DNA of 64,000 nucleotides from an uncultured Lentisphaerales bacterium. GTDB taxonomy: Bacteria > Verrucomicrobiota > Lentisphaeria > JABSQK01 > UBA12247. This document shows, piece by piece, positions 1 to 64,000 of the stretch. The stretch spans positions 21,521 through 85,520 of the forward strand of contig CALSSJ010000013.1 in assembly GCA_943788985.1 (NCBI GenBank). The letters run 5' to 3'. Both the position numbers and the translations under genes were made by a program. Every line of letters begins with the position of its first letter. The first letter of the stretch is position 1. The notes under the pieces are model-generated. The model searched no databases. It saw only the letters and a program-made list of their open reading frames with translations, and was not told where the DNA came from.

Positions 1-1
1 C

Positions 2-763
2 GTCCTCTTCCTGCCCTGCTGGCAACACGAGTCCGAGCGCATCCTCCGTGCTTTTCCCGAATGCGGCATGGTCTCTCCGTTTCCCGGAATCGGCATCGAA
101 TGGCACGCTACCAGCGCCACCATTCTGAACGGTCGCCTCCGGCGCGAGTCTGGCATCGTCCCGGATCAAGATCTTGCGGACTTCGCACAGAGCATTGACC
201 GGCCCCAATTTTCCGCAAGATCACTGGTCTGGTGCGACTTTATCGGGCTCATTATTTCTGCGCTTAGCGCCTGCATTCAAGCGCCTCATGCCATGCTGCT
301 GGGCGCCAAGCAGGCCACAGAAATGATCATTCTCACGGGTGCCGTGGATTTTATGTCTTCGTGGACGGCACTGGTTTTTATCGGCGTGTGCCTGATCCGC
401 ATCATCGCGACAGACGGTGTGCAAGCTGCGTTGAATCCAATTGCGCTGGCGAAAGCCACGTAAACCTTCGCCCCTCTGCTCGCGATTTCGATGTTTCTAG
501 TCAGCACTGTACTCACCTGTGAAATCTGGGCGTTGGGCGCTTTGATTGCTGAGATCGTGCTCACTGCAGGCGCTGCCTCGCTGTTATTCTTCCCGAGAGC
601 CGTCCATCTTTCGGCGATGCTGTCGACCATTCCCGCACGCGCCCATCGCGATGTGACTTTGGGAGCAGCAGGCGGTAGCTGGAAGGTACTTGGGGTGCTG
701 GCCCTGCTAGTGATGGTCTGCCTGCACATCGTTCTCTCTGTCTATATGACCGTCAATCTCTGA
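2..763 (+). pseudogene. Decayed polysaccharide-biosynthesis fragments (GT2-like piece followed by a multi-TM flippase-like piece with an in-frame TAA)
   Basis: Frame from nt 2 reads VLFLPCWQHESERILRAFPECGMVSPFP (GT2-like), then becomes hydrophobic. ORFs 68-463 and 491-763 share a frame separated by TAA at 461-463. Confidence 0.3.
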
Positions 764-836
764 CTATGGCAACTTGCCGCTGGCACGGAGCGACTTACCG
801 ATAGGGCTCTGCTTTTCGGACTGCAACGGGCGCGCA

Positions 837-1496
837 ATGCCATCCCAAGCTGTAGAAGACTACCTCAAGACCATCTACCTGCTGCGCCAGGAATCGTCCA
901 AGGTCTCGATGAAGGAGCTTTCCCGGGCACTATCAGTCGCCCCCGCATCCGCGACTGGCATGGTCAAGAAGCTGGCAGCCGAAGGTCTCGTGAAGCACGA
1001 GCGCTACCAGGGCGTCGAGCTTTCCGAAGCCGGTCGCCACGTCGCCTTGGAAGTCCTCCGCCATCACCGCTTAATCGAGCTGTTCCTGAGTAAATCTCTG
1101 GACGTTCCGTGGGATCTCGTGCACCAGGAGGCAGAGAAGCTCGAACACGCCATCTCCGAAGAGCTTGAAGATCGCATGGCAGCCGCGCTGGGCAATCCGC
1201 AATTTGACCCCCACGGCGCCCCGATTCCTGCGCGGGATGGCTCCTTTATCAAACGAACGCGCCAGCCCCTCGTCGACGTCTCCCCCGGCACGACTGCGCC
1301 CATCAGCGAGGTAAACGACCGTGATCCAGAGATGCTCCGTTACCTTACAGACATCGGCATCGGGCTTGGCACCCCTGTTGAGGTGCTAGCGCTCGCCCCC
1401 TTTGACGGGCCCCTGACGATTCGCGTTGGCGGGCAAAGCCACGCCATCAGCCGCATTGTCGCCGGAAACGTCTTTATCGAGCCTGAGAAGAGTTGA
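837..1496 (+). CDS. mntR: DtxR/MntR family metal-dependent transcriptional regulator with C-terminal FeoA domain
   Basis: AVEDYLKTIY winged HTH, HHRLIELFL and EAEKLEH metal sites, DPHGAPIP linker, FeoA-like C-terminus; ATG at 837 preferred over TTG at 774. Confidence 0.92.
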   Translation: MPSQAVEDYLKTIYLLRQESSKVSMKELSRALSVAPASATGMVKKLAAEGLVKHERYQGVELSEAGRHVALEVLRHHRLIELFLSKSLDVPWDLVHQEAEKLEHAISEELEDRMAAALGNPQFDPHGAPIPARDGSFIKRTRQPLVDVSPGTTAPISEVNDRDPEMLRYLTDIGIGLGTPVEVLALAPFDGPLTIRVGGQSHAISRIVAGNVFIEPEKS

Positions 1497-1567
1497 CCAC
1501 GGAACTCCACCCGCTTTTCTCCGCGCAAGCCTGACAGGGAAAAGGTCGTATAATCGGCGGTTCTTCC

Positions 1568-4500
1568 TCAGAATTCGCGCAGGCGGCGAACGAGTAGGGC
1601 GTTCTCTGCGGGGACAAAGAACTCGGTACGGTCTGCGCCGTTGCCTTGCACGCCGGTATTGACTGCGTCGCCAGCAGCGAGTGTCCCCAAGAGGCGGGCG
1701 TAGCCATCTGGGGAATAGGTGGTTCCGAGATTTAGGCTCCAAGCATCCTCGGTCATATTCAAGATCACGGCACCATTGTCGAAGTAACGGACAAAACGGT
1801 CACCGCCGCCCCGGTATAAGGCGACGTTGCGAATCGTGACCTGGCCTGTCTCTTCGCCCGACTCAAACTTGATCCTGCTGATCTGCGCTGCGGCTGGATA
1901 ACGGAAGGACAGGCTGTACGTCTGGCCGCTGATCGTCACTGACGACAGAGAAGGAAGGTTGGCCTGGAATGTGTTCGCGAGATTCACAGGAGTGAGCTCG
2001 CCGCTCGCTGGCAACACCATGACGTCTTGAGACTGGTCGGCGCCATGGACCCCGTTGTCCAAGTCATCGACCAAGTGCACGCGCAAGAGACGCGGAACCT
2101 GCGTCACCCAGTCATAGCTTAGGTCATCGTTGTACGTATTGGCGCCCCAGGCCTCAAAGACCACGGTAAACTCCGTGGCGGACTTCCCACGATTGGATGC
2201 TGTGGGGACCACTCGCAGCAGGGCGCCGGATACGTGCGGGTGAAAGATGTTTGCTGAGGTCACGGTGTCCGCTGGCACTGCGTCCACGGTCAAGGTGAAC
2301 GTAGAACCGGTTTCACACCCGTCACACGCCGCCGCATAGGTGGCATCCTCGAATTTGGTGTAGGACCACTCGCCGCCATCCAGCAGATTGTCACTCACAT
2401 CATAATTTGGCAGCCGGATGGCCTCGGTCAGTGGCGCGCCCAGCCAATCATGATCCTCCAGGTCGCCGCCCTTGTATTCATCCCAGTCATAGATGTCAAA
2501 GCAGGTCTCGGCCGAATCCTCGCCTTCACCTTCCTCGGCAGCGCGGCCGTCACCAGTTTCGGCGGCGTAGGCGTGTGGCATGCCCACCATCAGGCTTGCT
2601 GCCAGACCAACGCGGAAGTTTGCGTTCGTGCTGGGGAGGGCGGACTCCGCACACGAGTAATGCAGCGAATCATCTTTGGTGAAGGCATAACTGTAAGGAT
2701 TTGCGGAGTTCGCGAATTGTACCCATTGGTCCAGGTGGGTCAGACCAGCGCTGAAACTGCCGTAATTCTCAACCAGTGGGAAGTTCTCCATCTCCATGCC
2801 GTCAGCTGTCCCGTAGGAGCGGTAGCCCCATTCCGGGATGCTGGAGTCTGCCTGGACAATGATCGGGCAGCCAAGTTCGTCGTAGTGCTCGCGAATCTGG
2901 CTCATGAACTTGCTGGCGCCGAGACCAAAGGCATTGATGCCGTCGATAAAGCCGTAGTCGGCGACTAGGTCGTTGTCTGCGTCGACTGGGAACTCCAGCT
3001 TGGTGTAGCGCCAGCGGCCGCCGTCGAAGACGATGCCATCTGGGATCGATTCGCTCAGCGTCTCGAAGCGGTCAATCACGTAGTCGGCGAAGATGTCGTA
3101 GCCAAGGTTGCCAGCGGTATCCTGCGGACTTGCCAGGGAGACATTGACCGTCCAACTGCTGTCCAGATTGGCCCAAGTGAGCATATGCGGCTGCAGCAAA
3201 ATTGCGGTATCCTCGTCAGGGGTCCAAGCCACAGCGCTGGTGGAATACCGGGAGCGTTTGATCTCGACGTGAGTGCTGTCAATGACGCTAAGAATCTTGA
3301 TCTCTTCATGTGGCTCCCAGATGTGGCTCCAACCGCCGCCGGAGATATCGACCGCGTGAATCATCGCCAGATCATTTTCCTGGAAGACCGTCGCATCCTC
3401 GACCTCGATCGTGACGGTGTCGTCCTGCGTCGCGTCCAGGGCATCCACCACGCGCGTTCCCAGTTCAAACAACCAATGGCCTGGATACACGCCCGCAGCC
3501 TCGGTCTGGCTCGCGCCGATCGTCGCGAACGAATCATGTTGGATTGAAAGCACGTGCGGGAAATTACTCTCGACGTCTACGGTCAGGTCGCGATCCTTCT
3601 CGCTGAGGGCCTCGTAGTTGCGGAAGCGGGTGTCGTCTCCGGCTACGCCGCCACTAAAGGGACGGAAGGCGATGGCCATGGGGTAGCGGGCGCTGGCATC
3701 GCTGCGCCATGGCCACATGTTCTGCTTTTGGTGGTAGACCCAGTAGCCCAGGAATGGATCCAGCCAGTAGGAACTGGCCAGGTAGCCGCCACCGAGATCA
3801 TACCACATTGGCAGCGCAATGGACTGTCGGTCCAGCGCATCGCTGAATGCGCGAGGTTGGTACGGCACCACGCCGCTCACACCGGCGGCTGTCCATTCTG
3901 GCCCAATTTTGGCTACGCCCGAGCGATCGCGCCCCTTCACCGTCACGGTGGTGGCAAAGCTGGCAAACACCTGATAACCGCGCCACGGTAGAATATGCTT
4001 AGGAATGGTCCAATGCTTGTTCGCCCAAGTCATCACGCTGATCACGGCATCATGGTCAAACACAGCGTCGGTGCTGGTGTCCAGCGGCAGCAGAGGCAGC
4101 GAGATGAAATTCCAACCTTGGTGCAGGCTCAGATCTACGCTGGTCGCGCCGAACAGAATCTCGATGTCCCACGCTTGCCTGGCCGGCACCACAAGCACAC
4201 TCTTGGTGGCCATGTCAATGGTTACCGATTCCTGACCGTTGAGGTCCTGGCCCAACAAACGAAGTCCAGCTGGGACTGCAAACACGTCCCAGCTGAGGAT
4301 GATGTCCTGGATCCCGGTTGAGTTGTCGATGCGATAGTGCCAGCTTGCGAGGTCCGCAAGCCCGCGGATATCGACCAGCTGGCCACTGATGCTCGGTGCA
4401 CCCGGAGCGGGGGGCGGCATGAGCTGGTCGAACTGAGGGTCGAAGTCATCGGTTCCACTCGCGGCTTGGCCGAGTCGCAGGCGGCTTACGGGGCCGTTTG

Positions 4501-4841
4501 TGACGGCCAGGTCTACACTCCAGCCTTCGGTGAACACGGTAATGAAGGCAAAAGTATATTTAGCGACATGGGCCAGTGCCCAATCTTGCGAGATCCGCAG
4601 CGAATTTGGGGCAGTTGCCCATTAAATCAACAGACCGTTTCGCTGTGCCCCGGCAGAGGGGCAGTGCACACGTGGCACAGCGAAGGGAAGGGCGCATCTG
4701 TCGTGCCAGTTCCCGATACCTGTAAGGGCTAAATCGCCGTCCTTCGTCAAGGTCCCGAATCTGCTGAGGATATCCGCAGCAGATGCCGAGGGCCCGTAGC
4801 CGAGTGTCAACACGGACGGCCAGACTGAGCAGGATCTTCAT
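1568..4841 (-). pseudogene. Large secreted protein (GWNFISLP surface module plus putative glycoside-hydrolase-like TIM domain), 5' end disrupted
   Basis: 989-aa ORF 1568-4537 stays in frame upstream to a TAA at 4622-4624, then ORF 4622-4813. An RBS (AGAGGAG) and ATG at 4841 are one frameshift away and restore a signal peptide (MKILLSLAV...ASAA). Confidence 0.6.
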
Positions 4842-5297
4842 CGTCCGTTCTCCTCTTACTGTTGGTTTCCCGTGGACGCCCAGCTCGCGGGGGAACGTGC
4901 CATTTGTCGAAAGTCGCTGCTGCCGTTGCCTCTGCTCCGCGATTGTCCGACGGAAGGCAAAAGCTCCAGCGTGACACTGAAGATAGCCGAGATCATGGCA
5001 GTAGGCAAATTGAGGAATGGATCGATCAGGTTTGATTTTTGATCAGCATGGATCCCGCGGCATGCTCGCGAGTCATGAGAGAATCTCGGTTTTCATCTGC
5101 ATCTGCGTGCCCCCTCGCGTGACGGCCATCCCCCCCTGGGCAGTGATGACTGTGCTCAGAAAGCTGGCTGGGCCTCAGAACTCACCGCGACGCAGGGAAG
5201 CGGTGTGAAGTTGAACGCCTGCACTTTCGGGATTCAATTCTGTTCACTCCCCGCTCAACCCAATCCTAGTCCTTCGCGGGGGACGAGGTGGATGATT

Positions 5298-5390
5298 CTC
5301 CAACGCCAAAGGCGTTCCGCCATATAGCCCAGGGTTGCCCCAACCCTGGGGCCAGCCGCCAAGACTCTCCAACGCCATCGGCGTTGCGTC
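5298..5390. repeat. REP-like composite hairpin element
   Basis: AACGCC-aaa-GGCGTT, a perfect 10-bp stem CCCAGGGTTG-ccc-CAACCCTGGG (5328-5350), and CAACGCC-atc-GGCGTTG. Confidence 0.6.
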
Positions 5391-5529
5391 GGGGCGTAGA
5401 CGGGGGACCCGACGCGGAGCTTTTTCTGGATCAGCTGGTGGTCAAGAGTGCAGAGAAGGACCTGCTTCTCAGTCTGGTATACGCGGACATGGCGATCGAG
5501 CCGATGCCCATGCCGCGGATTGCTGGCGC

Positions 5530-6674
5530 GTGAAAGCGTATCCACACTTTCCTACCCGCAAGACACGTGATCTGAAACAGCTCTGGGACTTTGCCTTTAC
5601 GGACGCCGTTGGGTAGGATGACTTTGACGTCGAGGCGGTCGTGTACAACGATCGCCTGCCGGTTCCTTCTGCGTTTGACGCGTTTCCTGCCTATGCGGGA
5701 AAACGTGGCCTAGGGATCTATCGCCGTCTGGTTGAGGTAACGGCGCATACGTTGAGCCTGCTGAAGACTGGCGGTGCCGGAATGTCGTGCAAGGTGTATG
5801 TAGACGGTGCGCTGCTGGCCATACATATTGGCACGTACACGCCGTTCGAGGTTGCTGTGCCCGCAAGCGCAGGCGGACGACGTGAACTTGTCGTTGTCAC
5901 CGACAACCGCTACGACTTTGAGCGGTGTCCGTTGCACGAGGACTTCTTCGATTTCTATAACTACGGCGGGATCATTCGCCAGGTCTGGCTTGAGGAGTTG
6001 CCAGCGAACCCTGTCGCGAACGTCCACGTGACAACAGACTGCATCAGCACCGGGACGATCCAGGTGCGGGTGGCATTCCGTGGCGAACCTGTGCCATTTC
6101 GGCATGCGCTTGATGAAGGGGAGATGCTGGATGCACCGGGCCCCGAGTTTACGGCCGTAAAGTTGTGAACCTAACTCTGTGGAGCCCGGATGCGCCAAAC
6201 CTGCACCTGCTGACTGTCGACACCGGCGATGACGCGGTGACCGTGCGTTTTGGGCTGCGCGAGGTACCTGCCGAAAACGGCTAGATACTGCTCAATGGCC
6301 ACGCCATCAAGTCGCTTGGCTACTGCCGCCACGAAGCGCATCCACAATGTGGACCGGTTCTGCCCGACGCCATGCTAATCGCCGATCTGCAACTACTGCG
6401 TGACCGGGGCTGCAATTTTGTCCGAGGCGCGCATTATCAGCAGGATCCGCGATTTCTGGATCGTTGTGATGAACAGGGCATCCTCGTTTTTGCCGAAAGC
6501 CTTGCCTGGCAGGCAGACGAGAAGAACCTGCTGGGTATCATCTGTCGTGAGGCGCTTGAGAATGAAGGCGTGGCTTGCGTAGCGCTGTGGCAGTTTTGCG
6601 ATTCGCGGACTTATCAGGGCCGCAACGGGCCAGGCCGCCCTCGGACTTCCCAAAAAGGCCTATTCAACGGTTGA
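5530..6674 (+). pseudogene. GH2 beta-glucuronidase/galactosidase pseudogene
   Basis: WDFAF, FYNYGGIIRQVWL, GYCRHE, NFVRGAHY motifs; TAG at 5614-5616, frameshift near 6165, TAG at 6282-6284, and a large internal deletion after AESLAWQ. Confidence 0.85.
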
Positions 6675-6722
6675 AAGTGACTTTTCCGCCGCCCAACAAA
6701 CACGCACTGACGGAGGAGCGGC

Positions 6723-6776
6723 ATGCGTCAGCGAAACGTCCTAATCATCCATACCGACCAGTAACGCTTCGACAGC
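6723..6776 (+). pseudogene. Sulfatase N-terminal remnant
   Basis: RBS GGAGGAG, then ATG-RQRNVLIIHTDQ*RFDS, matching the sulfatase N-terminal motif, with a nonsense codon and truncation. Confidence 0.55.
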
Positions 6777-6851
6777 CAAACGGGTAGGGGCGTCACCGTT
6801 TTCATTTTTCTGCCTCCCATTCTTGCCGGTCCGTTCGGCCCTCACGAACGC

Positions 6852-9800
6852 TTAAAGCTCTTTGAGGCGGACGTTGCGAAGCCAGCACTCCATGGCCGGA
6901 CCGGCGTGCAGTTGCATGCCAATCAGGCCCTTGAGCTGCTTATTGGGGTGATTGTCGATAATGTCGACGGCCACCTCGCCATTGAGCTTGTGAATCATGT
7001 GGTTGCCACGACAGATGATTTCGTAGGTCTGCCATTCGTCGGTCTTAACCGGGGTGACCTCGCAGGTCTTGCCCACAACCTTAGGCTTGCCGTCGGTACC
7101 GACTTCAACTTTTTGCCCACGACGGGCGACAATGCCACGTTTGTCGAGCTGTTCCGCATAGAGCATCGCGACGTACGGTGGGTTCGGATGAATGTCTGCC
7201 TGATAGCCGCGCAGTCGATGGTCGGCCTCGTTCAGCCATTGCGAGCGATACATCATGCCGGAATTGTTGCCGGTGCATTTGGCCTCGAAAGAAAGGTGGA
7301 AGTCGCCGACTTCACCGTCCCAGACAAGAAAGGTGTTGGCCTTGAGCTTATTGCCTATGCTTGTGCCGTAGATGACGCCGTCCTTGACCGACCAAAGCGC
7401 GGGATCGCCCTTCCAGCCCGACAAATCTGTGCCGTTGAACAAGGCCTTGGCGCCTTCCATTTCGGGCTGATAGCTGGCCTTGGTGAAGTATGCGTGTTCG
7501 GGATCTCCGGCGGAGTAGATGTAGGCGATCAGGTCGCTGAGTTCGTCTGGATTGAGCGGATAGACCAGGCCGGGAGGCATGGACGAGACAGGGTAGGGCT
7601 TCTGAGTCTTGACGTTGGCGAGTTCGACGTCGACGTTGGATTCTGGCGAGAAAGGGTTGGTCATGATGTGTGCCACGCCGTCTTCTTCCGTGCCGAGACG
7701 ACCAATGATTTCCGACCCGTCGTTCATCGTGAAGTGGGTGCTGCCGTATTGATCGGAAATGACCTTGGACGGCTCGATGATGTTCTCCAGCATGTCACGG
7801 AGGGTATAGCGATTGACGGAGCCGGTGAGATCCGGGCCAATGCCCATACCTTGGCCAGCAAAACGATGGCAACTGGCGCAGGCGGTCGCATGGAACAGGT
7901 TCTCGCCGCTCTTGAAGTTACGACCCGCCAGATTGTCCTTGACTGCCGTAACCGCTCCGTCAACGGTCCAGGCGCGTCCCGGGCCCTTTGCTGGGCTGAT
8001 GGCACGCGGCTTGGTGAGCGACTTGCTGGAGGCGGTGTCGTATTCGGCACGCTTGGCGACGTCGGTGACGTTGGCCAGCGCTTCTTTTCGGGCATTCTCG
8101 ATAAAGATCGCAAAGCTGTTTCCGCCCTGCCAGGTTTTGGCGCGTGGATACCAGGAGAAATAGGAGGCGTGATCGGCGTCCGTCCAGCCAGTCTTGATCG
8201 AGCGTAGCGAGAACGCTAGGGCGAACTGCTGGACGTTCGGGCGAAAGCTCTCCATGCGCTTGGCCGCAGCCGCGTAGCGGTCATTTCGGGCCAAGACGCT
8301 GTCGGCAAGGATCTTCTCTTGCTCGTCGTCAGGCGCAGTCAGGATGAGCTGTACGGTACGGGAAACGGCCTTGGGCGCATCGAGGTACAACAACAGCTGG
8401 CTGAGCTCGCGATTGACGAAGTTGTCATGGTGCGGGAACAAGCCGTCGAGCTTTGCGAGGACGGCGGCGGCGTCAGGCGCGCTGGGTTTCCCCAGCCGCG
8501 TGAAAGCCAGCTGATAGGCACGCAAGGCGCCGAGCAACAGATCGTTGGCGGCCTTGGTGTAGTCAATCTTGTTCAATGCCGCTAGGACGGTGGACTGTTG
8601 GTCTTTGCTGCCCATGCGGGCCAGCGCCGCGGTGGACTCAATGATGCCCCAGGAGTTCGACTCGGTCGCGACGCGGCTCTGCCATTGGGCGACCGGTTGC
8701 TTTTCGATGGCAACCCGCGCGGCGTAGCGAACAAAGCGGTCCGCATGAGACAGCTGCGGCCAGGCTTTGGCAATGGCTTCTTCGCCCACGCCGGTTTCGT
8801 GCAGCGCTTCCAATTCGCGGCGTAGCTGCAGCTCCGAAGTCGGCGTCGCGGCTTGCGCGGGCGCGGTGGATTCTTTGCCGACATAGGAGATGCGATAGAG
8901 TGCGGATTGGGAGCGGCGGCCGCCTACCATGAAATACATGTGACCGTCGCCGGGATTTATCACCACATCGGTGAGCGCCAACGGCTTGCCAGAAACGAAC
9001 TCTTCCGTGGTGGCCTTGTAGCTGGCACCGTCCGGTTCCAAATGGACGGCGTACATGGTGCCGTAGGTCCAGTCGTTGATGAAGAGCGCCTTCTGGTATT
9101 TGGCAGGAAACTTGGCGCCCAGGCCATTGCTAACGCCGGACGGGCTCCCTGGGCCGATGTTGATGGTGGCTGGCAGCGTATCGACGTAGTAGTCGGGCCA
9201 TTTTCCGGTCCCATTGCGCCAGCCCCAGTCGGCACCGGAGACCACATGATTCACGCGAGTAGGGCGATACCAGGGCGCACCAATGTCGTATTCCATGTCG
9301 GCATCAAAGGTGAACAGCTCTCCGTCGATACTGAAGGCTGCGTCAAACTGATTGCGGAAGCCATGGCAGATCAGCTCTTGGCTCTTGCCGTCGGGACTGA
9401 CCTTCAAGATGAAGCCGCCAGGCGCCAGACGCCCGCGGTTGTGGCCACGGCCGTCGGCCATGCGTGGCAACAAATGGTCTTCCTTCCACGCGTTCGCCAA
9501 ACGGGATTGAGTGACCGATTCGGGGATGTACGAGGTGTTACCGGCGATCAGATAAATGGACGTCTTGTCGGGGCTCAATACGGCGCTGTGCGTACCGTGT
9601 TCGCCGCCTGCGTTGATCGGCACTAAGAACTCTTCTTTGTCGTACTGATCATCGCCGTTGGTATCCGTCAAGCGGTGGAGCCCATGCTGGCCGCCCTCGC
9701 CCACCATGATGTACAGGCTACCGAATGCATACAAGGCGCCGTGCCCGCCCTTGGTCTTGACGTTCAGTTTCTCCACCTGAACCACGTCGGTGACACTTAC

Positions 9801-10445
9801 GCGATAGATGGCGCCATGTTGATCCGTGGTAATCAAACGCCCCTTGTCGTCGACGGTCATTCCGACCCAGGAGCCCTCTGTCGCTTTGGGGACCGTGTAC
9901 AGCTTTTCGACTTTGAAGCCGGGCAGTGCTTTGGTCGCGATTGTGCTTGGCGACGGTTTACTGACTGGCGCCGGCGCGCCAGCCTTCCCCCAGACCTTGC
10001 CCCACGGGCCACTGCCGTATGCCCCCTTCTCAACGGCTGCCTGCCACTCGCCTTGCGGCGCCCGCGCCTGCCAGCTCTTGTCCGACACGATTCTCTCTTT
10101 TCCCAGCTGCAACTCGAACAGAAGGCCCGCCAGCGAGCCTTCGTTCTCCGCTTGGACCAGGACCTCGTTCTCGCCTTTCTTGAGAAACTTAGCCACGTTT
10201 AGTTTGGCTGGCTGCTCCCAGTCCTTGGACGCGCAGGCCTGTTTGCCGTTGATGGTCATGGTAAAGGCGTTGTCGCAGGTCGTCATCAACCTGGCCTTCT
10301 TCGGAACCGTGGTCAGGGTGAAGGTTTTGCGGAACTCTACTTTCTCCGCCTTCGCCTTACCCTCTTTCCAGATCCAGTTAGCGGTGTCCGCAACGGCGGC
10401 GTTTGTGATGGCGACAAAAAGAAACAATGCGAGTGATTTATTCAT
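6852..10445 (-). CDS. PVC-type heme-binding protein: signal peptide, beta-sandwich, sorbosone-dehydrogenase-like propeller, HEAT repeats, cytochrome c (CxxCH), DUF1080-like domain
   Basis: CASCH motif, GHGFRNQFD-type propeller motif (CHGFRNQFD), LFNGTDLSGW...QLHAG C-terminal domain, N-terminal signal peptide; 1197 aa. Confidence 0.9.
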   Translation of the reverse strand: MNKSLALFLFVAITNAAVADTANWIWKEGKAKAEKVEFRKTFTLTTVPKKARLMTTCDNAFTMTINGKQACASKDWEQPAKLNVAKFLKKGENEVLVQAENEGSLAGLLFELQLGKERIVSDKSWQARAPQGEWQAAVEKGAYGSGPWGKVWGKAGAPAPVSKPSPSTIATKALPGFKVEKLYTVPKATEGSWVGMTVDDKGRLITTDQHGAIYRVSVTDVVQVEKLNVKTKGGHGALYAFGSLYIMVGEGGQHGLHRLTDTNGDDQYDKEEFLVPINAGGEHGTHSAVLSPDKTSIYLIAGNTSYIPESVTQSRLANAWKEDHLLPRMADGRGHNRGRLAPGGFILKVSPDGKSQELICHGFRNQFDAAFSIDGELFTFDADMEYDIGAPWYRPTRVNHVVSGADWGWRNGTGKWPDYYVDTLPATINIGPGSPSGVSNGLGAKFPAKYQKALFINDWTYGTMYAVHLEPDGASYKATTEEFVSGKPLALTDVVINPGDGHMYFMVGGRRSQSALYRISYVGKESTAPAQAATPTSELQLRRELEALHETGVGEEAIAKAWPQLSHADRFVRYAARVAIEKQPVAQWQSRVATESNSWGIIESTAALARMGSKDQQSTVLAALNKIDYTKAANDLLLGALRAYQLAFTRLGKPSAPDAAAVLAKLDGLFPHHDNFVNRELSQLLLYLDAPKAVSRTVQLILTAPDDEQEKILADSVLARNDRYAAAAKRMESFRPNVQQFALAFSLRSIKTGWTDADHASYFSWYPRAKTWQGGNSFAIFIENARKEALANVTDVAKRAEYDTASSKSLTKPRAISPAKGPGRAWTVDGAVTAVKDNLAGRNFKSGENLFHATACASCHRFAGQGMGIGPDLTGSVNRYTLRDMLENIIEPSKVISDQYGSTHFTMNDGSEIIGRLGTEEDGVAHIMTNPFSPESNVDVELANVKTQKPYPVSSMPPGLVYPLNPDELSDLIAYIYSAGDPEHAYFTKASYQPEMEGAKALFNGTDLSGWKGDPALWSVKDGVIYGTSIGNKLKANTFLVWDGEVGDFHLSFEAKCTGNNSGMMYRSQWLNEADHRLRGYQADIHPNPPYVAMLYAEQLDKRGIVARRGQKVEVGTDGKPKVVGKTCEVTPVKTDEWQTYEIICRGNHMIHKLNGEVAVDIIDNHPNKQLKGLIGMQLHAGPAMECWLRNVRLKEL

Positions 10446-10607
10446 AATGGTCCCTGATGCGATTCCCGCGGTTACGGTTGCGCTTGTTTTAGCTTCAAGG
10501 GCAGCCGCCTGCGCGCGCCACCCCGTCCTTGATTAATTTCCTCCTACCAAAAGCAAGACCCGCGGCTACCGAGGCTACCGGGGGCCGTTCTTACAGCAGC
10601 AGGAAGA

Positions 10608-10757
10608 TCAGACGTTCATCCAAACGCCCATTTTGTGAGCATCGGCGTTGGCTTCCGGGCCCAATAAACCATCACTCGCTTCCAAGGCCGATTCCACGAA
10701 AGGTCTGACCTTGTCTTTGACCGTATTAAAGCCCACGGCTGTGCTACTGTTCCTCAT
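10608..10757 (-). CDS. Unannotated 49-aa peptide MRNSSTAVGFNTVKDKVRPFVESALEASDGLLGPEANADAHKMGVWMNV
   Basis: AGGAGG 7 nt upstream of ATG (10757), TGA at 10608-10610, GC-rich hairpin plus T-run downstream; below the ORF-track length cut-off. Confidence 0.55.
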   Translation of the reverse strand: MRNSSTAVGFNTVKDKVRPFVESALEASDGLLGPEANADAHKMGVWMNV

Positions 10758-10781
10758 GGTTCATCCTCCTGCGGGCCACGA

Positions 10782-10947
10782 TGCCGGGCTCTCGCAGATG
10801 TGTAGTTTATCCCCCAAGAAAGTCTCGGGGGGATACCCTGAACCCTGTTCAAGGGACTGCAAGAGTCTTCAACTATGCAAAAACTGCACAAGCCTAACAG
10901 CTCGACTGAGAATAAAGCCCTTTTGGAGATCGCGCGAGACGGCGGCA
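10782..10947 (-). ncRNA. Candidate 6S RNA-like rod-shaped RNA (~166 nt)
   Basis: Closing stem UGCCG..UCUCGC/GCGAGA..CGGCA. Inner helices UUUAUUCUC/GGGGAUAAA and GAGCU/GGUUC pair fully (via G-U) only on the minus strand. Central CCCUUGAAC-AGG-GUUCAGGG resembles the E. coli 6S 3' bubble motif. Confidence 0.4.
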
Positions 10948-11053
10948 TTGTCTGTTCTTGGACAGAAAATAAACCGGACATCATCGTTGCTAATTTTTCT
11001 GCCCACTATTGGCATTGACGGTCTTGCGTCGCGTTATGTATGTTCCCCGGCCC

Positions 11054-11075
11054 CCTACCGGGCATGCCCGGTAGG
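11054..11075. repeat. Perfect 22-bp palindrome CCTACCGGGCATGCCCGGTAGG
   Basis: Directly self-complementary sequence in an intergenic region. Confidence 0.8.
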
Positions 11076-11397
11076 CTTCCCATCGGCAACAAGTCTCATG
11101 GCTGAACAGCCAGACTCCAGCCTTCGGCCAGATTCGTTAGGCGCTTCCAGTCTCGCCACACGGCAGGGGCCCCTGTAGGGCTGTCGCTTTTTCTTGCCAG
11201 GTACCGGCCAAGCTTGGGGCTAGCCATGCGACTGCCGCAGCGATGGTTGGCGGTGTCGTCGACTGCTGGCGATTGCGCGTGACCTTGATGGAAAGCACCT
11301 TCCGCGCTTGCTCGGTAAAGAAGGTTGAGCAGGACATGGATGGCTTGGTGCGAGCGATCAGGGTGACACTCAACAATCGCGTGCCACGATCCTCACG

Positions 11398-11656
11398 GAG
11401 GCTGGTAACGGGTCAACCTGTCGGCAGTACCTCGTCGGTACGCCTCGACGCGAAAGCCTGACTTGTGTACCTTGAAGTACATCTCGATCCCCCCCAAGTT
11501 GCTTCTGCGTTCAACCCGGGGTTGTATCCCAACCTACGGCGTTGCCCCAAGGTAGGGTGATAATGGGGTTGCCTCGCGGCTGTACCTTCGGGCTCAGTTC
11601 GACCGAGTGCATTAAAGGAGCAGCCCCGAGGAGCCTGTCGGACTTCGACCGGCCTC
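11398..11656. ncRNA. Unidentified multi-hairpin structured RNA candidate
   Basis: Terminal stem GAGGCTGGT/ACCGGCCTC encloses at least six short hairpins (GTACC/GGTAC, TGTAC/GTACA, GGTTG/CAACC, CCTAC/GTAGG, GCC/GGC, CTCAG/CCGAG); no credible ORF. Confidence 0.3.
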
Positions 11657-11696
11657 GTTCCATTTTTCCGCGTAGCTAGGCGCCTCGCAGGCACAG

Positions 11697-11725
11697 AAAG
11701 CCCGGAGCGCATACGCACTCCGGGC
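11697..11725 (-). terminator. Rho-independent terminator of the 11747-12259 gene
   Basis: 8-bp stem GCCCGGAG/CTCCGGGC followed by TTT on the minus strand. Confidence 0.7.
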
Positions 11726-11746
11726 TCGGAGAGGAAGGGAAGGGGA

Positions 11747-12259
11747 TCAGTAGATGCTGGGATATTCCTTGATAGTGATCCACTCGCTGGTGACTTCGGA
11801 CCAGACCTGCATGTAGGCCTTGGCCCCCCGGATCCGCGGCTGGAACAACCGCCGCCCATCTTCGAGCGAGACGACTACCGGACCCTCGGAAAGATCTGGG
11901 ACATAACGTGGTGCAGGCCGTGCAGGAGCCACATACGGTGCGGGAGTGATGCAGGGGGCAGGCCGTGCGGGTTGCGAGACGTAAACGGTTTCGTGCTGGA
12001 CCACGGCGGGCTGCCGGCAGTTGTTGCGAAATGGTGACGAACGATGCCGGTACTCGGTGCGGGTCGAGCGGGTTCTGTGGGTGGCGCGGTGTTGATTGCT
12101 GTCCTGGTGCATCTGGCTGAGGACACTCAAGCCAACGACACCAGCAAGTATCTTTCCGGCGGTCGACCATTCGTCGTTTCCGGCATGGGCGTGTTGGGGA
12201 GTGGCGACTGCGGCGAAGAGTACGAGGGCGAGAACGGATGCTGTGAGATTGCGTGTCAT
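11747..12259 (-). CDS. Secreted hypothetical protein (glycine-zipper-like segment, Pro-rich linker)
   Basis: Signal peptide (..QHAHA), GKILAGVVGLSVL segment, RBS GAGG, downstream terminator. Confidence 0.75.
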   Translation of the reverse strand: MTRNLTASVLALVLFAAVATPQHAHAGNDEWSTAGKILAGVVGLSVLSQMHQDSNQHRATHRTRSTRTEYRHRSSPFRNNCRQPAVVQHETVYVSQPARPAPCITPAPYVAPARPAPRYVPDLSEGPVVVSLEDGRRLFQPRIRGAKAYMQVWSEVTSEWITIKEYPSIY

Positions 12260-12459
12260 TTCGAGGCCTCTTGTTGGGTTCTTGAAGGTCGGTTCACAGG
12301 CCTCTGACGCTCCCCAGGACCAAAGTATTCAACGTCTCAGAAGCTTTTTTGAGATTTTTTTAGTGGCTGATTGCCGCGGTTTGCGGAGTTCGCACAATTT
12401 GCGTGCAAGAATACCGTGCAGGGACAGCTACTTAGCAACACCCAACACGGAGACGAGGT

Positions 12460-13770
12460 ATGGATGACTTTCAGCTCCCTCCCCCTGACGATCGGTCGTT
12501 CCTGAACCGGAAACGACAGGGCGACTACTTCTTACTGATTGTCCTGCTGGTCGCGATCTTCGGCGTATTCTGGATCCTACGGCCGTTTCTGAACGCTATC
12601 CTCATCGCTGCGGTCTCGGCCACGGTCTGTGCCCCTGTGTATTTGGCTCTGGAGAAGAAGTTGAAGGGACGCAAGAGTATTGCCGCCGCGCTCACCTGTG
12701 CGATGGCAACCCTGATCATTCTGGGGCCCGTGGGCGGATTCGCCTATACGCTCGTGGACATGGGAGTCGAGCGGTTCGAACAAGTCGGGACCTGGGTGGA
12801 AGAAGGAAATCTGCAGGAGCTGCCCAAGAACGAGAAGGTAAAGAAGTTTCTAGAGTGGAAGCCAGTTCGCTTTCTCGCCGACCGGCTCGACAGGATGGAC
12901 CTGAGCGAGCTGCAACAATCGGTTGAGAAACTGGGGGATGGCGCGGGCACGCTGCCGGGCGATCCAGACGCCAACGCACCGCCTGCCGGGGACCTAGATG
13001 CGAACGCGCCCCCGATGGCGGCGGTCGGCGACCTGTTTCACATTGACAAGCTCCAAGAGATCGCGCTGTGGGCTGTCAGTGCTGTGGTCAACGCGCTGCA
13101 CGAGCAACTGCTGCCCCTGCTGGCGAATGTCGGCTCGCTGCTCTTTAACTTTATCATCATCCTGTTTGTCATGTTCTACTTTCTCCGGGAAGGAGAGAAT
13201 GTGGTGAAGTTCCTGATGCGCGTGAGCCCGCTTCCCGATGCCTACGAGCGACGCTTGTTCGAGCGAGCTCGCACCATTGTGAGCTCAGCAGTTGTCGGCA
13301 CCGGCCTTACCTCGCTGGCGCAGGGCGTGCTGGGAATGATTGCATTCGCCGTAGTCGGGATTCCGTGGTTTTTCTATGGCGTACTGATGATGATGACGTC
13401 GCTGGTGCCGCTGATTGGTACGGCCCTGGTTTGGCTGCCTTGTGTGGTCTATCTGCTGATTATCGGCGCGACGGGGAAGGCAATTGGTCTGGCGATCTGG
13501 TGTGCCGTGGTGGTTGGCAGTGCGGATAACTTTTTACGGCCGTTCTTTATGAAAGGAGATACTGGGCTGTCCTCCGGCTTGCTGTTCTTTGCGATTATCG
13601 GCGGCGTTCAGGTCTTTGGCCTGATGGGCGTGGTTTACGGGCCATTGATCTTTGGTAGCTGCGCGATCTTACTGCACGTGTATCAGCTGGAGATGGACCG
13701 GGAGGAGCAGTTGGCCTCTGCCTGCGAAGTCGCGCCGCAGGTTCTGCCTGAAGGGACGCCCGATCCATGA
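12460..13770 (+). CDS. AI-2E (PerM/YdiK) family transporter
   Basis: Multi-TM protein with FYFLREG, PLIGTALVWLP, DNFLRP and GVVYGPLI motifs. Confidence 0.9.
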   Translation: MDDFQLPPPDDRSFLNRKRQGDYFLLIVLLVAIFGVFWILRPFLNAILIAAVSATVCAPVYLALEKKLKGRKSIAAALTCAMATLIILGPVGGFAYTLVDMGVERFEQVGTWVEEGNLQELPKNEKVKKFLEWKPVRFLADRLDRMDLSELQQSVEKLGDGAGTLPGDPDANAPPAGDLDANAPPMAAVGDLFHIDKLQEIALWAVSAVVNALHEQLLPLLANVGSLLFNFIIILFVMFYFLREGENVVKFLMRVSPLPDAYERRLFERARTIVSSAVVGTGLTSLAQGVLGMIAFAVVGIPWFFYGVLMMMTSLVPLIGTALVWLPCVVYLLIIGATGKAIGLAIWCAVVVGSADNFLRPFFMKGDTGLSSGLLFFAIIGGVQVFGLMGVVYGPLIFGSCAILLHVYQLEMDREEQLASACEVAPQVLPEGTPDP

Positions 13771-15104
13771 GCGAGCCACCCAGGGTCTGGACGGTCAGTG
13801 AGGTAAGCACTGCGCTTCGGCGGCTGATTGAGAGTCGTGTGCCAGCCATGTGGATCGGCGGTGAGGTGGGCAATCTGACCATTCATCGCTCCGGTCACGT
13901 CTACTTCACGATCAAGGACGGGGCCAGTCAGCTCAACGCTGTGTTCTTCGATGGCGCAGCCATCGTTAAGCGACTGGGGATCGCTCAGGGGGCGCAGGTG
14001 GAGGTCTTTGGCAACATGGGCATCTATCCTGCGCGCGGAAGCTACCAGCTCAACGTGCAGACGATGCGGCCCCGGGGAAAGGGGACGCTCCAGGAGCAAT
14101 ATGAGGCTCGCGTCAAAAAGCTGCGCGCAGAAGGACTGTTCGCCGAGGCAAGGAAGAAGAAGCTGCCTTTGCTCCCCAGTTGTATTGGCATTGTGACCAG
14201 CCCTGATGGCGCGGCGCTGCGGGATTTCCTGCAGGTGTTGGAGCGGCGCACCGCGGGCCTGCATGTGCGACTCGCGCCAACGGCGGTGCAAGGGGAGGGA
14301 GCGGCCGATGCGATCGTGCAGGCACTGGCCGATCTGGTGCACCACGGCGACTGTGACGTGATCGTGATCACTCGTGGCGGCGGCAGCACCGAGGATCTCT
14401 GGGAATTCAATAACGAACGCTTGGCGCGGACCATCGCCCGGTGCCCGGTGCCGGTGATCAGCGCAGTCGGACACGAAGTGGACCACACGGTTGCAGATTT
14501 CGTCGCGGATGTTCGAGCGCCGACCCCGTCGGCAGCCGCCGAGTTGGTTTCGCCCGAGCATGCGGAGCTGGCAGCCACTGTGGGCGCTGCTCGTGACCGG
14601 CTGGTGCGAGCCATGGTCTGGGCCGTGCAGGTACGCCGTGGCCGCCTGGACAGCCTGGCCAATCACTTTGTGATGCGGCGTCCGCAGGCGCTGGTGGAGC
14701 TCTATTGCCAACGGCTGGACGAGCTCAGCCTGCGGCTAGCGCAAGGCGCGCGGCAGAGTATGCGCATCAAGCGGCATCAGCTGGAGCAACTGTCGGCCAT
14801 GCTGCAGGCACGGGTGCGCTCGCTGGCAACAGGTCGCGAGCGCGAGAAGATCGTTGCATATGAGCAGCGGCTGGCAATGGCGCTGCAGCGCGCTCCGGAG
14901 CGCGCCACGGAGCGGCTGTCCTCGCTTGTGCAACAGCTTGAGTTACTGAGTCCGCAACGGGTGTTGGACCGCGGCTATGCGATCTTGCAGACGCCGGAAG
15001 GCCAGGCCGTGCGCGCGGCAGACGAAGTAGCCGTGGGAGACAGGCTACGAGCCCGGCTGGCTGATGGGGCGCTTACAGTCGAAGTCCAGCCTGCGACCGA
15101 CTGA
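13767..15104 (+). CDS. xseA: Exodeoxyribonuclease VII large subunit
   Basis: WIGGEVGN, SGHVYFTIKD, TSPDGAALRD, RGGGSTEDL, SAVGHEVD, APTPSAAAE, LSPQRVLDRGY. Confidence 0.97.
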   Translation: MSEPPRVWTVSEVSTALRRLIESRVPAMWIGGEVGNLTIHRSGHVYFTIKDGASQLNAVFFDGAAIVKRLGIAQGAQVEVFGNMGIYPARGSYQLNVQTMRPRGKGTLQEQYEARVKKLRAEGLFAEARKKKLPLLPSCIGIVTSPDGAALRDFLQVLERRTAGLHVRLAPTAVQGEGAADAIVQALADLVHHGDCDVIVITRGGGSTEDLWEFNNERLARTIARCPVPVISAVGHEVDHTVADFVADVRAPTPSAAAELVSPEHAELAATVGAARDRLVRAMVWAVQVRRGRLDSLANHFVMRRPQALVELYCQRLDELSLRLAQGARQSMRIKRHQLEQLSAMLQARVRSLATGREREKIVAYEQRLAMALQRAPERATERLSSLVQQLELLSPQRVLDRGYAILQTPEGQAVRAADEVAVGDRLRARLADGALTVEVQPATD

Positions 15105-15157
15105 CTGCCAGGCCCGAAAGGCGTGTTCGCAGCAGAGGCGAGTTTATTAACGGGCTG

Positions 15158-16165
15158 TTAGGAGGTGAGGCCCGCGTCTTGCAGAGCAGTCCAGAAGTCA
15201 TCCGGAATAGTCTCGGTGACAAAGCGTACGTTTTCCGCTACGCGCTTCGGATTGCTGCTGTTTAGCGCCAGAGCAGCGACGCCTTCGGGCCGGATTCCGA
15301 ATTGGCAACAGGCGTGAGGGGCGGAGACATTGTGGGTCTTGCACAGGGCCAAAAACGCATCGCGCCAGGCGAATTGCTGCGGGTGTGTCTCAGGCGTGAT
15401 TTCACAGTAATCAAAGAAGCGCCCACCGATCAGAAAGCCTGCGTTGAACACGGCGGAGTTTACCACCACGATCCCGTCTGCGTGAAGGGCAGCAATGAGT
15501 TCTTCCACTCCTTTTGGGTGGTCGTAGATCGTGTAGCTGTTTGCGATCATCACCCAATCAAGGTCCACACCGTCCTGGTGGAGGCGACGGATCACGCGCC
15601 AGTCCTTGGAGCCGACGCCCACACCGGTGGCCTGACCAGAATCGCGGAGTTCGCAAAGCGCCCTGTATGCGCCCCGAACGTCTGCGTAGCGGGCGTCTGC
15701 TTCATCGTCAGACTTAGCCGCGGCCAGATACTCGTCTGGGTCATGGACGGACAGCAAGTCGGCGTTGTAGTCTCCGAGAAGGGCATTGCCCTGTTCCCAG
15801 CAGTCGAGGATGCCATCATAGCTAATCGCTGCCTCGGCATCGTGCTTGAGGCCAAACCAGGCCCCCTTCTCAAACGTGGGCTCGGGGGTCGTCAATGGCT
15901 TGCGCTTCCAGCCTAGCTTATTGCTGATCGTGACTGCTTCGGGCGCTATGCCCAACTGGGCAAGCTTCTCGCCGATCATCTCCAAGGCCAGCCCAGCGCC
16001 ATATTTTCCGGCGCTGTCGATCACCGGATTCGGCTGTTCCTTCAGCCAGTTCCGCACGATAGCCAGTTTTGTTTCGTCCGGGACAACTTCAAAGAGGTTG
16101 CCTAGGGCGCTCGAGCCAAAGACGATAGGGGGAAGAGATTGAATAGTGACTCCAGAAATATCCAA
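15158..16165 (-). CDS. Aldo/keto reductase (D-threo-aldose 1-dehydrogenase-like); start uncertain
   Basis: [40 protein letters not shown]; candidate TTG start at 16165. Confidence 0.88.
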
Positions 16166-16319
16166 AAAAATGGCTGAGTGAGCGAAACGCAAAAGGAACT
16201 GTACATTCTTGCGCTGGATGTGTCGGAAGGCTGCCCCACGCTGGCGCGGTGATTGCGTACCCGGAATTCTCGGTGGCTGCGGTTGCGGCCGATTTAATAA
16301 GACGCATGGAGGCAGACCA

Positions 16320-17996
16320 TTGAAGACATTCACCATCCAGGAAATTCAGGGTCCGGGACTGAAATCGCCGATTGGTGGGCAGACCGTTCGCACCCGAGGC
16401 CTCATCACCGGTTTTAGCCGCCGTGGTTTCTTTATCCAAGATCCCGAGCCCGATGCTAACTCCGCAGCTTCCTGCGGGCTGCTGGTCTTTGGCCACCACA
16501 AACGCGCGGGCCTGGGGCAGCTGGTGCGTGTGACGGGAAAGGTCGTGAACTATGAGCGCGCCACCGGAGACAAGCCTGCCACGCAGATTCTGCTGCGGGA
16601 TCTTGACTTGAGTGAAGAGCAGGTTCCGGAGATTGAGCCGGTCTGGCTGACCGCAGAGTTGCTGACGGATGACGCCGCACTCCTTGCGGAGCGCCTGAAC
16701 GCCTTGGAGGGAATGCTGGTGGGACTACGGGCGGGAGCCACGTTTATCGCCCCCAGTAACCCGTTCGGCGACTATGTGGTTCTGCCGCATGGTGCGGATC
16801 GCACGAGGCAGCATGAATGTGGCGGAATCGTGATTGCGCCGAGCAATCCGCACCGTTGGTTTCCCGGTTTCCGTGTGATCGAGTACCACCAAGCACCGCG
16901 TGTGAACGTGGGGGCACGGCTGCTTGCTGCGGTGACCGGGCCATTAAACTTTCGTAGCAGCTCGTACCAAATCGCGGCAACTGGCCGGATTGAGGTGGAG
17001 CCCAGGATTGTCTCGCGTGCGATGTCCGCATTGGCCCCCACTGAGGACGCGATTACCGTGCTTACGCTCAATGGCTTCAACCTGGACGTACACGTGGAGC
17101 GCCGGGCATATGTGAATGACCCCAAGCGTGATGTCGACGATGATGTGGGGGATGGCCGCTTTCGGGCGCTCGCACAGGCCATTGTCGAGCAGGCGGGCTC
17201 CCCCGACATTGTCGCCCTCCAAGAGATTCAGGATAATGATGGTGCTGAAATCACGGAAACCACGCGTGCCGACCAGACCTATCTGCGGCTGATTGCCGAT
17301 GTCCGCAAAGTTGGTGGGCCGAACTATGCTTGGACGGATCTGCGCCCTGAGCGGGAATCTGATGGCGGGCAGCCAGGTGGAAACATCCGCTGTGGCTTTC
17401 TCTACAATCCGGCTCGCGTCTCATTAGTGGAGGGCTCGGTCCAACGCCTCGGCGTCCACGCGCCAGCGTTCCGCGACTCGCGAAAGCCCCTGGCTGCAAC
17501 ATTTCTGACGCCGGATGGGGGAGCGCTGCTGCTGGTGAATGTGCACTTCGCGTCTAAGCGGCACCAGATAGGCCCATTTTCGCCGGACAAGCCTGGCTTC
17601 GACCCAAAGCTGAAGATGCGCATCGAGCAGTGCGAGCTCATTCGTGAATTCATCTTGCCGCATCATCACGCTGGTGCCGACTACTACATCACTGGCGACT
17701 TCAATGACTTCGAGTTCAGTCAGCCACTCGCGGTGGTGATGGGGGACGAAAGCGTAAATCTCGTCGAGACACTTCCGGAGTTAGACCGCTTTGACTATAA
17801 TCATCGCGGGAAGCTGCATGCGCTGATGCACGGCGTGGTCTCACGGCAGCAGTTGGCGGAGGGCCGTGCCGAGTATGAGATCCTGCATGGCAACGAATTG
17901 ACTGGTGTGTCACCGGGCGCAATGGGCACCAAACCTAGCGACCACGCCTACGTGATCGCCCGTCTTCAGTTGAAGCCGGCGACTTCGAGCCGCTAA
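16320..17996 (+). CDS. Endonuclease/exonuclease/phosphatase family nuclease with N-terminal OB-fold (ExeM/NucH-like)
   Basis: [40 protein letters not shown] motifs; RBS GGAGG before TTG at 16320. Confidence 0.85.
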
Positions 17997-18009
17997 GCCC
18001 CCGGTGAGT

Positions 18010-18549
18010 TCAGTGGGCCTTGTGCATGAAGTAGGTACCAAGAGCGATCGTAAAAATCGCGATAGCCAGGTACAGCAACTCCAACGGGGTGGTGAACTCC
18101 GCTGCCAGAACCAGCTTGAAGAACTTCACAATCAGAACCATGATCACCACCTTGATGATCCGATTTTTGAGTTCGTCCAGATCGCGAATTTCCAGGATGT
18201 TAAGATCGGTGTTGCGTCTGCCCACATCTATCTTGGAAATAAAGAGCTCGTAGATCCCAAAACTGAAGATCAACAGGACCACCCCGATTAGATATAAATC
18301 GATGGCACCGATGAGCTTGCCGAGCAATTCGTTGACCTTGGCGTCATTCAGGGGCCAGTAGCTGAACATCTTGCCCACCTGGCCAAGAATCAGGGAGCTG
18401 CCCACAATAAACATCAAGAGTGCCCCTAGCAAGCTGCACAATACTGCAGGAAACACCACAAAGCGCGTATTCCAGAGCCCGTTCTCGAAGGTTTTCTCGA
18501 GCTGGCTGATTTGTGGTTCGTTGGTACTGCCTTGGTCGATCTGATCCAC
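18010..18549 (-). CDS. YqhA (UPF0114) family membrane protein
   Basis: IDLYLIGVVLLIFSFGIYELFISKID and LDELKNRIIKVVIMVLIV motifs; four TM helices. Confidence 0.88.
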   Translation of the reverse strand: MDQIDQGSTNEPQISQLEKTFENGLWNTRFVVFPAVLCSLLGALLMFIVGSSLILGQVGKMFSYWPLNDAKVNELLGKLIGAIDLYLIGVVLLIFSFGIYELFISKIDVGRRNTDLNILEIRDLDELKNRIIKVVIMVLIVKFFKLVLAAEFTTPLELLYLAIAIFTIALGTYFMHKAH

Positions 18550-18963
18550 TTGTTACCTCATCGTCTGCGGCTAAAAATTCGTAACCTAGCGGCTACCGAG
18601 CGCACGGCGCGCAGGCAATGCGTGATTGTAGACGGTACAAATTCGTCCCAGGACGGTAACCGCTATTTTCTTGCGCGGTCGTCTGCTTGCGCTGGGTGGG
18701 ATCTGGATGGCAGTGTTTGGGGTGGATACAAGTCTGGTCTTGTGGGATGGCGGCGTGAAATGAGGCTGCGATGATGGGAATGGTAGTGTGAGATGATTTG
18801 TGCGGAGGACTGCGCCCCGCATGAGAACGAACTTCTCTAGGGCGTATACCATAACGCCGCTGTGTTCACTAGCACGCGCAGCAACCTTCTCGGGGCTCCT
18901 GCCACTCCAGAGCGAGTTCACCGACAATGTCTGCACTTTCTGGCTAAAAACCACGCTTCATTT

Positions 18964-19121
18964 GGAGCAAAAGAGCCGCAGCCCTACGGGAAGGGGCGGC
19001 GAACGGCCATCTGCGACGTTGCCTGTCGCACACCTCGCTAAGGGTACGCGCCGCTCCACACGCCTGGCATCTAACCATCCGGCGCTCCCGCCAAAATGTA
19101 GCGTCAATTCCGCATGGGCCC
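18964..19121 (+). mobile_element. Truncated copy of the MITE at 34336-34610 (opposite orientation)
   Basis: About 160 bp colinear with the reverse complement of 34336-34500; terminal 30 bp matches the left TIR at 26/30 and ends in GGGCCC. Confidence 0.7.
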
Positions 19122-19524
19122 TTGGTCAACAGCTCGGAACATCAAGAGGCCAAAGCAGAGCCAAAAACCAAAATAGACGCCTGCCTGATTGAGGGAGGCG
19201 ACTCCTCCTTACTACGCGAAGCATGTCCCCGAGCTTGGCAGCTTCGCCGACGGGTTCCAATAGCCAACGCAGACCGCCCGACGGGCAGGGCACGCCCAAC
19301 TGGATCGGGAGCGAAGCGCCAATCTCCAGTTTCCAAGTGAGGGCCGTAGGAAGCGTGCTCCACGCCGTTGGATATTGGACACATCGACTCGATGCAGCTA
19401 CTGTTCCCGGGAAGGGCCTGGCATTTAAACCTAGCTGAGTGACCCTACACCGAAGGATCGAATTATCCCACTATTTGAGCATATCCGGCACCAACCTCCA
19501 CGCACGCTGACGCAGGAAAGACCG

Positions 19525-19965
19525 TTGATGATCGCCTGTTGTCCCTTGCGTAGCCATGTGAATCTATCGACTATTATTCGGACGGCGGGCTGCAGCGGCG
19601 TCCGCGACGTGATCGCTACAGGTGCCGCCAAGCTGGTGAACAAGATCACGCGTGACGGTGCCGAGCATGTGACGCTGACGGTTCGCAACAGCCTACCGCC
19701 GGTGCTAAGGGAACTGAAGCAGCAAGGCTTTACGCTTGTGGGGCTGGAGCAGACGACAAATTCCACCCTGCTTTGCGAATACGCCTTTCCGCGCGAATCT
19801 GTGATCGTTGTGGGCTCCGAGCGCGAAGGTCTGTCAGATGCCTGCCTGGCACTGTTAGACGCTGTAGTCGAAATTCCCGTGTGGGGCATGCCCTATTCGT
19901 ATAACGTGGCCACTGCGACATCGCTGGCGATCTACGAATATTGTCGACAACATCCAGACGGTTGA
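19525..19965 (+). CDS. TrmH/SpoU family RNA methyltransferase (true start probably further upstream)
   Basis: NLSTIIRTA, VVGSEREGL, EIPVWG..SYNVATA SPOUT motifs; frame stays open upstream through FEHIRHQPP. Confidence 0.85.
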   Translation: MMIACCPLRSHVNLSTIIRTAGCSGVRDVIATGAAKLVNKITRDGAEHVTLTVRNSLPPVLRELKQQGFTLVGLEQTTNSTLLCEYAFPRESVIVVGSEREGLSDACLALLDAVVEIPVWGMPYSYNVATATSLAIYEYCRQHPDG

Positions 19966-20739
19966 GTGCGAACCGTCAGCCCGATTGGCCGGGTACACGG
20001 GGAGAGATAACCCGCCGAACACGCGCAATGACGCCGGAACAATGGCTAGAAGATTAGCAGTAGTGTGCTGTTGCTGGGGCGCAACCTTTTCGTGTGTTTG
20101 CCGGGCAATTTTTCATGCACCATTCGGACAGCCCCTAGCCAGTACGCAGGTCGCATATCACCCCTGAAACAATTAGCCCAGCCACAACCTCGCGAAGAGC
20201 GTGACATATGAACAATAGGCGATGGTGTGCGGTTGACCGCTGGTGGGCCGCTGGTTTCCATCCTGTGATCCTGTCAAAAAGCAGCCAATGGCTGACATTC
20301 GATTGTAACTGGTCGGAGGATTGGGGACGTTTTACCAGTGATCGCGGTGGTCACTCTGCGGGAGGTCACCAATCTGATCGTGGCGTTTGGCTCGGTGCTA
20401 GTGGGGAAGCCGCTGATTAGCCGAAGTTTGGGGAGGTGGACGGTCTTCGTAGTTGCTCCGAGATCTCTGCTATTTACCGTGGCGTCGGTAAAAATTTCAC
20501 TGACCGAGGACTGGCCCATTCTGGTTGAATTAGTGGTCGCGGGTTGGGACTGGACTGATGAGCTGGCCAAGTATAGGCAACAAAGGAGCTCGGCTAATCG
20601 AAGGATTGAGCGGGCTTGGAAAACCAGAATCTCTCTTCGCACGGCTGCTTCGGGTTCTCTTTTGCGTTTTTCAGGCTATACTGATAGTCTCATCAGGGGC
20701 GCACCCTGCGCAATCACAAAGACACAGGAAGACAGAGAC

Positions 20740-30998: not shown

Positions 30999-31410
30999 GC
31001 CTACATGCGAGAGGAGTGGCAGTGCACCTACTTCAAGCTCGACGCCAATAGGTGGAGTGCCCTGCCCTTCGGTTGGATGATGGATCTCAATGCCACGCAG
31101 GTCGATGCCTATCGCGCTGGCAGGCATGCAGTCATCGACGGCGCAGGCCCGGACACCTTTATCCTCGACTGCAATGCGCCAATGTGGCCCTCCGTCTGGC
31201 ATCGCGGCACAGTTCGAGGATCACACATTTTGCCTGGGGCGCATCGTTCGCCCTGATGGCGAGATCCTCTGCCTGTTCAACCGGGACGACACGCCGCGCC
31301 AGGCCGAACTTCCCGCTGGCACCTGGACCGACTTTTGGACCGATGCGCCAGTCACAGGCCCACTGGACCTGCCCGCTCACAGCGCCCGCGTGCTCCGCAG
31401 TCCTACCTAA
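30999..31410 (+). pseudogene. GH36-like alpha-galactosidase 3' remnant with internal deletion
   Basis: MREEWQCTYFKLDAN and CNAPMWPS, then a jump to PPSGIAAQF..LCLFNRDD..WTDFWT. Confidence 0.65.
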
Positions 31411-31488
31411 GACTGGCAGAAATGCCCCGGTGATGTTGCTCCGTCACTAAGTCATCAAGTTCCCCCTGAAACGAGCAGTAGTCATGGG

Positions 31489-31698
31489 CTAATAATGCGG
31501 AGGACGCTCGTCTTCCGGCCGACGGGGTCCAGACGAGGCCTCTTGGACATCCGAGATGGAGTCAGTTAACTGCTCAACCATCTTCTCCAAGCGATCAATT
31601 TGGCCCTGCTGTCGGGTCACGACCTCATTGAGATCATCCAGCATCTGCTCTTGGTAGCCAAGTTTCACCTCAAGGTCCACGACACGTGCATCATCCAT
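31489..31698 (-). CDS. slyX: SlyX family protein
   Basis: DLEVKLGYQEQMLDDLNEVV...DERPPHY. Confidence 0.9.
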   Translation of the reverse strand: MDDARVVDLEVKLGYQEQMLDDLNEVVTRQQGQIDRLEKMVEQLTDSISDVQEASSGPRRPEDERPPHY

Positions 31699-31886
31699 TC
31701 CAACCACCCTTCATCGATTCAATTCCTGCGCGGTCAATCAGCGTCATCCAGTCTTCGCCGAACGCATGGTGCTCCTGCTTGGCAAGCAAGCTAAGGGCCC
31801 GCGCGGGAATACCTTCACATCTTGCTTCTGAGCATTTTGGCTTCTTTGCCCCGTTTGATTCAGTGCCCAGACCAGACAACGGGGGC

Positions 31887-31914
31887 TTGCAGATCTGGGG
31901 GGGGGGGGTATACT
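31887..31914 (+). promoter_or_regulatory. sigma70-like promoter with G12 homopolymer in the spacer
   Basis: TTGCAG (31887-31892), 16-nt spacer ATCT+G12, TATACT (31909-31914); about 90 nt upstream of ATG 32005. Confidence 0.6.
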
Positions 31915-32004
31915 CATTCCTGAATAATTGCATAAGCCCGGCTGTGTCGCTGGGCGGATATCAGAATGCGATTACCCCACTTTTTTATCTTAGGGAATGT
32001 CCAC

Positions 32005-33813
32005 ATGAAGACTCCAACACAAGTGGCGTTGTTGTGCCTTGCCGCGAGCCTGTACGTGACAACTGTCGCAAACGCGGGCACGGCCAATTACCGAAACACG
32101 GTGTTGGGGGATAGCCCCCTCGTCTATTACGAGTTTGATGAGACCAGCGGCACCACTGCGACCAATAGCGGGACCCTGGGCGCTACGCATCACGGCACCA
32201 TCGTCAGCACTGTGGCGCTCAACCAGGCGAGCTTTGCCAAGGGCGGCACTGCCTATGACTTCGGTGGTGGCTGGGTCGCGGCGGCGGCAGCGGCCTCTTC
32301 GTTAACCGAATGGACGGTGGAAGCGTGGATCAACTGGGACTCGACGAAGACCACCAGGTCCCACATTTTCGGCAACGACCAAAGCGGCTGGAACGATGAT
32401 GTTCTGCTTGGAATCGGTGTTGAAGTCGGGGGGCAAGGTGTCCCAGCCAGTAATGTCGGCTGCATTCAACAGGGCAGCCCGGGCAGCACTCGCGACTTTG
32501 TGACAGAGCCCCTGGCTCACAGTGAGTGGCACCATGTTGTCGCTACCGGCAGTACCACTGCTGGCGAACTCAAGCTGTACGTCGATGGCGTGCTCGTGGA
32601 TACGGACAGTTCGCTCGCCAACGGGGTGACATTGAACGGAACGGGTGGCATCGGCTCGCCCTCTGTTTTTGTGGGGAAAGATGGTTACGCCAATCGCACA
32701 TTCGACGGACTGATTGACGAATTTGCGCTCTACGACACGGTGCTCGACGCCACGAGGGTGGAGGCGCACTATGTGGCGGGCCAAACGGAGGTGTTGCTGG
32801 TCGATATCGACATCAACGGCACCACGTCGGGCACCGTCCTGAACCAATCGGGCACCGACACGATCGTCATCGATGCGAGCAACAGTGGCGACAAGCGGAT
32901 GACCGTCAATGGATCGCACCTGACGCAGACGCGTGGCGTGGCCATCGCCGTGCCGACGGCGTTGGGGATCTCCCTACCACGGCAGGTGATCAATGTCACC
33001 GGCGAACTGACCAATCCGGGGACATCCGGTTTCCCCGGTATCTGGTTCGCGACAAACGACATCTCCGGCGGCGGCGCTGAAGCGAACTACGATTTCGCTG
33101 TGGCGCATTTTCCATTTTCTGGCGGCTGGATCGCTGGCACGGTGGATCAGGACGGCACCGTCCTGGCGGGCAACACGACGGACGTCACAATCACCAAGCG
33201 ATCCGGGGCCGGCGTCACCAGCGGCAACTACTCGCTCGACATCGCCGGCGTGAATCCTTCGACCGACGGCTACCTGTTCACCATTGGGGCGCAGAATGAA
33301 ACCAGCGGCAACTACGCGCCGACTCGCATTCAGCCGGACAATTCCGGGTGGGACATCACCATCAGCGATCAGGGCGGCGACGCCAATGACGGAACCAACG
33401 GCGAGAACGACGACTGGAGTTTCGTCTACATTCCTGAGAACGCTCGTAACCTGATCGCCGGGCGCATTGACGACGATGCGACCGTGTTGGACAGCGTCGG
33501 CAGCTTCAGCGTCGCGTCGCAGCCCACCACCGGCGAGTATCTCTTGACGATCCCGGACGGGGTGGGCGGGTTCCTGGGCAAAGACGACGGCGTCCTGCTG
33601 CTCAACGTGACCAAGGACGGGGCGCCTGCCTTCGATGGCGCCGATGACAACTTCCTGCTTCAGGCGTACAGCAGTGCGGACGAGGGCTTCATCGTCTCGT
33701 CGCACGATCTTGCGGCAGCCAGCGACCAGACCACCGAGTGGTCGTTCGCTTTCCTGCAGTTCGACTCGCCGGCGCGCATTCCCGTGCCGGGCGCTGTCAT
33801 CCTATTGTACTAA
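32005..33813 (+). CDS. Secreted LamG-like jellyroll protein with C-terminal PVPGAVILLY motif
   Basis: Signal peptide ..VANA, YYEFDE, WTVEAWI, WHHVVAT, KLYVDG, FDGLIDEFALYD. Confidence 0.85.
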   Translation: MKTPTQVALLCLAASLYVTTVANAGTANYRNTVLGDSPLVYYEFDETSGTTATNSGTLGATHHGTIVSTVALNQASFAKGGTAYDFGGGWVAAAAAASSLTEWTVEAWINWDSTKTTRSHIFGNDQSGWNDDVLLGIGVEVGGQGVPASNVGCIQQGSPGSTRDFVTEPLAHSEWHHVVATGSTTAGELKLYVDGVLVDTDSSLANGVTLNGTGGIGSPSVFVGKDGYANRTFDGLIDEFALYDTVLDATRVEAHYVAGQTEVLLVDIDINGTTSGTVLNQSGTDTIVIDASNSGDKRMTVNGSHLTQTRGVAIAVPTALGISLPRQVINVTGELTNPGTSGFPGIWFATNDISGGGAEANYDFAVAHFPFSGGWIAGTVDQDGTVLAGNTTDVTITKRSGAGVTSGNYSLDIAGVNPSTDGYLFTIGAQNETSGNYAPTRIQPDNSGWDITISDQGGDANDGTNGENDDWSFVYIPENARNLIAGRIDDDATVLDSVGSFSVASQPTTGEYLLTIPDGVGGFLGKDDGVLLLNVTKDGAPAFDGADDNFLLQAYSSADEGFIVSSHDLAAASDQTTEWSFAFLQFDSPARIPVPGAVILLY

Positions 33814-33831
33814 TGCCCAGCGGTCGGAGGC

Positions 33832-34921
33832 ATGGCGCATATCGACGGTAGGACATTGCGAAAGCGATTTACTCTGATCGAATTATTGGTCGTGATCGTC
33901 ATCATCGCCATACTGGTGTCCCTGCTGCTCCCGGCGCTGTCGCGCGCCAGGTACACAGCTCGGCTGGCCGCCTGCACTAGTGAGCTCCATCAATGGGGTA
34001 TTGGCCTCACTGCGTGGGCAGGGGAGCACGACAGTTATCTGCCCGAACGCTCTGTTTACTCGAACGGCAATCGGCAGCCACATTTGCTGAAGTCGGGTGG
34101 AGCCGATGATCGACAGCTTTTCGACGACGTGCTCGGGCTCCCGCGTACAAACTGTACGTTTGTTGGCGAGCCCCCTTATGACATCGCTACAGTGGGAGGC
34201 CCGTATGTGCTTTCAAGCTATGAATTTTGAGCGGGCGCGGAAATCGACCATAGGCAACCCGCCTCGAGCATGTTGCGCATTGGCGACACCATGAATTGGA
34301 CTTCATGCAGCACGAACTATGAGTTTGACATCTTAGGGCCCACGCGGAAATAACGTTACATTTTGGCGGGAGCGCCGGATGGTCATATGCAAGGCGCGTG
34401 GAGCGATGCGTACCCGTAGGTACGTATGCGACACGCAACGCCGCAGATGGCTGTCCGCCGCCCCGCCCCGCAGGGCAGGGCTGCGACTGTTTTGCCCCCT
34501 GGCGGCGTTGCCTCGCTCGAGATATACCTACAGGTATACCCGCTCGCTCGCGCCTTGCCAGGAACCAAAACAGCCAGCAGCAAAATGTAACGTAATATCC
34601 GCGCGGGCCCTTAGTGGCAGACATGGACCGCACACGTCTGGCGTCCAGTAACTCGGTGATGTCTTCGCATCCACAGACAGTGCTGGGTTGCTCCCTTTGC
34701 AGTTGATAGCCCCCGGATACAAGATCTATACCTACTTCTCATCGGGCGGAGTGCGCGGAACGGTGGATCGGAACTTCCTTCACTCTGACGGCTCAGTCAG
34801 TCGTATGACAAAGGTTCTCGCTCCTACGCCTACCAACTGGGATTCACGGCTCGTACGCGTTCCCTATCAATCGAACAGGCCTGCCGATTCGCCTTCCGGC
34901 TATCTGCCGACGGCTGACTGA
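33832..34921 (+). pseudogene. Prepilin-type N-terminal cleavage/methylation (FTLIELL) protein, disrupted
   Basis: [29 protein letters not shown]; TGA at 34228-34230, MITE at 34336-34610, frameshift near 34673, and C-terminal RNFLHSDGSV in ORF 34688-34921. Confidence 0.85.
34336..34610. mobile_element. 275-bp MITE, 30-bp TIRs, TTA target-site duplication
   Basis: TIRs GGGCCCACGCGGAAATAACGTTACATTTTG and GGGCCCGCGCGGATATTACGTTACATTTTG (27/30); TTA at 34333-34335 and 34611-34613; removal restores EFDILVADMDR in frame. Confidence 0.88.
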
Positions 34922-34923
34922 CT

Positions 34924-34957
34924 GGCACCGCCCCGCCCCACTCCAACGGTGCCTTTC
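34924..34957 (+). terminator. Probable terminator
   Basis: GGCACCG/CGGTGCC stem followed by TTT, just after the prepilin-type gene. Confidence 0.5.
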
Positions 34958-35193
34958 CTGTCCTACTGCTGCGGCGATAGTTTTTCTTGGATGGCAGTCG
35001 CCAATCTAGATCTCACATCTGGATACGGCCTACCAATCGCCCTGCTTGCACTCTCCCATTTCTCGCCTAGGTTGGACTGCTTCAGCAACCTCACCGAACG
35101 CCTGCCACTAATTCCGCTGGCTGTTCAGATGCCCACTTCTTAGATCGTATTAAACGATCCCCGCGCCAAACACTGCATAGAGAGGAATTGACA

Positions 35194-35346
35194 ATGACAA
35201 TATGCCCAATCGCCTTAGTAGCCGGCTGCAAGAAATGTCTGCTATTCAAGGTCTGCCCCTTGAAAAGTGTCATTGGTGATCACAAGAAACTGGACGAAAC
35301 GCAAACAAAGCAGCACGCCGAGAACGACGAAAGTAGGGACCAGTAG
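35194..35346 (+). CDS. 50-aa four-cysteine small protein MTICPIALVAGCKKCLLFKVCPLKSVIGD...
   Basis: RBS GAGAGGA, ATG 35194, TAG 35344-35346; Cys at positions 4, 12, 15 and 21. Confidence 0.7.
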   Translation: MTICPIALVAGCKKCLLFKVCPLKSVIGDHKKLDETQTKQHAENDESRDQ

Positions 35347-35569
35347 CCGAAGACGAGGGCATAAAAAATATTGGAGAACTGAGTCCCTCCTTTTATTTTT
35401 CTCCCTTTCATTTTTCTGCCAAATTCTTTTGATTCCCTGAAATAGGACTGGCCCGCGCGGGCGCAACCTGGGACAGATGTCCCGCTGGCTTAGAGGCTTA
35501 CAGGCAGAGCCCGACCGACTGGATCGGGGGTGAAACGCAAAATGATTGGTCGCCAGCGGTGGCATGGTC

Positions 35570-35830
35570 CTTGCCAGCGATCGGATGATGGATCTCACTG
35601 CTGACCACGCAGCTCGCCTTGCCAAGCTGATCCCCCGTCTGGCATCGCAGCCCAGTTCGACGACCACACATTTCGCCTAGGACGCATTCCTCATCCCGAT
35701 GGCGCCATTCTCTGCCTGTTCAACTGGGACGACACCCCGCGCCAGGCAGAACTACCCGCTGGCAGTTGGACCGTCTTTTGGACCGGCGAGCCAGTCGCGG
35801 GACCACTGGCCCTTGCCGCTGCTTGCAGGC
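35570..35830 (+). pseudogene. Second GH36-like 3' remnant (paralog of 30999-31410)
   Basis: ASGGMVLASD..LAKLIP, SGIAAQFDDHTFRLGRI..LCLFNWDDTPRQAELPAG; nucleotide similarity to 31190-31380 is visible. Confidence 0.6.
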
Positions 35831-35880
35831 AAGTTAGGGCGTGGCACAGGAATAACTTCAGATGCTGCTAACGCGCGGGA

Positions 35881-36177
35881 TTGTGGGAGGCCGGAAGCGA
35901 TAAAAACTCTGCGGCAACACGCCTGAGGCGCTTGGGCAATCGACCACAGTTTATCAGCCAGGAGAAAAGTGTGGCGGCCACAAAGACGTATCTTGAGAAC
36001 GCATGTCCGTCAGGAAATTTCACCTTCCAGGCACTGCCCTTCCCCAATCACACAGATGCCTGGGTGCTTCGGGATATTCCAGAAAGAAAAGTGATTCGGG
36101 ATTGGTTCAAGCAAGTTCTTAAAGAAAAAAGCCAGCAGGGCGCTGAAGGCGACGCGGCAAAGCGCACCGGCTGGTAG
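35881..36177 (+). pseudogene. C-terminal fragment of a hypothetical (hydrolase-like) protein
   Basis: RLRRLGNRPQFISQE..FTFQALPFPNHTDAWVLR reads as a protein C-terminus; no RBS or start. Confidence 0.4.
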
Positions 36178-36202
36178 CTTGAACGGTCGCATGAAGGATT
36201 TG

Positions 36203-36330
36203 GGACAAGAATATTTTGAGGACAAGAAAATGGGACTGTGGTTCGGTGCAGCATGTTTGACGTTGCGCTCCGAATCCAGTTAGTTCGGGCCTATCCCCAC
36301 GGGATGGTTTGGCCCTTATTTTTCTTGTCC
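36203..36330. repeat. Short inverted element with GGACAAGAAAAT / ATTTTTCTTGTCC ends
   Basis: Tandem GGACAAGAA units at 36203-36231 and an inverted copy at 36318-36330. Confidence 0.4.
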
Positions 36331-36621
36331 TATCCAAGCTGCAGCTTCCGGAGTCCGTAGGCCCCGTCCACCACCACACCGTAGCCCCAATCAGGCGCTG
36401 CTGCCTGACGGCTATCTATCGCCGCATCAGTAGTCGCGAGTCACTGGTCCCAAAACAAAACTGGCTGGCTAGCAGATCGTATGAGAAGGCGCGTCATTTT
36501 TTAGCGCCAACTGGTTATCCGTTGCGACGCGCGCCTGGTAGGTTACGTCTTTCTTTCTCTGCCGCTTATCCGAAAGGGCCGTGGCTAAACTCGACCATCC
36601 CATCATCCCAGAAGGCGCATC

Positions 36622-39600
36622 GTGCAAATCCAGAAATGCTATCAGTCTAAAGCCCGCGGAAAGCGAGCCCTCCCCGGGGCCCTGGCCATCCTGTTTATCC
36701 TCTGCGCGTTACTGGCCAGTGAAGCGGCAGCAGCACGCAAAAAGGTCCTGTTTATCGCAGGACACCCCAGCCATAGCAATGGTGAACATGAGTTTCGCGC
36801 GGGCTGCATGCTGCTGGCTAAGGCGATCAATGATAGTGGCCTAGATATTGAAGCCGTGGTCCATTCGTATGACTGGCCTAAAGATGAAAGCATCTTCGAG
36901 GGCGTCGACGCGGTGGTGATTTATGCGGATGCGGGCGGGCCGATCCGGAACAAGCTCACCTTTCTTGATGAGAAAGTAAAGGCGGGCATGGGCATCATGT
37001 TCATGCATTACGGTGTGCACCCGCCCAAACAGATTGGCCAAGACTATTTTTTGGACTGGATCGGCGGCTACTTTGAGACGGGTTGGTCGGTCAATCCCCA
37101 TTGGATTGCGGACCTGGCCCCGAAGGCCAATCACCCGGTGGGCAATGGTATCGACAAGCCCGTGAAAGCCTATGACGAGTTCTATTTCAACATGCGCTTT
37201 CCCACGGATTGTGACGAGTGCTATCCGCTGGTGACGGCCAGCCCGCAACCAGATCGGATGGTGCGCTATATCAACCTCTGGAATGAACACGGCGATGCCG
37301 CCTTTGGTAAGCCACAGGCGTTGATGTGGTGCAGAGACCCGAAGAGCGGCGGACGCGGAATCGGTTTCACCGGTGGCCACTACCACAAGAACTGGGCCAT
37401 TGACGACTTTCGCAAGCTGGCGCTCAACAGCATTGTCTGGCTCGCTCGTGGTGAGGTCCCCGCAACCGGCGTGCCGTCCCAGCCCCTTACCCAGGAGCAC
37501 CTCAACGCGAATCTGGACCGGCCAAAGCCCGGCGAGGTCCTGCCCCTGCCGGATGGCTCAGAGTTGACCCAAAAGCCCATGGCGCGTCCGCAGGACCCGG
37601 CCAATTACGGGCGCAAGGGGAAGACCAAGCCGAAAGCGTCTAAGGCGAAGAAGAAGGCACGAAAATCCAACAAGGCCAAAGCCGCAGCGCCGGATGCCGC
37701 CTCGCCCCAGGCTTGGACGCGGCCACTGTTGAGCAGCGACAAAGAGCGATTGGTGCAGGTGGAACTGATGGTGAAAGGCCTCAAGGAGATTTATCTAACC
37801 GTGGATGACCTGCATGAAGACAGTCATGATTGGGCGGATTGGCTAAACCCGCGGTTTGTCGATGCCCAGGGCAAGGAGACGCTTCTCGGGCAATCGCAGA
37901 TTGTCAAGGCCACGCAAGGCTGGGGAAAACTGAAACACGACATGAGCGTGGGTGGCAAGCCGCTTAAGGTCGCGGGCAAGACCTACAAACAGGGACTGGG
38001 CACGCACGCCCCGTCCAACATCGCTGTGACTGTGCCAAAGGGCGCAGTGAAATTTCTTACCTCAGTAGGGATCGACGACGGCGGTGCGCTGCGAAACGGT
38101 AAGCCGACCCCCGCTGGCATGCGCTTTGGCGTGCTCGCACAACCTTGGAGCGGAAAGAGCGCGGAGACGGCGGGCAAGCTCACCAGCAAAACGCTCGTTC
38201 CTGCGGACTACCTGACCGCGACCGGCGACCTCGAGGTCACGCTCTGGGCCAGTAGCCCACTGCTCCATAACCCGACCAACATGGACACTGATGCCGATGG
38301 CCGCATCTGGGTCGCGGAGGGCGTGAACTATCGCAGGCATGGAAATCGGGCTCCGAAAGGAGACCGGATCGTGGTCTTGGAAGACACCAATGGCGATGGC
38401 CAGGCCGATACCTCCAGCGTCTTTGTACAAGACCCGGAGTTAGCTGCGCCGCTGGGCGTGAGCGTCTTTGGCAACAAAATTGTGGTTGCCCAACCACCCA
38501 ACCTCCTGGTCTATACAGACGTCAATCACAACCGCGTATTCGAGAAAGGCATCGACACCCGCGAGGTGCTGCTGACTGGCTTCAATGCCAAGCAGCACGA
38601 TCATTCCCTGCACTCGGTCACCGCTGGCCCCGACGGCCAGTGGTATCTGAACCAAGGCAATTGCGGCGCAGTCTTTACGGCTACCGACGGGAAGACCTTT
38701 CGGCTCGGCAGCCCCTATAAAGGCGGCGGTGGCGAATGGTTCGTGGATCAAAAAGCAGCGGCGGGCCAGCCCAGCGATGACGGCCATGTCTGGATTGCTG
38801 GCTTTATCGCCCGAATGAACCCCGATGGCAGTAATGTCGAAATTGTCGGCCACAACTTCCGCAATTCGTACGAAAACACGGTCAACTCCTACGGGGAAGT
38901 CTTTCAGAACGACAATGATGACCCGCCCGCTTGCCGCACCTCCTATGTGCTGGAATACGGGAACGCCGGCTTCTTTTCAGCAGACGGCAAGCGCACCTGG
39001 CAGGTGGATCGCCGTCCCGGCCAATCCACCCCGACCGCACACTGGCGTCAGGAAGACCCCGGCACGATGCCGTCTGGGGATGTCTACGGGCGCGGCTCAC
39101 CCACAGGAATCGCCTTTTATGAGAACGGTGCCTTGCCCACATCCTACCGCGGTACGCTGTTGAGCGGGCAGGCAGCCCTCCGCTTGATATTTGGCTACCA
39201 GCCAGAGCCCGACGGCGCTGGCTACAAACTGGAGCGCTCGCACTTCGTCGCGGCCACTGGCCCGAAGGATCCGGCTCTGCAAGGCGATAAGGTCTGGTAC
39301 AACTTTCGGCCGTCGGATGTCATGGTAGGTGCAGATGGCGCGATCTATGTCGCAGATTGGTTTGACCCGGGGGTTGGCGGACACGGCGATCGTGACGCGG
39401 CAACCGCGGGTGCTATCTACCGCATCGCGCCCAAGGGCTTCAAGAGTGCCCCGAAAAAGATCGATCTGACGACCTTGGAGGGGGCGGCCACCGCCCTGGA
39501 ATCACCAGCGGTGAACGTACGCTACGGTGGCTTTGTGGCGCTCCGCGAGCGCGGCGCCGCGGCACTTCCTACCGTGACTAGGTTGATGAAACACGAGAAT

Positions 39601-40764
39601 CCCTGGATTGCGGCGCGCGGTGTCTGGTTGCTGCCGTATCTGGGCGAAGCCGGGCTGGTTCAGTGTGTTGCCTTGCTTGCCTCGGAGGATCCTTGGCTGC
39701 GGCTGACCGCGTACCGTGCGCTGCGCCGGGCCAACCGCCCTATCCTCCCCTACGCTGAGCAATTGGCAAGCGATCCGGATCCACGTGTGGGCCGAGATGT
39801 CGCCCTTTCCTTGCGCGACGTGCCGCTGGCACAAACGGCCGAGATCTTCCTCAAACTAGCGGACCAATGGGACGGCAAGGACCGCACCTATCTCGAGGCA
39901 CTTGGCCTCGGGCTGGTCAAGCAAGAAGCTCCTTTCTGGGACATGCTAAAAGCCCGCGAGACCGCCACTGCCAAACAGTGGACGCCCGCGTTCGCACGCC
40001 TGACTTGGCGCTTACATCCGCCCGCTGCCTTGCCGTTTCTGCTGCAACGGGCCCAGGCCCTAAGCCTGAGCAGCGAGGCACGCAAACTCGCGCTCGATAC
40101 GATCGCCTTTACGCCTGGACCAGAAGCCCCGCGCGCCATGCTGCAGGTCTACGGCGCTGGCGGCCCAGAGGCCGCCTATGCCAGGATGTGGCTGAATATG
40201 CGCTATTTTGGCGGTGGCTGGGATGACCTTATGCCACGCTCAGATGCGGAGGCCGCTGGCGCCATCGCACCATTGGCAGTGATCCAACCCATCACAGTGC
40301 CACCCAAGCCGAAAGAGCCAAAGCTCCCGCCCATGAAGGAAATCCTAGCGTTGACCGGTGACACAGCGAAGGGTAAAATGGTGGCAGCCCGCTGCTACAT
40401 CTGCCACAAGTTTGACGGCAACGGGATTGCCTACGGTCCCACGCTAGACGGCTGGGGCAAAGCGCGTTCTCGCGAGGAAGTACTGCGAGCGGTCTATAAT
40501 CCAGACGCCGCCATCGCACACGGCTACGACGGGTCCAAGATCCTCAGAAGAGGCAAGCCTGAGCTTCACGGCCGAGTGCTCAACCATGACGACTTTGTGT
40601 TGACCGTCCAGTCGACTGGCGGCGTCGTGCAGAAGGTCCGTAGCAAAGACGTCCATCGCATTGTCCCGCTGAAGCGCAGCCTGATGTTCTATCCCCAGCA
40701 ACTGGGGCTGACGCAGGCCCAGGACTTCGCTGACCTAGTCAGCTTTCTGCGAGAGCTCAAGTAA
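36622..40764 (+). CDS. PVC-type heme-binding protein: ThuA-like domain, NPCBM domain, dehydrogenase-like propeller, HEAT repeats, cytochrome c (CYICH)
   Basis: KKVLFIAGHPSH..HEF, GFTGGHYH, GLGTHAPS (NPCBM), WVAEGVNYR, HNFRNSYE, CYICH; 1380 aa. Confidence 0.9.
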   Translation: MQIQKCYQSKARGKRALPGALAILFILCALLASEAAAARKKVLFIAGHPSHSNGEHEFRAGCMLLAKAINDSGLDIEAVVHSYDWPKDESIFEGVDAVVIYADAGGPIRNKLTFLDEKVKAGMGIMFMHYGVHPPKQIGQDYFLDWIGGYFETGWSVNPHWIADLAPKANHPVGNGIDKPVKAYDEFYFNMRFPTDCDECYPLVTASPQPDRMVRYINLWNEHGDAAFGKPQALMWCRDPKSGGRGIGFTGGHYHKNWAIDDFRKLALNSIVWLARGEVPATGVPSQPLTQEHLNANLDRPKPGEVLPLPDGSELTQKPMARPQDPANYGRKGKTKPKASKAKKKARKSNKAKAAAPDAASPQAWTRPLLSSDKERLVQVELMVKGLKEIYLTVDDLHEDSHDWADWLNPRFVDAQGKETLLGQSQIVKATQGWGKLKHDMSVGGKPLKVAGKTYKQGLGTHAPSNIAVTVPKGAVKFLTSVGIDDGGALRNGKPTPAGMRFGVLAQPWSGKSAETAGKLTSKTLVPADYLTATGDLEVTLWASSPLLHNPTNMDTDADGRIWVAEGVNYRRHGNRAPKGDRIVVLEDTNGDGQADTSSVFVQDPELAAPLGVSVFGNKIVVAQPPNLLVYTDVNHNRVFEKGIDTREVLLTGFNAKQHDHSLHSVTAGPDGQWYLNQGNCGAVFTATDGKTFRLGSPYKGGGGEWFVDQKAAAGQPSDDGHVWIAGFIARMNPDGSNVEIVGHNFRNSYENTVNSYGEVFQNDNDDPPACRTSYVLEYGNAGFFSADGKRTWQVDRRPGQSTPTAHWRQEDPGTMPSGDVYGRGSPTGIAFYENGALPTSYRGTLLSGQAALRLIFGYQPEPDGAGYKLERSHFVAATGPKDPALQGDKVWYNFRPSDVMVGADGAIYVADWFDPGVGGHGDRDAATAGAIYRIAPKGFKSAPKKIDLTTLEGAATALESPAVNVRYGGFVALRERGAAALPTVTRLMKHENPWIAARGVWLLPYLGEAGLVQCVALLASEDPWLRLTAYRALRRANRPILPYAEQLASDPDPRVGRDVALSLRDVPLAQTAEIFLKLADQWDGKDRTYLEALGLGLVKQEAPFWDMLKARETATAKQWTPAFARLTWRLHPPAALPFLLQRAQALSLSSEARKLALDTIAFTPGPEAPRAMLQVYGAGGPEAAYARMWLNMRYFGGGWDDLMPRSDAEAAGAIAPLAVIQPITVPPKPKEPKLPPMKEILALTGDTAKGKMVAARCYICHKFDGNGIAYGPTLDGWGKARSREEVLRAVYNPDAAIAHGYDGSKILRRGKPELHGRVLNHDDFVLTVQSTGGVVQKVRSKDVHRIVPLKRSLMFYPQQLGLTQAQDFADLVSFLRELK

Positions 40765-40808
40765 GCCGGGCCTAATGCGGCGGCTCAAGCGCGCGGTTGA
40801 TGTGTTCG

Positions 40809-40914
40809 GACTAGCGACCAGCGATTGGCGACCAACGATTTTTAAGGAGTTCGTCGATCAGTCATCCCCGTCACCGCGTCTATTCTGCGCATCGCTGGTC
40901 GTGAGTCGCTAGTC
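40809..40914. repeat. Inverted element built from GCGAC(C/T)A heptamer units
   Basis: GACTAGCGAC/GTCGCTAGTC and CGACCAGCGAT/ATCGCTGGTCG inverted pairs. Confidence 0.45.
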
Positions 40915-40964
40915 GAAAAAAAAAGAAAACAACTGCCACCACGAGCTCCAGCACGCTCCACACA

Positions 40965-41645
40965 ATGATGATAACATCGGTCTATATCCCCACTAACTTG
41001 GACGGCTTCATTGCTGGTGGGACGGTTGCATCGACTGGCTCGATAAAAGCGGCCTCGCAGAGAATACCATCGTCATCTACAACCCAGCCCAGGACTTCTA
41101 CCTCGGGGGCACGGCTGGAGTGATAAGCGCCTAAAGCACGAGGCATCTTTGCGAATGCCGCTTCTCATCCGCTGGCCCCAGCGCGTGAAGCCAGGCACCC
41201 GGATCAACGCCATGATACAAAATGTCGATTATGCCCCGACCTTTTTGGAGATCGCTGGCCTACCAGCTCCAGAAGTTATCCAGGGACGCTCGCTGTTGTC
41301 GCTACGCCGGCAGACTGGCGTACCGCCATCTACTACCACTCCCCCCCCCACAGCGGTGCTTATAACCTGCCCAAGATCGAGGGCGTCCGCGGCGACCGCT
41401 TCAAGCTGATCGGCTATTACGACCACCCGAAGCTAAAGTTGGGCGAGCAATGGGAGCTATTCGAACTTGAACAAGATCCGCAGGAACTTCACTCTCAGCA
41501 TGCCAATCCAGAATTCGCAGCCCCGCGCACGTGGCTCGAAGCGGAGCTTCAGCGCCTACGCCACGACTACGGCGTCCCAAGATTGGAAGCCTCCTCCCCT
41601 CCCCTCCTTGCAGACAAAACCTCCTGCGTCACATTCGCCAGATGA
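40965..41645 (+). pseudogene. Sulfatase 3' remnant
   Basis: NTIVIY, LGGHGWSDKR, EASLRMPLLIRWP, QNVDYAPTFL, GVRGDRFKLI, ELFELEQDPQE, with stops and frameshifts. Confidence 0.75.
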
Positions 41646-42090
41646 ATCCGGCGCGCCCAGTCTCCCGTAACGCGCTCCGGTCCCATTTCTTCGGGGGCAG
41701 CAGGTGCTGGATCGTCTTCAACGCTTGGCTGAAGTCAAAGTGAACTGTGATACCGTTGGCCGGCTTGTAGCGTCCTAGGTCATGTCTTGGGTTGGATGCG
41801 TTATGACAGCGGATGCAGAGCTTGCAACTGCCGCGATGCCCGCGTTACATTGGCTGGGGCTGCCTACCTGTCCGGCGCCAATCCAGCCACGCTCATTTCG
41901 CCCTGATCCCTTGAATCCTGTACTCCGCCAGCCTATGTTCGCGGTAGCGCGAAAAGTCTTGCGCTTGCCGTTGCCTGAATTCGTTCCTTGAATGACAACA
42001 TTCATCCCCGTCTTATTAGATAACTTTATCGGGTTGCCAGTCACTAGCCCGGCTTTCCGCGTTGTGATTGTGCACGGAGGTGCGGCGAAA

Positions 42091-43155
42091 ATGCGAGTGA
42101 ATGCCCACATACAAGCGATCGGAACCGCAGTGCCCCCATGGCGCTACGATCAGCTCGAACTGGCAACCAGCCTCGCAACAATCCTGGGCGTTCCAAGGTC
42201 GAGCCGGATCCTAGCAGAGCTTGCCCGAAATACGGCAATAGCGAGCCGCTACTCCGTACTGCCCGACTTCTCGCCTACCTGCCAAGAGCCTCTGCTCTAT
42301 GGCCAGGAAGCTCCTACCACCGCGACCCGCAATCGGATCTATGAGCAGTTGGCCGCACCACTAGCCGCCCGGGCCGCCAGTGCAACCCTTGCCAGCGCCA
42401 AAATCTCGGCCTGCGAGGTCACTCACCTAATTACCGTCTCCTGTACTGGCTTCTCTGCACCAGGCATCGATGTCGGCCTGATCCATTCCCTGAAACTCGC
42501 CCCACATGTGCAACGGTTTCACTTGGGTTTCATGGGCTGCTTCGCTGGTCTTCCGGCGTTGCATCTGGCCTCTCAGATTGTCATCGCGCAGCCAGGCGCG
42601 GTGGTCCTAGTGGTTTGCTGCGAGCTGTGCTCGCTGCACTTTCAGCCAACCAACGAGCGCAACAATCTACTCTCCGCCAGCATTTTTGCAGATGGTGCGG
42701 GGGCCGCACTAGTGAGTGCCGATCCCACGGGCCCTTTTCGCCTCGGCACCCACGGTTCAATCCTTATCCCCGACAGCACAGGTGCCATGTCCTGGCAAGT
42801 TGGCGATACCGGCTTTATCATGGGATTGTCGCGCGAAGTGCCACGACTGATCAGCGACGGACTGCGCACCCGGCTCGCCGCAGCCGACGGGCCGCTGTTT
42901 ACCACCCCGGAAGCACTCATTTGGGCCGTACATCCAGGCGGCGCTGCCATCCTCGAGGCATGCGCCACCGGCCTGAGCCTCCCCACGACGGCACTGGCAA
43001 ATTCCTATCGGGTCCTCCGCGACTACGGCAATCTCAGCAGCGCCACGATTCTCTTTGTGCTCAAAGAACTGCTGGCCGACAACCGAACAGGCCCCGGCTG
43101 CGCCCTCGCCTTTGGCCCCGGCCTCACAGCAAACTGGCTCACCTTTCACCGATGA
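42091..43155 (+). CDS. Type III polyketide synthase
   Basis: Catalytic triad MGCFAG (Cys), VHPGG (His), YGNLSS (Asn); CELCSLH, FADGA, AFGPGL; RBS GGAGG. Confidence 0.93.
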   Translation: MRVNAHIQAIGTAVPPWRYDQLELATSLATILGVPRSSRILAELARNTAIASRYSVLPDFSPTCQEPLLYGQEAPTTATRNRIYEQLAAPLAARAASATLASAKISACEVTHLITVSCTGFSAPGIDVGLIHSLKLAPHVQRFHLGFMGCFAGLPALHLASQIVIAQPGAVVLVVCCELCSLHFQPTNERNNLLSASIFADGAGAALVSADPTGPFRLGTHGSILIPDSTGAMSWQVGDTGFIMGLSREVPRLISDGLRTRLAAADGPLFTTPEALIWAVHPGGAAILEACATGLSLPTTALANSYRVLRDYGNLSSATILFVLKELLADNRTGPGCALAFGPGLTANWLTFHR

Positions 43156-43826
43156 ATCTCTCCCGCCGCGATGAACAGCTAGTGGAAGCGATGGACGACT
43201 CCAACTGCGACCAAGGCCTTTTTCTGCGCACTCATCGTCAGCTTGCCACCATCAATTCCCTGCTCTGCCGCTGGCGCTGGCTGTACCTACACCATATTCG
43301 GTCTCAGTGCCTACCGGGCCAAAGCTATCGCCTGCTTGATGTCGGCTGCGGCACCGGTCATCTTCTGATCACCCTGGCTGACTGGGCCCGGCAGGATCAG
43401 ATCGACTTTGAACCCATCGGCATCGATCTCGACGCACGCGCTTTCGCCATCGCTGCTTCCGGTCTCACCCTCCGCCAGCAATCCATTCAAGACCTGGCAG
43501 CCGATAACGAGACGTTCGACTTTGTCGTCTGCAATCATGTCCTGCATCATTTGCCCACGAACGAAATCACTGAGTTTCTGGCTGCAATTACTGCCGTTAC
43601 CCGCCGCTGTGCCATCGTCAACGACATTGCCCGCAGCAACTTCGCCTACCGCACCTTTCCGCTGGTCGGTTGCTGCTTCCGCAACAGCTGGATTCTGCCG
43701 GATGGGCTCCTCTCTATTCGCCGCAGCTTCACCCCGCATGAACTCCTCCCGCTGCTGCCGCCAGCATGGCGCATCCAGACACTGCCACCAAGCCGCCTCG
43801 TGGCACGGTATAATGCCAGCCTATGA
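43152..43826 (+). CDS. Class I SAM-dependent methyltransferase
   Basis: EAMDD, LLDVGCGTG, CNHVLHH, SIRRSFT; ATGA overlap with the PKS stop. Confidence 0.85.
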   Translation: MNLSRRDEQLVEAMDDSNCDQGLFLRTHRQLATINSLLCRWRWLYLHHIRSQCLPGQSYRLLDVGCGTGHLLITLADWARQDQIDFEPIGIDLDARAFAIAASGLTLRQQSIQDLAADNETFDFVVCNHVLHHLPTNEITEFLAAITAVTRRCAIVNDIARSNFAYRTFPLVGCCFRNSWILPDGLLSIRRSFTPHELLPLLPPAWRIQTLPPSRLVARYNASL

Positions 43827-44916
43827 CTTCGTCATTTGCGGGGCCGGGCCCGTCGGCCTGTACGCAGCCTGCCTCCTGCACGCCCGCGGGCACAGCTGCT
43901 GTGTGCTCGAGAAAGACGCAGCCCTGCCGCCCCAGTCGCGCGCCATCGGCATCCATCCGCCCAGCCTGCGGCTGTTCGCCGAACTAGATCTCGCCGACCG
44001 CATCATTGCTGCCGGTTACTCGCTTGATCAGGCGCGCGTTTACGTCGATCGCCGCGAAATCACCACGCTAGACTTCAGCGGACTCAACCATCCGTTCCCC
44101 TTCATCCTATCGTTGCCGCAAGCCAATCTTCTGCGCATCCTGCACCAGCACCTGCTTGATCTCGGGGTGCCCATTCTGTGGCAGCATGAAGTTGCCAGCC
44201 TAAGCCAGTCCAACACTGAGGTGACGGTGCAGTCGGTCCATGGCATCAGCATTAGCGGCCGATACCTGCTAGCCTGTGATGGTGCCCACAGTAGCATCCG
44301 CACATTCCTTGGCATCAACTGGCGCGCCACAACCTACCCCGACACCTATCTCATGGGCGACTTCCAAGACCAGACGCCCGCCGGCGCAGCTGCCGCCATT
44401 CACCTCGGCACGGACGGCCTGGTAGAGTCGTTCCCGCTGCCCGCTGGCCTGCGGCGTTGGGTAGTCCGCCAGCAAGCGCCATGTCCCCAAGCAGGATGCC
44501 AGGAGCTGCGTGCTGCTGTCGCCCAGCGAACCGGCCACACCGATCTGGGAACAGCGGATGGCGAAGCCTCGTTCTTCCGCGTCCACGGCTGCTCCGCCGA
44601 CACGCTCTATCAAAACCGAGTCATTCTCCTCGGCGATGCTGCCCATGTAGTTAGTCCCATCGGCGGCCAAGGCATGAATCTGGGCTGGCTCCGGGCCCAT
44701 AAGCTTCTCAACGACTTCACTCCCGGCAACCTCCCCGAATGGCAGCAAACCACCCTCCGCTTCGCCGATCGCATCCGCCGTCAGGCAGTCTGGAACATGC
44801 GCCTGGGGCGCCCTCAATCCAGCCCGCGCCTCCTCGCCTGCCTTCTCCGCCTCTACTTCGGACCACTGTTCGTTGCCAGTTTTCGGCGCCGCTTCACCAT
44901 GACGCAGCGCCGTTGA
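43813..44916 (+). CDS. FAD-dependent monooxygenase (PheA/TfdB-type)
   Basis: GAGPVG, ACDGAHS, LLGDAAHVVSPIGGQGMNLG. Confidence 0.88.
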   Translation: MPAYDFVICGAGPVGLYAACLLHARGHSCCVLEKDAALPPQSRAIGIHPPSLRLFAELDLADRIIAAGYSLDQARVYVDRREITTLDFSGLNHPFPFILSLPQANLLRILHQHLLDLGVPILWQHEVASLSQSNTEVTVQSVHGISISGRYLLACDGAHSSIRTFLGINWRATTYPDTYLMGDFQDQTPAGAAAAIHLGTDGLVESFPLPAGLRRWVVRQQAPCPQAGCQELRAAVAQRTGHTDLGTADGEASFFRVHGCSADTLYQNRVILLGDAAHVVSPIGGQGMNLGWLRAHKLLNDFTPGNLPEWQQTTLRFADRIRRQAVWNMRLGRPQSSPRLLACLLRLYFGPLFVASFRRRFTMTQRR

Positions 44917-44919
44917 AAG

Positions 44920-45330
44920 CAAGTTGCCCCCCGTTGCCTGCGAACATCGCAAAAAGTTCGAACCCCGCCAGATCCTTGGTTTCAGCCGAAAAACAGTAGA
45001 GTTTGGCTTTTCGCCGATAAATACCTGGTGGTCAAACACAAACTTCTCTTGCTCGCCAAAGATGCCGGCGGCAACAATGTGCTGCTGCGTGGCCTTAAGG
45101 CGATAGAAAAGGCGGCTGCCGCAGACACTGCACAATCCACGTTCGGCCCACAGCGACGAGTCGAACACCGAGACACCGCCTTGGATTGTAACATTCGTGC
45201 CCCCATCCAACGCCATAAACGGCCCAACACCCCAGCGTCGCCCCGATGCGAATCTTGCTTCAACCGCCATCCCGATCTGCTTGGTCGCTCGCAGTATGGC
45301 TATCGTTCAGGCAACTCCAGCCCCGCCAAG
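44920..45330 (-). pseudogene. GFA (CENP-V-like) family pseudogene
   Basis: RRWGVGPFMA, DSSLWAERGLCSVCGSRLFYRL, FDHQVFI; frameshifts at both ends. Confidence 0.7.
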
Positions 45331-45516
45331 GAAGTCCAGCAAGAGCCATAAAGCTCATCAAATACCGAAGGAAGCTAGCGGATGACGGAAAGCGAAGCGA
45401 GGAGCACATCGCAGACCTACTCAAGGTGAGAACATCAGCAGAACTCACGATGCAGGCTATCATCCCGGCGTAAAGTCTTTATTGCCATTCCTCAATTGAG
45501 AAGATGTGCCATCGGT

Positions 45517-46446
45517 TCAGCAAATCATGCCTTTCTTGGCATTGGCCCCGTGTCCTACAGGGGCAGCGCCAATCCAGCGCTCGTCTGCAGGCTCCGAGGC
45601 AAGCTGGTACCTTGAATCGGTTGAAAGCCTAAAGCGGCTGGTATGGTTGTCGGCCGAGGCGTGCAAGGTATGCATGCCAAACGTTAGGATATCCCCGGCC
45701 TGAAACTCGGTGCTCAACCAGCGCTGCTTGAATCGAGACTGAAGCTTGATTGTGTCAGGATCGAAGATACCTGCGCTTTTGTCGGCGCGCCAAGCCGGCA
45801 GGTTCGCTGCGTTTTCAGCTGCGGTGGGCTTCGTCTCACAGTAGGTGTCCACATCATTGGTCCAGTAGTCTGCCAGCAGGTCCTCCCGAGTGTGAGAGTT
45901 CTCCAGAATCATCAAGCCACCCAGCTCGTAAGGCACATCCATTAGCGGCGTCCACGTCGTATAGAGATCCGGTGTGCCACGGCCCATATACACGGTATCG
46001 CAGTGTGGTGGCGTGTTCCGCCCTGCGGTACCATTCCGGAACCAGGTAAAGTCGAAATGGCGGACCGAATCGCCCAGAAACCGCGCCCAAAAGCTCATCA
46101 TCTCTGCTTCGTACAGCAGTTGGAATACTTCCGGCACGCCATTGGCGATCGCCACAGTATTGACTGCTGGCTTGCCGGAGCGGACCTGCCCTTCTACGCG
46201 ACGGGCGGCAGGATCGAGGCACCCGAGCCGATCAAGTTGCTCCAACATGGCATCACGAGCAGCGGCCACTCGCGTCGTGTCGAGCAAGCCGGGGAGGTAA
46301 AGATAGCCATCACCCACCATACGCTCACGTAGCGCGTCCACATCGTCTTGAACATCGTCTGAGCGTCTCAACTCTCCAAATGCCCCCGGAAGTTCGGTGA
46401 GGTAGGTGCCGTCGATACTGGGGCCTGTTTTTGAATCTATATCCAT
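45517..46446 (-). CDS. Phytanoyl-CoA dioxygenase (PhyH) family Fe(II)/2OG oxygenase
   Basis: DGYLYLPGL, HCD (HxD), WTPL, HASADN, RLSTDSRYQ. Confidence 0.9.
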   Translation of the reverse strand: MDIDSKTGPSIDGTYLTELPGAFGELRRSDDVQDDVDALRERMVGDGYLYLPGLLDTTRVAAARDAMLEQLDRLGCLDPAARRVEGQVRSGKPAVNTVAIANGVPEVFQLLYEAEMMSFWARFLGDSVRHFDFTWFRNGTAGRNTPPHCDTVYMGRGTPDLYTTWTPLMDVPYELGGLMILENSHTREDLLADYWTNDVDTYCETKPTAAENAANLPAWRADKSAGIFDPDTIKLQSRFKQRWLSTEFQAGDILTFGMHTLHASADNHTSRFRLSTDSRYQLASEPADERWIGAAPVGHGANAKKGMIC

Positions 46447-46575
46447 TGTGGCATCCTTCTAAATAGTGCGGCACATACCAATACAAAGAAAGTTGAGCAT
46501 TGTAAACCGTGCATCCATGCCGAATTTGGCCAAAATCATGAGTAATTTGGTAGACCTGAGTCAAAACTCGGTCAG

Positions 46576-47295
46576 CTACTTGAGCGACGGCGCAAAGCGC
46601 CCTCTCTTCCGTAGCATCGCCGGCGACCCGTCGGCGACAAAAGCCGACGTGGGCGCGCTGTTAAGGAAGGCAGGAAACTCGATCATAGAAACTGCTGAGG
46701 TCTTCCTCGGCCAGATAACTTGAGGCAGGCCAAACCCTCCACTGGGGATGTTCGACGTGGTACTCAACCGTGCCACCATCGCGTTGTATTGAGTACCCCC
46801 TGTAGTGCTCGGCGATGAATTTCTCCTCGGAGCAAGTATCGAAAAACGCAGCCTCTCCCGAACACTGGGCACCAATTAACAACCAGTCGCCGCGATACTG
46901 CCAGCCGTATTCAAGGCTACGCACACCGTTGTTTTTCCGCTCGTTCGTATCCTGTTGGGCAAGCGAAGTTATTCTCATTGTGGAGCCAGCGCGCCGCGGA
47001 AGCAATGGCGAGGCGCGAGACAACTTCCTTGATGAAGACGACACCGCGCCACCAGCCATCCGGCCCCTTCGCACGCACAGAAAAGCGAAGGTTTATCTCT
47101 TCGAAATCACGATGCAGGGGATCGGCACGCCCTTCACCCGCGTCTTCAAAAAGGAGAACGCGACCAAGCTTACGAAGGTGGTGCAATTCCAGCTATCCAG
47201 CTCTATGCCTTTGGGGATGTGGGGGCCAGGGATCGCCGGATCGACCGCATAACGAGGTCACGCCACTCGGCAGAATATTTCTCTTCATTGGGCGC
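46576..47295 (-). pseudogene. DUF2071 (YqjF-like) pseudogene
   Basis: AEWRDLVM, HRDFEEINLRF..RGVVFIKE, EHYRGY..RDGGTVEYHVEHPQW, SAFVADGS spread over several frames. Confidence 0.7.
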
Positions 47296-49099
47296 TTTCC
47301 TTGGGGATCTTGAGCGTGGTGACGAGCTCGCCGGGGAGCGGCTCGGCTGCGTGCAGCGAGCGAGCATATTGCCGTTGAAGATCAATGATCAGCGAGACAT
47401 TCTGCGCAGCCTCGACCGTCCAACGATAGGTGTGATCCGTTGCGAGTGGCAGCTGAAGAACCACCCAGGTCAGCCCCTCGTTCACGTCAGTTTTCTTCCC
47501 GTTTACTTCGATGGTCTGCGGGTGTGGACTTGCGACTGCGAACTCGATCGCAACCTCGCGGCCAGTGTTTGCTGCCTCTGGAACCACAAACTGCTTCTCC
47601 CACTGCCCAGCCGCTGGCTTATGACGAATCCAGCCGCCGAATGCCATCGGGCCGTGATCTTTGCACTCGTAGCGATCCAGCAGGTCCAGTTGCACCCCAT
47701 TCGGTCGCACCAACGCAACAGCTGGTGCTTCTACCACCAGCCTGTAGTAATCGAAGCCCCCCAGGACGGTACTGCTCGCCACCCCGAAACAACCGAGCAG
47801 CAGGATCAGCTCCCGTCGTGGCCGCGGCCAGCGCTTGCAGACACGCAGGGTCCGGTCCACCGCTACGCCTGCGAACATTGCAAACAGTGGCACAACCGGC
47901 ACCCGAAATCGCGCCAGGATATAAAATAGTACGATAGACGCGGCATAGGTGACAGCCAGGGCCCCACAGAACAGCACCGCCGGGCGATGCCTCCCGCGCA
48001 GGAGGGTCAGCGCCATCCCCATCAACCCCAGCGTTCCCAAAAGCCCGAAGCCGACGAGAAACGGCAACTGGATGGCTCTGGACGGCACCCAGCGACCATC
48101 GGGCGACCTCAGCGATACGTTATTGGGGATTTCAGAACGATGCAGGAACAGCAATCCCATACGGAGCTTCAACTCCAGATAGGCCATTGGCTCGCGCTGG
48201 GCCCAGTCGACGATACTGCGGCCCACACTCCGTTGGTCCGCGCCTGTGGCCTTCGCGCGTGCCACCCAGTCTGAGTAGCTGGCCGGATAACTCATCGGGC
48301 CCGGCCCGGTGTCTGCTTCCCGTCCGCCTGGCGGTGCCTCTGGCGTGTTGCCAAGCGCGAGCACATTGCCGCCTGCCGTACTGGTCACCCATTTTCCTGT
48401 GGCCCGATGATTCAGCCAGGAATACGGCACCTGAGGGAGCATTACACCCGCCAGAATTAGCGCTGTGATCGCGAACTGCCTTTTTCGCTCACTGCGAAAA
48501 CGCCACAGCGCCAGAGCCACACACAGCGGCGTAAACAACAAGGCATTGCCACGTGTCACAATGGCCAGCCCGTTGACCAACCCCAGCGCCGCCCACCACG
48601 GCCAACGTCGCAGCCGATATGCCTGTACCCCGAGCCAGCTAAGCACAGCCATCCAAAACGTCTGAACGGTTGCGATCATCGCAAACGGCGCATAAAGAAT
48701 GGACATCCGATGCAGGCCTATTCCGGCAGCTGCGACCAGCCCCGCACGACGCCCAAACAGATGCGCCGCAGTGAGTCCCGTCAACAATACCGTCAGAGTC
48801 CCCAGCGCCACCTGTACCATCGCCAGACCTGCCGTTCCGCCCAGCCACAGTCCAACAGGCACCAGGACGGTGTAGTAGAAGGGCTGATAGTAGAATCCTT
48901 CTGCCCATGGATAGTCACCATGCAGCACATCTCGCCCTAAAGCAAGATAAGTCGCCATATCCGTGAATTTAGACGGAAGTTGAACAGACGGATGCGCTCG
49001 AAAAAGCTCGGCCGCGCACCATCCCCGCAGGGCACAGGAAACTACCGTAATTCCGCCAAGCAACAACAACCATTTTCGAGTTCGAAGAGTAAAGTTCAT
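47285..49099 (-). CDS. GT-C fold (ArnT/PMT-like, GT39-type) membrane glycosyltransferase
   Basis: TDMATY acidic loop, FYYQPFY, about 11-13 TM segments, RFRVPVVP; ATG at 49099. Confidence 0.8.
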   Translation of the reverse strand: MNFTLRTRKWLLLLGGITVVSCALRGWCAAELFRAHPSVQLPSKFTDMATYLALGRDVLHGDYPWAEGFYYQPFYYTVLVPVGLWLGGTAGLAMVQVALGTLTVLLTGLTAAHLFGRRAGLVAAAGIGLHRMSILYAPFAMIATVQTFWMAVLSWLGVQAYRLRRWPWWAALGLVNGLAIVTRGNALLFTPLCVALALWRFRSERKRQFAITALILAGVMLPQVPYSWLNHRATGKWVTSTAGGNVLALGNTPEAPPGGREADTGPGPMSYPASYSDWVARAKATGADQRSVGRSIVDWAQREPMAYLELKLRMGLLFLHRSEIPNNVSLRSPDGRWVPSRAIQLPFLVGFGLLGTLGLMGMALTLLRGRHRPAVLFCGALAVTYAASIVLFYILARFRVPVVPLFAMFAGVAVDRTLRVCKRWPRPRRELILLLGCFGVASSTVLGGFDYYRLVVEAPAVALVRPNGVQLDLLDRYECKDHGPMAFGGWIRHKPAAGQWEKQFVVPEAANTGREVAIEFAVASPHPQTIEVNGKKTDVNEGLTWVVLQLPLATDHTYRWTVEAAQNVSLIIDLQRQYARSLHAAEPLPGELVTTLKIPKESAQ

Positions 49100-49234
49100 G
49101 AAGTGCACTAAAAGCCTGATGATTTCTCGAAAAACATGCCCGGTCGGCCGAATTGCTGTAGCCGTCAAGCAGAGCGGGAGCTAATGTAGAACCCATCAGG
49201 AACTCCAGCAACCTAACGGTATATTTTTGAACTG

Positions 49235-50203
49235 ATGAGACACGATATGGGCAACTTGGACGAACGCCAGTCCGGTATTTTGAAGGCCATGGGCGAGGAA
49301 ACGCGTTTGCGCATCCTCCGCCTCCTCCAGAAAGAGACACTGAACGTTAACGAACTGTGTGACATTCTAGACATGGCGCAACCAAAGGTAAGTCGGCATT
49401 TATCGATCCTGCGCAACGTCAAGTTAGTCAAGGATCAGCGCGAGGGAAGTAGAGTCTACTACAGCCTCTCGCCAATGGATGGCGAGATGAAGTGGATTGG
49501 GCGCTACATTCAAAATTTGGCCACAGGCAATCATCCTGATTTTGCCAGATTAAAGGCGGTGCTTGACCAGCGTGTTCGCCAGAGTGAAGAGTTTGCCCGC
49601 GAGAAATCCCATGTCTGGGATCGCGTTGGCGGTCAGATCCACAGTTCGACTGCCGCACTGCTGGCGTTGGCCTCTCTCGCGCCGCGAGGAATCACCATTG
49701 CTGATCTGGGCACAGGAACAGGCCTGATGCTTCCTGTACTATCCACGTTTGCAGAGAAGGTCTATGCCGTAGACCACTCCCCCGAGATGCTGGAGTATGC
49801 TAAGCAGCGGGCCCAACACACGGAGTTGACCAATGTCGAGTTTGTAAATTGCGATTTGGAGGATGTAGACCGCAGACTCCCGACACGCTGCGATTGCGCA
49901 TTTCTCCACTTCGTCATGCACCAAGCCGCGCGTCCACCTGCTATTTTGGAGAAAGCGGCCGATATACTCAAGCCTGGTGGCCGCCTCGTGGTCGTCGACT
50001 ATCTACCGCATCAGGATGACTCCGTGCGGGCAAAGTATGGCTCGCTCTGGCTGGGATTTGACCAAGAACGTGTCGAACGCTGGCTGGAAGATGCTGGCCT
50101 ACAGCGCGAGACCTTTCAGATCCTGAAGAAGACCGGGCACGAAGAGCGCAAGAAAGACTCTCGAACGATCTTTATTGCCTGTGCCGTCCGCCCGACTTCC
50201 TGA
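49235..50203 (+). CDS. ArsR-family regulator fused to a SAM-binding methyltransferase-like domain (SahR-like)
   Basis: ETRLRILRLL..QPKVSRHLSILR HTH; IADLGTGTG, VDHSPEML, LKPGGRL. Confidence 0.9.
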   Translation: MRHDMGNLDERQSGILKAMGEETRLRILRLLQKETLNVNELCDILDMAQPKVSRHLSILRNVKLVKDQREGSRVYYSLSPMDGEMKWIGRYIQNLATGNHPDFARLKAVLDQRVRQSEEFAREKSHVWDRVGGQIHSSTAALLALASLAPRGITIADLGTGTGLMLPVLSTFAEKVYAVDHSPEMLEYAKQRAQHTELTNVEFVNCDLEDVDRRLPTRCDCAFLHFVMHQAARPPAILEKAADILKPGGRLVVVDYLPHQDDSVRAKYGSLWLGFDQERVERWLEDAGLQRETFQILKKTGHEERKKDSRTIFIACAVRPTS

Positions 50204-50212
50204 CCCACCAGA

Positions 50213-50836
50213 CTAGAGCACCGAGAGTCTGCCGCTTAAGAAGGCTGCCTGCTGGGCCGCCAACTCTGGGGAGAAGTGGACGCCGTCCCGAAAGCTCTCG
50301 TCGTTCAAATCCAAGGCTGCTGAGAATGTGAACAGATCCGCGGTTGGCACTGCGTGCAGTGCCGCTGCGGCATCCGCAATTTCATTGTAGGCATCGACAT
50401 CTGCTTCGACCCGGTCGAAGGGGAACTGACTGCGGTGCCGCACCTCGTCCACAGGCGTTGTGCGCACCCAAAGGACACGGTCGGCTAGGCGCTTGGCCAA
50501 CGGAAAAATCTTCTCCAGATTCGCCTGATAGTGTCGCAGCGAAACCTGATTCTTTCCGCTCTCGCGGTCACATTTCAAGTCATGCAGCCCGCAGTTTAGT
50601 GCTAGGATGCTTGCTGAGAAGTCTCCGGTCTCATGCAAAGCTTGCAAATATTGCAGAAGACGAAAACTGTCGCCACCGTTCGGTCCGGCTGGGTGGCCTG
50701 CATCGTGCAAGGCTGCTTCCATCCCGGTCTTGCGAGCATAGCGAATCGTGGGAGCAATCATTTGCTCCAAATACGTCCCATAGCCGATCGAGATGCTGTC
50801 GCCGACCACAAAGAGAAGCGGTTTATTAGTGGTCAT
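50213..50836 (-). CDS. SGNH/GDSL hydrolase family protein
   Basis: GDSIS, NCGLHD, DGVHF. Confidence 0.88.
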   Translation of the reverse strand: MTTNKPLLFVVGDSISIGYGTYLEQMIAPTIRYARKTGMEAALHDAGHPAGPNGGDSFRLLQYLQALHETGDFSASILALNCGLHDLKCDRESGKNQVSLRHYQANLEKIFPLAKRLADRVLWVRTTPVDEVRHRSQFPFDRVEADVDAYNEIADAAAALHAVPTADLFTFSAALDLNDESFRDGVHFSPELAAQQAAFLSGRLSVL

Positions 50837-50918
50837 TGCGGGTCCTGATTGTCGCTGAATAAAAGCTGGGTAAGGTACACGACTACCTCCAACAAAGCGA
50901 GTTACGAACAACTGCTAT

Positions 50919-52889
50919 ATGCCTAGAAGAGAAAAACGAGCCAGCAGAAAGGACGCAGCCTTGACGCCGCACCGGACATCACTCGTAGCGCTCTGTTGCC
51001 TTTTCGCCCTGACGGTTTTGGTTTACGGCAGTATTTGGCAGGCAGAGTTTGTCAGCTTCGATGACCCACAACTGATACTCGAGAACCCGCAGTTACGGGA
51101 TCTTTCTCCAGCTGGTCTCGTTGCCATCTTCACGCCGCGTCCCGGCGCATCGTATCAGCCGTTGCGTGTCCTTAGCTACGGGATCGACTGGAAACTCTTC
51201 GGCACATCGGCAACTGGCTACCACGCGCATAACCTCCTTCTTCATCTGCTGGCAGCGTGCTGTTTCTTCTTGTTTCTGCAGCAGTTGCTCGCGGATCGTG
51301 ACCGGGAAATGCGGGTGACTATCGGACTCTTCGCGACCGCCCTGTTTCTCCTGCACCCGGTCCAGGTGGAATCCGTCGCCTGGGCTTCCTCTCGGAAATA
51401 TGGCCTGCTCGTCGTTTGCGTCCTCGGCTCCTGCTACTGCCTGCTGCGCTGGGTTCGGAGCAAACACTGGCCGTGGTATGTAGCGTCACTTGCATTGGCC
51501 ATCGCGTCCGCGGGTGCCAGCCCGTTCGGGACCACGATGGTCGCTGTGGTCTGGGCAATACTTGCCATGCAGCCTGGTCTATCATGGCGCAAGACATTCT
51601 TGGGCGCCCTCCCCTTCTCGATCTGTATGGTCGCTGCTCTGCCCCTGTTCATGACATCCGAAGCCACAGCGGCAGATCAGGACCTGTCGGTGATCAAAGG
51701 GAGCAGTGTAACGAATTGCGGGCTGGGGCTACGTACCTTTGCCATGCTTGGGACCTACGTGCGAAGCCTGGGGATGCCGGCCTGGCTGAATGCGCGCTAT
51801 GTTGATGTGGTCCAGATCTCGTGGACATTCCCCTTGCTCTGGCTGGGCGCAGTCGCGGCCTGCGGACTTATAGCGCTCACCATCGTCTGCTGGCGAAAGG
51901 GGGAGCGCCTTCCGGCTTTCTGCCTCTTCTGGATCACCGCCACTGGCGCGCCTGTTTCGGGGCTGGTGCCAATCTCTACCCTGGTCGCTGATCGCTACGT
52001 CTATCTTCCTGGAGTCGGTGTCTGGCTCCTGGTCGGTTATGGCTTGGCGCGGGCGGTAAGGCCGCCAACCAGCCGGCTCATCGTCCTAGCTCTCCTAGCC
52101 TGTATCCTGGCAGTGCCGACTCGTAGTCGAACGCAGGTCTGGCAGAACAGTATCGCCCTCTGGGAAGACTGCGTGCGTAAGGATGCCCGCAATCACCGCG
52201 CCCATTCCAGCCTGGCTACGGAGTACGGCAGCATCGGCAGAACAGAGCTGGCACTGGAGCATTTCCAAAAAGCGATCCAACTCAATGACCACGATGCGTT
52301 CTCCTACTACAACCTTGGACTGTTGCTGGCCCAATTGGGAAGAGATGCAGAGGCACAGCTGCAATTCTCACATGCCCTCAAGCTCAAGCCCAACCACTCT
52401 GACGTGCTGAATAACCTCGGCGTGACTCACCTGCGCCTGGGCCAGCTGGACCAAGCCAGGCAGCTCTTCCTGCGTGCCACAGAACAGGAGGCCCAACTCG
52501 CCCTGCCCCACATCCACCTTGGCGGAATCCTCGCCACCAAGGGTGACTTCACCGGCGCAGCTGCCCACTACCAAACTGCGCTCTCGCTCGAACCCGGATC
52601 ACTCAAGGCACTTGATGGCGTTGCCCGGCTCGCCCAGACGCAAGGGAACCATGAAGATGCCATCGAGCCGTTGCGCAGCATTCTACGAGAACGCCCGAAC
52701 CATGCGCCAGCTCACAACTCGCTAGGGAACGTACTCATGCAACTTGGCCGCTACCGCGAAGCGGCCGAGTGTTACCAAGCTGCGGCCACGCTCCGGCCCG
52801 ATCTTGCCGGGCTGCGCCAGAACCTGGAGAAAGCCCGGGCCATGGCAGAATCGCCAGGACCCGACACGAATATCCAATTGCCAAATTAA
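50919..52889 (+). CDS. TMTC-like GT-C membrane protein with C-terminal TPR array
   Basis: FVSFDD, YQPL, YHAHNLLLH, HPVQVESVAW, ADRYVYLP, WQNSIALW followed by about 7 TPRs. Confidence 0.88.
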   Translation: MPRREKRASRKDAALTPHRTSLVALCCLFALTVLVYGSIWQAEFVSFDDPQLILENPQLRDLSPAGLVAIFTPRPGASYQPLRVLSYGIDWKLFGTSATGYHAHNLLLHLLAACCFFLFLQQLLADRDREMRVTIGLFATALFLLHPVQVESVAWASSRKYGLLVVCVLGSCYCLLRWVRSKHWPWYVASLALAIASAGASPFGTTMVAVVWAILAMQPGLSWRKTFLGALPFSICMVAALPLFMTSEATAADQDLSVIKGSSVTNCGLGLRTFAMLGTYVRSLGMPAWLNARYVDVVQISWTFPLLWLGAVAACGLIALTIVCWRKGERLPAFCLFWITATGAPVSGLVPISTLVADRYVYLPGVGVWLLVGYGLARAVRPPTSRLIVLALLACILAVPTRSRTQVWQNSIALWEDCVRKDARNHRAHSSLATEYGSIGRTELALEHFQKAIQLNDHDAFSYYNLGLLLAQLGRDAEAQLQFSHALKLKPNHSDVLNNLGVTHLRLGQLDQARQLFLRATEQEAQLALPHIHLGGILATKGDFTGAAAHYQTALSLEPGSLKALDGVARLAQTQGNHEDAIEPLRSILRERPNHAPAHNSLGNVLMQLGRYREAAECYQAAATLRPDLAGLRQNLEKARAMAESPGPDTNIQLPN

Positions 52890-53000
52890 AAAGATCAAGA
52901 CTGTGGCGCACGCACTCCACAGCAACCCACGTTTTCCATTCGCAAGTTCCGGAATACGTAACCGACCGTCTTAATTTGATGCTTGGACATTCAGTCTTGA

Positions 53001-54434
53001 TCAGACTGGGAGATCCGTAGGTTGCCGCCCAGCAGGTAGGACCACGTGAAAGATGGCCCCCCCACCATCCCCGTTTGACTCCACGTAGATTCGCCCATTA
53101 TGCCGGTCCACGATTCGGCGGCAGACAGCCAGGCCAATTCCCGTTCCATCATAGTCTTCAGCCGCATGCAAGCGTTGGAACACGGCAAAAATTCGAGTCG
53201 CGTGCGCATCGGCAATGCCAATGCCGTTGTCCCGGACTTGGATATCCCAGTCGTCACCGCAGGCCGTCGCCGTGATGTGTACGCGGGGCTTACGCTCATC
53301 ACGAAACTTGATGCCGTTGCCGATCAAGTTCTGGAACAACTGGACAAGCTGCGTTCGATCTCCATAAATCTCCGGCAACTCGCCAGTCGTCACCTCTGCG
53401 CCAGCCTCCGCGATCGCCGTCTGCAAATTCGCGACGGCATGGTCGATCACCTCAGCGCACTTCAACTGGCGGCAGGCGTGTGTTGCCGTCGAAAGTTTTG
53501 AATATTCAAGCAAGTCTCGAATCAGCGTCTGCATGCGCGCAGCGCCGTCCACCGCAAAGTGTAGGTATTCGCGGCAGCGGTCATCAAGCTGATCGCTGGC
53601 GCGACGCTCCAACAATTGCAGGAAGCTCTTAATCGTCCGCGTCGGCTCGCTAAGGTCATGGCTCGCGATCGACGCATATTCCTCCAACTCCCGGTTCGAC
53701 TGCTTCAACGCCCGGTGCGACGTCTGCAGTCGCGAAGTCATTTCGTCAAAGCTCGCAGCCAGCTCGCCGAACTCGTCTGGGCTGACCATATCCACCCTGT
53801 GATCCAAGTCGCCATCGGCAACCACCCGCATGCCACGATGTAGCGCTTCCAACCGAATCACCACCGTGTTTCTCAGCCACAGCGCGCTCCAGGCAATCAC
53901 GCCCACCAGCGCCGCCACGGACAGCAACATCAGCATAATGAAACGCCGCGTTACCTGCAGTTGACGGCGACTCTCGATCGTGGATAGCGTAAGCGCATTC
54001 CGCACTAGGTTCTCGCTGTCAGTCAGGAAGTAAATGACTAATGTCCTGCGTTCAAATTCCTGACCGCGACTCTGCTCACTAAAGACCCCCAGCGCCATCA
54101 GTTCATCAAACAAGATCGACAGTTGATTCAGAGCCTCGACTGCGTTATCCAGCACCTGCTGTTCATAGCGACTCCTGGGGCCGTAGCTTTTTAGCAGCCG
54201 CTCCAGATCGCCTGATGTCTGCGTCCATGTTTCCCGCGAGACAATCTGCGAACGCGAGTACTCGTAGACGATATTATTGAGCGCGAAGACCGCGTTTACG
54301 ATCTTGTTTGTCGTCTGATTCGCAACCGCCTCGCGGCGTAGCTGGCGCAGGGTGACAATCCCAGCGACCAGTGAAAGAGAAATTGCCACGAGAACAGGGA
54401 CTAGATAGAACTTGTAGCGATCGCGGATTCGCAT
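53001..54434 (-). CDS. Membrane sensor histidine kinase (HAMP-HisKA-HATPase)
   Basis: Two TMs, DEFGELA HAMP, ASHDLSEP H-box, QNLIGNGIK, DNGIGI, GTGIGL. Confidence 0.93.
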   Translation of the reverse strand: MRIRDRYKFYLVPVLVAISLSLVAGIVTLRQLRREAVANQTTNKIVNAVFALNNIVYEYSRSQIVSRETWTQTSGDLERLLKSYGPRSRYEQQVLDNAVEALNQLSILFDELMALGVFSEQSRGQEFERRTLVIYFLTDSENLVRNALTLSTIESRRQLQVTRRFIMLMLLSVAALVGVIAWSALWLRNTVVIRLEALHRGMRVVADGDLDHRVDMVSPDEFGELAASFDEMTSRLQTSHRALKQSNRELEEYASIASHDLSEPTRTIKSFLQLLERRASDQLDDRCREYLHFAVDGAARMQTLIRDLLEYSKLSTATHACRQLKCAEVIDHAVANLQTAIAEAGAEVTTGELPEIYGDRTQLVQLFQNLIGNGIKFRDERKPRVHITATACGDDWDIQVRDNGIGIADAHATRIFAVFQRLHAAEDYDGTGIGLAVCRRIVDRHNGRIYVESNGDGGGAIFHVVLPAGRQPTDLPV

Positions 54435-54437
54435 GAT

Positions 54438-55214
54438 TTAGCTTGGATAATTCATGCTATTGCTGCAGCGACTGCGACACCCTGCGTGCCACGGGCCCTC
54501 GAGGTCCTCAGGGGTGTCGACTCCCTGGACCGATTGCTCAGCCACCAGCACGCGAATGCGCGCGCCGTGCTCCAGCGCACGTAGCTGCTCCAGCTTCTCA
54601 CAACGCTCCAGCGCCGTCGGTGCCCAGCTTACAAACCGCTTCAGAAATTCCCGACGATAGGCGTAGATCCCCCAATGATGTAGCGGTGCCACTTGGGCAT
54701 CGCCATCACGACAGAATGGGATCGCGGCCCTGCTAAAATAGAGGGCCTGCTGCTCCTGCCCAAGCACGACTTTCACTGCGTTCGCATCCGCTGGATCTGC
54801 ACCAGAGATTGAAAACGGCACTGCCGCTGTAGCCATGTCCGTGTTTGTATCTGTTGCCACCAGCGCGACCAAACGGTCGATCACCGCAGGCGGAATCAAC
54901 GGCTCATCTCCTTGGACGTTCACCACCACATCCACGCCTCGGGCAAGTGCGACCTCTGCGATTCTATCGGTGCCAGTCTCATGATCCGCACGGGTCATGA
55001 TCACCTCCCCGCCAAATGCCTGCACAGCCTTGATAATCCTGGCATCGTCCGTTGCCACCACCACGTCATTGACGCCGCTCGCAGCGGCTGCCTCATAGGT
55101 CCACTGAATCAATGGCCTTCCACAGAGATCAGCAAGCGGCTTGCCCGGAAACCTAGTACTGGCAAACCGGGCAGGAATGACCGCCAGTGTGCGGAGTTCG
55201 CAGCTGCTTCCCAT
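54438..55214 (-). CDS. kdsB: 3-deoxy-manno-octulosonate cytidylyltransferase (CMP-Kdo synthetase)
   Basis: IPARFASTRFPGKPL, GTDR, NVQGDEP, ALYFSRA, HWGIYAYR, EKLEQLRALE, VDTPEDL. Confidence 0.93.
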   Translation of the reverse strand: MGSSCELRTLAVIPARFASTRFPGKPLADLCGRPLIQWTYEAAAASGVNDVVVATDDARIIKAVQAFGGEVIMTRADHETGTDRIAEVALARGVDVVVNVQGDEPLIPPAVIDRLVALVATDTNTDMATAAVPFSISGADPADANAVKVVLGQEQQALYFSRAAIPFCRDGDAQVAPLHHWGIYAYRREFLKRFVSWAPTALERCEKLEQLRALEHGARIRVLVAEQSVQGVDTPEDLEGPWHAGCRSRCSNSMNYPS

Positions 55215-55216
55215 AA

Positions 55217-57161
55217 TCAGGGCTGCAGATGCTGCATCAGGTTCTTATGCACTCGCAGTAGCTCCGAGACGCTCCAAGCCTGCGTAATGCAGCCGTTAGG
55301 ATGTTGCGGTGCGGTCGCGTCGAAAATCTCAGAAATGCCACCAATCCCTGCCTGCCGCACGTGTTCGTCCCACAATGGCCGGAGGTAGTCCATCAGTTCT
55401 GCCGCGCGATGCTCCGGATCCCTAGAGAGCGCCAGTTCGGCATCCACGTAGGCACCGATTAGCCATGGCCAGACAGTCCCCTGGTGATACGCAGAGTCGC
55501 GCTGGTCCGAATCGCCCGAGTAACGCGCGCAAAAACCGGGATCCTTGGGCGCCAATGTTCGCAGTCCGAACGGCGTGAGCAGGTTGTCGCGCACGGCGCG
55601 CAACGCGCGTTCCCCCAGCTCGTCTGGGAAAGCGCGATAGGGCAATGCCAGCGCGAAAACCTGATTAGGCCGCAGCAGGCCGTTCTGGCCGTGCTCGTTT
55701 ACGACATCGGCAAAGTGCCCGGCACTTTCCATCCAAAACGTGCGGACGAATCGACCTTGCAGCTGTTCGCGCACTTCGCCCATCCGTGGGTCGGCCGCGG
55801 GATGCCCACTCTGGGCCAGCTCATCGCGGAAGCAAAGGGCATTGAACCAAAGTGCATTCAGCTCGATCGCAAATCCGTGGCGCGGCGTAACCGGGCGCCC
55901 GTAGGCGTTCGCGTCCATCCACGTCAATTGTGTGTCCACCGAGCCCGCCCAAATGGCGCCGCTCTCCAAATGAGCATACGGAACTAGGTCGTCGAGGTAG
56001 GCTTTAATGATGCTGCTCAATGCCCGCACGAGCGTAGCTGGCACCTGTGCTGGGCCGACGACCTGTGCATAGAGCTGAAGCGCCCGTGTGAACCATAGCG
56101 ATGCGTCAATGGAATTGTACGAATGGCTGTCGTTGCTGGTAGCAGCCAGGTAGTTCGGGATCAGCCCATCCTTCTCATGCAAGGCGTACGTCTCGAGAAT
56201 CTCACGAGCCAGCTCTGGCAAATCGCGCGCCAAGGTGAGGCCCGGAAGGGCAATCATCGCATCACGGCCCCATTCGCCAAACCAGTGATAGCCAGCAATA
56301 ATCGAACGTTCGTTCCGACCGTTGGTGACAATAAAATCATCGGCCTTGGCTGCAAGGAGTTCGATCGGATTCCCATTCACCCGATGGTTCGGGGAGGCGA
56401 GCGCCCAGGCAGCAGCTGGCGTATCCTTGGGGTTTTCAATCGTGAACCGGACCACGTTTGCATCACTGGCGGTCTGCCGCCAGCTAAACGTCCCGGGCGT
56501 AGGCAGGTCTTCGTGATGGTCGAAGCCGCGGTCGCGTTCCCAGCCGTATTCGTTGTTGTAGTACCACGCCGCGCCTTCCTGGAAATCCAGCGGAATTGCC
56601 GCATCGATCAGCATCCGCGGCAACCCAGGATAGGGACTCAGCGTCGCGCGGCCCCTCGCTTAGCTGCACACTAAGGTCGATGGTGTCATTGCGCTTGGTC
56701 AGGCAATGCATCGAGCGATACCCCGTGAACGGCCGCATTGAAAAGGAAACCTGCTGCGAGCCTCGCACCGCAAAACGTACTAGCGTTGTTGCCTGGTCTC
56801 GCGGCATCAAAAATGATTGCGTGATCTCGACCGGTCCGCAAGAATGGGTAATGGAAGGCACCGGGTCACACTCCACCGTTTTGATCAGAGCATGCCCACG
56901 GGGCGCAATCGCACCGGGATAGCACGCTGTGCCCAATTCATAGACTTGGCCATCGACAGTGGCTGTGACCTCAAGGCGGTTCAGAAATACGAGCTTGCCA
57001 GCATCTGGCAGCGCAGCCACCAACAAGCCGTGATACTTCCGCGTGTTGCAACCAGCCACTGTGGTCGACGCATAGCCGCCACGTCCGTTCGTCAGAATCC
57101 ACTCCTGAGAGAATAGCGCACTTTCGCGTTCATTTTCTTGGGTAGGAACAGTCAGAATCAT
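55217..57161 (-). CDS. Glycogen debranching enzyme (amylo-alpha-1,6-glucosidase), split by one frameshift near 56650
   Basis: EWILTNGRGGYAS, RKYHGLL, AGYHWFGEWGRD, GLIPN, DASLW, LTWMD, LRPNQ, YHQGTVWPW, QAWS. Confidence 0.88.
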
Positions 57162-57336
57162 GAGTCAAACCTTGCTTCAAGCATACGTTCAATAAGGGGG
57201 CAGTCTGCTGAACTCACAGCCGGCGCAAAAATTGCCACCAGTTGCGCAGCCACAGCAATTACGGCAGGCGTCCATCAGGCCGCCTGATTAACTACGGTTG
57301 GCGCAATCTATCGGAAGCGTACCGGAGCGCAAGACG

Positions 57337-58435
57337 CTACTCGCAGCGCTGTAACAGTTCATCTATGTCTACGTTCTCCCGGCACAACTGCTGGGAGAGC
57401 TTAATTTTTGCCTTGTCGGTCACTTGTATCTTCACCAACAAGTCGTGAACCTGCGAGGCTGTCTGAAAGGTATCTAGTTTGGTCATCAGCACGGGGACGT
57501 TCGATTTCCTTACCACCTGCGTCACGAAACGGCCGGGCTTGTGGTCACCCGTCACGACCAGGCACGAGATCCGCTTCTGCCGGTTCGCATCCGCCAAGTT
57601 CCAACTCAACGCAGCCAAGATGATGTCCTCGCGGTCTCCAGGCGTGATCACCAGAGTTTTGCGTTTGATGTGTGACAGGAAGTGCGCCACCGACATAGCA
57701 CCCACAATCGCGTTCTCCGCATAGTCCTGGGCATGATCCTCGCCGGCTAGGTATTCGGCCTTCAGAACATCCTTCACCTGGGTGATTGATGGCGCACCCA
57801 ACGCTGGGCGAAACGGCAACACGCCTAGCAGCGGCAGCCCAATACGATCCAGCCCACGCCGTACGTAATCCGATACCTCATCGTACTTGTCTTGGAATAC
57901 CTTATTCAGGATGACACCCACCACCGGGACACCCACCGCGTCAAACAGCGCCTTATTCAGATTCAACTGGTCAATCGCGCGCCCAATTCCCCCGTCTGTC
58001 ACCAGCACGACCTTGCTGCCCAGCATGCGCGCGACATCCGCATTCGAGGTCTCAAACACAGAGCCCACACCCGCGTGCCCGGTTCCCTCGATCAGGACAA
58101 AATCTCGGTCCGCCTCAATTCGCTCATACGCTTCCGTGATTTCCCGATGAATGCGGTTGCTGTCGCCGCCGTCGATATGCTCACGCGTGAACCCACTGGG
58201 GACCGACACCGGATTCATATCCTGCAACTCACACCCCGGCTTGTAGGTCTGATGAATCAGCCACGAGTCCTCATCGATCATCGAGCCTTGGCGCCGCACA
58301 TAGCGCTGGGCCGACAGGCTTTATAAAGCCCACATGGAAGTCTCGCGACCGTAGCCGATCGAACAAGCCTAGGCAATTGGTCGTCTTTCCTACGTTCTGG
58401 CCAGTCGCAGCCACAAACACGTTCTTAGCTCGCAT
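57337..58435 (-). CDS. BioD-like AAA/DRTGG domain protein (phosphotransacetylase N-terminal-like), split by a +1 insertion at 58308-58310
   Basis: FVAATGQNVGKTT, FIKPVG then QRYV in the shifted frame, IEGTGHAGVG, ITPGDREDI. Confidence 0.85.
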
Positions 58436-58478
58436 ACCCTTATTTCCTCTTCGCTGTGTTCTGGCCCGCCTGGGACTC

Positions 58479-60977
58479 TCAGAGCTCGCCAGCGTAGCGC
58501 TCTTCGAGACTCCCACGAACGTTCACCTGTAGATCCTGAATCTTCCATGCATTGGCCCGTTCCACATCCCGTGGATCGGCCTTAAGCTTCTGAGTCGCAG
58601 ACAGCACTAGCTTCAGGCAGCCGTCACTCGCAGCCCCCCAAGCTCCGCCAAGATTACTAAACACGTGCTTGTTACCACCTCGGCTCGTCGCTTGCAGACG
58701 TTTGCCATCCGCGACATCAGGCTCAGCCAGTGCAAGCTCCCAGCGAATATTCGCCCCTCGGTTTGTGGTTGCCAGCGTCACCACCACCTCGTCCACGGAC
58801 AAGTGGCAAAGAAGCGGCGGTAACCAAACCTGGAAAACTCCCTCCAGAACGTCGGCGGTCTGTACTACCTTCGCCCACCCCTGCGGGCCTCGCAGCAGTC
58901 TCGAGCGAAACCCCAAAGGCTCGACGCGCACGAACGCCCCGGGGACGTAAATTTCCCCCGCCGAAGCGGCGAGCGTGGTCGGCAATAGGCGCAACTGCCT
59001 GCCCCCTGCTGAGAATCCCGCGTACACAGAATCCGATGACGTCAGTGGCCGTTCTATTGCCAGAACTGTCGTCGCCCACGCCTCTGAACATCCCTGAAAC
59101 AAAGCCCCATCCGCGCTGCCCTTTGCGAACTCCGCAAGCCCCAAGCTGCCGTCAGCAGTCTGCTCCACGCCCATCGCTCTCGCAGGCGCGATTAAACCCA
59201 GTTTTGCGGACTCCGCAACCCCCTCCGGAATTGCGCGTAGGCTGGGAATCGCAGGCCCAAACTGTACGGTGCCTCTCCCGGGCCCCACCGCCTGCGTGCC
59301 GCCGCCCAGGCGGGCCAGTCGCTTCGCTGCCCGAGGCCGCAGTTCGGTCTCTCGCAGCCGCAGTCGTCCGGCGTCGAATGTGAGAAGCAAAGGATCTCTC
59401 AGCCCGATTCCCGTACCTGCCTCGTGTGCTCGAGTTGCCCCAGGTTCTTCTCTCTTCTCCTTGGCATCCTTCTTGCGCTTCCTCGGTTGCATATTCCGGT
59501 TTTTCTTCAGGCGCGTGCTGCGGTCCAGCGGCACCAGAGGACGAAGGCGTTCATCGCAGTTGGCCGCGCTAATATCTACCGAGGTTGCTTTTTGTACGTA
59601 AAGCGAGACGAACGACTCTGTGCACAGCTCCTCAGTCCCGACGTTGCGCAGCTCGATCATGCTTTGCATGCGACGATCCTGGGCCGCCCCTCGGTTCGCC
59701 TCGTCAAAGATCAGCGCCGTCGCTGCTCCCCCCAGTACCACTGCCGACCCCCAGGCCACCGTGCGACGGCTGGTGATCTTGCCTGCCACCAGAAGCAGCA
59801 ACAGCGCAACCGCGTAGGCAGCAATCAGCTTGGCAATCGAGTTCGTCGAAGGAATCGCCACACCGGTCATGGCGTCCAACGCCTTGTCGAATTTTGGGGC
59901 TGGCGCCGACGATAGTGCCGTAGTCTGCCCACCAAACGCCAGTAGATGTCGCCACAGCAGCGTATGCGTCCCTGAGTCATTGAGTTCATCGGAACTTGTG
60001 TTGATGGCGATTAGCCCAACCACGCCGAGCCCATACCGCTTCCAGCTCACCAGCGGGAAATCCCCGGCGTACAAACTCACATACGCGTCTTCGTCAATCG
60101 CGCACTGCGCAAATGGCATCCCTAACGGCCATTCCACCGTCTTGCCTCCCAGATCCGCAAAGCTCAACGCCTCCACCTCTGTTAACCGAATGGGCGTAAC
60201 CGGCAAGAGATCCGCCAGCGGGCTATCCAGCGCCTCAACGGCAGTCACTGGATCCGCAAAAATAACACAGCCACCGCGGGCCACGTACCCGCGAATCGCC
60301 TCAATACTGCGCTGGTTCATCTTTTGAAAGTCCGGGGCTAGAAGCACCAGCGCAAAGGCGGAGTCATAGCCACTCCAATGCACTGGTATCTTGTGTGACT
60401 GAACCGCCACAGTCTTTACCTCTCCCCGCTGCCCTTTGGTCAGAGAGCGGAAGCTCATATCCAAGTCGTCACGCAAGATCCAAATCAGCCGCGTCTCCGC
60501 GGGCATCGTCTGGGCAATAATCTCGTCCGCGCCAGCCAGACTGCTACGTACCATCTGTCCGTTCTGGTAGCACGCCGTGCGGTAGCGGCTGTCCACCGAT
60601 GCAGTGACTGGAAGCCAAGAATTCAGTCGATGCTGCGGCGGAACCGTAATGGTTTGCTGAAACGTCCCCGCGTAGTTCCGCGACGCCGGGGTCAAGTTCA
60701 CATCGAACGTGACCATCTCATCGGACTTATTCTGGGCAGAACAAAGCCAATCGGCCCATGAGTTCGCCTTCAGGCGGGGAATCGACTGGCCAAGCTGTAT
60801 CGCGGTCGCTCTCAGCAGTTCAGCCCTTTCACTGACGATCTTGCCTTGCTGCGGTAAGTCATCTCTGGCCGCAGACGACAACGGTAGAAGCGCAAGCAAC
60901 AACAGACAGCAAACCAGCGGCAAGACTGCCGACGTCATGCCGCTTTGATACTCGCTCAATTGATGGTCGCTACGCAT
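58479..60977 (-). CDS. Large membrane-anchored hypothetical protein with glutamine-amidotransferase-like domain
   Basis: Signal peptide; WSGYD..IRGYVARGG..YGLGVV segment; two central TM helices; 832 aa open frame. Confidence 0.7.
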   Translation of the reverse strand: MRSDHQLSEYQSGMTSAVLPLVCCLLLLALLPLSSAARDDLPQQGKIVSERAELLRATAIQLGQSIPRLKANSWADWLCSAQNKSDEMVTFDVNLTPASRNYAGTFQQTITVPPQHRLNSWLPVTASVDSRYRTACYQNGQMVRSSLAGADEIIAQTMPAETRLIWILRDDLDMSFRSLTKGQRGEVKTVAVQSHKIPVHWSGYDSAFALVLLAPDFQKMNQRSIEAIRGYVARGGCVIFADPVTAVEALDSPLADLLPVTPIRLTEVEALSFADLGGKTVEWPLGMPFAQCAIDEDAYVSLYAGDFPLVSWKRYGLGVVGLIAINTSSDELNDSGTHTLLWRHLLAFGGQTTALSSAPAPKFDKALDAMTGVAIPSTNSIAKLIAAYAVALLLLLVAGKITSRRTVAWGSAVVLGGAATALIFDEANRGAAQDRRMQSMIELRNVGTEELCTESFVSLYVQKATSVDISAANCDERLRPLVPLDRSTRLKKNRNMQPRKRKKDAKEKREEPGATRAHEAGTGIGLRDPLLLTFDAGRLRLRETELRPRAAKRLARLGGGTQAVGPGRGTVQFGPAIPSLRAIPEGVAESAKLGLIAPARAMGVEQTADGSLGLAEFAKGSADGALFQGCSEAWATTVLAIERPLTSSDSVYAGFSAGGRQLRLLPTTLAASAGEIYVPGAFVRVEPLGFRSRLLRGPQGWAKVVQTADVLEGVFQVWLPPLLCHLSVDEVVVTLATTNRGANIRWELALAEPDVADGKRLQATSRGGNKHVFSNLGGAWGAASDGCLKLVLSATQKLKADPRDVERANAWKIQDLQVNVRGSLEERYAGEL

Positions 60978-61382
60978 GCTTTCGCATTCCCAGGCAGATG
61001 AATGTCACAAGTCCATGCGAGCAATTTTCCTCTATGGCAAAGCAGCGCCACGCACGACGCTAGGACAGTAGCAGTACGCGCACGCTCGTCTACGGGCTAT
61101 CAGCGGGTCCCTCCCCTGCCTGCTACAGTAAACCCTTGACTATTGCCAGCAGCCATCAATCATCGAGCGTTCCGTTCTCACATCTGGACTTGGGTGCGAA
61201 CTACGCAACCACGCTGGCGCTGTCACAACAATCTGGAATGGCAGTGGTGGCACGGACACCTTGGAAGACAGCATGGGGACCGATACAATTATCGTAACTG
61301 GCTTAGGCTGAAGCACGGTCGGCAGCTTTTCCTTCACCGGCGTTGAACCGATCAAATGCTGGCTTAAACTCGTAAATCCTTG

Positions 61383-61560
61383 AAGGTCGACGGCCAAGTC
61401 GTGCTCGTCGAGTTTCGCACCGAAGACCCCGAGGTGCCGATCAAACCCGATCACAAGATGTCCAGCGACCAAGTGCTCAAGTCAAACAGCTTTGAACTCG
61501 CTCGCTCGTTCGACAAACTCCTCTGGCAACACATGATGTTTTTCACGAAAACGAAATAGG
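61383..61560 (+). pseudogene. Class I methyltransferase C-terminal remnant
   Basis: GQVVLVEFRTEDPEVPIKPDHKMS..LLWQHMMFF with no start. Confidence 0.5.
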
Positions 61561-61690
61561 GGTCACCGCGTTTCAATTTGGGACCGCCGTTGTCTCTGCG
61601 AAAAGACCCGTCAATTTTATCGACATCACTGATTGCATTTTTGGTGTTATCGCGTGGCGTCCTCCTGTTAACCGGAGATTAATAAAGGAA

Positions 61691-62720
61691 ATGGCACAGT
61701 GGCTTGAGCGTGGCAGACGCAAGCCACTGGTGCTTCGGGGCGCCAGCCAGGTGGGAAAAACCTGGCCCGTTCGCGAACTGGCTCGACGTGCGGGCTTAGA
61801 ATTGGTTGAACTGAATTTCGAAGAGCAACTGGTGTCGTTCCTATCGACAGCAACCACGGAACAACCGTCGGTCCCTGTGCATGACAAACTCATGCGATTG
61901 TATCGGGAGTATACCGTTGTCGGTGGCATGCCAGATGCGGTCATGGAGTGGCTTGATACGCACTCGGCCGTGGCCGTGGCCGTGGCCGACGTCCACCAAA
62001 ACTTGATTCGGACCTATCGCGAGGACTTTAACAAATACCCCTCGCGATTGGAATTTGGAGCGATCGAGAAGGTCATGGCAGCAGTGCCGCAACTGCTTGG
62101 GCAGAAGTTCAAGTACAGCAACGTCGATCGCGAGTCGAGAGTTGAGCCCCTACGGCGAAGCCTTGAACTGCTGACAACAGCACGTGTGTGCCACACCATT
62201 CGACACACGAGCGGCAACGGCATTCCATTGGCCGCAGAAGAAAGCCAGCGAATCTTCAAGACCATCTTGCTCGGTGTCGTTCTCGTATCATCCATGCAGG
62301 GGATTGTGTTGGAAAACGATGCAGAGATTGCTCGGCTCATTCGTGCGAAAGCCGGTGGGATTGCTGAATAGGCCGGAGGGCAGATGCTGCGCGCTGCAGT
62401 CGAATCCTTCGTTGATCCAGCCGTGTATTACAATCGCCGCGAGAAAAAGGGATCCGAGGCCGAGTTAGGCTATTTCCTGGCACATGGCTCGCGCGTCGTT
62501 CCGCTCGAGGTAACGGCAGGTGCGACCGGCAGCCTGAAGGCATTGCACCATTTCATGCATCGTCGACAATTGCTACTGGCGGTACGAATCAACGCCGATC
62601 CCATTTCTGCTACCCCCCGTCGAGATGCGCCTCAATGGCGGCGATATGGCTCGGTATACGCTGCTCTCAATTCCATTCTATCTCACCGGGCAAGTCAGGC
62701 ACCTGCTGCCTGAGCTCTAA
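61691..62720 (+). pseudogene. AAA+ ATPase/DUF4143 family pseudogene
   Basis: LRGASQVGKT, LNFE, YTVVGGMP, GGIAE*, YY.REKKGSEAE, PLEV; internal deletion and TAG at 62369-62371. Confidence 0.75.
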
Positions 62721-62755
62721 CGCGACCTTGACCCGGCCGAATTTTCTCCAAGAGC

Positions 62756-64000
62756 CTACTGATACACGAACCAGGCTGTAGCAGTCACGTCTTTGTCGGC
62801 GGTCACGCGTACCCAATGGGCCGCGTAGCCTTCTGGGAATTTGTGGGTCAGCGTTCTGCCAGCTTCGACCTGAAAGGTCTGGTACGTGTGGAAACCAGTC
62901 CAATGGTCGATGTCCACCGCAACGGTAATGGCACAGTCCTGATTCGCACTCAGTTCCAGGGTCTTCTGGTCGTACCCGGTCATCAGATAAGGATCGGAAG
63001 GAACGCCAGCCGTGACCGCGGTATCCTTCCAGGGTCCGCCGACGCCGACTGGCTTACCCAACTTCCACAGATCGTCGATGCCTCCCAACCAAAGGGATGT
63101 GCCGCCGTCTGCAGATTTGTAGACATGGTTGGACTCTTGCGCATCCGCCTTTAGCCCTGCCAGAACCAGCAGGCCATTCCAGGTAGTGAAGTCGCTGATC
63201 TGTTTGTTGTGCGAGCAGACAGGGCGCATCTTGGTGTACAGAGCGGGCTGCCCCACGATCCAGAATGGAACTTCGTAGAATGTGCCGTGAATGTTGGCCA
63301 TCATCCGCTCGGACTCGATTTCCCGGTGCATACGCGGATGCCCAAACTCGAACGGCCGATCGTAGCGATCTGACCCTTTGGGCAGGCGCAGCACGGTGCG
63401 ATTGCCCTTCTTGCCGACAATGGCCCGGTTTTCGTGGCTGATCAGGATCACAGAGGCGTCGTCCACCTCGAACTCTGGCCGAACCGTCAGCTTCTTCTTC
63501 AGGCCTGCGTCAGCGTGAGTTGCCTGAAAGTCGAAGCCAAACTTGGTAAAGTCATACCACGAATCGCCATTGATCACACGCAGGTGGCGATTGCGTTTCG
63601 CAGGGAACAGCAGAGCACTGGTCACCGTTTGATCGTCGAGCTCGGCGACAGCCTGAAATAGCTCGGCACCGGCAGCAGCATTTTGGTAGGTGTCGTCCGT
63701 AAGGTGGAACGAGACGGTAGCGTTGCAATCCCGGTTTGCCGTGACCCGAATCCACTGCGCAGCGAAATCCTCGGGTAATAGGTGCGCGCGGTAGCCATCG
63801 ACCTCGAAGGTTTTGTAGTCGCTGAAGCTCCCGTCCCCGTTCTTGTCAATCTGCAGCGTGTAGCTGACGGGCCGGTCGGCCGCCAGGTGAACGACGCAAC
63901 GCGGAAAGCCATTCATCAGAAATGGAGCGGATGCAACTCCAGCTCCGATCGGGTCATTCATGTAGATGGAACCAGCGCCGTTACGCGGTCCCCACTGCTT
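62756..64000 (-). CDS. Hypothetical protein, 5' end beyond the window
   Basis: Open frame from 64000 to the stop at 62756; duplicated SAPFLMNG/SDPYLMTG modules; GGIDDLWKLGKP. Confidence 0.8.
   Translation of the reverse strand, partial: KQWGPRNGAGSIYMNDPIGAGVASAPFLMNGFPRCVVHLAADRPVSYTLQIDKNGDGSFSDYKTFEVDGYRAHLLPEDFAAQWIRVTANRDCNATVSFHLTDDTYQNAAAGAELFQAVAELDDQTVTSALLFPAKRNRHLRVINGDSWYDFTKFGFDFQATHADAGLKKKLTVRPEFEVDDASVILISHENRAIVGKKGNRTVLRLPKGSDRYDRPFEFGHPRMHREIESERMMANIHGTFYEVPFWIVGQPALYTKMRPVCSHNKQISDFTTWNGLLVLAGLKADAQESNHVYKSADGGTSLWLGGIDDLWKLGKPVGVGGPWKDTAVTAGVPSDPYLMTGYDQKTLELSANQDCAITVAVDIDHWTGFHTYQTFQVEAGRTLTHKFPEGYAAHWVRVTADKDVTATAWFVYQ

Follow-up and report, generated by a model that had tools for sequence, protein, structure and literature searches.

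Short open reading frames that lie beside structured RNA are known from several bacterial systems, among them the RNA-plus-ORF transcripts E. coli ssrS-ygfA, SgrS/SgrT and RNAIII/hld. In attenuator leaders such as trpL and tnaC a small ORF is followed closely by a terminator-like hairpin and then by a larger gene on the same strand. Short ORFs can also encode RiPP precursors, and in the streptide precursor StrA a Lys-Trp crosslink is installed by a SPASM radical-SAM enzyme. Finally, ribosome profiling and peptidomics have revealed orphan small proteins of at most 50 aa. Many of the well-studied small proteins are membrane helices.

We analyzed a 49-codon ORF in a stretch of 64,000 nt from an uncultured Lentisphaerales bacterium (the window), and compared it with each of these systems. 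As in SgrS/SgrT, RNAIII/delta-hemolysin, SR1/SR1P and the ssrS (6S)-ygfA pair of E. coli, a structured RNA stretch and a short ORF stand side by side on one strand. Unlike in those dual-function sRNAs, the structured stretch matches nothing in Rfam, is not conserved and folds alike on both strands. The locus shares with trpL and tnaC the small ORF, the close terminator-like hairpin and the larger downstream gene, but the ORF exceeds the typical length of such leaders two- to threefold and contains no run of regulatory codons. It resembles precursors of the StrA type in being small and in having Lys and Trp spaced as K-x3-W close to the C-terminus, but it has no adjacent maturase, protease or exporter, no precursor family, no Cys and no homologs. 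With the orphan small proteins it has in common its size, a strong Shine-Dalgarno (SD) sequence, an intergenic position, the absence of a family and a simple predicted helical fold. It differs from the many well-studied small proteins that are membrane helices in that its peptide is soluble and acidic by prediction, and it is known here from sequence alone. We consider the ORF to be probably (about 0.55) a lineage-specific, or orphan, stand-alone gene that encodes a small soluble helical protein.

An earlier note on this DNA had described a 49-aa ORF behind a perfect AGGAGG ribosome-binding site, and both were confirmed, with their coordinates, on the minus strand (Table 1). The AGGAGG begins 13 nt 5' of the ATG, and the stop codon is the TGA at 10610-10608. 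Since an in-frame TGA lies at 10763-10761, the ATG at 10757 is the earliest possible start. The note had called the gene hidden, but the identical 49-aa protein has already been predicted by public gene callers on 43 contigs from NCBI, JGI, ENA and Logan. In the 1.3-kb stretch around the ORF we found no other coding-like frame, and both flanking genes lie on the same strand. Two further ORFs at the locus, one of 176 aa on the opposite strand and one of 76 aa that overlaps the start of the 49-codon ORF through an ATGA, both score as non-coding and were set aside. A sigma-70 scan did not find a promoter on the minus strand. When transcripts were folded, the SD was largely base-paired in most of the models; its pairing partners vary with the assumed 5' end, and thus we draw no firm inference on how accessible it is.

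Table 1. Positions of the ORF, its signals and its neighbors in the window.
Feature	Position	Strand	Basis or remark
Secreted PVC-type heme-binding CxxCH / DUF1080 protein, 1197 aa	6852..10445	minus	Pfam PF06439, PF00034; NCBIfam TIGR02603, TIGR02604
Long imperfect hairpin, 68 nt, terminator-like	10538..10605	minus	fold of 10536-10612
49-codon ORF, ATG to TGA	10608..10757	minus	ORF list; predicted soluble acidic two-helix peptide
Shine-Dalgarno AGGAGG	10765..10770	minus	read directly; 7-nt spacer to ATG at 10757
Upstream structured stretch, 166 nt; possible 5' leader of the ORF	10782..10947	minus	folding, MFE
Signal-peptide protein, 170 aa, upstream neighbor	12259..11747	minus	separated from the 49-codon ORF by ~1 kb without coding-like frame

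Repeated and symmetrical features were also seen in and around the same region. The window contains 6 copies of the motif CCGGTAGSS where 1.6 are expected, and three of them fall within 550 nt near the ORF (10573-10581, 11053-11076). Among these copies lies a perfect 22-bp palindrome at 11054-11075. A dispersed repeat of ~100 nt is found at ~11500-11630, with weak copies elsewhere in the genome at C5:201135, C37:33104 and C30:2413 as well as on contigs C12 (three) and C15 (two). The arrangement of some copies as inverted pairs points to a REP- or MITE-like element or to a family of small RNAs.

At the local composition, chance ATG-initiated ORFs of at least 49 codons are expected at ~2.3 per kb per strand, so the length of the ORF is by itself no evidence for a gene. 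The codon-usage log-odds of the ORF came to +8.2 bits, the highest of the six frames, a value that lies at the 16th percentile among 50-codon windows of real genes. Of the chance ORFs generated with a second-order Markov model built on the local sequence, only 0.25% reached this value, as did 9.3% of 2,909 "intergenic" ATG-ORFs of 40-99 codons, a set that takes in true small genes such as those for ribosomal proteins. The dicodon score was 0.116, compared with -0.32 to -1.84 in the remaining frames; this corresponds to the 11th percentile of real genes and was matched by 13% of the intergenic small ORFs. The two measures agree, yet both rank low among real genes, and the coding signal is borderline.

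The genome does use SD sites. The 3' end of its 16S rRNA reads GGAUCACCUCCUU, with the canonical CCUCC present, and in long ORFs SD 4-mers are enriched ~10-fold in the interval 9-14 nt ahead of the ATG (~31% of these ORFs). AGGAGG itself is rare, with 1,732 sites in the genome. It begins 10-14 nt upstream of the start in 16 of 1,412 long ORFs (1.1%) against a chance expectation of ~0.1%, and this is the spacing seen before the 49-codon ORF. Among the 2,909 intergenic ATG-ORFs, 6 carry AGGAGG at this distance while ~2.8 are expected by chance. When the pattern AGGAGG-N4-10-ATG followed by a frame of 45-99 codons was counted genome-wide, 32 cases were found, and replacing the ATG with non-start triplets gave between 20 and 51. 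Thus the version with a start codon is no commoner than the versions without one.

The most informative test was to ask for both signals jointly. Three of the six AGGAGG-bearing small ORFs are non-coding by score, and the other three, a Flp-pilin-like gene, a 52-aa ORF and the 49-codon ORF, are coding-like, the 49-codon ORF with the lowest score. Chance is expected to provide at most ~0.2 cases per genome of an optimally placed AGGAGG with a coding-like score, and three were observed, so that the two signals together exceed chance. If a gene is recognized by an SD at functional spacing together with frame-specific codon and dicodon bias, the 49-codon ORF shows both, the bias being at the 11th to 16th percentile. 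The 52-aa ORF (contig C7 of genome G000, 30292-30450, plus strand) looks unannotated, has an AGGAGG 13 nt before its start and scores strongly as coding (codon 0.255, dicodon 0.546), which makes it a more convincing candidate for a small gene than the 49-codon ORF.

The peptide encoded by the ORF has no signal peptide, no hydrophobic segment and no Cys, and its net charge is about -1; that it is non-hydrophobic, as had been noted earlier, therefore stands. AlphaFold run on the single sequence placed helices at residues 5-31 and 33-43 with a mean pLDDT of 68.5, which is of moderate confidence. This suggests that the product, if made, would be a small soluble helical protein.

We found no relatives of the peptide outside its own species. 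A word-indexed search of 5.8 billion clusters returned the identical protein, a T6I variant, a 42-aa form that is shorter at the N-terminus and a deletion allele, and nothing else; no longer form was present among these clusters. No relatives emerged when 1.84 billion representatives were scanned in full with HMMER; the matches were to repeat proteins (TPR, PG-binding and BRCA2 repeats) at E values of 1e-5 to 1e-3. These matches are noise, because several weak stretches (1-7 per protein) sum to the whole-protein score. When 60 genomes from the order and the class were searched by tblastn, no match fell below E = 0.2, and degenerate patterns run against contigs from metagenomes, genomes and viruses likewise gave no relatives. 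Pfam, NCBIfam, PADLOC, PHROGs, the PDB sequences and the ESM Atlas contained zero matches. The 1.3-kb region has no paralog in its own genome and no DNA similarity across genomes of the same order. The 170-aa upstream neighbor does have orthologs in same-order genomes, at 31-43% identity, where the surroundings differ and a related peptide is absent.

The homolog search that had been proposed earlier, with a lack of homologs to count against the peptide, has thus yielded nothing beyond the same species, and in that sense there are none. Since GTDB holds no further genome of the source organism's family, thin sampling contributes to the orphan status, alongside a possible lack of function. With no homolog outside the species there is no evidence of purifying selection on the ORF.

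One likeness was looked at more closely and rejected. Residues 2-44 of the peptide align with every BRC repeat of P0008, a BRCA2-repeat protein of 814 aa, at 34-39% identity and with the common pattern GF-T---K-----ES-L-A---L--E. We judged this likeness to the BRC repeat (Pfam PF00634) to be chance: the peptide has no Pfam match at E<=10, and the database match of E ~1e-4 is in the same range as those to unrelated TPR and PG-binding repeat proteins.

Variants within the species come from public contigs. One metagenome contig found by exact DNA match (L021) is from the same strain, being 99.96% identical across 2.7 kb. Its sole difference is a poly-G tract of G8 where the window has G7 (11488-11494), a length-variable homopolymer in the non-coding upstream stretch. 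A second contig, of 537 nt and encoding the deletion allele (P0002), lacks 113 nt (10685..10573) at a GCCT microhomology. In this allele codon 24 is joined to the hairpin region, and both the C-terminal half of the peptide and the 5' arm of the hairpin are gone. The deletion is either a signal that the ORF is dispensable or an assembly artifact.

The hairpin that had been reported downstream of the ORF is real. It begins 2 nt 3' of the stop codon and has a dG of -34.6 kcal/mol (z = -3.27), and 1 of 200 shuffled sequences was equally stable. A G+C-rich core at 10586-10557 followed by UUGCUUUU gives it the look of a terminator; a simple terminator scan missed it because its stem is bulged. The 3' arm of the hairpin contains a second AGGAGG (10540-10545, minus strand), 225 nt 3' of the first. 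Its AGGAA pairs with the UUCCU right behind the ORF stop, and no usable start codon follows the motif. The next gene downstream on the same strand encodes the 1197-aa heme protein and starts 162 nt past the small ORF and 92 nt past the hairpin. A sigma-70 scan found no separate promoter for this gene. Its product had no match at E<=1e-30 among 14 same-order genomes, and may be lineage-specific or acquired.

The stretch upstream of the ORF is also structured. Its minimum free energy is -61.3 kcal/mol, and it folds better than shuffled sequence on the minus strand (z -2.63) and equally on the plus strand (z -2.67). In the predicted structure a closing helix surrounds a multibranch of four hairpins, where a 6S RNA would form a rod of ~180 nt with a large central bubble, and a terminator-like hairpin with a T-run lies inside it at 10904-10889. 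In a wider context of 343 nt the fold is not significant (z -1.45). The search of 10300-12500 against Rfam gave zero families at E<=10. The 6S model RF00013 found zero matches in this genome, but it also found zero in 61 genomes of the class, this one included. The model may therefore fail to recognize the 6S RNA of this lineage, if there is one, and a diverged 6S RNA at 10947-10782 may have escaped it.

All ORFs of at least 150 aa in window positions 1-22000 were scanned with Pfam and NCBIfam. Within ~10 kb these comprise a DtxR-type repressor, a 989-aa unknown, a GH2-N-like fragment, the PVC heme protein, an AI-2E transporter, XseA, an aldo-keto reductase, an EEP-family protein and a UPF0114 protein. 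The AI-2E family member is the sole transporter in this range and is on the strand opposite to the ORF.

How probable it is that the ORF is translated was estimated from a prior of 5-8% for intergenic small ORFs to be real, and from odds factors of ~3-18 for the coding scores, ~10 for the placed AGGAGG and ~2 for the hairpin past the stop, divided by ~4 for orphan status in a sparsely sampled lineage. This gives a probability of roughly 0.5-0.7 for a translated gene. The earlier claim of a real small gene is thus moderately supported: the position of the ribosome-binding site, the frame-specific bias and the hairpin after the stop favor it, and the lack of homologs outside the species does not. 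Further points against a gene are the low-end coding scores, the deletion allele, the missing sigma-70 promoter, the predicted pairing of the SD and the moderate pLDDT.

The most serious competitor is that the ORF arose by chance in a long structured non-coding region, either the leader of the heme gene or the remains of degraded DNA, with the AGGAGG and the hairpin unrelated to the frame. ORFs of this length are abundant, small ORFs behind AGGAGG are no commoner with a start codon (32) than with other triplets (20-51), and ~2.8 well-placed AGGAGG motifs are expected before intergenic small ORFs in any case. The complete orphan status, the existence of a deletion allele and coding scores within the lowest sixth of real genes fit this explanation as well. 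What argues against it is the joint occurrence of AGGAGG and coding score, seen three times where at most ~0.2 is expected, together with a frame that stands clearly apart from the other five and a hairpin that starts directly past the stop. We therefore regard a chance ORF as possible but distinctly less probable than a gene. A regulatory upstream ORF, or leader peptide, shares the translation step with the small-gene explanation but differs in what translation does: it would modulate the hairpin as a terminator and so control read-through into the 1197-aa heme gene. The argument for it is purely one of geometry. The stop at 10608, the hairpin at 10605-10538 with its U-run and the gene start at 10445 form the layout of an attenuator on a single strand; a ribosome halted at the stop codon would sit on the lower part of the hairpin stem, and the large gene has no separate promoter that we could find. 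However, 49 codons are long for a leader peptide and contain no run of regulatory codons, and with no ortholog of the large gene in 14 same-order genomes there is no conserved leader for comparison. We consider such a role unlikely.

Less likely still is the dicistronic unit that had been proposed earlier, in which a 6S-like or other regulatory RNA at 10947-10782 would be co-transcribed with the peptide gene. The geometry described for it is correct, the 166 nt stopping 11 nt short of the ribosome-binding site where ~12 had been given; they also fold more stably than shuffled sequence (z -2.6), and there are precedents among the known RNA-plus-ORF transcripts. The identification as 6S was not supported: the stretch belongs to no Rfam family at E<=10, it folds as a multibranch without central bubble and just as well on the opposite strand, and it loses significance in its 343-nt context. 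It also has no DNA conservation in same-order genomes, no paralog in the genome, and a terminator-like site within. Equally improbable is an extended version, a single dual-function transcript of the 166-nt element and the ORF whose 3' hairpin would couple translation to read-through into the heme gene. The least probable of all, to the point that we would set it aside, is the earlier suggestion of a RiPP precursor, with a leader and with AHKMGVWMNV as the core on which a radical-SAM enzyme, for instance, would act. In its favor are only the small size of the peptide, its charged N-terminal part and a K-x3-W spacing visible by eye (K42-x3-W46), which is reminiscent of the Lys-Trp crosslink in streptide. 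Against this, precursor families in NCBIfam and Pfam gave zero matches at E<=10, and among the scanned ORFs within ~10 kb there is no radical-SAM enzyme, cyclodehydratase, lanthionine synthetase, other maturase, peptidase or ABC exporter. The co-occurring radical-SAM or other maturase that the earlier note had suggested looking for is thus missing from the neighborhood; the single SPASM radical-SAM gene of the genome is on another contig (C15:30045-30314). The peptide is moreover free of Cys, single-copy and without a family, and has no homologs by which a leader and a core could be defined.

For the orphan small gene, the explanation that we prefer, the following course of events is proposed. 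The strong, optimally spaced SD would drive translation of a 49-residue cytoplasmic peptide, predicted to be acidic, free of Cys and mostly alpha-helical, and the transcript would end, or gain stability, at the long hairpin 2 nt past the stop. The signals in the sequence, the frame-specific bias and the use of SD sites at this spacing are what the analysis shows; translation itself, termination at the hairpin and binding of a partner protein by the product are inferred. By analogy with other small soluble helical proteins, the product would act through such binding and not as an enzyme, a membrane peptide or a modified natural product.

A translated ORF would by itself raise no new question. 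The more useful outcome of this analysis is a negative one, namely that neither the RiPP precursor nor the pairing of a 6S RNA with a peptide should be carried forward for this locus. Since the genome uses SD sites, requiring both a well-placed AGGAGG and a coding score offers a practical way to filter its small ORFs for genes. If the 49-codon ORF is translated, it would add one more taxonomically restricted small protein from a poorly studied PVC lineage, and would be useful for catalogs of small proteins.

Follow-up and report, generated by a model that had tools for sequence, protein, structure and literature searches.

Gene context of the hairpin-dense region

A stretch of 263 nucleotides crowded with potential hairpins (positions 11398–11660) raises the question of whether it encodes a structured RNA that has yet to be described or owes its hairpins to an element of another kind. 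It lies in a 64-kb window, the whole stretch of DNA that was analysed, which corresponds to positions 21521–85520 of contig C13 of the genome of an uncultured marine member of the Lentisphaeria (assembly G000; 4.58 Mb in 48 contigs, 83.6% complete). The preliminary description of the window considered the region the best local candidate for an undescribed RNA system, possibly one part of a non-coding RNA of ~0.9 kb, and named the remnant of a mobile-element end as an alternative. The source genome was compared with 40 relatives, among which there is no second member of its own family.

The region sits inside a gene-poor intergenic spacer of ~1 kb. One flank of this gap is occupied by a 49-codon open reading frame (ORF; 10608–10757, minus strand) and by a minus-strand gene for a 1197-aa protein with 3-keto-disaccharide hydrolase and cytochrome c domains (6852–10445). 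The other flank holds a 170-aa ORF (11747–12259, minus strand), the translation of which begins with a signal-peptide-like N-terminus. The 170-aa protein has no Pfam match. One relative, P0002, encoded on an 18.8-kb Logan contig, is 55% identical to it, and others of ~30% identity occur in metagenomes. Two blocks are conserved between the 170-aa protein and its 55%-identical relative, AGNDEW-TAGKILAGVVG at the N-terminus and GRRLFQPR...IKEYPSIY at the C-terminus. The 170-aa gene is followed by a terminator-like hairpin on the minus strand (11699–11726; inverted repeat I5, with 12-nt arms that are 92% complementary and a 4-nt loop) and then by TTTCTGT. This hairpin forms the right boundary of the element.

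The gap contains a single promoter-like match, a sigma-70-like site at 11015–11044 on the plus strand, and no promoter-like site lies directly upstream of 11398–11660. Just downstream of the match at 11015–11044 there is a perfect 22-bp palindrome with zero spacer (11054–11075, CCTACCGGGCA/TGCCCGGTAGG). To the left of the region, a 72-aa ORF extends over 11243–11461 on the plus strand. Its codons 1–46 (11243–11380) are 54% identical to residues 27–72 of P0004, an 81-aa ORF on a 612-nt ENA contig, and the codon log-odds of this segment are weakly positive on both strands. Adjoining the region, 11243–11380 may represent a small gene; alternatively, it may be non-coding but conserved.

Predicted secondary structure

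The fold predicted for the plus strand is closed by a 9-bp stem, in which the 5′ half GAGGCTGGT (11398–11406) pairs with the 3′ half ACCGGCCTC (11648–11656), one of the pairs being G–U. This stem, pointed out in the preliminary description, is common to the MFE and centroid structures. The 3′ half is followed by GTTCCATTTTTCC, and no terminator-like site was called at 11648–11656. The octamer CCTGTCGG does recur near both ends of the region (11417–11424 and 11634–11641), as had been reported; by simple arithmetic, ~0.5 single repeats of an 8-mer are expected by chance in a sequence of 263 nt. The surrounding 1.1 kb contains 11 inverted-repeat pairs of 10–16 nt with 75–100% complementarity, and thus a 9-bp closing stem is not unusual in this setting. 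The count of at least six hairpins compares with about five or six helices in the plus-strand centroid. The proposed tetraloop motifs, cUUCGg (11586–11591) and GC-GAAA-GC (11450–11457), are both present in the plus strand, but neither forms a closed tetraloop in the predicted folds.

Folding of the plus strand of 11398–11660 yields an energy of −108.5 kcal/mol (z score −3.07), which one of 200 shuffled sequences equals or betters; the minus strand has a z score of −2.19 against shuffles. The region was also ranked among all 263-nt windows of the 64 kb, folded on both strands with the energy regressed on composition. It falls in the top 2.0% on the plus strand and the top 4.6% on the minus strand, and about 25 other windows are equal or better. 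The fold is therefore modestly unusual. Its signal is unevenly distributed. The left 105 nt remain at chance level (z scores of −0.10 and +0.31) and the right 150 nt yield z scores of −1.18 and −1.89. The only part standing out, from which the fold signal of the region comes, is a central long-range hairpin of 72 nt on the plus strand (11445–11516; z score −3.70, matched by one of 200 shuffles).

These values bear on one form of the RNA proposal, a lineage-specific structured small RNA of ~260 nt read from the plus strand, perhaps built in part from a captured repeat module, in which the 9-bp helix would close a multi-hairpin fold. The plus-strand z score, the retention of the closing helix in the centroid and a T-run, CATTTTTCC, after the 3′ half of the closing stem all agree with such an RNA. 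However, a rank no higher than the top 2% of the 64-kb windows, a left part of 105 nt with a z score of about 0 and a nearest promoter-like site as far off as 11015–11044 weigh against it.

Known RNA families and coding potential

A scan of the whole 64-kb window with the 4227 covariance models of Rfam 15, a check that the preliminary description had proposed, gave no match at the gathering score, and none at E ≤ 10 over 10400–12300. The region matched no known RNA family; the same scan returned no 6S RNA, riboswitch, intron or omega/bridge RNA. The reported absence of tmRNA, RNase P and SRP signatures agrees with the lack of any match at either threshold, and a small RNA finds no counterpart in Rfam.

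Coding potential was assessed by codon-usage log-odds trained on 823 long ORFs of G000. The log-odds are negative throughout 11398–11660 in all six frames, compared with ~+0.33 bits per codon for the flanking genes, and a six-frame tblastn search of the region against G000 identified no paralogous protein. With no frame scoring positively, the region is non-coding, as originally described and as a small RNA would also be. The remains of a frameshifted protein gene, or a set of small ORFs, would offer another account of the region, one suggested by a third-position-like GC enrichment that changes frame three times over 11200–11680, by ORFs of 45–148 aa that overlap the region and by the weak relative P0004 of the adjacent ORF (11243–11461). 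Nonetheless, this origin is very improbable given the negative log-odds in six frames and the lack of a paralog in the tblastn search; in addition, the similarity to P0004 ends at 11380, before the region starts, and the 79-aa antisense ORF has no homolog.

Homology to a three-hairpin repeat family

When the region was used as an nhmmer query against the source genome, all of the top 10 matches were arms of one repeat family. Profiles built from other arms of this family, with the window copy left out, identified the region in turn. A first-round profile of 8 arms matched 11503–11567 with an E value of 2.1e-5, and a profile of 15 arms ('it2', nhmmer) matched 11503–11627 with an E value of 6.5e-7 and 29.6 bits in the genome-wide search. 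The plus-strand segment 11503–11627 is a diverged arm of the three-hairpin family, whose third hairpin here contains an insertion of 23 nt. Its closest paralog (G000 C5:201135–201229) shares plus-strand positions 11538–11627, with 72.6% identity over 95 nt in blastn (E value of 5e-6; 6e-6 in nhmmer), and contains the 23-nt insertion as well. Weaker blastn and nhmmer matches correspond to inverted segment pairs on contigs C15, C12 (two loci) and C37. The kind of match that the preliminary description had named as contradicting its proposal, one to a known repeat or insertion-sequence end, thus exists for the right half of the region.

No homolog of the left 105 nt could be detected, and by sequence similarity only about half of 11398–11660 is demonstrably repeat-derived. 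The rest of the gap (10760–11510) has no paralog in the genome and an ordinary fold energy, which argues against a single large non-coding RNA of ~0.9 kb. An ISAzo13-type MITE located in the same window (34333–34613) was considered as a source and rejected; its blastn comparison with 10450–11760 produced chance matches of 8–23 nt with E values of 0.5 or higher.

Outside the source genome, blastn detected no match to the region in the 40 relatives, the comparison with related genomes that had been proposed at the outset. The metagenome loci reached through the ~30%-identical relatives of the 170-aa gene contain no DNA resembling the gap or the repeat, genome contigs of other species yielded no instance of a pattern restricted to the window and C5 copies, and searches of plasmids and phages gave no match. 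No orthologous locus on which covariation could be assessed was found among the 40 relatives, the metagenome loci and the genome contigs. This lack of DNA matches in relatives, metagenome loci, plasmids and phages is a further point against a small RNA.

Architecture of the intact copies

Intact copies of the family in G000 are palindromic doublets of ~260–330 bp that comprise two inverted units. Each unit is ~90 nt long and contains three hairpins, HA, H1 and H2. H1 has the form CCTGGGGC-GTT-GCCCCAGG and is followed by GCTA, and H2 is GGGC-TTTCA-GCCC. Well-kept doublets are located at C15:86580–86901 (L002), C12:112411–112757 (L003), C12:62763–63108 (L004) and C37:32959–33259 (L005). When ten arms are aligned, 89.7% of the cells are paired and double changes occur at 10 of the 20 pairs, a result that none of 500 shuffles reached. 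The repeat family is genuine and hairpin-constrained.

The H1–GCTA–H2 portion of the arms aligns with the Rfam model of Acido-Lenti-1 (RF01687; PMC2864571) with scores of 21–28 bits, and no repeat copy in G000 reaches the gathering score of 37. The two share an 8-bp hairpin and GCUA, followed after a linker by a short second hairpin (5 bp in Acido-Lenti-1), which are the features of the parent family of the window copy in G000. They also occur in the same taxon, the Lentisphaeria, as multi-copy, extragenic sequences, and in relatives Acido-Lenti-1 lies near group II introns. However, the copies in G000 stay below 37 bits and the window copy has no RF01687 match even at E ≤ 10. The G000 unit differs further in its third hairpin (HA) and in the palindromic doublet arrangement, and Acido-Lenti-1 is classified as an sRNA in Rfam whereas the present evidence points to a DNA repeat.

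An exact 22-mer spanning the H1 hairpin and GCTA, CCTRGGGCGTTGCCCYAGGCTA, was observed in at least 119 stretches of genome contigs from many phyla, frequently at contig ends (L074–L153, for example L075:357–678). The taxa include Planctomycetota, Verrucomicrobiota, Acidobacteriota, Chlamydiia, Beggiatoaceae, Prevotella and others. One Parabeggiatoa contig contains seven copies of CCTRGGGCGTTGCCCYAGGCTA with a 50-nt period.

Divergence of the window copy

A covariance model of the three-hairpin unit (HA, H1 and H2), termed R1, matches about 18 arms genome-wide. Its sole match in the 64-kb window is located at 11474–11582 on the plus strand (17.8 bits) and has non-standard pairs in all three helices. 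The window copy ranks 16 of 18 with an E value of 0.48, which is not significant alone, and the intact arms score 73–99 bits. H1 includes three non-standard pairs, GCUA is replaced by GGUA and the second RF01687 hairpin is split by the 23-nt insertion. Hairpins HA, H1 and H2, the structural test of membership in the family, are not intact in the window copy. The window copy therefore retains significant similarity in sequence, and its structure is poorly kept.

The pairs of the MFE structure of the window copy are not preserved in its closest paralog. When 53 pairs were mapped on the C5 copy, 19 were unchanged, 11 were changed yet pairable (two of them with double-sided changes) and 23, or 43%, were broken. 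The C5 paralog itself folds no better than shuffled sequences (z score +1.49).

No second (left) arm is detectable on the minus strand. A MAFFT alignment places 11445–11470 with the inner left arm of the intact doublets, the homology of the left part being statistically undetectable. The tail of the region (11605–11656) resembles the outer ends of the intact arms, ACT(C/T)C(A/G)AC(G/C)GGC, and the 3′ half of the closing stem thus appears to lie in a tail like an outer arm end. The central hairpin 11445–11516 probably corresponds to the inner inverted repeat of what was once a doublet, with a remnant of the first hairpin of the left arm pairing with that of the right arm. By extension, the whole of 11398–11660 may be the remains of one palindromic doublet, a reading in which the left half is without statistical support.

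The comparison with the paralog also bears on the RNA proposals. With the fold not kept in the C5 paralog, the right half accounted for by the repeat, and 10760–11510 possessing ordinary fold energy and no paralog, the proposal of an undescribed RNA system, alone or as part of a ~0.9-kb non-coding RNA, found no support. Acido-Lenti-1 is itself a candidate sRNA in Rfam, which lends some credit to the small RNA of ~260 nt outlined above; with 43% of the pairs broken in the nearest paralog, we nonetheless regard that RNA as improbable. Slightly less probable still is a lineage-specific structured RNA, made of the 263-nt region alone or together with 11243–11380, that has recruited a REP-derived module. 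If true, the Lentisphaeria would offer an instance in which a dispersed DNA repeat was exapted as an sRNA.

A remnant of the repeat could instead serve a local transcript, as a 3′-end stabiliser or back-up terminator of the 170-aa gene, or as part of a long leader or promoter region of the genes that follow downstream on the minus strand, the 49-codon ORF and the gene for the 1197-aa protein. REP sequences act in this way in enterobacteria; those of E. coli (REP/BIME) stabilise upstream mRNA and terminate transcription. The position of the remnant is suitable, 40–90 nt beyond the terminator-like hairpin of the 170-aa gene and upstream of the next minus-strand genes, and the most stable window in the vicinity (11501–11763, z score −3.05) is on the minus strand. 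However, the damage to the repeat stems argues against selection on hairpin stability, the 170-aa gene already has its own hairpin and T-rich tail, and neither transcription nor conservation provides support. Such a role is unlikely, if a little less so than either form of structured RNA.

Acido-Lenti-1 repeats and Y1 transposases in relatives

Acido-Lenti-1 matches above the RF01687 threshold occur in 15 of 41 Lentisphaeria genomes, with up to at least 109 copies per genome. In these relatives the copies form tandem arrays as well as clusters in which the orientation alternates, a copy pattern that, by analogy, is REP/BIME-like behaviour. The G000 family likewise shares with REP, BIME and REPIN sequences (Nunvar 2010, PMC2817692; Bertels and Rainey 2011, PMC3116915) the form of short, dispersed extragenic palindromes that build inverted doublets and alternating arrays, and in relatives the repeats lie on both sides of a single small Y1 HUH gene. 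It differs from them in that the enzymes of the relatives are IS200-like and not RAYT, that the unit consists of three hairpins and not one, and that G000 has few copies and no enzyme gene that could be found, the window copy being degraded.

The enzymes were identified by a search with PF01797, which located several Y1 HUH transposases in four relatives. Acido-Lenti-1 is found above threshold on both sides of the Y1 gene, within ~450 nt, at three of the six loci examined and at none of the other three. The flanked genes belong to relatives G034/G025 and are located at L201:1405–1869 (minus strand), L202:1477–1941 (plus strand) and L198:1477–1905 (plus strand). L201 also contains a group II intron domain at 2210–2286, in agreement with the reported proximity of Acido-Lenti-1 to group II introns (Weinberg et al. 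2010, PMC2864571). The three flanked proteins are 142–154 aa long and carry the motifs HVH and Y---Q--HH. Against NCBIfam models they score 51–65 bits with the IS200/IS605 family NF033573 and 20–24 bits with the RAYT family NF047646 (cut-off 80).

The Y---Q--HH motif is the signature of TnpA_Y1 subclass 1.2 (Quentin et al. 2018, PMC6006769), low-copy proteins without insertion-sequence properties (PMC6006769). The Acido-Lenti-1-flanked Y1 genes of G034/G025 resemble this subclass in both HVH and Y---Q--HH, while the link to a cognate hairpin repeat rests on the present analysis and goes beyond PMC6006769. The IS200-like Y1 enzymes of subclass 1.2 probably have the 'Acido-Lenti-1 sRNA' of Rfam as their cognate DNA repeat. 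Neither the window nor the assembled part of G000 contains such an enzyme: PF01797 identified no Y1 gene in the 83.6%-complete assembly, and tblastn with the Y1 proteins of three relatives gave a best E value of 0.26. Given the completeness of 83.6%, a Y1 gene may simply be unassembled.

A model for the origin of the region

Taken with the alternatives weighed above, we consider it likely that 11398–11660 is what is left of an Acido-Lenti-1-type, REP-like hairpin repeat that has decayed and is probably immobile. Both IS200/IS605 TnpA and TnpA_REP have imperfect hairpins on single-stranded DNA as their binding sites and cleave the DNA close to these (PMC6006769). By analogy with IS200/IS605 TnpA and the REP-associated transposases, the three-hairpin units would fold on single-stranded DNA, where a small Y1 (HUH tyrosine) enzyme, the gene for which lies elsewhere, would bind and cut the hairpins such that the repeats are copied or maintained. 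The doublets would most likely be non-autonomous REPIN-like elements and the units the substrates of the enzyme. In the window, the right arm would survive as sequence at 11474–11627, with a tail that perhaps extends to 11656 and with damage to all three stems. Of the left arm, seemingly the inner remnant alone would persist, and its pairing with the right arm would produce the central hairpin 11445–11516. Such a remnant would presumably have no present function. The hairpin density of 11398–11660 would then be high because it was inherited from a palindromic DNA repeat and not because of selection on an RNA. The alternative of a remnant mobile-element end came close to this outcome, insofar as the evidence favours a decayed REP-like repeat related to Acido-Lenti-1.

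The locus itself matters little, except that a misleading candidate for a new RNA is eliminated and its hairpin density explained. Its significance is for the repeat population to which it would belong. The lack of a detectable enzyme gene, the sub-threshold copies and the stem-damaged copy in the window fit a decaying repeat population in G000, and few, sub-threshold and partly decayed copies in a genome without the enzyme are what would be expected if the repeats depend on that enzyme.

Follow-up and report, generated by a model that had tools for sequence, protein, structure and literature searches.

A length-variable G tract between promoter-like hexamers upstream of a LamG-protein gene: a candidate porA-type switch in a marine Lentisphaerales bacterium

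Could a run of twelve G residues, placed between two promoter-like hexamers, set the transcription of the gene behind it in a free-living marine bacterium? Promoter switches driven by slippage belong to the textbook repertoire of host-restricted pathogens (Neisseria, Haemophilus, Treponema, Helicobacter), and to our knowledge they are hardly documented in free-living marine bacteria. The question is raised by a locus in the draft genome of an uncultured Lentisphaerales bacterium (GenBank assembly GCA_943788985.1), which we studied in a stretch of 64,000 nucleotides of contig CALSSJ010000013.1 (positions 21,521 to 85,520), referred to below as the window. A sequence-only reading of this DNA had proposed phase variation of a surface protein operon through a poly-G promoter spacer, and we have followed up that proposal with the genome's own promoter statistics, with assemblies of the same population and with homologous loci.

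The G tract and the hexamers around it

The site reads TTGCAG-ATCT-G12-TATACT on the forward strand (31887-31914). Its -35 hexamer, TTGCAG (31887-31892), is followed by the four bases ATCT (31893-31896) and by the G12 homopolymer (31897-31908), which together form a spacer of exactly 16 bp, 12 of them G, before the -10 hexamer TATACT (31909-31914); re-reading the layout confirmed the arrangement and its coordinates as first described. The distance from the -10 hexamer to the in-frame ATG of the LamG gene (32005) is 91 nt, in agreement with the earlier figure of about 90 nt, and the genes that follow match Laminin_G_3 and TIGR02532, as expected from their description as a secreted LamG protein and a prepilin-type gene. 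Transcription would be predicted to start 6-9 nt past the -10 hexamer (31920-31923, plus strand), giving a leader of about 83 nt. A minus-strand ORF of 80 aa spans the tract (31691-31933); it matches no family, gene callers report it just as a partial gene where contigs end, and it was dismissed as spurious. An Rfam search of positions 31000-36700 returned no meaningful match.

The tract had been singled out as the longest G/C run in the window, which it is, and it is also the longest homopolymer of the whole draft genome (4.58 Mb in 48 contigs). Genome-wide, G/C runs of 7, 8, 9, 10, 11 and 12 bases number 166, 53, 23, 5, 2 and 1, respectively. The roughly fivefold drop per added base between lengths 5 and 7 would lead one to expect about 0.04 runs of 12, and G12 is thus the extreme of a generally heavy tail of G/C runs.

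A promoter and terminator scan based on E. coli found nothing at the site, because TTGCAG shares just three of its six positions with TTGACA. We replaced the E. coli rule with a consensus derived from the genome's own sites. The pattern TTGNNN-Nx-TANNNT was counted in the intergenic DNA (about 0.7 Mb) for spacings from 12 to 22: there are 351 sites at x = 16, 211 at x = 17 and about 148 at each of the others, and coding DNA has no peak of this pattern at N16 or N17. Restricted to the same strand and to the 100 nt before an ORF start, the counts for N14, N15, N16, N17 and N18 are 18, 18, 150, 67 and 22; set against a background of about 18, roughly 88% of the N16 sites are in excess. Among the 43 tRNA genes, 18 have an N16 site and four an N17 site, other spacings being almost absent, and these N16 sites begin mostly 40-65 nt upstream and are of the TTGCAA/TTGACA type. 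The derived consensus is TTGCA-N16-TAT..T, with housekeeping promoters of the form TTG(C/A)A-N16-TAnnnT; a spacer of 16 bp dominates (about 70%), 17 bp forms a minor class, and neither 15 nor 18 bp shows any excess.

Both hexamers of the LamG site fit this pattern, TTGCAG matching the genome's own TTGCA and TATACT fitting TAT..T. The anchor bases lie 16 bp apart and 91 nt before the start codon on the same strand, inside the limits we set for a sigma-70-type site (16 or 17 bp, 0-100 nt), and the site ranks at the 76th percentile among the 150 N16 sites, both with and without the anchor positions. The 320-bp intergenic region between the LamG gene and the divergent slyX gene (31489-31698, minus strand; 69 aa as called in other assemblies; Pfam SlyX, 3.4e-23) holds no other fully anchored site, whichever strand is read. 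By our estimate from base composition, a random tract would be framed by TTG.../TA...T at the preferred spacing with a chance of about 0.1%. Taken together with the 88% excess over background, this leads us to consider it likely that the hexamers around the tract form a promoter. The homopolymer would then lie between -35 and -10, as in porA-type promoters, and it is from these statistics that we infer promoter function and the use of the two boxes by RNA polymerase.

A rival reading holds that the hexamers match by chance, that the real LamG promoter lies elsewhere and that the tract either has no transcriptional effect or acts on the divergent slyX. Such a reading would agree with the empty E. 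coli-based scan and with the two nearest LamG homologues found (L060, 77% identity over the full length; L061, 68%), which share an ordinary promoter about 185-240 nt upstream of the ATG (TTGCCA-N17-TATATT in L060) and a long leader with a conserved 28-nt element. However, the DNA upstream of our site is a MITE-end fragment without similarity to the promoters of these relatives, the intergenic region offers no second fully anchored site to take over the role, the non-anchor positions fit the consensus too, and the great majority of N16 sites so close to an ORF start exceed background. We therefore regard a chance match as very unlikely.

The promoter statistics also bear on which tract length would be the active one. 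It had been proposed that one extra G would bring the spacer to an optimal 17 bp, and this part of the proposal did not survive: the organism prefers 16 bp and uses 17 bp as a minor class, so G12 would already be optimal and an additional G would be expected to weaken the promoter. E. coli-based promoter rules under-call such promoters and would misjudge which allele is ON.

Tract length across assemblies and the behaviour of other repeats

The comparison set comprised about 19 independent public assemblies, all of this population. Pattern scans for exact copies of the locus in genome and metagenome contig collections gave no match, and the contigs were found by exact-protein look-up with the 602-aa LamG protein, two LamG variants and the 69-aa SlyX protein. 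The identical LamG protein is present on seven contigs of other assemblies, and SlyX has exact matches in 38 collection blocks, from which 21 contigs were read. The record names of matching contigs point to marine metagenomes, some of them labelled North Sea.

Contigs of other assemblies that cross the tract carry 9, 9, 9, 10, 10, 11, 12 and 13 G residues, the number of independent G9 cases being uncertain since some assemblies may share read sets. G9 is found in L014, L017 and L018; G10 in L016 and in L057, which also lacks the first T of TATACT; G11 in L012, a contig that starts 1 nt before the tract and has this single base as its left flank; G12 in L015, as in the window itself; and G13 in L007. 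Eight contigs stop inside the tract, five coming from the right (L008, L009, L011, L056, L058) and three from the left (L019, L020, L021), and two more (L022, L010) stop within 30 nt of it. In all, about half of the assemblies break here, and the G residues kept at broken contig ends, up to 13, are lower bounds on tract length. None of the alleles recovered falls below G9 or has an interrupted tract.

The DNA around the tract is far more constant than the tract. The 60 nt of left flank are the same in every contig aligned on the tract, and the right flank has only four SNP positions, at 31922 and 31924 (TGAAT or TTATT), 31926 and 31936 (G or T). Point variation in the LamG gene is likewise far lower, with four variable sites in 1809 nt among 12 alleles. 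Contigs that share one haplotype across LamG and flank nevertheless differ in length, as do L014 (G9) and L056 (at least 12) and, on another comparison, the window (G12) and L009 (at least 13); identical SNP haplotypes with differing tract lengths indicate that length changes arose repeatedly. The sharing of haplotypes and the breaking of contigs at the tract are consistent with mixtures of lengths within a sample. The possibility raised at the outset that the tract is invariant in the population does not hold, as it ranges from 9 to 13 on near-identical DNA; as in porA-type systems, length varies between constant flanks, and the coding control tracts described below do not vary.

Length differences and contig breaks at a long G run could also be artefacts of sequencing or assembly, an objection that the sequence-only reading had itself anticipated. 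Long G runs lower Illumina read quality and cause length errors in long-read assemblies, and two of the crossing contigs, the G13 and one G10, have Flye-style names and frameshifts elsewhere and may come from long-read assemblies with homopolymer errors. Relative to all ten covering assemblies, the window's own assembly has three private +1 insertions, which lie in short homopolymers some 2.3-2.8 kb upstream of the tract (29084, 29100 and 29596; C13:50604, 50620 and 51116). Against this stand two coding homopolymers that served as controls: a G10 (C33:22487-22496) in a gene for a 2150-aa SdrD_B/beta-helix adhesin-like protein and a C10 (C22:11652) in a 667-aa Kelch-repeat gene, each unchanged in length across 10 of 10 other assemblies, in sets that took in contigs of the same projects, including the two long ones with Flye-style names. 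This constancy (20 of 20) implies that the assemblies size 10-mers reliably and that differences of 3-4 bases at the G tract are biological. Such differences also exceed the usual one-base stutter, and short-read assemblies alone yield 9, 11, 12, at least 12 and at least 13. We thus consider an artefact of this kind so improbable that it can be set aside.

Two observations made along the way stand apart from this argument. The control G10 lies about 145 codons into its gene, behind pseudopilin-like genes, and is no visible frameshift switch. The three private insertions split a TPR/LRR protein, called at 761 aa elsewhere, into 588 and 160 aa; the break in this 'pseudokinase' gene may be confined to the window's assembly, as an error or as a pseudogene private to it.

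Other non-coding repeats in this population do vary. An intergenic C11 (C9:12889-12899; L023 3890-3900) has 8 and 7 bases in two assemblies; a third contig begins within the tract. A C7 (C22:13500; L026 at about 5001) is C6 in three of ten assemblies, and a (CCTTC)n repeat nearby (C22:13359; L026 at about 4860) has one unit fewer in five of ten. The C11 belongs to the second-longest G/C tract class (11) and lies 108 nt upstream of an FGase-family gene, with no promoter-like hexamers around it, and the two repeats on C22 occupy non-coding DNA flanked by genes for a pseudouridine synthase and a gamma-glutamyltranspeptidase. From these cases it follows that hypermutability is generic to unconstrained repeats here rather than specific to the LamG locus, and that variability alone is no proof of an evolved switch or contingency locus. 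The genome carries genes for both MutS and MutL, each with an open frame, which sets it apart from that of H. pylori, an organism without mismatch repair.

A further C11 (C18:53244-53254, minus strand; L024 3245-3255) is found at the 5' end of one small ORF (GTG..VDGPPPPGFTVGFDGWHEEF...) that immediately follows a second one. Read as G11 it stands between TTGACG and TACGGT at 19 bp, hexamers that we treat as a chance match because the tract encodes PPPP in the small ORF; the tract might be a translational frameshift site.

The LamG gene, its surroundings and its relatives

The gene behind the tract (32005-33813, plus strand) encodes a predicted secreted LamG-domain protein of 602 aa (Pfam Laminin_G_3, E 2.3e-19) with an N-terminus, MKTPTQVALLCLAASLYVTTVANA, that by inspection is a Sec-type signal peptide, and with a truncated PEP-CTERM-like tail. 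Each of the 12 full alleles recovered keeps the frame intact; the substitutions among them, two synonymous and two non-synonymous, are too few for an informative dN/dS. At the C-terminus (33778-33813) the protein ends in IPVPGAVILLY*, where the 77% homologue L060 runs on into a complete PEP-CTERM sorting signal (IPEP, a hydrophobic stretch and GGYVRR), and the exosortase-type anchor appears to be truncated in this species, in all assemblies. The next gene (33832-34230, plus strand) is a fragment of 132 aa with a prepilin-type N-terminal methylation domain (TIGR02532; 20.4 bits, cut-off 16.3). It has the same 132 aa in other assemblies, and no recognisable continuation was found behind it. The surface protein operon of the first description comes down to a LamG gene with a truncated PEP-CTERM tail and, after it, a prepilin-type fragment beside a MITE.

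The surroundings carry several remains of mobile elements. The genome has five full copies of a MITE family with the terminal repeat ctAAGGGCCCGCGCGG; a full inverted copy, in which the repeat itself was checked, lies behind the prepilin fragment (34333-34613, minus strand), and a solo left end of about 58 nt that matches ctAAGGGCCCGCGCGG... lies about 39 nt upstream of the -35 hexamer (31791-31848, plus strand). A complete element would be a unit of about 275 bp bounded on either side by a TIR; at 31791-31848 there is a left end, after which the sequence diverges. The G tract is not part of the MITE, since the similarity ends about 48 nt before it, and the rest of the intergenic region, tract included, is unique in the genome. 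The solo end and the inverted copy bracket the promoter region, LamG and the prepilin fragment in a composite-like arrangement of about 2.8 kb with their terminal repeats pointing inward. On the other side of slyX, a 177-aa ORF (30669-31202, minus strand) has a weak likeness to the C-terminal part of IS1634-family transposases (NF033559, E 0.001) and probably represents a transposase remnant. At about 31456 (C13:52976), directly past the slyX stop, an extra copy of a 16-bp unit, TTGACTCGATGACTTG, is present in L014, L017 and L020, and a similar form in L007, which makes it a small tandem-repeat polymorphism. The locus sits in remodelled, degraded DNA.

The tract is not a shared feature of homologous LamG loci. 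In 29 such loci (42-77% identity), G/C runs within 260 nt upstream never exceed 6 bases, and the search for similar promoters at other LamG loci that had been suggested as a check accordingly came back empty. None of 40 relatives in a species-representative set, which holds no same-family relative, has DNA similar to the locus. As L060, L061 and 27 other homologous loci lack the tract, the tract-bearing promoter would be a lineage-specific replacement. The genome's other promoters include none with a long tract in the spacer, which means that there is no set of such switches in this organism.

Switch or drift

The mechanism invoked for this locus is well established elsewhere. In N. meningitidis porA, a precedent cited in the initial proposal, -35 and -10 are separated by a poly-G tract, and departure of the spacing from its optimum lowers transcription (PMC7864442; van der Ende 1995, cited in PMC5084427). 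The first of these sources (PMC7864442) also describes T. pallidum, in which poly-G tracts in the promoters of tp0126 and tpr, genes for signal-peptide proteins, vary in length within and between isolates, and in which tp0126, with its tract between -35 and -10, is expressed best at optimal spacing. The LamG locus resembles porA in that a G homopolymer forms the spacer of a putative promoter whose gene product is predicted to be exported, where slippage would alter the spacing of the boxes, and resembles tp0126 in having poly-G between the boxes of the predicted promoter of a signal-peptide gene. It differs from porA in that its host is a free-living marine bacterium and not a host-restricted pathogen, and in that the optimum deduced here is 16 bp and not 17. 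Moreover, Neisseria has many such loci and this genome a single one, and while T. pallidum offers many paralogous genes with reporter and RACE data, our case is one locus with comparative evidence.

A looser likeness links the locus to H. pylori sabA, where a homopolymer also lies near the core promoter; the T-tract is described as a rheostat whose length tunes transcription stepwise (PMC4081817). The sabA tract adjoins the -35 element and acts through DNA geometry, whereas in our case it is the -35/-10 spacing that would change. A literature search for phase variation in Lentisphaeria found nothing relevant. In Chlamydia, an obligate intracellular pathogen, the tracts studied reportedly lie mostly inside genes and act by frameshift. 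Phase variation through homopolymeric tracts is reported for this PVC relative (PMC4514472), and homopolymeric tracts have been found to be over-represented in prokaryotes, as a general regulatory device beyond the classical pathogens (Orsi et al., 2010; PMC2831843). That survey concerns tracts within coding genes, and the present case is a promoter spacer with population data.

We hold with moderate confidence that the LamG locus is a porA-type switch, in which a hypermutable spacer in a real promoter sets LamG transcription through its length. Under this model, the G tract would be the spacer of a sigma-70-type promoter driving LamG, and slipped-strand mispairing at replication would add or remove G residues much faster than point mutations arise, despite MutS and MutL, with each change of length shifting TTGCAG relative to TATACT. 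At G12 the spacer would have the organism's preferred 16 bp and expression would be full; at G13 it would fall into the minor 17-bp class and expression would be reduced; and at G11 or shorter, and probably at G14 or longer, the promoter is predicted to be off because the spacing leaves the range the organism uses. The natural alleles split about evenly between those predicted to be ON (12, 13) and those predicted to be OFF (9-11). The population would thus consist of heritable, presumably reversible ON, dim and OFF variants of one secreted lectin-like protein. Control of transcription by tract length and its usefulness to the cell are both steps that we infer.

The same patterns could be produced by neutral drift, if a hypermutable homopolymer had arisen within the promoter of a gene that is decaying and dispensable, or had taken that promoter's place; expression might then change with length and no switch would have been selected. 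All non-coding repeats that we examined vary in this population, and the predicted dead lengths G9-G11 are frequent, as would be expected of an unconstrained promoter, to which the missing first T of the -10 box in L057 adds. The loss of most of the PEP-CTERM tail relative to the 77% homologue, the fragmentary gene that follows beside a MITE, the IS and MITE debris upstream and the confinement of the tract to this one promoter, with none in relatives and no family of such promoters in the genome, point in the same direction. Against drift stand the open LamG frame in 12 of 12 full alleles and the uninterrupted tract of nine or more residues in every allele, and the framing of the tract at the preferred spacing would be a rare coincidence by the base-composition estimate given above. 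On balance we judge the neutral explanation, the main rival, unlikely, while taking it seriously. Of the original suggestion of candidate phase variation we retain the variable tract in a promoter-like site; its variation is by itself no sign of an evolved contingency locus.

The locus is probably a slippage switch of the known porA kind. The near-clonal population turns up in many public seawater metagenomes, where five or more tract lengths occur, and so offers a natural experiment on the predicted ON/OFF ratios. The tendency of the tract to break metagenome assemblies implies, in addition, that sites of this type are systematically under-represented in assembled genomes. More tentatively, and as a proposal that we consider rather doubtful, free-living bloom-associated marine PVC bacteria may use simple-sequence contingency loci, such that stochastic ON/OFF expression of LamG hedges benefit against cost and the ratio of the two states shifts through North Sea spring blooms. 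If this were true, the benefit might be, for example, attachment to algal polysaccharide or particles, and the cost might be, for example, the exposure of a recognition target for phages or grazers.

Follow-up and report, generated by a model that had tools for sequence, protein, structure and literature searches.

A non-autonomous transposon best assigned to the ISAzo13 family, inserted in a predicted prepilin-type pseudogene of an uncultured Lentisphaerales bacterium

Insertion sequences (IS) of the ISAzo13 family and the eukaryotic Zator transposons both produce 3-bp target site duplications (TSDs) (PMC10045372; see also PMC5718144). Since a 3-bp TSD is also a hallmark of ISAzo13 and Zator, duplication of TWA does not by itself discriminate IS5/Harbinger elements from ISAzo13 elements; in bacteria it can equally be the mark of ISAzo13, the prokaryotic relative of Zator (PMC10045372). 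No PVC taxa are mentioned in a 2024 review of prokaryotic miniature inverted-repeat elements (MITEs), and in the searchable literature, whose coverage is not exhaustive, no paper was found in which ISAzo13 is named and a MITE is traced to it. The element reported here lies in a window of 64,000 nucleotides (G000:C13:21521-85520), the whole stretch of DNA analysed, in the genome of an uncultured Lentisphaerales bacterium (G000; 4.58 Mb in 48 contigs, 83.6% complete). It is an element of an ordinary kind, from a new family and a new host group.

The MITE spans 275 bp of the window (34336-34610, + strand) between direct copies of TTA at 34333-34335 and 34611-34613 (both +), the left copy being also the Leu codon of the host sequence ...EFDIL. 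The junctions read C-TTA/GGGCCCACGCGGAAATAACGTTACATTTTG...CAAAATGTAACGTAATATCCGCGCGGGCCC/TTA-G, and the codons around the insertion are GAG TTT GAC ATC TTA/GGGCCCACGCGGAAATAACGTTACATTTTG...CAAAATGTAACGTAATATCCGCGCGGGCCC/TTA GTG GCA GAC. The left terminal inverted repeat (TIR; 34336-34365, +; GGGCCCACGCGGAAATAACGTTACATTTTG) is homologous to the ends of ISAzo13-family IS, and the right TIR (34581-34610, - strand), whose reverse complement is GGGCCCGCGCGGATATTACGTTACATTTTG, is complementary to it at 27 of 30 positions. The only ORFs that overlap the 275 bp are short and attributable to chance, none of them with a protein family, so that the element has no coding capacity. The initial annotation of this DNA had given exact boundaries with a TTA duplication and 27/30 TIRs, and had seen no transposase within the window; all of this agrees with our reading of the sequence. 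Its designation as a MITE also holds, as the element is non-coding, has TIRs and a 3-bp TWA duplication and occurs in multiple copies. Taken together, the length below about 600 bp, the TIRs, a TSD of fixed length that differs between copies, the dispersed copies and the empty site in homologues are the generic marks of a MITE, and the 275-bp element is a genuine non-autonomous transposon.

The insertion point was described earlier as lying in a pilin-like gene, and the 5' piece of the interrupted gene (33832-34230, +) indeed contains a prepilin-type N-terminal cleavage/methylation domain (TIGR02532, 19.1 bits against a cut-off of 16.3; PF07963 scored below its own cut-off). This piece ends at an in-frame TGA (34228-34230). 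Beyond the TGA, the same frame continues as far as the insertion site (34231-34335, +; ...NYEFDIL) and is truncated five codons inside the MITE, where frame 1 reads EFDIL and then GPTRK followed by a stop. After the MITE it resumes (34614-34709, +; VADMDRTRLASSNSVMSSHPQTV...) and stops at about 34704 from a frameshift near 34690, which separates '...SSHPQTV' from the 3' piece (34688-34921, +; 'RGTVDRNFLHSDGSV...YLP'). The 3' piece, in the shifted frame (...RGTVDRNFLHSDGSVSRM...YLPTAD), is colinear with the C-termini of intact homologues.

Removal of the MITE and one TTA in silico yields EFDIL-VADMDR, the restored frame that had been claimed for excision. More than 30 paralogous ORFs in the same genome share the prepilin-type N-terminus and diverge afterwards; they align over the N-terminal ~70 aa only and are useless as empty sites. 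Such expansion of prepilin-type paralogues is known from PVC bacteria. The flanks were joined in silico and relatives were searched with the non-N-terminal part. Uninterrupted homologues of 257-270 aa were found in four genomes (G009, G028, G025, and G006), aligning in one frame over query residues 4-204 with 28-38% identity. Their 'YEFDVLLADLDR...SSHPD' matches the host 'YEFDIL/VADMDR...SSHPQ' residue for residue, and the homologue sequence 'EFDVLLADLDR' aligns with the host 'EFDIL/VADMDR'. The homologues in all four genomes lack the 275 bp, and removal of the MITE with one TTA restores colinearity with them exactly. The insertion point thus falls in the conserved motif 'F-D-(I/V)-L-(L/V)-A-D' of a prepilin-type gene of about 260 aa.

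The view that the insertion alone inactivated the gene does not stand, because the TGA and the frameshift, lesions separate from the MITE, are also present. Where the host has the TGA, the homologues have Trp or Tyr. An independently assembled metagenome contig of the locus (L145; identity of 99.84% over 3.7 kb) carries the MITE, the TGA and the frameshift alike, and so offers no empty allele from the same species. Because of the TGA and the frameshift besides the MITE, the host gene is a decaying pseudogene, and the MITE is one of at least three lesions. The same contig lacks one A at window position 34058, a 1-bp deletion inside the pilin-like pseudogene that is consistent with relaxed constraint.

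Other copies with matching TIRs and a 3-bp duplication exist, as the MITE designation would lead one to expect. BLAST and an nhmmer profile identified about 22 related loci in the genome, mostly decayed. The copies are 75-92% identical, and in the majority truncation or an internal deletion has occurred. The genome has one further full-length copy (C12:167978-168250), about 75% identical to the first, and the copies at C25, C5, C12:83012, and C23 are 80-92% identical and truncated at one end. Both ends survive in three deletion derivatives, of 185 bp (C1:21938-22122), about 156 bp (C12:216046-216200), and about 83 bp (C5:37688). The 185-bp derivative lies in a different sequence context and has its own direct 3-bp duplication, TAA (genome + strand). 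The window itself holds a truncated copy at 18964-19121 on the - strand (G000:C13:40484-40641; some 158 bp from the left half, with 82% identity), with a CCAA flank and its inner end lost. Several solo family ends also remain in the genome. One of them, ctaa/GGGCCCGCGCGGGAATACCTTCACATCTTG..., is at 31795-31845 on the + strand of the window (G000:C13:53315-53365), about 60-90 nt upstream of a run of 12 G (31897-31908) and of a gene for a 615-aa secreted protein (31966-33813). This solo end could be part of the upstream region of that gene.

Searched over distances up to 4 kb, the genome has no TIR pair wider than 320 bp, and the solo TIR matches lead to unrelated DNA or remnants, with no partner. 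A separate observation concerns contig C27, where a segment of about 3.3 kb is present in two copies (57256 and 60622) with identical 20-bp left flanks. A TIR-like end, ctag/GGGGCCGCGCGGAAATAGATTC.CATTTTC, opens each copy, and the small gene after it has a product beginning MSVITLRGLSPDLVESLKAEARREQ..., which, judged by eye, we take to resemble a ribbon-helix-helix antitoxin. The duplicated segment contains this antitoxin-like gene and no transposase. The MITE family in this genome is old and probably immobile, because its copies are 75-92% identical and mostly truncated or deleted, no ISAzo13 transposase gene was found in the assembly, and the host gene is decaying.

The family extends beyond this genome. 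Of 351 genomes from the same GTDB class, 9 contained the TIR pattern. In five of these the hits ranged from 16 to 97 (16 in G000, 97 in G009, 16 in G068, 75 in G071, and 56 in G075). Four further genomes had 1-2 hits each. A reversed control pattern gave 0 hits in the 9 genomes and at most 1 in any other of the 351. With about 22 loci in G000 and TIR matches far above the reversed control, the family is not a product of chance. Related MITEs of 156-316 bp were found in four other Lentisphaeria MAGs, in one Kiritimatiellae MAG and in metagenome contigs. Complete elements fall into size classes of 156, 180, 227, 266-275, and 314-316 bp and have common ends (GGGNNNRCGCGGAAATAACNTNACATTTT), and the TIRs are conserved in all family members.

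TWA lies on both flanks of 16 complete elements; 13 of them show a direct repeat of 3 bp (TTA..TTA or TAA..TAA), and 3 have TTA on one flank and TAA on the other. In the MAG with the most hits (G009), one related element (GGGTCCGCGCGGAAATAACTTCACATTTTGAGAGACTTTCAAGAGTCG) interrupts the assembly, with at least 44 distinct contig ends terminating about 50 bp into it. The flanks of these ends (n = 44) are TAA in 25, TTA in 17, and CAA in 2, nearly always preceded by C. The 13 direct repeats and the 44 flanks indicate that the target is C-TWA-G with a 3-bp duplication. In this uncultured Lentisphaerales MAG the repeated element is a major cause of fragmentation, as at contig ends L036-L041, and its interior, which is missing from the MAG, may be the autonomous IS and is the foremost candidate for such a partner.

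Scans of public data with the TIR pattern gave 54 loci in genome contigs, 32 in metagenome contigs, and 0 in viral contigs. All paired ends in these contigs were at most 320 bp apart, with no full-size partner. ORFs downstream of the examined unpaired ends were host genes or a putative tyrosine-recombinase trio, again with no partner. The trio was seen at 96-2700 of a metagenome contig (L131, Ga0307990_1027232), where a family end precedes three consecutive ORFs (327, 321, and 188+ aa). Judged by eye, these resemble tyrosine recombinases and are reminiscent of a 'recombinase in trio' element inserted in a MITE or beside it.

Full-size elements with related ends were found elsewhere. A 1289-bp IS (G220:C536) with inverted ends GTAATCGCGCAGAAATAACTTGACAT... 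is flanked by TTA/TTA and encodes a 401-aa protein that matches PF07592 (DDE_Tnp_ISAZ013) over its full length (471.8 bits) and NF033519 with 573.7 bits. Five further clusters of ISAzo13 transposases (60-83% identity; PF07592 assignment precomputed) belong to elements of about 1.28-1.30 kb, with the terminal sequences GCAATCGCGCAAAAATAACTTGACAT (P0003), GGAACCGCGCAGAAATAACTTGA (P0013 and P0015), GGATGCGTGCCAAAATAAATTGAC (P0030, Competibacteraceae), and GGGATTGCGCAGAAATAACTTGACCAT (P0006). The end motif GG..YGCGCxRAAATAACTTxAC is common to the 1289-bp IS and the five cluster lineages. When the first 29 nt are compared with the MITE TIR consensus, the 1289-bp IS is identical at 20-22/29 positions, and P0003, P0013, and P0015 are identical at 19-20/29. 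All five cluster elements lie in a C-TTA/TAA-G context, with a direct TTA or TAA duplication wherever both flanks look like one insertion. Several contigs with ISAzo13 IS have mismatched flanks, and these may be chimeric assemblies.

Based on the homology of its TIRs to elements that encode ISAzo13 transposases, the same C-TWA-G target and the 3-bp TSD, the MITE appears best assigned to the ISAzo13 family, and not to IS5/Harbinger. This link rests on TIR identity of about 70% and a common target rule, not on an identical partner, and no full-size element with the exact GGGNCC terminus (GGGNCCGCGCGGAAATAAC termini) was recovered. PF07592 had 0 matches in G000 (83.6% complete), G068, and G071, the last two being rich in copies. 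MAG assemblies tend to lose multicopy IS. ISAzo13 IS are present in G075 (L189, a copy) and G009 (L191, a fragment) with no related TIR, and a partial ISAzo13 copy in G014 (L190) showed only a degenerate 17-nt match with three mismatches.

The initial annotation had called the element Tourist/Harbinger-like with relatives in IS5, which would make it a Tourist-like MITE moved by a transposase of the IS5 family or the PIF/Harbinger type. In its 3-bp TWA duplication and G-rich termini it does resemble PIF/Harbinger-Tourist elements, and remnants of the IS5 family may have escaped a search that covered PF13359 and not PF01609. However, PF13359 (DDE_Tnp_4) is absent from both G000 and G009, the most heavily loaded relative, and the wide spacing of ends that an autonomous copy would give does not occur in G000. 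Moreover, the full-size elements found to combine these ends with this target all encode ISAzo13-family transposases. We therefore regard mobilisation by an IS5-family or Harbinger-type enzyme as very improbable.

The duplicated bases also bear on a second alternative, in which the MITE is a Stowaway-like derivative of IS630/Tc1-mariner that duplicates TA, the third flanking base belonging to the element or reflecting target preference. The three MITEs with TTA and TAA on their two flanks are as a TA duplication would give, and the transposase of the 1289-bp IS has a weak match to NF033545 IS630 (58.7 bits, under the cut-off of 100), suggesting that the two families are distantly related. The direct 3-bp repeats of the other 13 elements, in contrast, are impossible to obtain from a TA duplication beside GGG/CCC termini, and the window copy itself reads TTA/GGG...CCC/TTA. 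The same transposase scores 574 bits on ISAzo13 against 59 on IS630. An origin from IS630/Tc1-mariner is the least credible of the readings considered.

We consider it probable that the MITE is a non-autonomous cut-and-paste element whose TIRs are the sites of an ISAzo13-family DDE transposase acting in trans. In such a scheme, the 28-30-bp TIRs would be both the binding and the cleavage sites of the transposase supplied in trans. A 3-nt staggered cut would be made at TWA, usually in a C-TWA-G context, and its repair would duplicate TTA or TAA. By this route the MITE would have landed in the prepilin-type (type II secretion/type IV pilin-like) gene. Both the mobilisation by an ISAzo13 transposase and the cut-and-paste chemistry are steps that we infer.

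The interior of the MITE is highly structured. As single-stranded DNA, the window copy folds with -85.8 kcal/mol, compared with -56.3 +/- 3.6 for shuffled sequences (z = -8.2). The two inner inverted boxes that had been proposed are present, with 10/10 matches between 34389-34398 and 34549-34558, 10/10 between 34435-34444 and 34502-34511, and 11/12 between 34411-34422 and 34525-34536. The nested cruciform proposed together with them fared less well. Pairing of box to box is the minimum free energy fold of the window copy, and across the family the long-range helices of this fold reach only 70-81% pairing, against 88-98% for a fold of two hairpins, so that the nested arrangement was rejected. 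The two-hairpin fold is the RNAalifold consensus of an alignment of 11 long family members (266-316 bp, from five sources), and consists of a TIR stem and two separate long hairpins, each with a small cap hairpin. In the left long hairpin (34365-34467), 34365-34389 pairs with 34444-34467, and the covarying cap is 34406-34414/34419-34427; its helix 2 shows 97.7% pairing and 4 compensatory pairs, and helix 4 contributes 3 more. In the right one (34480-34581), 34480-34511 pairs with 34546-34581, and the covarying cap is 34519-34527/34534-34541; in helices 6-10 pairing is 88-98%, and 12 pairs are compensatory.

Over the whole consensus structure, 95.5% of cells form standard pairs. Compensatory double changes support 21 pairs, compared with 10.0 +/- 1.9 in 500 shuffles (none of which reached 21) and at most 8 in slid controls. 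Examples in the cap hairpins are ATACC/GGTAT, ATATC/GATAT, and ACACC/GGTGT. Selection on a DNA or RNA structure could account for the covariation, as could templated repair within palindromes. Since the forward and reverse alignments fold about equally (-112 and -104 kcal/mol, with 94 and 68 G-U cells, respectively), no claim is made for an RNA strand. At the centre of the MITE (34469-34494) there is a weak terminator-like hairpin with a T-run (CGCAGGGCAGGGCTGCG ACTGTTTTGC), and this terminator-like region (CCCCG.AGGGCTGCG.CCCTTTTGC) is conserved across the family.

A conserved structure of this kind raises the question of whether the repeat is kept for a host function, such as RNA stability or termination, a protein-binding site, or a recombination hotspot. 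The high proportion of paired cells, the excess of compensatory pairs, the z-score of the window copy and the central terminator-like hairpin would all suit such a role. On the other hand, the window copy lies inside a coding sequence and destroys it, the copies in G000 decay by truncation and deletion, and the distribution is patchy, with bursts in few genomes. An Rfam scan of 34200-34750 at E <= 1 gave no match. The near-equal folding of both strands fits DNA palindromy rather than a strand-specific RNA, and compensatory changes in palindromes can also arise from templated repair without selection. A host function for the repeat, which would place it closer to REP/BIME, ERIC or exapted Correia elements than to a parasitic MITE, is thus improbable. 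Returning to the ISAzo13-derived MITE, the element could be the founding example of a structured superfamily in Lentisphaeria and Kiritimatiellae, whose three-way interior architecture is maintained by selection, a proposal that we offer tentatively and think doubtful. If it were true, the hairpins might be needed for transposition (binding of the transposase or of host factors, or single-strand intermediates), or might act as an RNA or DNA structural element.

For the biology of the organism the insertion is of minor importance, as it affects one decayed surface-protein paralogue among at least 30. The elements of the family matter in other ways. They break MAG assemblies, as at the 44 or more contig ends of one Lentisphaerales MAG, and they turn genes into pseudogenes, each then annotated by gene callers as several ORFs. 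What remains of most interest is the covarying hairpin core common to elements of several PVC genomes, which offers a starting point for finding what the interior of a MITE needs for mobilisation.

Compared with known systems, the MITE is most similar to the ISAzo13 IS (PF07592, NF033519), with which it shares the terminal motif, the C-TWA-G target and the 3-bp TWA duplication (PMC10045372). Unlike these IS, it has no transposase gene and measures 275 bp against about 1.29 kb; the similarity is confined to the termini of about 29 bp, and the interior is unrelated. Zator, the eukaryotic counterpart of ISAzo13, has a transposase of a related lineage and 3-bp TSDs (PMC5718144; PMC10045372), and the MITE is likened to it through the literature alone. 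The 3-bp TWA duplication, the short TIRs and the small size are shared with PIF/Harbinger-Tourist MITEs and IS5 elements, which differ in belonging to another transposase superfamily; no DDE_Tnp_4 accompanies the MITE, and the autonomous relatives of its TIRs encode ISAzo13 transposases. The Correia elements of Neisseria, the enterobacterial ERIC and the pneumococcal RUP, compared here by description and not by sequence, resemble the MITE in several respects: they measure 100-300 bp, have TIRs, short AT-rich duplications and an extensive capacity to form hairpins, occur as many decayed copies and often lack an autonomous partner (PMC10969869). The present family differs from all three in its Lentisphaeria/PVC hosts and in a TSD of TWA rather than TA.
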